Shown: one piece after another, positions 1-13,483 of the stretch
Position numbering within the stretch: position 1 is the stretch's first letter
Layout of the letters: each line of letters starts with the position of its first letter
From: Candidatus Heimdallarchaeota archaeon
GTDB lineage: Archaea; Asgardarchaeota; Heimdallarchaeia; Heimdallarchaeales; Heimdallarchaeaceae
Assembly (NCBI GenBank): GCA_021399395.1
Contig: JAAFKJ010000142.1
Coordinates: 1-13,483, forward strand
DNA length: 13,483 nucleotides
Direction of reading: 5' to 3'
The notes under the pieces: model-generated
Database searches by the model: none
What the model saw: the letters and a program-made list of their open reading frames with translations, nothing else
Told to the model about the DNA's origin: nothing
Made by a program: the position numbers and the translations under genes

Positions 1-48
1 ATTGTGTAGGTGAAAACACAATAACTACTAAATGTGTGTGATGTAAAT

Positions 49-57
49 TTTATATAG
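49..57 (+). promoter_or_regulatory. Putative archaeal TATA box (TTTATATAG) for the 80..445 gene, leaderless geometry
   Basis: TTTATATA lies about 23-30 nt upstream of ATG 80, with no SD motif before the start. Confidence 0.55.
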
Positions 58-79
58 GTCGGAAAGTTACATAATTGCA

Positions 80-445
80 ATGGATTCCGAAGTAGAGAAA
101 CAAGACTATGAGTTGCTCTTACTCCTAAGTACATTGGGAGCAAACAAGATCAGGGCAATACAAATCCTCGCTCATATATATCCCAAAGCGGTCACAGCCA
201 CCCAGTTGTCAACTCTATTGGGATATTCGATGAAGGCAAGAACAATTTACAGAGGAATTCTTGACGACCTACAAGAAAGAGAATTGATCTTCCTGGACAA
301 ACTCACTCCTAAGGTAGCTAGCATTCGATTGAATCATGAAAATCCTTTGTTGAAAAGGTTGATTGATTTGGCTAAAAACCAAGGAGCTGAGTATCTCAAA
401 GTAATTGAGGAATTATTGGTGAAAAAAGATGAAGACGAATGGTAA
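80..445 (+). CDS. Small winged helix-turn-helix protein, probable transcriptional regulator
   Basis: 121 aa; 'KIRAIQILAHIYPKAVTATQLSTLLGYS...IYRGILDDLQERELIFL' follows the wHTH pattern of helices then a beta-wing. TATA box upstream. Confidence 0.65.
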   Translation: MDSEVEKQDYELLLLLSTLGANKIRAIQILAHIYPKAVTATQLSTLLGYSMKARTIYRGILDDLQERELIFLDKLTPKVASIRLNHENPLLKRLIDLAKNQGAEYLKVIEELLVKKDEDEW

Positions 446-1061
446 GTACGGAAGTTTGCTAAAAGCAGACAAGAAGTCTGTTCTATCGGTAAGAAATATT
501 GTTCTCTTCAGTATAGTTGTCATTTCAGTCGTTCTATTCATTTCTTTCTTCGCATCCTTAACTTATTCGGACACAACTAACAGGTTGTTCTCTGACTTCA
601 CAGATACTGATCTAACAACGGTTCCTAGGGATATTGCTACATTAGATGGGTATATGCAAACAGAGGGGTTCCCCATATTTGTAGAAGGAGCAGGAATCAT
701 AATAACTCTCCCAGTTTGGGGAATAGGGTCTCTAATTAGCTCCTGTTTAGGGTTCAGTTCTCTCATAGTTAATTCAACCTTTTCTAAAACAATGTTGTTA
801 GAGAATAAAAGATGGCTGAAAACATGGTCGAAAAAAGGAACAATCACTTCTCATTATATGTTCAAGAGAGTACAAATAAAACTAGGAGAGAATAGGATTA
901 GTATTATGAAATTAAAGAACAGATACCGTTTCAAGATACCAATCACAGAAGGATTGGACCTTGCTAAATATGGATTTTCAACTAAGAATAACTTTTATGT
1001 GGGGTACTTTGCGAGAGAAGAACTGTCCAGTACTATTCATTTAGTAACTACACAGATGTAA
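429..1061 (+). CDS. Hypothetical membrane protein (two hydrophobic segments, basic C-terminal soluble domain)
   Basis: 210 aa; hydrophobic 'IVLFSIVVISVVLFISFFASL' and 'IIITLPVWGIGSLISSCLGFSSLIV'. Overlaps the upstream wHTH gene by 17 nt, suggesting an operon. Confidence 0.65.
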   Translation: MKTNGKYGSLLKADKKSVLSVRNIVLFSIVVISVVLFISFFASLTYSDTTNRLFSDFTDTDLTTVPRDIATLDGYMQTEGFPIFVEGAGIIITLPVWGIGSLISSCLGFSSLIVNSTFSKTMLLENKRWLKTWSKKGTITSHYMFKRVQIKLGENRISIMKLKNRYRFKIPITEGLDLAKYGFSTKNNFYVGYFAREELSSTIHLVTTQM

Positions 1062-1134
1062 TTATCTCTCACTTTTTAATGGAACGCTATTACGCTTCGC
1101 ATATAGCTTTTCTTGTCTACTTTCACTACTAACT

Positions 1135-1189
1135 GGACTCTTGTACAGAGTCCTCTTTGCCCTAGAGTGTAGAGTGGTGGAACTCTACA
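1135..1189. terminator. Two adjacent perfect hairpins between convergent genes; possible terminator or 3'-end structure
   Basis: GGACTCT-tgtac-AGAGTCC (1135-1153) and TGTAGAGT-ggtgga-ACTCTACA (1168-1189). Confidence 0.4.
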
Positions 1190-1215
1190 TTGAATTATCT
1201 TGCTCGAATTTCTCT

Positions 1216-2559
1216 TTAGGCAGTAGCACCATTACCGTTTGCAATATGTTTCCTTAGGTATGCTTGATTGTTTGATTCAGGTTGATCTGGCTTATATTTA
1301 CCAAAATTACCATTGATCAGTTTATCGTTGATCTTAGCGATTGTGCTGTCAAGCATCCACTCTTTATCAACTCTCCATTTCTTTTGTTTCCAATCGAAAT
1401 TCTCATACTCAAATGTCCAATATAGACCATGTTTTCCAAAGAAATCAAGTGAGTAGATTTTGTAGTCTTTGAAAGTACTCCAAATGAGATAATTAATATT
1501 TGATTCATCGTACGGAGGCATAGTAAGTCTGAGGAATATTCCTTTGTTATAGAGCTCGAGGTGGGATTGAAATGGTATATTCTCCTCGTGGAAGAAACGG
1601 AAAATTTGGGCTTTTTCCTTTTCTGGAACATTCTCAATGAAATATGCTCGTGTAGCATGTTGCTCAAATAATTTTCGACTGAAATTCCAGCGTGGATTAG
1701 TGATAAGATTATTCATTACTAGATTGTAGTATCTACGACCGAATTCAACTTTGGTGTTATGTAAATTCTTATCGTCAAAGAACTCACTTAAGTTGAAAAG
1801 CATTGATTCTTCTTCATGGGTTAGTTTGTTTTCCTCAGAAGAGTTAGCAGCAAGTTGATTCTTCTTTGTAAGATGTTTATATTTGTCTTGATAATGCTTA
1901 ATCAAATCAGTTTGTTTAGTTCTGATATCAATAACAATTCCGTTTTTAACAGAAGTAGTTAAATCCTTCAAAAGCTGGAAATGAAGAGGTTCTAAAGTAT
2001 TTAGATCAATTGCAGAAGGCAGTCTAGGCAAACTTGTACTTTTTGAAAGTCGTTTCTCCCAATATGATATTAGATCGAATGGTTTGGGATTCTGAGTATA
2101 GTTGGGTAGGGGTTGTGGCCTGGTGAACCGATAACCCATGGATTTCATTGTGAAATAACTATCACAATACTCCTGTTCAACTAAATGCTCAAGGTACTCG
2201 TTAAATAATTGCTCAGTATTCTCTGGTAGCTCGAAATGTGCGTAAATCCCAAAACTTTCACCATAAAAGCGATTGTATGCTCGAATATATTTGTGCTCAG
2301 ATAAGGCGTTTTGCAATAAAGTAAACTGGTGGAGCGAACTTATTGAAAACATGACACCATATCTATATAGTGAAATACGTTCAGGGACAAAAGACGCGAT
2401 AGGATTACGGAGAATCTCTTTCTTTTGCAATGCTTTAACTCGTCGAATCATTGTTTGGGGAGAAATATTTAGTTTCTCAGCCTGCTTAGAATATGGTTCT
2501 AGTGGATAATTCTGTAGAACATGCAGTATTTTCATGTCAAGTATGTTTAAATGATCCAT
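1216..2559 (-). CDS. Large Lrp/AsnC-family transcriptional regulator with two wHTH/effector-like modules (447 aa from ATG 2559)
   Basis: N-terminal 'LDMKILHVLQNYPLEPYSKQAEKLNISPQTMIRRVKALQKKEIL' is a typical Lrp/AsnC HTH, followed by a RAM-like region ('NRFYGESFGIYAHF'). A second degenerate module begins at 'LEPLHFQLLKDL'. ATG 2559 is preferred over TTG 2622 because SD-like GAGGT precedes it. Confidence 0.75.
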   Translation of the reverse strand: MDHLNILDMKILHVLQNYPLEPYSKQAEKLNISPQTMIRRVKALQKKEILRNPIASFVPERISLYRYGVMFSISSLHQFTLLQNALSEHKYIRAYNRFYGESFGIYAHFELPENTEQLFNEYLEHLVEQEYCDSYFTMKSMGYRFTRPQPLPNYTQNPKPFDLISYWEKRLSKSTSLPRLPSAIDLNTLEPLHFQLLKDLTTSVKNGIVIDIRTKQTDLIKHYQDKYKHLTKKNQLAANSSEENKLTHEEESMLFNLSEFFDDKNLHNTKVEFGRRYYNLVMNNLITNPRWNFSRKLFEQHATRAYFIENVPEKEKAQIFRFFHEENIPFQSHLELYNKGIFLRLTMPPYDESNINYLIWSTFKDYKIYSLDFFGKHGLYWTFEYENFDWKQKKWRVDKEWMLDSTIAKINDKLINGNFGKYKPDQPESNNQAYLRKHIANGNGATA

Positions 2560-2629
2560 TTTTTTTGACCTCTGTTTTTGTTTTTGTTTAATTTTTGTAA
2601 GAAACAGTTCAGGATAGATCAAGAAGGAG

Positions 2630-2875
2630 CTTGTAAAAGAAATGTAGCGTCCGCATTTTGCGGTTAGTTATGATTCCTTTTACAAGACCCTCTCGATATC
2701 CCCTTCGAGAGACTCTTTTAGACCTCTAACCTTGTTTCTTGTTGGTTTGACCCCTTGCACTTGAGTTCGAATTAGCTTCCTTAGACCTTTCCCGGAAACC
2801 TTTGAGGGGGGATCTGACCTATGTCCCCCCAGGTTTTCCTTTCTCGCCTGAAATTGAGGAAAGGGGTGGGGTTTC
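2630..2875. other. Structured non-coding spacer with several stem-loops (candidate cis-regulatory RNA or ncRNA)
   Basis: Stems: CTTGTAAAAG/CTTTTACAAG (2630-2639/2677-2686) enclosing CCGCA/TGCGG (2651-2663); CTCTCGA/TCGAGAG (2690-2711); GGAAACCT..GGGGGGA/TCCCCCC..AGGTTTTCC (2794-2839); CCTTTCTC/GAGGAAAGG (2838-2864). Confidence 0.5.
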
Positions 2876-2905
2876 TGGCGATTTTAATTTTTTGTCAGCA
2901 TGATT

Positions 2906-3226
2906 TTATCCAGCAGCTGCAAAGCCGTGATAACCGATTGGTTCATCTTCAACAGGTGCGGCTCCCCCAGGTAGAAACCCTATTGGTTCATCCTCGACGG
3001 GTGCGGCTCCTCCAGGAAGAAACCCTATTGGTTCGTCCTCGACTGGACTTGCTCCCCCGGGTCGAAATCCGATTGGTTCATCTTCAACGGGACTTGCTCC
3101 TCCGGGTCGAAATCCGATTGGTTCATCTTCAACCGGGATTGAATTTGTAATCAAGATTGTTCCTGCGAACAGCGCAAGAAATGTTATTACACAAAATACC
3201 CCAAATATTTTCTGTTTAGTTTTCAT
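2906..3226 (-). CDS. Signal-peptide (or signal-anchor) protein with five tandem PVEDEPIG repeats; candidate multi-core peptide precursor
   Basis: 106 aa. Basic N-region MKTKQK, hydrophobic IFGVFCVITFLALFAGTILI, then PVEDEPIGFRPGGAS x2, PVEDEPIGFLPGGAA x2 and PVEDEPIGYHGFAAAG. SD-like GGTGG lies just upstream of the ATG. Repeat differences are mostly third-position synonymous in this frame. Confidence 0.9.
   Translation of the reverse strand: MKTKQKIFGVFCVITFLALFAGTILITNSIPVEDEPIGFRPGGASPVEDEPIGFRPGGASPVEDEPIGFLPGGAAPVEDEPIGFLPGGAAPVEDEPIGYHGFAAAG
2909..3136 (-). repeat. 45-nt coding tandem repeat: four full units plus a divergent terminal unit
   Basis: Units at 3136-3092, 3091-3047, 3046-3002, 3001-2957 and 2956-2909. 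Unit 1 reads CCG GTT GAA GAT GAA CCA ATC GGA TTT CGA CCC GGA GGA GCA AGT. Confidence 0.97.
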
Positions 3227-3274
3227 TTATATTCCACCAGCTTAATTCGAGCTTGTATCTACGTGTGTACTAGT

Positions 3275-3295
3275 ATTATTTAAGAGTTGTTACAA
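3275..3295 (-). promoter_or_regulatory. Putative TATA box (CTTAAATAAT) of the repeat-peptide gene, with an adjacent TTGT-N-ACAA palindrome
   Basis: Minus-strand CTTAAATAAT at 3284-3275, the same 10-mer found about 25 nt before the 6265 start. TTGTTACAA at 3287-3295 sits in the BRE position. Confidence 0.45.
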
Positions 3296-3903
3296 TTTTC
3301 CATGTTTTTGAAAATAGTGGAAAAAAGTAACATGGAACAGTTAAGGTTGCATTACTCCATCACTTGGCAAATTTTTAAAAAACCGTCTAATTTTTTTTGT
3401 CGGGATATTACCATCTTCTCTTCTTGATCATTGTGTAAGGCAAAATGTAAAACACCTTACAAACGTGAAAATATCTGGGTATATACGAGGATGATATTTC
3501 TTAGATTTTTTTTCGTTTGTAACTATGATTTATTTGATGAAAACTAAAGTATTTTTGATTAAACAAACACGAGCTATAATTTTGTGAATTGTTGAGTAAA
3601 TTAGAATTAATTATCAATGATTTTAGCTATTTTTGTCGAAACCTAGTTAGTTAGTTGATTAAATGAGCTCAGTTTGCGATATGGGAATATGTAAAAAGTT
3701 ACTTATTTTCAATAAAAGCAAGTTAACAATCCATAAAAAAATACGTATTAATGGTGTGTATTTTTCTCCTTAAAAACTGGTTTAGTTGTATACAATCTGT
3801 CTTACAAGAATTTGTCGGAATATTAGGTGTGTTTTTCGTATCCTTTAACCTGAAAATAAATGATTTTGTTGATAAATCCTGATTTTTAATGGCTGAGTGA
3901 GTA

Positions 3904-5076
3904 TTAGTTTCTCTTTTTTCTATATATCCACCCTATTACAAGAAACATTGTAGATGTTAGCACCAAAGATAGTGTCGTTTCTGTTGTTGGTGTGACAAAA
4001 CCTTCAATCGCTGCTGGTATGATATACGTTTCTGCTATGTGTAGGAAAGGCCATTCACCCTCAGGTAAACTTGAAGTGAAGACTGTTACAATATCGTATC
4101 CTGGTAACACTAAAATTATTTGACCTGCCCATCCTATTGCTAAGTAAGTGTCAAGAGTAGGATAAACCCACCATTGATATCCATAGTCAATGAAATTTGT
4201 GTTTGTAACAGTAGCGTTTGATGCATGATGAACATATTCTTCCGAAATGATTTGAGTGTCATTCCATGTACCATTATTCAGATAAAGATATCCCAATTTT
4301 GCCATATCTCTCGGTTTAAGCTGTAAATCTGCCCCTCCAAAATATATACCTTGAGGATCTTGGAGCCAAAGCCAATCTTCAAACCCTAGAGGGTCAAATA
4401 GCTGTTCTATAGCATACTCCAGAGTAGTGTTACCTATTGCTTTCTCAACTATTGCTGATAATAAGTGTGATGCACCTGAATTGTATCTGAATGCCAATCC
4501 TGGTTCAGCTTCCATTTCCCTACTTAAGACATATTCCACCCAGTTTTCGCTTGCTTTCATTTGCGTGAAAGTGTTCGCAGGATCATAGTATGAAATATCT
4601 TCATTCCAAGCTATTCCCGAGGTCATTGTCAAAAGATGATAGATGGTAATATTTTCTCTTAATTCGATATTAGGAACAGAAACGTTGACAAAGAACTCCA
4701 TGATATTTTGATTGATACTATCTATGTATCCTTCATCTATTGCAATTCCAATTAGAGTGGAAACGAAACTCTTGGTTACAGAATAAACAGAATGTAGAGA
4801 ATCAGCTGTATAGAATCTAAGATATTCATCAACGACTAGATAACCATTTTTGACAATTTGAACACTATCGATGTCATAGTTGTTGCTGTCAATATATTCG
4901 AACATATTATCTATTGTTTGTTTGTTCAAATCTGCTTCCTCGAAGGAAGCCTTTTCCCAACCATTTGTGGGCCAATAATCTCGCTCGATACTAGCACAAG
5001 AATTTGTTAAAGTTGTAGAATTGGACAGAAATAGAATTATAAGCATAAAGTAAAAATACAGAGATTTGTTCTTCAT
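3904..5076 (-). CDS. Secreted, C-terminally anchored serine hydrolase of the beta-lactamase class C (AmpC/NylB-like) family
   Basis: SxxK motif 'YSVTKS', 'LLTMTSG', 'PGLAFRYNSG', 'PRDMAKLGYLYLNNGTW', 'YGYQWW', 'AIGWAGQ'. N-terminal signal peptide; C-terminal Thr-rich linker, hydrophobic helix and RKKRN tail. ATG 5076 has SD AGGTG and is preferred over 5109. Confidence 0.9.
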   Translation of the reverse strand: MKNKSLYFYFMLIILFLSNSTTLTNSCASIERDYWPTNGWEKASFEEADLNKQTIDNMFEYIDSNNYDIDSVQIVKNGYLVVDEYLRFYTADSLHSVYSVTKSFVSTLIGIAIDEGYIDSINQNIMEFFVNVSVPNIELRENITIYHLLTMTSGIAWNEDISYYDPANTFTQMKASENWVEYVLSREMEAEPGLAFRYNSGASHLLSAIVEKAIGNTTLEYAIEQLFDPLGFEDWLWLQDPQGIYFGGADLQLKPRDMAKLGYLYLNNGTWNDTQIISEEYVHHASNATVTNTNFIDYGYQWWVYPTLDTYLAIGWAGQIILVLPGYDIVTVFTSSLPEGEWPFLHIAETYIIPAAIEGFVTPTTETTLSLVLTSTMFLVIGWIYRKKRN

Positions 5077-5287
5077 AACTACACCTAATTTAATCTGAAT
5101 GACTTTCAAACAATTATATAGGTTTGTAAATAAAGCAAAAAGTTAGAAGGTATGGATTTTGTATTTATAAGCCCAGATTTATAGAAAACAGTTATTTTGA
5201 AATCATTAAATAAAGTCTCAACTACATTGTTAAATTCTGTTCTTTTACTAAATTAGTTTAGATTAACCTTTGTCCTGATCTCTATCA

Positions 5288-6265
5288 TCAGTCGCTTTCA
5301 CGTATTTCGTGTTCTCTGACTATTCTTCGTTCTTCATCTACCAGTAAACTCTGTTCAGCTTCTTCTCGAAGTCTGAGTTCTTCAATCCTTAATTCATATA
5401 TTCTTTCTAACTGATCTAATCTATCTGTCATAGCTGTTTCTGAAACATCGTCTCTCACTCCACGAGTTTCTATTTCTGCTTCTAGTTCTTCCATTCTGGC
5501 CTCAAGCCGTGCTCTTGTATCTTCTGTAATGATGAACATATTTGCATGATGGAAAAATAGTGTTTGATCATAGTGTCTTCGTTTTCCAGCTAGTCTGAGG
5601 GTGTATGTAATTTTTTCTCTTTCTTCTTCAGGTGCATCAGCTGTAACTGGTTCATGGTAGAACCGTTGCTTAGGTATAAAGATTCTTAAAGGATCATCAG
5701 GTGTATCATGAACCTTGGTGTAGAAATGCCTTAATCTTTTCATTTTTTTTCTTCTGGAAGTTTCTTTCATCAATGATTTGCTGTTATTTGTTCTTCTGGT
5801 TACTGGGTAGGTTTTTTTCTTGCTACTAGTTCTGTCAATTTCGTTGTCTTCATCATCCCTAACAATTGTTGTAACTGGCTCGTGAGTTCTGAAAATCTGT
5901 AGAAAAGGATATTTCCTTTTACTATTTCGTTTTCTAGAACCTTGTCTACTACTAACCGTGAAAATCAAATCCCAAGGAACTTCTGGACTGATTTCGTAAT
6001 TTGTTACCTCTACCTTGATAATACATTTCTTCCTGTTTTTACTCTCCTTTAATCTCCTTTTTCTCTTCCTAACAGGTCTTCCTCCTAAAGCAATGTAGTC
6101 ATAATCGAAATAAGTTTGCATACAAGTTTCTCCACCAGAGTGCAAAATTGCTCCTGTGATGTCTAGTTTGGCTTTGACTAATTTCTGTGCTCGGTCGTCA
6201 TGATAGGATTTGACAGGTGATAATCTAAAAACTAAATTTGGTTTTTCACGACCAACTCCACTCAT
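5288..6265 (-). CDS. Hypothetical protein with a highly basic N-terminal region and a Glu/Arg-rich C-terminal coiled coil
   Basis: 325-aa ATG ORF with TATA-like CTTAAATAAT at 6296-6287. No family motif recognised. Confidence 0.7.
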   Translation of the reverse strand: MSGVGREKPNLVFRLSPVKSYHDDRAQKLVKAKLDITGAILHSGGETCMQTYFDYDYIALGGRPVRKRKRRLKESKNRKKCIIKVEVTNYEISPEVPWDLIFTVSSRQGSRKRNSKRKYPFLQIFRTHEPVTTIVRDDEDNEIDRTSSKKKTYPVTRRTNNSKSLMKETSRRKKMKRLRHFYTKVHDTPDDPLRIFIPKQRFYHEPVTADAPEEEREKITYTLRLAGKRRHYDQTLFFHHANMFIITEDTRARLEARMEELEAEIETRGVRDDVSETAMTDRLDQLERIYELRIEELRLREEAEQSLLVDEERRIVREHEIRESD

Positions 6266-6369
6266 AAAATACAGCTAGGAGACGACATTATTTAAGGTTT
6301 ATGTCCCAAAGTATAATCATATATAATTATCATTTTTGCTTGCTTTTATACTAACTTCTACATATTCGA

Positions 6370-6744
6370 ATGATAGACATGGCAATAATATGGGGAGATA
6401 CTGAAGAAACTCAAAATGCAGCTAAACGCTCATTTGAGGATAGTGTTGAACAGATTCTAAAAGAAAAAGGAGTAATCAATCTTAATGATTTGATGAAACT
6501 TATTAGTCATGATAACAATCTTCTTACTGACTTTCAGAGAATCTTGAAAGGGATAGATACTCTGATAGAAGAATGTAAGGTAATAATCGATCAAGAAAAA
6601 AATATCCGAATGACAACTCTTTCTGTTCTAGGAACTGATGGATTAGATGAATTACCTATCTGGGATATAATTCACAAAGAAAAAGATATTGAAATTAAAA
6701 AAGAAATTATTCGGAGATACAATGCAATTAATCCCTTACTCTAG
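6370..6744 (+). CDS. Hypothetical acidic protein, possibly winged-helix-like
   Basis: 124-aa ORF divergent from the 6265 gene, with TTTTATA about 20-27 nt upstream. 'VEQILKEKGVINLNDLMKLI...IDTLIEECKVII' weakly resembles a wHTH. Confidence 0.6.
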   Translation: MIDMAIIWGDTEETQNAAKRSFEDSVEQILKEKGVINLNDLMKLISHDNNLLTDFQRILKGIDTLIEECKVIIDQEKNIRMTTLSVLGTDGLDELPIWDIIHKEKDIEIKKEIIRRYNAINPLL

Positions 6745-6811
6745 TTTTTTGATTAACTATTTTTATAGTGCAACAGTATACTTATACGCTTCTAAACACA
6801 TGTTATTCTAG

Positions 6812-7747
6812 ATGAAATATATTTATGGACCAGTTCCTTCGAGAAGGTTGGGAAAGTCCCTAGGTATCAGCCCAATTCCTGATAAAACCTGTAACTATAC
6901 TTGCATCTACTGTCAACTCGGTAGAACTACTCAATATACAAATTCCAGAGAAATGTTCTTTCCTGTTGAGGAGATTATTGATGAGGTAAAGTGTGCTTTA
7001 AACCAAGAGAAGGATATTGATTTCATAACAATTGTTGGAGAAGGGGAACCTCTCCTCTATGAAGGATTAGGGGCCTTGATCTCCGAGGTAAAAGAACTTA
7101 CATCAACCCCTATCGCTATAATAACAAATGGAGCTTTACTCTCTAGAGACGATGTGAGAAAGGAAATTTTGGAAGCAGATGTGGTTTTACCAACATTGGA
7201 TGCATATTCAGAAGAGATGTTTAGGAAAATAAACCGACCTTTTAAGGATATTAAACTTGTGAATGTAATCGAGGGTTTCAGAGAATTCCGAAAGATTTTC
7301 AAAAACCAGATCTGGTTAGAAATTATGCTGATAAAGGACATGAATGATGATGTTAAATCTCTGAAAGAAATTAGAAAATTGATAGATCAAATCAAAGTAG
7401 ATAGGGTTTACATCAATGTTCCAATTAGACCTCCTGCTGAATCATGGGTTGAGATTCCTCCTTCTAATCGTCTAATTGTTGCACAAGAAATACTTAAAGC
7501 TGAGAGTATCGCTCATTTTGAAGAATTACTCGTTGATAGTGTTGATAGAGAATCTCCGCCATTCAACCAAATATTGAATATATTGAAAAGACATCCATTA
7601 AGAAACGAGCAAGTATACACTTTATTTCCCTCAATGTCAAAAAAGGAAATTGATTCCCTACTTGATGACATGAAAAGTGAAGATTTGATAGAACCGATTG
7701 AGTATAATAACAAAACATTTTGGGAGTTTAAACGCAGTAAATTATAG
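6812..7747 (+). CDS. Radical SAM Fe-S protein (COG0731-like)
   Basis: 'YIYGPVPSRRLGKSLGI', CxxxCxxC 'CNYTCIYCQLG', 'GEGEPLL', 'ITNG' and 'RPPAE' motifs typical of this group. Confidence 0.92.
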   Translation: MKYIYGPVPSRRLGKSLGISPIPDKTCNYTCIYCQLGRTTQYTNSREMFFPVEEIIDEVKCALNQEKDIDFITIVGEGEPLLYEGLGALISEVKELTSTPIAIITNGALLSRDDVRKEILEADVVLPTLDAYSEEMFRKINRPFKDIKLVNVIEGFREFRKIFKNQIWLEIMLIKDMNDDVKSLKEIRKLIDQIKVDRVYINVPIRPPAESWVEIPPSNRLIVAQEILKAESIAHFEELLVDSVDRESPPFNQILNILKRHPLRNEQVYTLFPSMSKKEIDSLLDDMKSEDLIEPIEYNNKTFWEFKRSKL

Positions 7748-7806
7748 ACAAGAGTTCTTTGAATAAAGTTTAAAATGTGATAGTTGCTTAATCTTAACGA
7801 TATTAC

Positions 7807-8286
7807 ATGAAACGGATAGGAATCATAATTTGTGATAGGTATAAGACATGCGATGGAGGGAAATGTTTTCGATCAGTAAGAGAGAAAGAAGGCACTTTTA
7901 AGATATACGAAAACGAGGATGTAGAAGTTGTTGGTTATTCAACCTGTGGGGGTTGTCCTGGAGGAAATATAGAATATGTTGCAGCTGGTATGAAGAAGTA
8001 TGGAGCTGATGTTATTCATTTTGCAACAGGTTTCTTAGCTGGTTACCCCCCTTGTCCATATATTGACATCTTCAAAAATTATATCGAAAAGGATATTGGG
8101 ATTCAAGTTGTTATAGGCACACATCCTATGCCCACAAATTACATTGAAAATCATGAGAAAATACAAGATATTCCAGACAAATATAAACAATACTGGAATA
8201 ACCTAGCAGATGCAGATGAATCAACAAAGTATGATTCTACTAGAACTGATTATATCGAAGAATTAGATAAAGAACTAAGAATATAA
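7807..8286 (+). CDS. CGGC-domain metal-binding protein
   Basis: 'IGIIIC...CDGGKCF', 'TCGGCPG', 'ADVIHFATG', 'YPPCP', 'VVIGTH'. Confidence 0.9.
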   Translation: MKRIGIIICDRYKTCDGGKCFRSVREKEGTFKIYENEDVEVVGYSTCGGCPGGNIEYVAAGMKKYGADVIHFATGFLAGYPPCPYIDIFKNYIEKDIGIQVVIGTHPMPTNYIENHEKIQDIPDKYKQYWNNLADADESTKYDSTRTDYIEELDKELRI

Positions 8287-9105
8287 TCACTTTTTCCATT
8301 CTTTAGGTGCAACAACTGGAGGATGAACATAACGTTCAACTGTTGTTATTCCATCGATTTTCTTCAAATCTTCTTCAGGAAGTACAACATCTTTAGCAGC
8401 AAAGTTATCTTTTATGTGATCTAGGCTTGTTGCTTTAGGAATTGGATATGCTCCTTTGCTCATTATCCATGCCAGACACACTTGGGCTGTACTGATTTCA
8501 TTCTTCTTGGCTATTTCTGAGATGATAGCATCCCCAAGAGCTTTACCTCTACCCAGTGGAGAGTATGAAATAAAATGTAAACCCGATTTCTTCATCATCT
8601 CAAGTAGTTCTTTCTGCTGCAAATAGGGATGATGTTCAACTTGATTTGAAAATAATGGTTTATCGCAAGCTTCTGCAGCTTCTTTTGTTTGTTTAGAAGT
8701 GAAATTTGAAATTCCAATATGTTTCACTATCCCTTCATCTACAAGTTTACTAAGCTCTCCCAAAGTTTTTTCGTGAGAATATCCTAAAGCAAATGCAGGC
8801 CAATGGATTTGGATTAGATCAATGTAATCTAATTTGAGTTTTATTGCTGACTTCAAAGTAGACTTGTAAGCATTTTTAGGTCTAACTCTTATTGGATGTA
8901 CCTTTGTTGCAATGAAAATCTCCTCTCTCTTCACAATTCCAGTATCAAGCACTTCTCTTAGACCTTCCCCCACACCTTGTTCATTCATATACGCTTGAGC
9001 TGTATCAATGAATCTATAACCCATCTTGATAGCTTCAATAACTGAATAAGTAGCTTCTTTAGGTTTTAACATCCATGTCCCTAAACCGATTTTAGGTAAT
9101 TCCAT
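8287..9105 (-). CDS. Aldo/keto reductase (2,5-diketo-D-gluconate reductase-like)
   Basis: 'IGLGTW', 'FIDTAQAY', 'IATK', 'IHWP', 'IGISNF', 'NQVEHHP', 'YSPLG', 'IPKA'; the Asp-Tyr-Lys-His tetrad is present. ATG 9105 is preferred over GTG 9120 because a TATA-like TTTAAA lies at 9131-9136. Confidence 0.93.
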   Translation of the reverse strand: MELPKIGLGTWMLKPKEATYSVIEAIKMGYRFIDTAQAYMNEQGVGEGLREVLDTGIVKREEIFIATKVHPIRVRPKNAYKSTLKSAIKLKLDYIDLIQIHWPAFALGYSHEKTLGELSKLVDEGIVKHIGISNFTSKQTKEAAEACDKPLFSNQVEHHPYLQQKELLEMMKKSGLHFISYSPLGRGKALGDAIISEIAKKNEISTAQVCLAWIMSKGAYPIPKATSLDHIKDNFAAKDVVLPEEDLKKIDGITTVERYVHPPVVAPKEWKK

Positions 9106-9130
9106 ATTAATCTTGAACACATATCATGAA

Positions 9131-9166
9131 TTTAAACTTTCGGCAAAAACTACTAAAAATTTATAT
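9131..9166. promoter_or_regulatory. Back-to-back TATA boxes for the divergent AKR and FGGY kinase genes
   Basis: TTTAAA at 9131-9136 (26-31 nt from ATG 9105, minus strand) and TTTATAT at 9160-9166 (23-29 nt from ATG 9189, plus strand). Confidence 0.5.
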
Positions 9167-9188
9167 TGTATCTCTAGCTTGCATAGCT

Positions 9189-10745
9189 ATGACCTATCGC
9201 ATGGTTTTCGATGCTGGTTCTAAAGCGTTGAAATGTGCCATAGCAGATGAAAATAAGAATATTCTGGCAATGGAATCTATTCTTCCGGAAGTAATTCAAT
9301 CAGCTGATGGTTTTGGTAGGAATTGGGAACATACTAAATACTGGAATAATCTGCTGGATTTAGCAAAAAAAACAATCAAGAAATCCGAAATAAATTCTCA
9401 AGAAATAAAATATATTACAACATCCATAATCAGACCCAGTTGCGTTTTTACGGACGAAGATCTTAACCCTCTTTACATCGGTTCGAGTTTTGATGTTCAA
9501 GGAATAGATTATGGAGATGAAATTGACGAGAAACTCAAAAAAATGACTGGAGAAACGCTTTATCACCATACTGGTCATTTTCCAAACTTTCTGATGATTC
9601 CATCAAGATTGGAATTTCTGAGAAATAATCCTGAAAAAATTGCTAATAAAAAGATAGTACACTATTTACCTCTTGATAGTTGGATATTGGTCAAACTTGG
9701 TGGAGAGCTTCATACTAATTATACTAGTGCTATGGAATCAGGATTCTTCAGCCTGAAGGAAAAAATCTGGTTAGACGAATGGTTCTCTATTTTCAACATT
9801 GACGAAGATTTCTTTCCTCCTCCAGTCTTCTCTGGGGAAGTAATTGGAAATGTAATAAGTTCAGTACAAGAGCAATTACAGCTTAACTCAGATGTTGATC
9901 TTGTTGCAGGTATTCCTGATACTCAAGCAGCATTATTGGCTTCAAACTCAATTACACCTGGAGAAGTAGGTGTCGTTTTAGGGAGCACTACACCTGTTCA
10001 GCTGATCACTGAAGATTTGTGTATTGATGAACAAGAACGAGCTTGGGCAACTGGAATCTTGGTGAAAAATCTTTGTGATAATTACATTGTTGAAGCGAAT
10101 ACAGGTATAACTGGTCAGATTGTGAAATGGGCTGCTCATCTCTTTGATTCAAAATTGAGAACAAAGTTCTTGGAACCTACAGATAAACAATACAATAGTC
10201 TCCAAGAACAACTCCACAATTTTGACGAACATGAACAAAAAGAATCAGAAGATCATGTGCTTTCTCATTCTGTATATGCAAACCTTGGTCCATCAACATT
10301 AACAAGTTCTGACAGATCAGCAGGAGAGTTTTACTTTCCAAGTCCTGGAGGAGTAGAAGAATTTTTCATGCACCAGAATCAGCTAGTAGGAGCTGTCTTC
10401 GATAATATAATGTTTGCAGTTTCTAGGAATATAGATTTAGCGAAGGAAATAGCTCAAATGGAACAATTCTCACTGACAATCTTAGGAGGACTATCTCGTT
10501 ATAAACTACTCAATCAACGATTTGCTGATCTTTATAGTCTGCCCACTCGTTATTTAGTTGATCCTGAAGCTTCCATTCAAGGATTATTGATACTATGTGA
10601 TGTCGCAAGTGGGAAGATAAAAGATTCCTCTGATTACCAAAGAAGCTTTTCAGCTGATGATTTAGTTAAATTAGAGCCACGATTAACTATGACTTCCAAA
10701 CTTCAAGAAAAATACAAGAAGTGGATGAGTATAACTAAAATCTGA
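9189..10745 (+). CDS. FGGY-family carbohydrate kinase
   Basis: 'VFDAGSKALKCAI', 'TNYTSAMESGFF', 'SGEVIG', 'VAGIPDTQAALL', 'VLGST', 'ILGGLSR'. ATG 9189 (MTYRMVFD) is preferred over 9126, since it puts the first motif at the N-terminus and fits the TATA spacing. Confidence 0.88.
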   Translation: MTYRMVFDAGSKALKCAIADENKNILAMESILPEVIQSADGFGRNWEHTKYWNNLLDLAKKTIKKSEINSQEIKYITTSIIRPSCVFTDEDLNPLYIGSSFDVQGIDYGDEIDEKLKKMTGETLYHHTGHFPNFLMIPSRLEFLRNNPEKIANKKIVHYLPLDSWILVKLGGELHTNYTSAMESGFFSLKEKIWLDEWFSIFNIDEDFFPPPVFSGEVIGNVISSVQEQLQLNSDVDLVAGIPDTQAALLASNSITPGEVGVVLGSTTPVQLITEDLCIDEQERAWATGILVKNLCDNYIVEANTGITGQIVKWAAHLFDSKLRTKFLEPTDKQYNSLQEQLHNFDEHEQKESEDHVLSHSVYANLGPSTLTSSDRSAGEFYFPSPGGVEEFFMHQNQLVGAVFDNIMFAVSRNIDLAKEIAQMEQFSLTILGGLSRYKLLNQRFADLYSLPTRYLVDPEASIQGLLILCDVASGKIKDSSDYQRSFSADDLVKLEPRLTMTSKLQEKYKKWMSITKI

Positions 10746-10747
10746 AC

Positions 10748-12487
10748 TTACTCACCCATATCTTTCATGATATCAAAAATTTCTCTCTCTTCTTCTTCAG
10801 CTTCCTCTGGTATAGCATAAATTGTTCCTAGAAGAGAAGCTCTATACTGGATTTTAGCTGCCATTTCTACCTGTTGGCAAACAGTCCAAGCTTGATCCAA
10901 AGTAGATCCACAAGCAGCATTTCCATGATTAGCAATAAACACAGCTAGATTTTCACCTAATGCTTCCACTGCATTATTCGCAAGGTCATCTGTTCCAGCC
11001 ATCCCAAATTCAGCTACTTCACATCCACCAATAAAAGGAATAACTTCATCAACAATTGGGCCTATAGGTATTCGAGCAATGGATAGGGCAGTTGAATAAG
11101 GAGCATGAGAATGTACAATTGCTTTGATATTTTCGCGTGCTTTGTATATCGCAAGATGTAGTCTTTTTTCAGAAGTAGGATTTCTGTGTCCAGCAATAGT
11201 ATCTCCATTTTCATCTATCAATACTACATCCTCAATTCCCATCTCTTCATATTTTACCGAGCTAGGAGTAACAAGAAAAGCATCAAGACCATTAGGTAAT
11301 GTGACGCGTGCAGAAACATTTCCAGCTGTTCCTACAATATATTCTTTCTTTATCATCTTTATACATATGTTGATGATTTCTTGGATCTTCCCTGAATACA
11401 TCTCAAGGGTAGGAATAATATCTGATAGTTCTTCACTTGCATCAGCTGTTTGAACACCAGGAGAGTAACCTTCCAGCACTTCTGGATTTATTATATTTTC
11501 AGGAATTTGATTATTCAATATTTGTTGTATTCCATTTACCATCAACATGGAATGGCGATGATTAGTATCAAAAGTATCTCCACCAACATGTGGTGTGACA
11601 ATAACGTTTTCTAACTCTAGAAATTCATTATCTTGATCTACGGGTTCTATCGAAAATACGTCTAAAGCTGCTCCTGCAATCTTCTTTTCTTTTAAAGCAT
11701 CCAAGAGAGCATATTCATCTACAATTGAAGCTCTAGCTGTATTAATGAAGTAAGCATGTTTCTTCATTAAGGCAATCTGTTCTTCACCTATCATATCATC
11801 AGTTTCATCCGTAGGCGGACAGTGAAGAGTAACAATATCTGCATTTGACATAAGAACATTAAGTTCCACAGATTCTCCTTGGATTGCGGTTAACCTAGCA
11901 GGAAGAACATAGGGATCATGAACCAAGAACTTAACCCCAAAAGGAAGAAGAAGTTTCGCAACATTGAAACCTATTCTACCTAAACCAATAATTCCTACTG
12001 TTTTACCTTTTAATTCAAAACCTTTAAACGCATTATAGTAATTGACATAGTCTTCAAATTCATTTACTTCAAACGCATTATCTGTATGTAAAACTCGTTC
12101 GATGGAATGAAGTTTTCGAGCTAAACTTAGGATGAGTCCGACGGTTAATTCCGCAACTGATATAGTGTTTCTATTAGGTGCAAAAAGGACAGGTATTTTT
12201 TTAGAGGTAGCTGTCTCCAAATCAATATTATTTGGGTCTCCTCTAGTAGAGCCAATAATTTTGAGATTAGTTTGCTCAATGACTGGTTTCTTAACATTAT
12301 CTCCTTCACAAATGAGTATTTCAGCACCAATCTCATTTATCTTTTTGATTAAGTCTTCATCATTAAAATACAAGTTCTTAGTGTTGCGCCAACTTTCATA
12401 GACTATGTCATCTTGAATGATAGTCTTGAGTTTTTCAAGAGCTTCTGGAGAAAAATCAGCTGTAATATACGCTTTCATTTTATTCAC
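10748..12487 (-). CDS. Fusion of a D-2-hydroxyacid (phosphoglycerate-dehydrogenase-like) NAD-dependent dehydrogenase and a class II aldolase/adducin (FucA-like) domain
   Basis: N-terminal domain: 'SVAELTVGLIL', 'GIIGLGRIG', 'INTARASIVDE', 'LDVFSIEP', 'TPHVGG'. C-terminal domain: 'GTAGNVS', 'VTPS', 'PTSEKRLHLAIY', 'IVHSH', 'NHG'. The start is GTG 12487 or ATG 12478. Confidence 0.92.
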   Translation of the reverse strand: MNKMKAYITADFSPEALEKLKTIIQDDIVYESWRNTKNLYFNDEDLIKKINEIGAEILICEGDNVKKPVIEQTNLKIIGSTRGDPNNIDLETATSKKIPVLFAPNRNTISVAELTVGLILSLARKLHSIERVLHTDNAFEVNEFEDYVNYYNAFKGFELKGKTVGIIGLGRIGFNVAKLLLPFGVKFLVHDPYVLPARLTAIQGESVELNVLMSNADIVTLHCPPTDETDDMIGEEQIALMKKHAYFINTARASIVDEYALLDALKEKKIAGAALDVFSIEPVDQDNEFLELENVIVTPHVGGDTFDTNHRHSMLMVNGIQQILNNQIPENIINPEVLEGYSPGVQTADASEELSDIIPTLEMYSGKIQEIINICIKMIKKEYIVGTAGNVSARVTLPNGLDAFLVTPSSVKYEEMGIEDVVLIDENGDTIAGHRNPTSEKRLHLAIYKARENIKAIVHSHAPYSTALSIARIPIGPIVDEVIPFIGGCEVAEFGMAGTDDLANNAVEALGENLAVFIANHGNAACGSTLDQAWTVCQQVEMAAKIQYRASLLGTIYAIPEEAEEEEREIFDIMKDMGE

Positions 12488-12496
12488 ATTTTCTGT

Positions 12497-13297
12497 TTAA
12501 AACATCAATTTTCTTAATTTTAGCATATTCTTCATTTCACCTTTGACTTCCAAATTTCCGCTAGAATAAGCCTTGATAGGGTTGATCTGCTTGGTCATCA
12601 TTTTCACAAAGATTGTTGTATCCATCTTTACTTGAACAGCTGCTTCATCATCAACACCTTCGGAAAATTCCAAACCTTCATCACCATCGATCTTGAACAG
12701 ATGCGATTTTGATATGTCTGGAAATGAGATCATCAAAGTATTATGCCATCCCTTGAAAGCCTTTTTGACTTTATCAGTGTTATATCTCTCAACTATGCTT
12801 TGAAGACCATCTTCATAGCTAAAATCAGAAGGTAAATCTTTCTCAGCTTTTGCAGATACTTTAGCTACTTTTACAGGTTCCTTTTCAACTGCAATCTTTT
12901 TAGGAGTATGTTCTACAGTTTTTGCTTTCTGTACTTTTACCTCTTTCTGGGGAGCTACATCTGTAGTAGTTGTAGAAGATGGACGAATTATCCTCAGACC
13001 TGCTGATTGCGGAGTAGTTGTAATATATTCCTCTTCAATTTCAATATTCTTGACAGAGGAGAGAGAGATAATAGCAATGAAAACTCCTATCAACAACAAT
13101 ACAAGACCTAATACTGCAAATACAATCATGAAGATTAATACTACATTCAGATATTGTGATGCTGATACTTCGAAATCATTTATGTTAATGAGCAGAACCA
13201 CTGCTGAGACAAGAAGAACTAGACCAGCTACAAAGAATACAATATAGTTTGTAGTCATCTGTCGCAGAACATAGTTAGCATTTTTTCTATTTCCCAT
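12497..13297 (-). CDS. Membrane protein with two N-terminal TM helices, a charged linker and a C-terminal SCP2 (sterol carrier protein 2-like) lipid-binding domain
   Basis: Two long hydrophobic segments, a K/E/V/T-rich linker, and 'EAAVQVKMDTTIFVKMMTKQINPIKAYSSGNLEVKGEMKNMLKL', which matches the SCP2 pattern. TTTATAAA at 13319-13326 lies upstream. Confidence 0.85.
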   Translation of the reverse strand: MGNRKNANYVLRQMTTNYIVFFVAGLVLLVSAVVLLININDFEVSASQYLNVVLIFMIVFAVLGLVLLLIGVFIAIISLSSVKNIEIEEEYITTTPQSAGLRIIRPSSTTTTDVAPQKEVKVQKAKTVEHTPKKIAVEKEPVKVAKVSAKAEKDLPSDFSYEDGLQSIVERYNTDKVKKAFKGWHNTLMISFPDISKSHLFKIDGDEGLEFSEGVDDEAAVQVKMDTTIFVKMMTKQINPIKAYSSGNLEVKGEMKNMLKLRKLMF

Positions 13298-13448
13298 GAA
13301 TTAAACATTCATTTTATCTTTATAAATCTAATGAGAAATTGATTTCCTATAACTGGATATTCTTTTCTTCTAGTTTAAATGCCAAAGTCTCTATTATAAT
13401 ATCAGAGGCTAGCATATTTCAGGCTGCTTTATCCCTTCCTTCTATTTC

Positions 13449-13483
13449 TCAAAGGCTAGCTTCTCTCCTTTCCTTAAACTCTA
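13449..13483 (-). CDS. Possible 3' end of a gene entering from beyond the window
   Basis: One minus-strand frame is open from the edge (EFKERREASL*) and purine-rich, but it is too short to confirm. Confidence 0.2.
   Translation of the reverse strand, partial: EFKERREASL

What the first reader, a model, noticed from the sequence alone, without database searches (positions are those of the whole stretch)
1216..5076. Candidate archaeal peptide-signalling cassette: surface hydrolase, repeat peptide, structured spacer and Lrp-type sensor
Seen: three co-oriented minus-strand genes. A surface-anchored beta-lactamase-fold hydrolase comes first, the peptide gene second and a large Lrp/AsnC regulator third. 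After the peptide stop the minus strand has no clear oligo-T run until about 2640, and the regulator has an SD but no convincing TATA, so co-transcription is plausible. Known: in RRNPP/Phr/arbitrium systems the peptide gene lies beside its intracellular receptor; Lrp RAM domains bind amino acids; the beta-lactamase fold includes peptidases and SurE-type peptide cyclases. Inference: these may be processing enzyme, signal and sensor of a quorum-sensing-like circuit. The hydrolase link is the weakest because of the 677-bp gap.
Basis: inference. Interest (0 to 1): 0.78.

Follow-up and report, generated by a model that had tools for sequence, protein, structure and literature searches.

The report
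Exported repeat peptide, RNA, double-Lrp cassette
In this Heimdall-group (Asgard) archaeon a small exported repeat-peptide gene, a folded RNA and a double Lrp-type DNA-binding regulator form one conserved, undescribed unit that may be a peptide-linked control circuit, while the neighbouring beta-lactamase-fold hydrolase is only a neighbour.

Summary
Three co-oriented minus-strand genes are present: a beta-lactamase-fold hydrolase (3904-5076), a 106-aa exported peptide with 4.5 copies of a 15-aa unit (2906-3226) and a 447-aa regulator (1219-2559).

Peptide, spacer and regulator form a real unit. All 18 genomes of the genus with the regulator orthologue also carry one copy of the spacer RNA and a signal-peptide repeat ORF about 350-400 nt upstream; the other 7 genomes have none of the three.

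The spacer is a structured RNA with no Rfam family. The regulator is a fused double Lrp/AsnC fold (best match NirDL). The peptide promoter carries a palindrome found once in the genome.

The peptide is the multiplied C-terminal tail of an older secreted beta-sandwich protein. That protein's gene sits directly upstream of tandem-Lrp paralogues across the phylum (19 of 19 testable loci outside the order).

The hydrolase is not linked. It is adjacent in 5 of 13 loci and not found in 6 of 18 cassette genomes.

Sensing of the peptide by the regulator remains untested.

Earlier notes of this scan describe the same cassette in other genomes. Three paper searches found no description.

The parts
3904..5076 (-). 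Beta-lactamase-fold serine hydrolase with N-terminal signal and C-terminal anchor. It is a neighbour, not part of the unit.
   Evidence: PF00144 E 4.1e-29. Nearest solved relatives are Lsa45 8dc1 (E 3e-43) and 6-aminohexanoate-dimer hydrolases. Variable linkage.
3289..3331 (.). 43-bp palindrome GTTACnnTTTTCCA-N15-TGGAAAAnnGTAAC directly upstream of the peptide gene's TATA box; candidate operator.
   Evidence: 1 match in the window against 0 in 200 shuffles. It is the only site in the 2.8-Mb genome. Inverted repeat I1. Both half-sites are complete in 8 of 12 orthologous loci, partial in 3, and only the right half is present in 1.
3276..3283 (-). TATA-like box TTAAATAA of the peptide gene.
   Evidence: Read. 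TTTAAATA or TTAAATA is conserved at this place in 11 of 12 loci; that it is a TATA box is inferred.
3227..3255 (-). Conserved 5' leader of the peptide gene, AAGCTCGAATTAAGCTGGTGGAATATAA, with Shine-Dalgarno GGTGG at 3234-3238.
   Evidence: Alignment of 12 leaders. 3243-3253 is complementary to 2764-2774 (I12).
2906..3226 (-). Exported repeat-peptide gene, 106 aa: signal peptide of about residues 1-29 (cleavage after TNS is inferred), then 4.5 x PVEDEPIGF[RL]PGGA[SA].
   Evidence: The only copy in its genome. Orthologous ORFs in all 18 cassette genomes, 13 complete and 5 cut by contig ends.
2934..3138 (-). 45-nt tandem repeat that encodes the peptide units.
   Evidence: TRF period 45, 4.5 copies, 85% matches. 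Assemblies break here.
2717..2883 (-). Core of the structured RNA. Invariant blocks are ATCGCCAGAAA-CCCCACCCC-TTTCCTC, CAAGGGGTCAAACC and TTAGAGGTCTA.
   Evidence: Alignments A2/A3. Covariance model R1 scores 153.8 bits here. No Rfam family at E<=1 and no tRNA.
2794..2838 (-). Hairpin P2: GGAAAACCT-GGGGGG-loop with AGGTCA-CCCCCC-AGGTTTCC.
   Evidence: All 8 pairs of the inner helix show compensatory changes among 18 sequences. Individual folds.
2764..2774 (-). Segment of the RNA complementary to the peptide gene's 5' leader.
   Evidence: I12, 11 nt, 91% complementary. The same two places pair in all 12 loci and change together between clades. In the window itself the energy is no better than shuffled leaders.
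2625..2720 (-). Two further hairpins in the 3' part of the spacer: CTCTCGA/TCGAGAG and CTTGTAAAAG/CTTTTACAAG.
   Evidence: I2 and I3. Less conserved between clades.
2560..2572 (-). Ribosome-binding region AGAGGTCAAAAAAA of the regulator.
   Evidence: AGGTCA lies at 2566-2571.
1216..2559 (-). Tandem Lrp/AsnC-type protein, 447 aa: HTH + RAM-like module twice, with a disordered C-terminus.
   Evidence: PF13404. AF2 pLDDT 83.3, pTM 0.81. Foldseek finds NirDL 4ch7 at E 1e-8 over the whole length, and many Lrp/AsnC proteins over the N-terminal half.

Best explanation
The unit is peptide gene, structured RNA and tandem-Lrp gene. It is most likely one transcript from the promoter at about 3260-3331 and is self-regulated.

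Proposed mechanism:
- The tandem-Lrp protein, a built-in pseudo-dimer of two HTH+RAM-like modules, binds the genome-unique palindrome just upstream of the TATA box. It thereby sets transcription of its own operon.
- The roughly 340-nt RNA between the two ORFs folds into a conserved multi-helix structure. That structure can pair with the peptide's leader and Shine-Dalgarno region, and so sets how much peptide is made relative to regulator.
- The peptide is exported, and signal peptidase frees a string of acidic Pro/Gly units.
- The ligand that the RAM-like modules sense is open. It could be an amino acid, as in ordinary Lrp proteins, or a fragment of the exported product.

Shown:
- the anatomy of the three parts;
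- co-inheritance of the three parts;
- RNA covariation;
- the fold of the regulator;
- descent of the peptide from the tail of a secreted protein whose gene is paired with tandem-Lrp genes across the phylum;
- independence from the hydrolase.

Inferred:
- co-transcription;
- binding of the palindrome;
- RNA fold-back;
- export and cleavage.
For: Co-inheritance:
- The regulator orthologue (53-85% identity) is in 18 of 25 genomes of the genus.
- RNA model R1 finds exactly one copy in the same 18 genomes, none in the other 7, and none in 22 genomes of 12 other genera of the order.
- A signal-peptide repeat ORF lies 346-399 nt upstream in all 13 loci with complete upstream DNA. Its 3' end is seen in the 5 loci cut by contig ends.

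RNA:
- Blocks are invariant even where the regulator is only 54-59% identical.
- The covariation score is 0.298 against 0.154 for shuffles (0 of 500 as high) and 0.056-0.122 for slid controls. Helix P2 has 8 of 8 pairs with double changes.
- G-U cells outnumber A-C cells 41 to 24, which leans to the minus strand.

Promoter:
- The palindrome is unique in the genome and conserved.

Fold:
-.

Family context:
- The secreted partner family (A4) is in 39 of 47 genomes of the order.
- At least 70 of 114 partner hits have a listed co-oriented regulator-family hit directly downstream, with a median gap of about 60 nt.
- Outside the order, 19 of 19 testable loci from 19 genomes have it; a 20th is cut by a contig end.
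- Partner tails read FDPPGGSGDADPCG... and align with the repeat unit PGGAGPVEDEPIG. Peptides of one clade keep a remnant YTFDL..GP of the partner's last strand.
Against: - No transcript data cover the peptide or spacer. The one RNA run held contigs only over the regulator ORF of a close relative, and DNA carry-over cannot be excluded.
- The leader/RNA pairing is not better than shuffled leaders in the window itself: 30 of 40 shuffles were as good. Across the 12 loci it beat all 40 shuffles in only 5.
- The reverse strands pair as well or better in 10 of 12 loci. The complementarity could therefore act on the other strand or as a DNA inverted repeat.
- Helix 2 of the model is only 70% paired and has no compensatory change. 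Helix 1 never varies.
- All RNA and peptide evidence comes from one genus, so the sequences are not independent.
- No DNA-binding test exists. The palindrome is degenerate in 4 of 12 loci.
Confidence: 0.45

Rival explanations
1. Closed peptide-signalling loop, quorum-sensing-like. The exported repeats are cut into 15-19-aa units that accumulate outside. They are taken up again and bind the RAM-like modules of the tandem-Lrp protein. The protein then activates the operon through the palindrome, giving autoinduction.
For: - The adjacency of a secreted-product gene and a cytoplasmic regulator is conserved across a phylum.
- The multi-copy precursor begins exactly at the predicted signal-peptidase site in most clades. 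Units in one clade end in Lys.
- The unit sequence differs between clades while the core D-E-P-I-G is kept.
- The operator position upstream of the TATA box fits an activator. That Lrp-type activators such as Ptr2 work from such a position is recalled, not from a call.
- The closest paralogues (29-34% identical) have the partner tails most like the repeat unit.
Against: - No processing protease, importer or bound form is shown.
- The tail motif is strongly conserved among paralogous pairs and across families. Several pairs in one cell (up to 9 partner hits per genome) would then cross-talk, unlike known pheromone families.
- In the model of the ancestral partner, the tail is a loop plus a terminal beta-strand packed on the domain, not a free peptide.
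- Peptide and regulator co-diverge as any neighbours would.
Confidence: 0.27
2. One reading: the surface hydrolase processes the precursor and belongs to the cassette.
For: - The hydrolase is the adjacent upstream gene, co-oriented, in the window and in 4 other loci.
- Orthologues of 51% identity or more were found only in cassette genomes, 11 of 18 against 0 of 7. These genomes are close kin and share the whole neighbourhood.
Against: - Other ORFs lie between hydrolase and peptide gene in 3 loci (1.9-4.1 kb).
- The hydrolase is absent from 2.5-8.7 kb of upstream flank in 5 loci.
- No homologue at E<=1e-40 was found in 6 cassette genomes of 80-90% completeness.
- The peptide gene has its own conserved promoter between the two genes.
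- Paralogous pairs across the phylum show no such neighbour in the flanks read.
Confidence: 0.03
3. The tandem-Lrp protein is not a regulator. It is an Lrp-fold enzyme or chaperone, like the siroheme decarboxylases NirDL and AhbA/B, that acts on or with the upstream gene product before export.
For: - The best whole-length structural match is NirDL 4ch7 (E 1e-8).
- There are weak hits to NirDL-like HTH PF22451 and to AhbA.
Against: - AhbA scores 17.8-19.9 bits against a cut-off of 140.
- The radical SAM gene in the window matches no NirJ/Ahb model near its cut-off.
- There are many paralogues per genome, each with its own secreted partner.
- A palindrome sits at the promoter.
Confidence: 0.07
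4. The leader/spacer complementarity is a DNA-level inverted repeat that flanks the peptide ORF, for example for inversion or recombination, not an RNA interaction.
For: - The two arms flank the ORF.
- Both strands pair about equally well.
Against: - No recombinase gene is in the window.
- No inverted form appeared among the contigs of 4 runs (table 5).
- All 13 complete loci have the same orientation.
Confidence: 0.03

Closest known systems
RRNPP peptide communication pairs of Bacillota and their phages (Rap-Phr, PlcR-PapR, NprR-NprX, AimR-AimP). Recalled knowledge, not from a call.
   Same: A small exported pro-peptide gene sits next to the gene of a cytoplasmic regulator, and there are several paralogous pairs per genome.
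   Different: The receptor here has an Lrp/AsnC fold, not TPR. The peptide lies upstream, carries 2-7 tandem copies, and is followed by a roughly 340-nt structured RNA. The organism is an Asgard archaeon. Processing, uptake and binding are untested.
Lrp/AsnC (feast/famine) regulators, e.g. PH0061 2dbb, E. coli AsnC 2cg4, Sulfolobus ST1022 2efo.
   Same: N-terminal HTH_AsnC plus an alpha/beta RAM-like domain, and a palindromic site at a promoter of its own locus.
   Different: Two modules are fused in one 447-aa chain. Pfam does not recognise the RAM domains. The gene is paired with a secreted-product gene across a phylum.
Siroheme decarboxylase NirDL (4ch7) and AhbA/B (4czd).
   Same: A fused or paired double Lrp-like fold, and the best whole-length structural match.
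   Different: 12% identity. It is far below the AhbA family cut-off, and there is no haem-pathway context.
Multi-copy secreted pro-peptides of fungi (yeast alpha-factor, Kex2-processed repeat precursors). Recalled; an earlier scan note also names them.
   Same: A signal peptide followed by head-to-tail copies of one short unit.
   Different: No dibasic Kex2 sites. This is an archaeal gene of a different origin, the multiplied tail of a beta-sandwich protein.
3'UTR-5'UTR pairing within one mRNA (icaR of Staphylococcus aureus). Recalled and named in an earlier scan note; the paper was not read.
   Same: A downstream segment is complementary to the leader/Shine-Dalgarno region of the same gene.
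   Different: Here the segment lies in an inter-cistronic structured RNA. Pairing is only predicted and the strand is unresolved.

Membership tests
Lrp/AsnC transcription regulators | N-terminal AsnC-type helix-turn-helix | tested here: met
   PF13404 at 28.6 bits against a cut-off of 27, and PF13412 at 26.4 against 21.9.
Lrp/AsnC transcription regulators | C-terminal RAM (alpha/beta sandwich) effector domain | tested here: inconclusive
   No AsnC_trans_reg/RAM family was found by Pfam. The AF2 model has beta-alpha-beta-beta-alpha-beta modules at about 50-147 and 286-371. Full-length Lrp structures align over about 140 residues at E 8e-6 to 1e-3.
Lrp/AsnC transcription regulators | Sequence-specific binding of palindromic DNA, often at its own promoter | not testable with these tools
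   A unique palindrome lies at the operon promoter. Binding itself is not tested.
RRNPP peptide-sensing systems | Cytoplasmic receptor with a TPR-type peptide-binding domain | tested here: not met
   No TPR family. The fold is tandem Lrp.
RRNPP peptide-sensing systems | Adjacent gene for a small exported pro-peptide | tested here: met
   A signal-peptide ORF lies upstream in all 18 cassette genomes.
RRNPP peptide-sensing systems | Mature peptide is re-imported and binds the receptor | not testable with these tools
   There is no importer in the window. The complex prediction gave no verdict.
Siroheme decarboxylase (NirDL / AhbA-AhbB) | Sequence membership in the curated family | tested here: not met
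   NF040708 scores 17.8 bits and 19.9 bits against a cut-off of 140.
Siroheme decarboxylase (NirDL / AhbA-AhbB) | Context of haem/haem d1 synthesis genes (radical SAM NirJ/AhbC/AhbD) | tested here: not met
   The window's radical SAM protein scores 20-25 bits on the NirJ models against cut-offs of 515-650.
Any Rfam RNA family | Match to a curated covariance model | tested here: not met
   No match at E<=1 in 1216-5076.
Class C beta-lactamase-related serine hydrolases (PF00144) | Family profile match and S-x-x-K motif | tested here: met
   E 4.1e-29. SVTK is read in the translation. That S-x-x-K is the catalytic motif is recalled.

The most novel reading that the evidence does not exclude
This would be the first peptide-based cell-to-cell signalling system of archaea, found in the Asgard lineage closest to eukaryotes. 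It would combine:
- a pro-hormone-like multi-copy precursor that is exported and cut into short acidic peptides;
- a fused double-Lrp receptor that senses them and autoinduces the operon through a unique palindrome;
- a new family of structured RNA that gates translation of signal against receptor.

The older, phylum-wide pairs of secreted beta-sandwich protein and tandem Lrp would be its ancestors and a general outside-to-inside reporting device of Asgard archaea.
Probability: 0.25. Interest if true: 0.9.

Novelty: new variant of a known kind. Interest (0 to 1): 0.68.

Why it matters
- No peptide signal with a known receptor is established for archaea, to my knowledge. This is recalled. Three full-text searches (listings and abstract openings seen, no paper opened) returned nothing on this cassette.
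- The locus offers a compact, testable candidate with a defined promoter operator, a defined RNA and a defined ligand candidate.
- Apart from the signalling idea, three things appear undescribed. One is an RNA structure with no family. The second is a fused double-Lrp family with many paralogues. The third is its strict pairing with secreted-protein genes across Asgard archaea.
- The case also shows how a small peptide gene can arise by stripping a secreted protein down to its tail and multiplying it.

Tried and rejected
- Complex prediction of the regulator (alignment A1) with peptide residues 30-106 gave no verdict: score 0.00 in two runs, and the controls were not run.
- Rfam and tRNA scans of the window found nothing in the finding. 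The only hit, an S15 leader at 27.4 bits against a gathering score of 39.5 at 11699-11795, lies inside an ORF and is taken as chance.
I used the genome search instead.
- Sequencing runs: 13 holders, only one of them RNA. Laid on 1000-5300, that run covered only 1415-1485 and 1895-2204 of the regulator ORF at 91-99% likeness and nothing of the peptide or spacer. It therefore says nothing about transcript ends.
- The RNAalifold consensus on the plain MAFFT alignment was poor (-13.4 kcal/mol), because stems of different length are misaligned. I replaced it with a hand-set structure and an Infernal realignment.
- Pfam and NCBIfam gave no family for the peptide, the partner proteins, wHTH121, TM210 or the 325-aa K/R-rich protein.
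- Foldseek with the partner-domain model (pLDDT 83.6) gave only generic beta-sandwich matches, none at E below 0.001.
- A small ORF in the spacer (MGSL...) was considered. Its ATG is absent from the window and from a whole clade, and the residues after MGSL are not conserved. It was rejected as coding.
- TTCCA/TGGAA inverted pairs near promoters of 3 of 6 partner-type paralogue cassettes are too short to weigh.

Full report
**What is there**

The window is contig C50 of a 2.8-Mb, 82%-complete genome. Relatives of its proteins are labelled Candidatus Heimdallarchaeaceae by public sources.

- A hydrolase at 3904-5109 (ATG at 5076), with Beta-lactamase PF00144 at E 4.1e-29. Its nearest solved relatives are Lsa45 and 6-aminohexanoate-dimer hydrolases.
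- A 106-aa ORF at 2906-3226.
- A 468-codon ORF at 1216-2622. Its conserved start is the ATG at 2559, giving 447 aa, behind AGAGGTC.

The small ORF has a basic N-terminus, a 20-residue hydrophobic stretch ending TNS, and then PVEDEPIGF[RL]PGGA[SA] 4.5 times. These units are encoded by a 45-nt tandem repeat. The ORF has no other copy in its genome.

**The regulator**

- Pfam sees only the AsnC-type HTH.
- An AlphaFold2 model built on 21 orthologues and paralogues is confident (pLDDT 83.3, pTM 0.81). It shows HTH plus a beta-alpha-beta-beta-alpha-beta module twice, followed by a disordered tail.
- Foldseek's best match over the whole length is the fused siroheme decarboxylase NirDL (4ch7, E 1e-8). 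The N-terminal half matches some thirty Lrp/AsnC regulators.
- It is not a siroheme decarboxylase by sequence: 17.8-19.9 bits against a cut-off of 140. The radical SAM gene nearby is not NirJ/Ahb-like.

"Lrp-type" is therefore right, with the refinement that two modules are fused.

**Linkage of peptide, spacer and regulator**

- Orthologues of the regulator (53-85% identical) occur in 18 of 25 genomes of the genus, counting the window's own.
- In all 13 loci with complete upstream DNA, a co-oriented ORF lies 346-399 nt upstream. It has the same kind of signal peptide followed by 1.5-7 copies of a 15-19-aa unit. In 5 further loci the contig starts inside the repeats and the 3' end of such an ORF is seen.
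- The units differ by clade: PVEDEPIGFRPGGAS, PVEDEPIGAMLPGGAG, PVTDEPIGNGMDQAGGAG, PDGGYPDEPIGGNFASGGG, GPDDGQTDTPLQGITDK, DPTGGFPDEPIGGLFKE. They share an acidic-Pro-[IVL]-Gly core.
Neighbours in close kin co-diverge anyway, however, so it does not show sensing.

**The spacer is a structured RNA**

- It is more conserved than the proteins. Blocks of 27, 14 and 11 nt are invariant in 16 sequences. Stretches stay about 87% identical where the regulator is 54-59% identical.
- It matches no Rfam family at E<=1.
- A covariance model built on a hand-set structure finds exactly one copy per genome. The genomes are the same 18 that hold the regulator orthologue, with none in the other 7. It finds none in 22 genomes of the 12 other genera of the order.
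- On the Infernal alignment of the 18 copies, 85% of cells pair. The covariation score is 0.298, against 0.154 +/- 0.013 for shuffles (0 of 500 as high) and 0.056-0.122 for slid partners.
- The support comes mainly from hairpin P2 (window 2794-2838), where all 8 inner pairs show double changes. Two short helices have one covarying pair each. One long-range helix never varies. Another is only 70% paired. The overall architecture beyond P2 is therefore provisional.
- G-U cells outnumber A-C cells 41 to 24, which leans to the minus (sense) strand.
- RGGTCW occurs 6 times on the minus strand of the 338-nt spacer, against 14 times on both strands of the other 13.1 kb. Three of these sites are invariant across the genus.

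**The promoter and a possible fold-back**

- Aligning 130 nt upstream of 12 peptide genes shows a palindrome, GTTACnnTTTTCCA-N15-TGGAAAAnnGTAAC. A TTTAAATA-type box follows 5 nt later, and a conserved leader ends in GCTGGTGG before the ATG.
- In the window the palindrome is at 3289-3331. It has no match in 200 shuffles and is the only such site in the genome.
- Both half-sites are complete in 8 of 12 loci, partly changed in 3, and half missing in 1.
- Its place just upstream of the TATA box fits an operator for the adjacent HTH protein. This is inference.
- Following a lead from earlier notes of this scan, I tested whether the RNA can pair with the peptide leader.
  - For: a segment of the RNA (2764-2774) is complementary to 3243-3253. 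The same two places pair in all 12 loci, with different letters in different clades.
  - Against: in the window the predicted energy is no better than for shuffled leaders (30 of 40 as good). Only 5 of 12 loci beat all 40 shuffles. The reverse strands pair as well or better in 10 of 12.
  - The complementarity is real, but its level (RNA sense, RNA antisense or DNA) is open.

**Origin of the peptide gene**

- Paralogues of the regulator (370-415 aa, 19-34% identical) are numerous: 45 of 47 genomes of the order have a match.
- Directly upstream of them lies a gene for a protein of about 160 aa. It has a signal peptide, a beta-sandwich domain (AF2 pLDDT 83.6; only generic fold matches) and a tail FDPPGG...DP.G.....
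- This partner family occurs in 39 of 47 genomes of the order, with 114 hits. At least 70 of these have a listed co-oriented regulator-family hit within 1.5 kb downstream, with a median gap of about 60 nt. This is a lower bound, because 128 regulator hits were not listed.
- In a sample of 201 genomes of the phylum, 60 have the partner. I took the best hit of each of 20 genomes outside the order, chosen by E-value alone. Of these, 19 of the 19 with enough downstream DNA have a tandem-Lrp gene immediately downstream. The 20th is cut by a contig end.
- The tails there read FDPPGGSGDADPCGSLVV... They align with the repeat unit PGGAG-PVEDEPIG and with the peptides' last unit.
- The peptides of one clade still carry YTFDL..GP, a remnant of the partner's last strand YTFDPPGG.
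- The peptide gene is thus a partner gene that lost its domain and multiplied its tail. The RNA is a novelty of this one orthologue group.

**The hydrolase**

- Among 13 loci with upstream DNA, it is the next gene in 5 (gaps 0.3-0.9 kb). It lies 1.9-4.1 kb away behind other ORFs in 3. It is absent from 2.5-8.7 kb of flank in 5.
- No homologue at E<=1e-40 was found in 6 of the 18 cassette genomes, which are 80-90% complete.
- Orthologues of 51% identity or more were seen only in cassette genomes (11 of 18 against 0 of 7). These genomes are close kin that share the whole neighbourhood: wHTH121, TM210, p124, AKR and FGGY.
- The peptide gene has its own promoter.
- The hydrolase is therefore a neighbour, not a component.

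**How it most likely works**

- I hold most likely (0.45) that the three parts form one self-regulated operon. The tandem-Lrp protein acts at the palindrome, and the RNA tunes translation of the two ORFs. The peptide is exported, and the ligand of the RAM-like modules is open.
In its favour is the phylum-wide pairing of a secreted product with a cytoplasmic regulator. Against it are the strong conservation of the tail among paralogous pairs and the packed position of the tail in the partner model.
- The complex prediction gave no verdict and counts for nothing.

**Novelty**

- Three full-text searches returned nothing on such a cassette. I saw listings and abstract openings only and opened no paper.
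- Earlier notes of this scan describe the same cassette in other genomes of the genus. My independent results agree with them on the three-part unit, the tail origin and the Asgard-wide pair.
- For this window, I add the exclusion of the hydrolase, the genome-unique operator, and the caveats on the fold-back.

Noticed in passing
window 80-445 (+) and 429-1061 (+): An overlapping gene pair: a 121-aa winged-helix-like protein and a 210-aa two-TM protein, neither with a family. It converges on the regulator's 3' end. It keeps this place in all 11 loci with DNA fetched on that side where the regulator's 3' end abuts it. In 3 more (L044, L045, L046) it is nearby but 0.8-3.4 kb off, and in 3 (L047, L048, L049) it was not seen. 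The small protein is 78-91% identical, more conserved than the regulator.
   Followed up: partly
window 2934-3138; contig starts in G013, G014, G018, G019: Assemblies break inside the 45-nt repeats. Four orthologous contigs start there. Public contigs end at 3086-3088 and resume at 3104-3124, with raised depth. The true number of units may exceed 4.5.
   Followed up: partly
window 2566-2820 (-): Six RGGTCW motifs lie on one strand of the spacer, spaced 28-35 nt in its core. One is in the P2 loop and one in the regulator's ribosome-binding site. They resemble Shine-Dalgarno sequences; their role is unknown.
   Followed up: partly
G000:C147:3963-5078 (L005) and its orthologues: A third subfamily of tandem-Lrp genes (373-376 aa, one per genome of the genus) has a different upstream gene. 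That gene encodes a 285-aa protein with a signal peptide and a C-terminal membrane anchor.
   Followed up: no
L025, L026, L004 (paralogue cassettes), upstream of the partner genes: TTCCA...TGGAA or TGGAA...TTCCA inverted pairs, 12-17 nt apart, lie around the TATA-like boxes of 3 of 6 partner-type paralogue cassettes. They echo the inner half-sites of the window's palindrome.
   Followed up: partly
window 10748-12487 (-): A 579-aa fusion of a D-2-hydroxyacid dehydrogenase and a class II aldolase. A sub-threshold Rfam S15-leader hit lies inside it at 11699-11795 and is taken as chance.
   Followed up: no
window 5288-6265 (-): A 325-aa Lys/Arg/Glu-rich protein with no family. It is present near the cassette in only 2 other loci.
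   Followed up: no
L037-L043, L050, L051, spacer downstream of block TTAGAGGTCTAA: In 9 of 16 orthologous spacers an ATG follows the invariant AGAGGTCTAA and opens a roughly 50-codon frame (MGSL...) that runs into the regulator's start. The window and one clade lack the ATG, and the residues are not conserved.
   Followed up: partly
L044 (G004), peptide promoter: In this locus the TATA-like run TTTATATATA lies inside the spacer of the palindrome, not after it. A bound protein there would cover the TATA box, which could mean repression rather than activation.
   Followed up: no

Follow-up and report, generated by a model that had tools for sequence, protein, structure and literature searches.

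A DEPIG-repeat gene of one Heimdallarchaeota genus, apparently derived from the tail of an Asgard beta-sandwich protein

The window analysed here, 13,483 nucleotides of the Candidatus Heimdallarchaeota contig JAAFKJ010000142.1 (assembly GCA_021399395.1), encodes on its minus strand a small protein that consists of a hydrophobic N-terminus and tandem DEPIG repeats. The repeat gene is followed by a structured RNA and a gene for a tandem Lrp/AsnC-like regulator, and is preceded by a TATA-like box, a palindrome and a serine hydrolase gene (Table 1).

Table 1. Features of the repeat locus and its surroundings in the window
Feature	Position	Strand	Description
CDS of the 106-aa DEPIG-repeat protein	2906..3226	-	stop codon 2906-2908; based on translation, synonymous-only motif variation and orthologues
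Predicted N-terminal export signal or signal-anchor	3140..3226	-	residues 1-29: MKTKQK, 20-21-residue hydrophobic run, T-N-S
Five tandem units	2909..3136	-	residues 31-106; four of 15 aa (PVEDEPIG-F[R/L]PGGA[S/A]), the last ends YHGFAAAG
Shine-Dalgarno-like GGTGG	3234..3238	-	7 nt ahead of the ATG
TATA-like box CTTAAATA	3277..3284	-	-58 from the ATG
45-nt palindrome	3288..3332	.	TGTTAC-N-TTTCCA ... TGGAAA-N-GTAACA; abuts the TATA box; four half-sites
Structured RNA between repeat gene and regulator gene	2717..2882	-	wider conserved stretch 2623-2905
Tandem Lrp/AsnC-like protein	1216..2559	-	two wHTH + RAM-like domain pairs; ATG probably at 2559, longest ORF opens with TTG at 2622
Beta-lactamase-family serine hydrolase	3904..5109	-	upstream, same strand; signal peptide and C-terminal membrane anchor; Pfam PF00144, E 4e-29

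Translated in full, the repeat protein reads MKTKQK, an uncharged hydrophobic run of 20-21 residues, TNS-I and then the units, in the order PVEDEPIG+FRPGGAS twice, PVEDEPIG+FLPGGAA twice and PVEDEPIG+YHGFAAAG before the stop, which matches exactly the layout given in an earlier sequence-only reading (a signal and five units with FRP, FLP and YHG variants). Tandem Repeats Finder places the array at 2934-3138 (period 45, 4.5 copies, 85% matches, score 212). The five PVEDEPIG copies show 39 pairwise codon differences, the outcome of at least nine separate third-base changes at 6 codons, and every one of these differences is synonymous and in the third position, with zero non-synonymous differences. 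Because the copies differ only synonymously, the repeat is not a product of chance, its frame is coding, and the minus strand of 2906-3226 is the strand under selection; the CDS is a real gene. When the 2.8-Mb assembly is translated in all six frames (5.63 million residues), DEPIG appears five times, always inside this gene. An antisense ORF at 2821-3150 (+) overlaps the repeat gene; it arises from the stop-free repeat and has no conserved start or signal.

The repeat part is acidic, with 15 Asp or Glu against 2 Arg per 79 residues, a net charge of about -13 over that length, and 18% Pro and 19% Gly. Pfam matched the protein to Extensin_1 only, and as the 17.8 bits fall short of the cutoff of 105, it is not a member of that family; NCBIfam gave no match, and the best ESM Atlas score, 0.81, is under the meaningful level. 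Nothing similar turned up for archaea in the literature listings searched, in keeping with the earlier remark that no such system was known from archaea. That reading had also pointed out the lack of Kex2-like sites, which holds for the mature part (no KR or RR pair in residues 30-106), and no other recognizable cleavage motif is present in the protein.

The Sec-type N-terminus, formed by a basic n-region (charge +3) and a hydrophobic run with 21 uncharged residues in the window protein, agrees with the signal peptide proposed earlier and suggests that the DEPIG-repeat protein is exported. The hydrophobic segment comprises 17-23 uncharged residues (mean Kyte-Doolittle value of 2.55 over 19), long enough for an uncleaved membrane anchor, so the 20-residue segment could equally be one; small residues at -3/-1 ahead of the first unit, in family members without a pro-region, suggest cleavage by signal peptidase. 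Four other kinds of signal or repeat were rejected when the sequences were read against the respective motifs: a class III (pilin-type) signal, given that the conserved Gly9 is preceded by Phe or Ile rather than Lys or Arg; a lipobox, which would need a conserved Cys that the family lacks; a Ca2+ repeat of the RTX kind, for which the register does not fit; and an archaeosortase signal, for which the C-terminal membrane helix is missing.

The repeat family was found only in a single genus of Candidatus Heimdallarchaeota MAGs. Intact orthologues are present in 17 of the 24 other genomes of the genus, in none of 6 from the other genera of the family and in none of 16 from the rest of the order. 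Among these relatives, the motif is fixed while the residues that follow it and the number of copies (2-7) vary, as the sequence-only reading had anticipated, and the unit variants are species-specific. The regulators encoded beside the repeat genes of the 17 genomes have diverged to 51-86% identity. Five genomes of the genus without the repeat gene are also without the RNA element, and a search of these five with the regulator of the window returned at best a paralogue (29-30%) in two and nothing at E <= 1e-20 in three; the absence of the repeat gene fits a missing contig in these 78-86% complete MAGs better than gene decay. A wide HMM search with alignment A1 gave 47 matches at E <= 0.001. 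The 15 that were inspected include 10 family members and 5 unrelated repeat proteins, and the remaining 32, all long proteins, are probably low-complexity matches. Two further candidates were set aside: a Terriglobales protein from the scan of the genome collection, in which PVEDEPIG appears once in a 476-aa frame, taken as a chance match, and weak matches in 4 of 22 genomes of genus g14, which come from another small exported protein, marked by GPHG and DGTGNQW motifs and alike only in the signal region.

In all 12 aligned loci of the genus, the ATG is conserved, GGTGG lies at -12 to -15, and a TATA-like octamer, presumably a promoter element, at -57 to -63. The adjoining palindrome is complete in 11 of the 12 loci and its right half is present in all 12; in the entire 2.8-Mb assembly, it has a single match. 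We infer that it is a candidate operator of the neighbouring regulator. The only Rfam matches at E <= 1 in 2500-3500, two weak ones to microRNA families at 3286-3334, correspond to this palindrome.

The regulator gene lies on the same strand as the repeat gene, 346 nt away. Of 13 loci of the genus, 12 have it directly 3' of the repeat gene, and the remaining locus ends at the gene. Its product matches the Pfam HTH_AsnC type (E 1.2e-6) and PDB entry 2dbb (E 0.004 over residues 24-151), and was modelled by AF2 with a pLDDT of 84 and a pTM of 0.81; no TPR family was matched. Prediction of a complex between the regulator and residues 30-106 of the repeat protein scored 0.00 in both runs, which, having been made without controls, counts neither way. 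The RNA between the two genes has invariant blocks in an alignment of 14 loci, and 6 of the 7 pairs of its inner helix show double changes. A GAGGUC motif recurs three times in it. RNAalifold missed the hairpin on MAFFT alignments, in which the arms were out of register, and realignment to a covariance model resolved the pairing. Covariance model R1 gives a match at every one of 18 loci of the genus and at none of 6 sister loci; the element is present in one copy in each of the same 17 genomes that carry the repeat gene and in none of 58 genomes outside the genus. None of the 4227 Rfam covariance models matches 2623-2905 at E <= 1.

A two-gene cassette is found across the Asgard archaea, and the repeat gene fills its upstream slot, which usually holds a gene for a signal-peptide beta-sandwich protein of about 150 aa ending in FDPPGG..D.(D/E)P. 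The sandwich family is present in 102 of 400 Asgard genomes, with 1-9 paralogous cassettes per genome, and in 29 of the 30 cassette loci examined the next gene downstream, on the same strand, encodes the regulator (E <= 3e-19 in 25, weaker in 4). The sandwich model (AF2, pLDDT 87) has about 110 residues in eight strands, with a YxDxDGDGxEDD loop, and its tail, which is conserved from Heimdall- to Thor-labelled MAGs as FDPPGGSGD.DP, forms a loop and the last strand. A fold search with this model found only generic beta-sandwiches, the best being a Wzt carbohydrate-binding domain (E 9.5e-4, TM 0.49), which points to no function, and the Pfam matches of the other exported cassette proteins scanned are all sub-threshold.

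With these sandwich proteins, annotated as hypothetical, the repeat protein shares the slot upstream of the regulator and the type of signal; its unit resembles the tail motif, PPGG-xx-DEPIG in the nearest orthologues, and in sister genera related palindromes precede the orthologous sandwich genes. It differs from them in lacking the sandwich of about 110 residues along with the YxDxDGDGxEDD loop, the signal running directly into the repeats, and in having the tail-like unit 2-7 times where they have a single tail; its locus has also gained the RNA, 166 nt long, within a conserved intergenic stretch of about 280 nt. The nearest orthologues (G027 and G030) are proteins of about 150 aa that end in LEFDPPGGSGDEPIGGGVSP, a tail of the PPGGSGDEPIG type that the unit of the window protein resembles. 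When the unit, F-[RL]-PGG-A[SA]-PVE-DEPIG, is compared with LEFDPPGGSGDEPIG of these two proteins, PGG and DEPIG match and the Asp-Pro of FDPP is missing, a correspondence too short for hhalign, which aligned only the signal peptides of the sandwich and repeat families (probabilities of 22% and 12%). In a quick tree, all 13 regulators that follow a repeat gene group in a single clade (SH-aLRT 100), which lies within the regulators preceded by a sandwich gene (SH-aLRT 90). Some members of the genus retain a remnant of the first strand (KGVH.T.YTFDL), and G028 has a 102-aa reduced form of the upstream protein.

Together, the short motif, the synteny and the regulator tree, on which the homology of unit and tail rests, indicate that the sandwich domain was lost and the tail amplified 2-7 times in the ancestor of the genus. 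If so, the locus is a clear case of a repeat-peptide gene that emerged from the tail of a folded protein via domain loss and amplification. Because the DEPIG block would be inherited from a conserved Asgard sandwich tail, it is probably a working motif rather than a spacer. The spacer and core assigned by the sequence-only reading are thus probably reversed, the invariant block being the part that apparently comes from the C-terminal tail of the sandwich family.

The explanation that we tentatively favour, judging it quite possible as a whole, is that of an exported DEPIG array, tethered or released, that derives from the sandwich cassette and acts uncut, the repeat part being an acidic, disordered tandem array of one short motif. 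Under this explanation, the gene would have arisen from the upstream gene of the cassette in the ancestor of one Heimdallarchaeota genus, with loss of the folded domain and 2-7-fold amplification of the tail, F-x-PGG-xx-DEPIG, right behind the signal sequence. The Sec system would place the repeat part outside the cell, where the chain would be either tethered by the uncleaved hydrophobic segment or freed by signal peptidase after T-N-S. One chain would then present several DEPIG copies to a putative partner of the ancestral tail, with avidity coming from the copy number, and the residues after PIG would tune the interaction. Transcription would begin at the TATA box beside the palindrome with its four half-sites, for which the simplest reading is an operator used by the neighbouring regulator, and the transcript probably continues through the structured RNA into the regulator gene. 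Regulation by the neighbour, action through DEPIG and persistence of the uncut chain are all inferred; the chain is taken to stay uncut because it has no recognizable cleavage motif and no protease or transporter gene is conserved alongside the repeat gene. The explanation also assumes a free-standing binding role for DEPIG, although the ancestral tail is part of a folded domain, and the signal-plus-units layout, with its species-specific variants and variable copies, resembles a polyprotein precursor as well.

It is possible, if doubtful, that the repeat protein is such a precursor and takes part in autoinduction: the exported chain would be cut between its units into peptides of about 15 residues, or shorter ones with DEPIG, in two or three variants, which would build up outside the cell and be sensed, directly after uptake or indirectly, by the Lrp/AsnC-like protein, which would then act on the palindrome. 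The protein consists of a signal, n units and a stop, with no other domain, and the fact that the fold disappeared, whereas purifying selection preserved a tail that multiplied, would make the tail the functional unit. The same layout, a signal or leader followed by repeated conserved-variable units in variable copy number, is common to yeast alpha-factor, fungal Kex2-processed repeats, the cyanobactin precursor PatE and, reportedly, the precursors of sponge proline-rich macrocyclic peptides (PMC10945851). In contrast to Kex2-processed precursors, the repeat protein has no dibasic sites, and no other nameable cleavage motif replaces them; unlike in cyanobactins, the 13 large ORFs that the contig contains, scanned against Pfam, include no RiPP-type maturation enzyme (cyanobactin-type or subtilisin-like protease, macrocyclase, YcaO or similar) and no transporter. 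Unlike in other multi-core precursors, the conserved block here appears to descend from a loop in the structure of a folded protein. The residues at -3/-1 are compatible with signal peptidase, and the secreted serine hydrolase, the link of which to the repeat protein is speculative, is encoded immediately before the repeat gene in 6 of the genomes of the genus and 3.5-4 kb off in 2; it is absent from 54 other cassette loci, the only matches among the 56 loci examined (L071-L126) being 2 that are pieces of this contig. However, the hydrolase was not seen at the locus in at least five genomes that keep the repeat gene. A radical SAM gene is located at 6812-7747, 3.6 kb away on the other strand, with no match to a SPASM or peptide-binding domain.

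In the PlcR-PapR, Rgg-SHP and Rap-Phr systems of Firmicutes, an exported peptide is sensed by a regulator that acts at the peptide gene. Such RRNPP cassettes combine a small Sec-exported product with a cytosolic DNA-binding regulator and a palindromic operator and occur as paralogous copies, and some Phr precursors contain more than one copy of the peptide. The repeat locus is similar in that a gene with predicted export adjoins a regulator gene, a candidate palindromic operator lies at the promoter, and the cassettes are multi-copy; the strict pairing, in 29 of 30 cassettes, with a regulator that is cytosolic and carries ligand-binding RAM-like domains points the same way. Here, however, the regulator is Lrp/AsnC-like and not a TPR protein, the exported gene lies upstream of the regulator gene rather than downstream, and most cassettes encode a folded 150-aa protein, an atypical propeptide. 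Furthermore, RAM domains of the Lrp/AsnC family are generally known to bind amino acids, not peptides, and no peptide importer is linked to the cassette. A fully fledged archaeal peptide autoinduction system, with DEPIG as ligand (carried in multiple copies by each chain in this genus and by the sandwich tail in other Asgard archaea), the Lrp/AsnC-like protein as receptor-regulator acting through the palindrome, the 1-9 cassettes as separate channels and the RNA adding post-transcriptional control, appears unlikely.

It is distinctly unlikely that the array acts without a specific partner, as an acidic brush or cation binder that would form a charged, hydrated or Ca2+/Mg2+-binding surface layer, with the copies setting its length. 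The strong negative charge and high Pro and Gly content would suit such a layer, and the ancestral loop, of the DxDxDGxxD type by its motif, could bind Ca2+ jointly with the acidic tail. Acidic Pro/Gly-rich surface repeats, represented by the sub-threshold Extensin_1 match, also share the low complexity, Pro richness, variable repeats and (predicted) extracellular location, but the repeat protein has neither an anchoring domain nor a C-terminal sorting signal. A brush has no need for an invariant Pro, Ile and Gly in DEPIG while the codons drift, nor for a tail kept from Heimdall- to Thor-labelled MAGs. A decaying sandwich gene with an internal deletion and slippage-expanded repeats, the product of which would be functionless or matter at most through its translation for expression of the downstream RNA and regulator, would account for the lost domain, for repeats that break assemblies and vary in number, and for the 7 of 24 genomes without the gene, but is highly improbable given that 17 genomes with such diverged regulators keep the ORF intact and conserve its start, its ribosome-binding site and its signal, that the motif varies only synonymously, and that in the five gene-less genomes examined the RNA element is absent and no regulator orthologue was found either, which fits a missing contig better.

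No known prokaryotes are more closely related to eukaryotes than the Asgard archaea, and to our knowledge almost nothing is known about what they export and how they sense one another. The previously undescribed cassette of a putatively exported beta-sandwich protein and a tandem Lrp/AsnC-like regulator must do something general, since it is present in about a quarter of the Asgard genomes searched, in up to nine copies, and the repeat locus adds a well-delimited candidate operator as well as a structured RNA that is new. If the neighbouring regulator should turn out to read the exported motif as a signal, archaea would have yielded their first system of peptide signalling.

The transcript data are weak evidence that the locus is transcribed, and DNA carry-over may account for them. 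Six RNA-library runs were found, with about 4% of the sampled words in each, and four of these were examined; they cover only 2733-2891, which is the RNA element, and 47 nt of the regulator gene (2503-2549), and none was seen to cover this genome's own repeat gene. One 439-nt contig from the libraries, belonging to relatives, reaches past the RNA element on the repeat-gene side. The likeness of the library sequences to the window is 85-99%, so they come from relatives of this archaeon.

The repeat gene of this contig is real and under selection. Its translation (see the table) bears out the order given in the sequence-only reading, namely two FRPGGAS units, two FLPGGAA units and a closing YHGFAAAG followed by the stop. 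The five DNA copies of the PVEDEPIG block show 39 pairwise codon differences, 39 of 39 at third positions and synonymous; comparison of the first four whole units gives 37 synonymous and 8 non-synonymous codon-pair differences, and these 8 are confined to the FR/FL and AS/AA positions. This pattern identifies the minus-strand frame as the one under selection; the ORF antisense to it is a by-product of the stop-free repeat. A six-frame translation of the entire assembly (5.63 million residues; 2.8 Mb, 81.8% complete, with the window being its entire contig C50) contains DEPIG five times, and all five are within the repeat gene.

Features of the repeat locus and its surroundings in the window
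Feature	Position (nt)	Strand	Description
121-aa protein	80-445	+	81-91% identity across the genus; overlaps the start of the next gene; no Pfam or NCBIfam family
210-aa membrane protein	429-1061	+	fast-evolving, 26-59% identity across the genus; no Pfam or NCBIfam family
Regulator	1216-2559	-	tandem Lrp/AsnC-like protein
Structured RNA	2717-2882 (wider 2623-2905)	-	genus-specific, unannotated; invariant blocks, covarying hairpin
Antisense ORF (rejected)	2821-3150
Repeat gene	2906-3226	-	106 residues: MKTKQK, hydrophobic run of ~20 residues, T-N-S-I, 2x PVEDEPIG-FRPGGAS, 2x PVEDEPIG-FLPGGAA, PVEDEPIG-YHGFAAAG, stop
Tandem repeat	2934-3138		period 45, 4.5 copies, 85% matches (Tandem Repeats Finder)
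GGTGG	7-10 before ATG		12/12 loci
TATA-like octamer	-57 to -63		12/12 loci
Palindrome	3288-3332		TGTTAC-N-TTTCCA...TGGAAA-N-GTAACA; 45 nt (44-47 nt across loci); adjoins the TATA-like octamer
Hydrolase	3904-5109	-	beta-lactamase family
325-aa protein	5288-6265	-	Lys/Arg/Glu-rich; no Pfam or NCBIfam family
Radical SAM and CGGC genes	6812-8286

A word-based protein search yielded two relatives of the repeat protein, and whole-genome searches yielded more. A profile built from 13 members detects the gene in 17 of the genus's 24 other genomes, in none of 6 from the other four genera of the family and in none of 16 from the remainder of the order; a metagenome scan added five further loci. Comparison of these relatives agrees with the earlier expectation of a fixed block with varying residues behind it and a varying copy number. 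D-E-P-I-G is nearly fixed; one species has D-V-P-I-G instead, and a deeper branch has D-T-P-I-Q-G or D-Q-P-V-G. The block is followed by two to six species-specific residues (FR, FL, YL, AML, TML, YS, EFY, ELL, NGMDQA) and a Gly-rich stretch. A separate short tail, either of the HG[FY] type or strand-like (e.g. SHAVNVCMI), closes the last unit. The unit number ranges from 2 to 7, these being minimum values because the array interrupts metagenome assemblies or leaves gaps in them; those of G011, G013, G014, G018 and G019 are broken within it. Array-disrupted loci are L007/L033 (G017:C118), L006, L008, L011, L012 and L019, with the contig ending in the array in five MAGs and a run of N in one. 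Weak matches in 4 of 22 genomes of g14, a genus of another family, belong to a different small exported protein, retrieved by the profile only because the signal region is alike; these ~100-aa proteins (L063-L066) contain repeated GPHG and DGTGNQW motifs and paired Cys. A single PVEDEPIG in a Terriglobales bacterial protein (L041:5404-6831, a Pro/Ser/Ala-rich linker in a 476-aa frame) was taken as a chance match.

Three elements closely accompany the repeat gene: the tandem Lrp/AsnC-like gene, a palindrome unique in the assembly, and a new structured RNA. The regulator (447-468 aa) is encoded directly downstream on the same strand in 12 of the 13 loci of the genus, and the 13th contig stops at the repeat gene. 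It contains an AsnC-type HTH (Pfam E 1.2e-6), its residues 24-151 align with a whole Lrp/AsnC protein (PDB 2dbb, E 0.004), and the AlphaFold2 model (pLDDT 84, pTM 0.81) consists of a winged HTH plus a beta-alpha-beta-beta-alpha-beta domain, twice. The palindrome is complete in 11 of 12 loci, with the right half present in all 12, and its pattern is found at a single place in the 2.8-Mb assembly. In the sister-genus genomes G027, G030 and G028, the orthologous sandwich genes (encoding signal-peptide beta-sandwich proteins) are preceded by related palindromes whose inner half-sites are TTTCA/TGAAA or TTCCA/TGGAA. Four half-sites with two-fold symmetry are the pattern expected to be read by a dimer of a two-HTH protein; the palindrome is a candidate operator that the neighbouring regulator probably binds, and this regulator probably controls the repeat gene. 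Two weak Rfam microRNA matches at 3286-3334 are the palindrome itself.

The gap between the repeat gene and the regulator gene, 283-346 nt compared with only about 50-110 nt in ordinary cassettes, is conserved across the genus and includes long invariant blocks. All 14 folded intergenic sequences form a two-tier hairpin with GAGGUC in the loop, and a GAGGUC/GGGGUC motif occurs three times in the RNA. The inner stem varies yet stays paired (GGGGGGA/UCCCCCC, GGGCGUC/GACGCCC, GGACGUC/GACGUCC, GGGUCU/AGACCC); the outer stem is paired differently in the MFE folds of the window's own genome and of G002. The covariance model R1 of this element matches 18 of 18 genus loci and 0 of 6 sister loci; it detects a single copy in every one of the 17 genomes with the repeat gene and none in the 58 genomes searched outside the genus. 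In the model-fitted alignment, 6 of the 7 inner-helix pairs are changed on both sides, and the covariation score is 0.279, against 0.124 in shuffles, none of 500 of which scored as high, and no more than 0.129 with slid partners. This is supportive rather than decisive because fitting to the model favours structure. The element has no Rfam match; contigs of relatives from RNA libraries match precisely this stretch. In five genus genomes that lack the repeat gene, the RNA is likewise absent, and searching with the window's regulator finds no orthologue (the best match is a 29-30% paralogue in two, and there is none at E <= 1e-20 in three); thus, the gene, the RNA and the regulator go together.

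The repeat gene very probably arose by domain loss and tail amplification inside a conserved cassette. The five sister-genera genomes searched encode 4-6 regulator paralogues each. In front of the paralogues fetched from sister genera lies a signal-peptide ORF of ~150-170 aa, replaced by a larger, C-terminally anchored ORF in two distant cases. The sandwich proteins align well (alignment A6, 14 sequences) and have three features in common: the first strand is followed by a YxDxDGDGxEDD loop, an F-D-P-P close to the C-terminus is invariant, and a G-G-x-x-D-x-(D/E)-P tail leads into a short last strand. They belong to no Pfam or NCBIfam family, and the predicted structure is an eight-strand beta-sandwich (pLDDT 87) with generic structural neighbours only. 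In G027 and G030, the copies beside the closest relatives of the window's regulator end LEFDPPGGSGDEPIGGGVSP, which corresponds, at the sequence level, to the window's unit, F-[RL]-P-G-G-A-[SA]-(PVE)-D-E-P-I-G. A quick tree of 41 regulators unites the 13 that follow a repeat gene in one clade (SH-aLRT 100), which falls within a group (SH-aLRT 90) otherwise made up of regulators preceded by a sandwich gene. A first-strand remnant persists ahead of the repeats in deeper members of the genus (KGVH.T.YTFDL vs G[VL]KITTAYYTDLD), and a reduced 102-aa form carrying one tail occurs in one sister genus. Because hhalign of the sandwich and repeat families aligned just the signal peptides, the homology between unit and tail, which we consider highly probable, rests on the motif, its position and the regulator tree.

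The pairing of a ~150-aa signal-peptide sandwich with a tandem Lrp/AsnC-like gene is an undescribed Asgard-wide cassette. Of 400 genomes of the phylum, 102 contain matches to the sandwich profile, between one and nine in each. Database relatives, every one labelled hypothetical protein, come from Heimdall-, Kari-, Thor- and Odin-labelled MAGs and have tails such as FDPPGGSGDADPCG and FDPPSEE.PDD[DE]P. Of the 30 returned loci, 29 have a regulator homologue immediately downstream and in the same orientation (25 at E <= 3e-19, four between 1e-3 and 1e-10); the 30th terminates 300 nt past the sandwich gene. Examples are L072:873-1331, L084:4644-5105, L094:3603-4208 and the 30 loci L097-L126. The window's own genome contains a second, ordinary cassette (G000:C40:16102-17389; L094, L104), the sandwich of which carries a ~45-residue poly-acidic insertion, nearly all Asp, Glu and Tyr. 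Full-text searches on Asgard and archaeal secreted peptides, AsnC and quorum sensing, with coverage confined to journals outside subscription, found no such protein or cassette.

The repeat protein is probably exported. Its N-terminus is charged +3, and 17-23 uncharged residues in a row (mean Kyte-Doolittle 2.55 over 19) precede the first polar residue or the first unit; the positive-inside rule would place the repeats outside the cell. Ahead of the first unit, positions -3/-1 are occupied by small residues across the family (T-N-S, V-N-S, V-V-A, A-C-A and similar), which fits signal peptidase I, and the length of the run fits an uncleaved anchor equally well. The 79 residues from N28 include 15 D/E, 2 R, 18% Pro and 19% Gly and lack any dibasic pair, as had been pointed out from the sequence. 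We tentatively favour an uncut exported chain on which several DEPIG motifs would be displayed to the ancestral tail's partner, with DEPIG, the block conserved from that tail, as the likely working motif. The main rival, which appears rather unlikely, is the originally proposed polyprotein cut into short peptides, here extended to an autoinduction loop via the neighbouring regulator, which would be the most interesting outcome, if true. No protease, transporter or peptide-modifying gene is conserved alongside the repeat gene. A non-specific acidic brush, which the D/E content might suggest, fits the selection pattern poorly and is improbable; a decaying remnant, a poor fit as well, is very improbable.

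The radical SAM and CGGC genes lie on the other strand and form part of the genus-level synteny. In 6 genomes the hydrolase gene lies immediately upstream, in 2 it is displaced and in 5 it is not at the locus; it is found in none of the 54 other cassette loci examined, and its adjacency to the repeat gene is specific to the genus. Its product, a serine hydrolase, carries a signal peptide and a Thr-rich linker and ends in a membrane helix plus basic tail that resemble a sortase signal, though without a PGF/PEF motif; the best NCBIfam match, 3-succinylated cholic acid synthase, is far under the cutoff. The 325-aa protein has homologues at 52% identity in the same region of G006 and G009. The pair of genes at the start of the window is convergent with the regulator gene, and its synteny is kept in the 8 genus loci that have enough flank.
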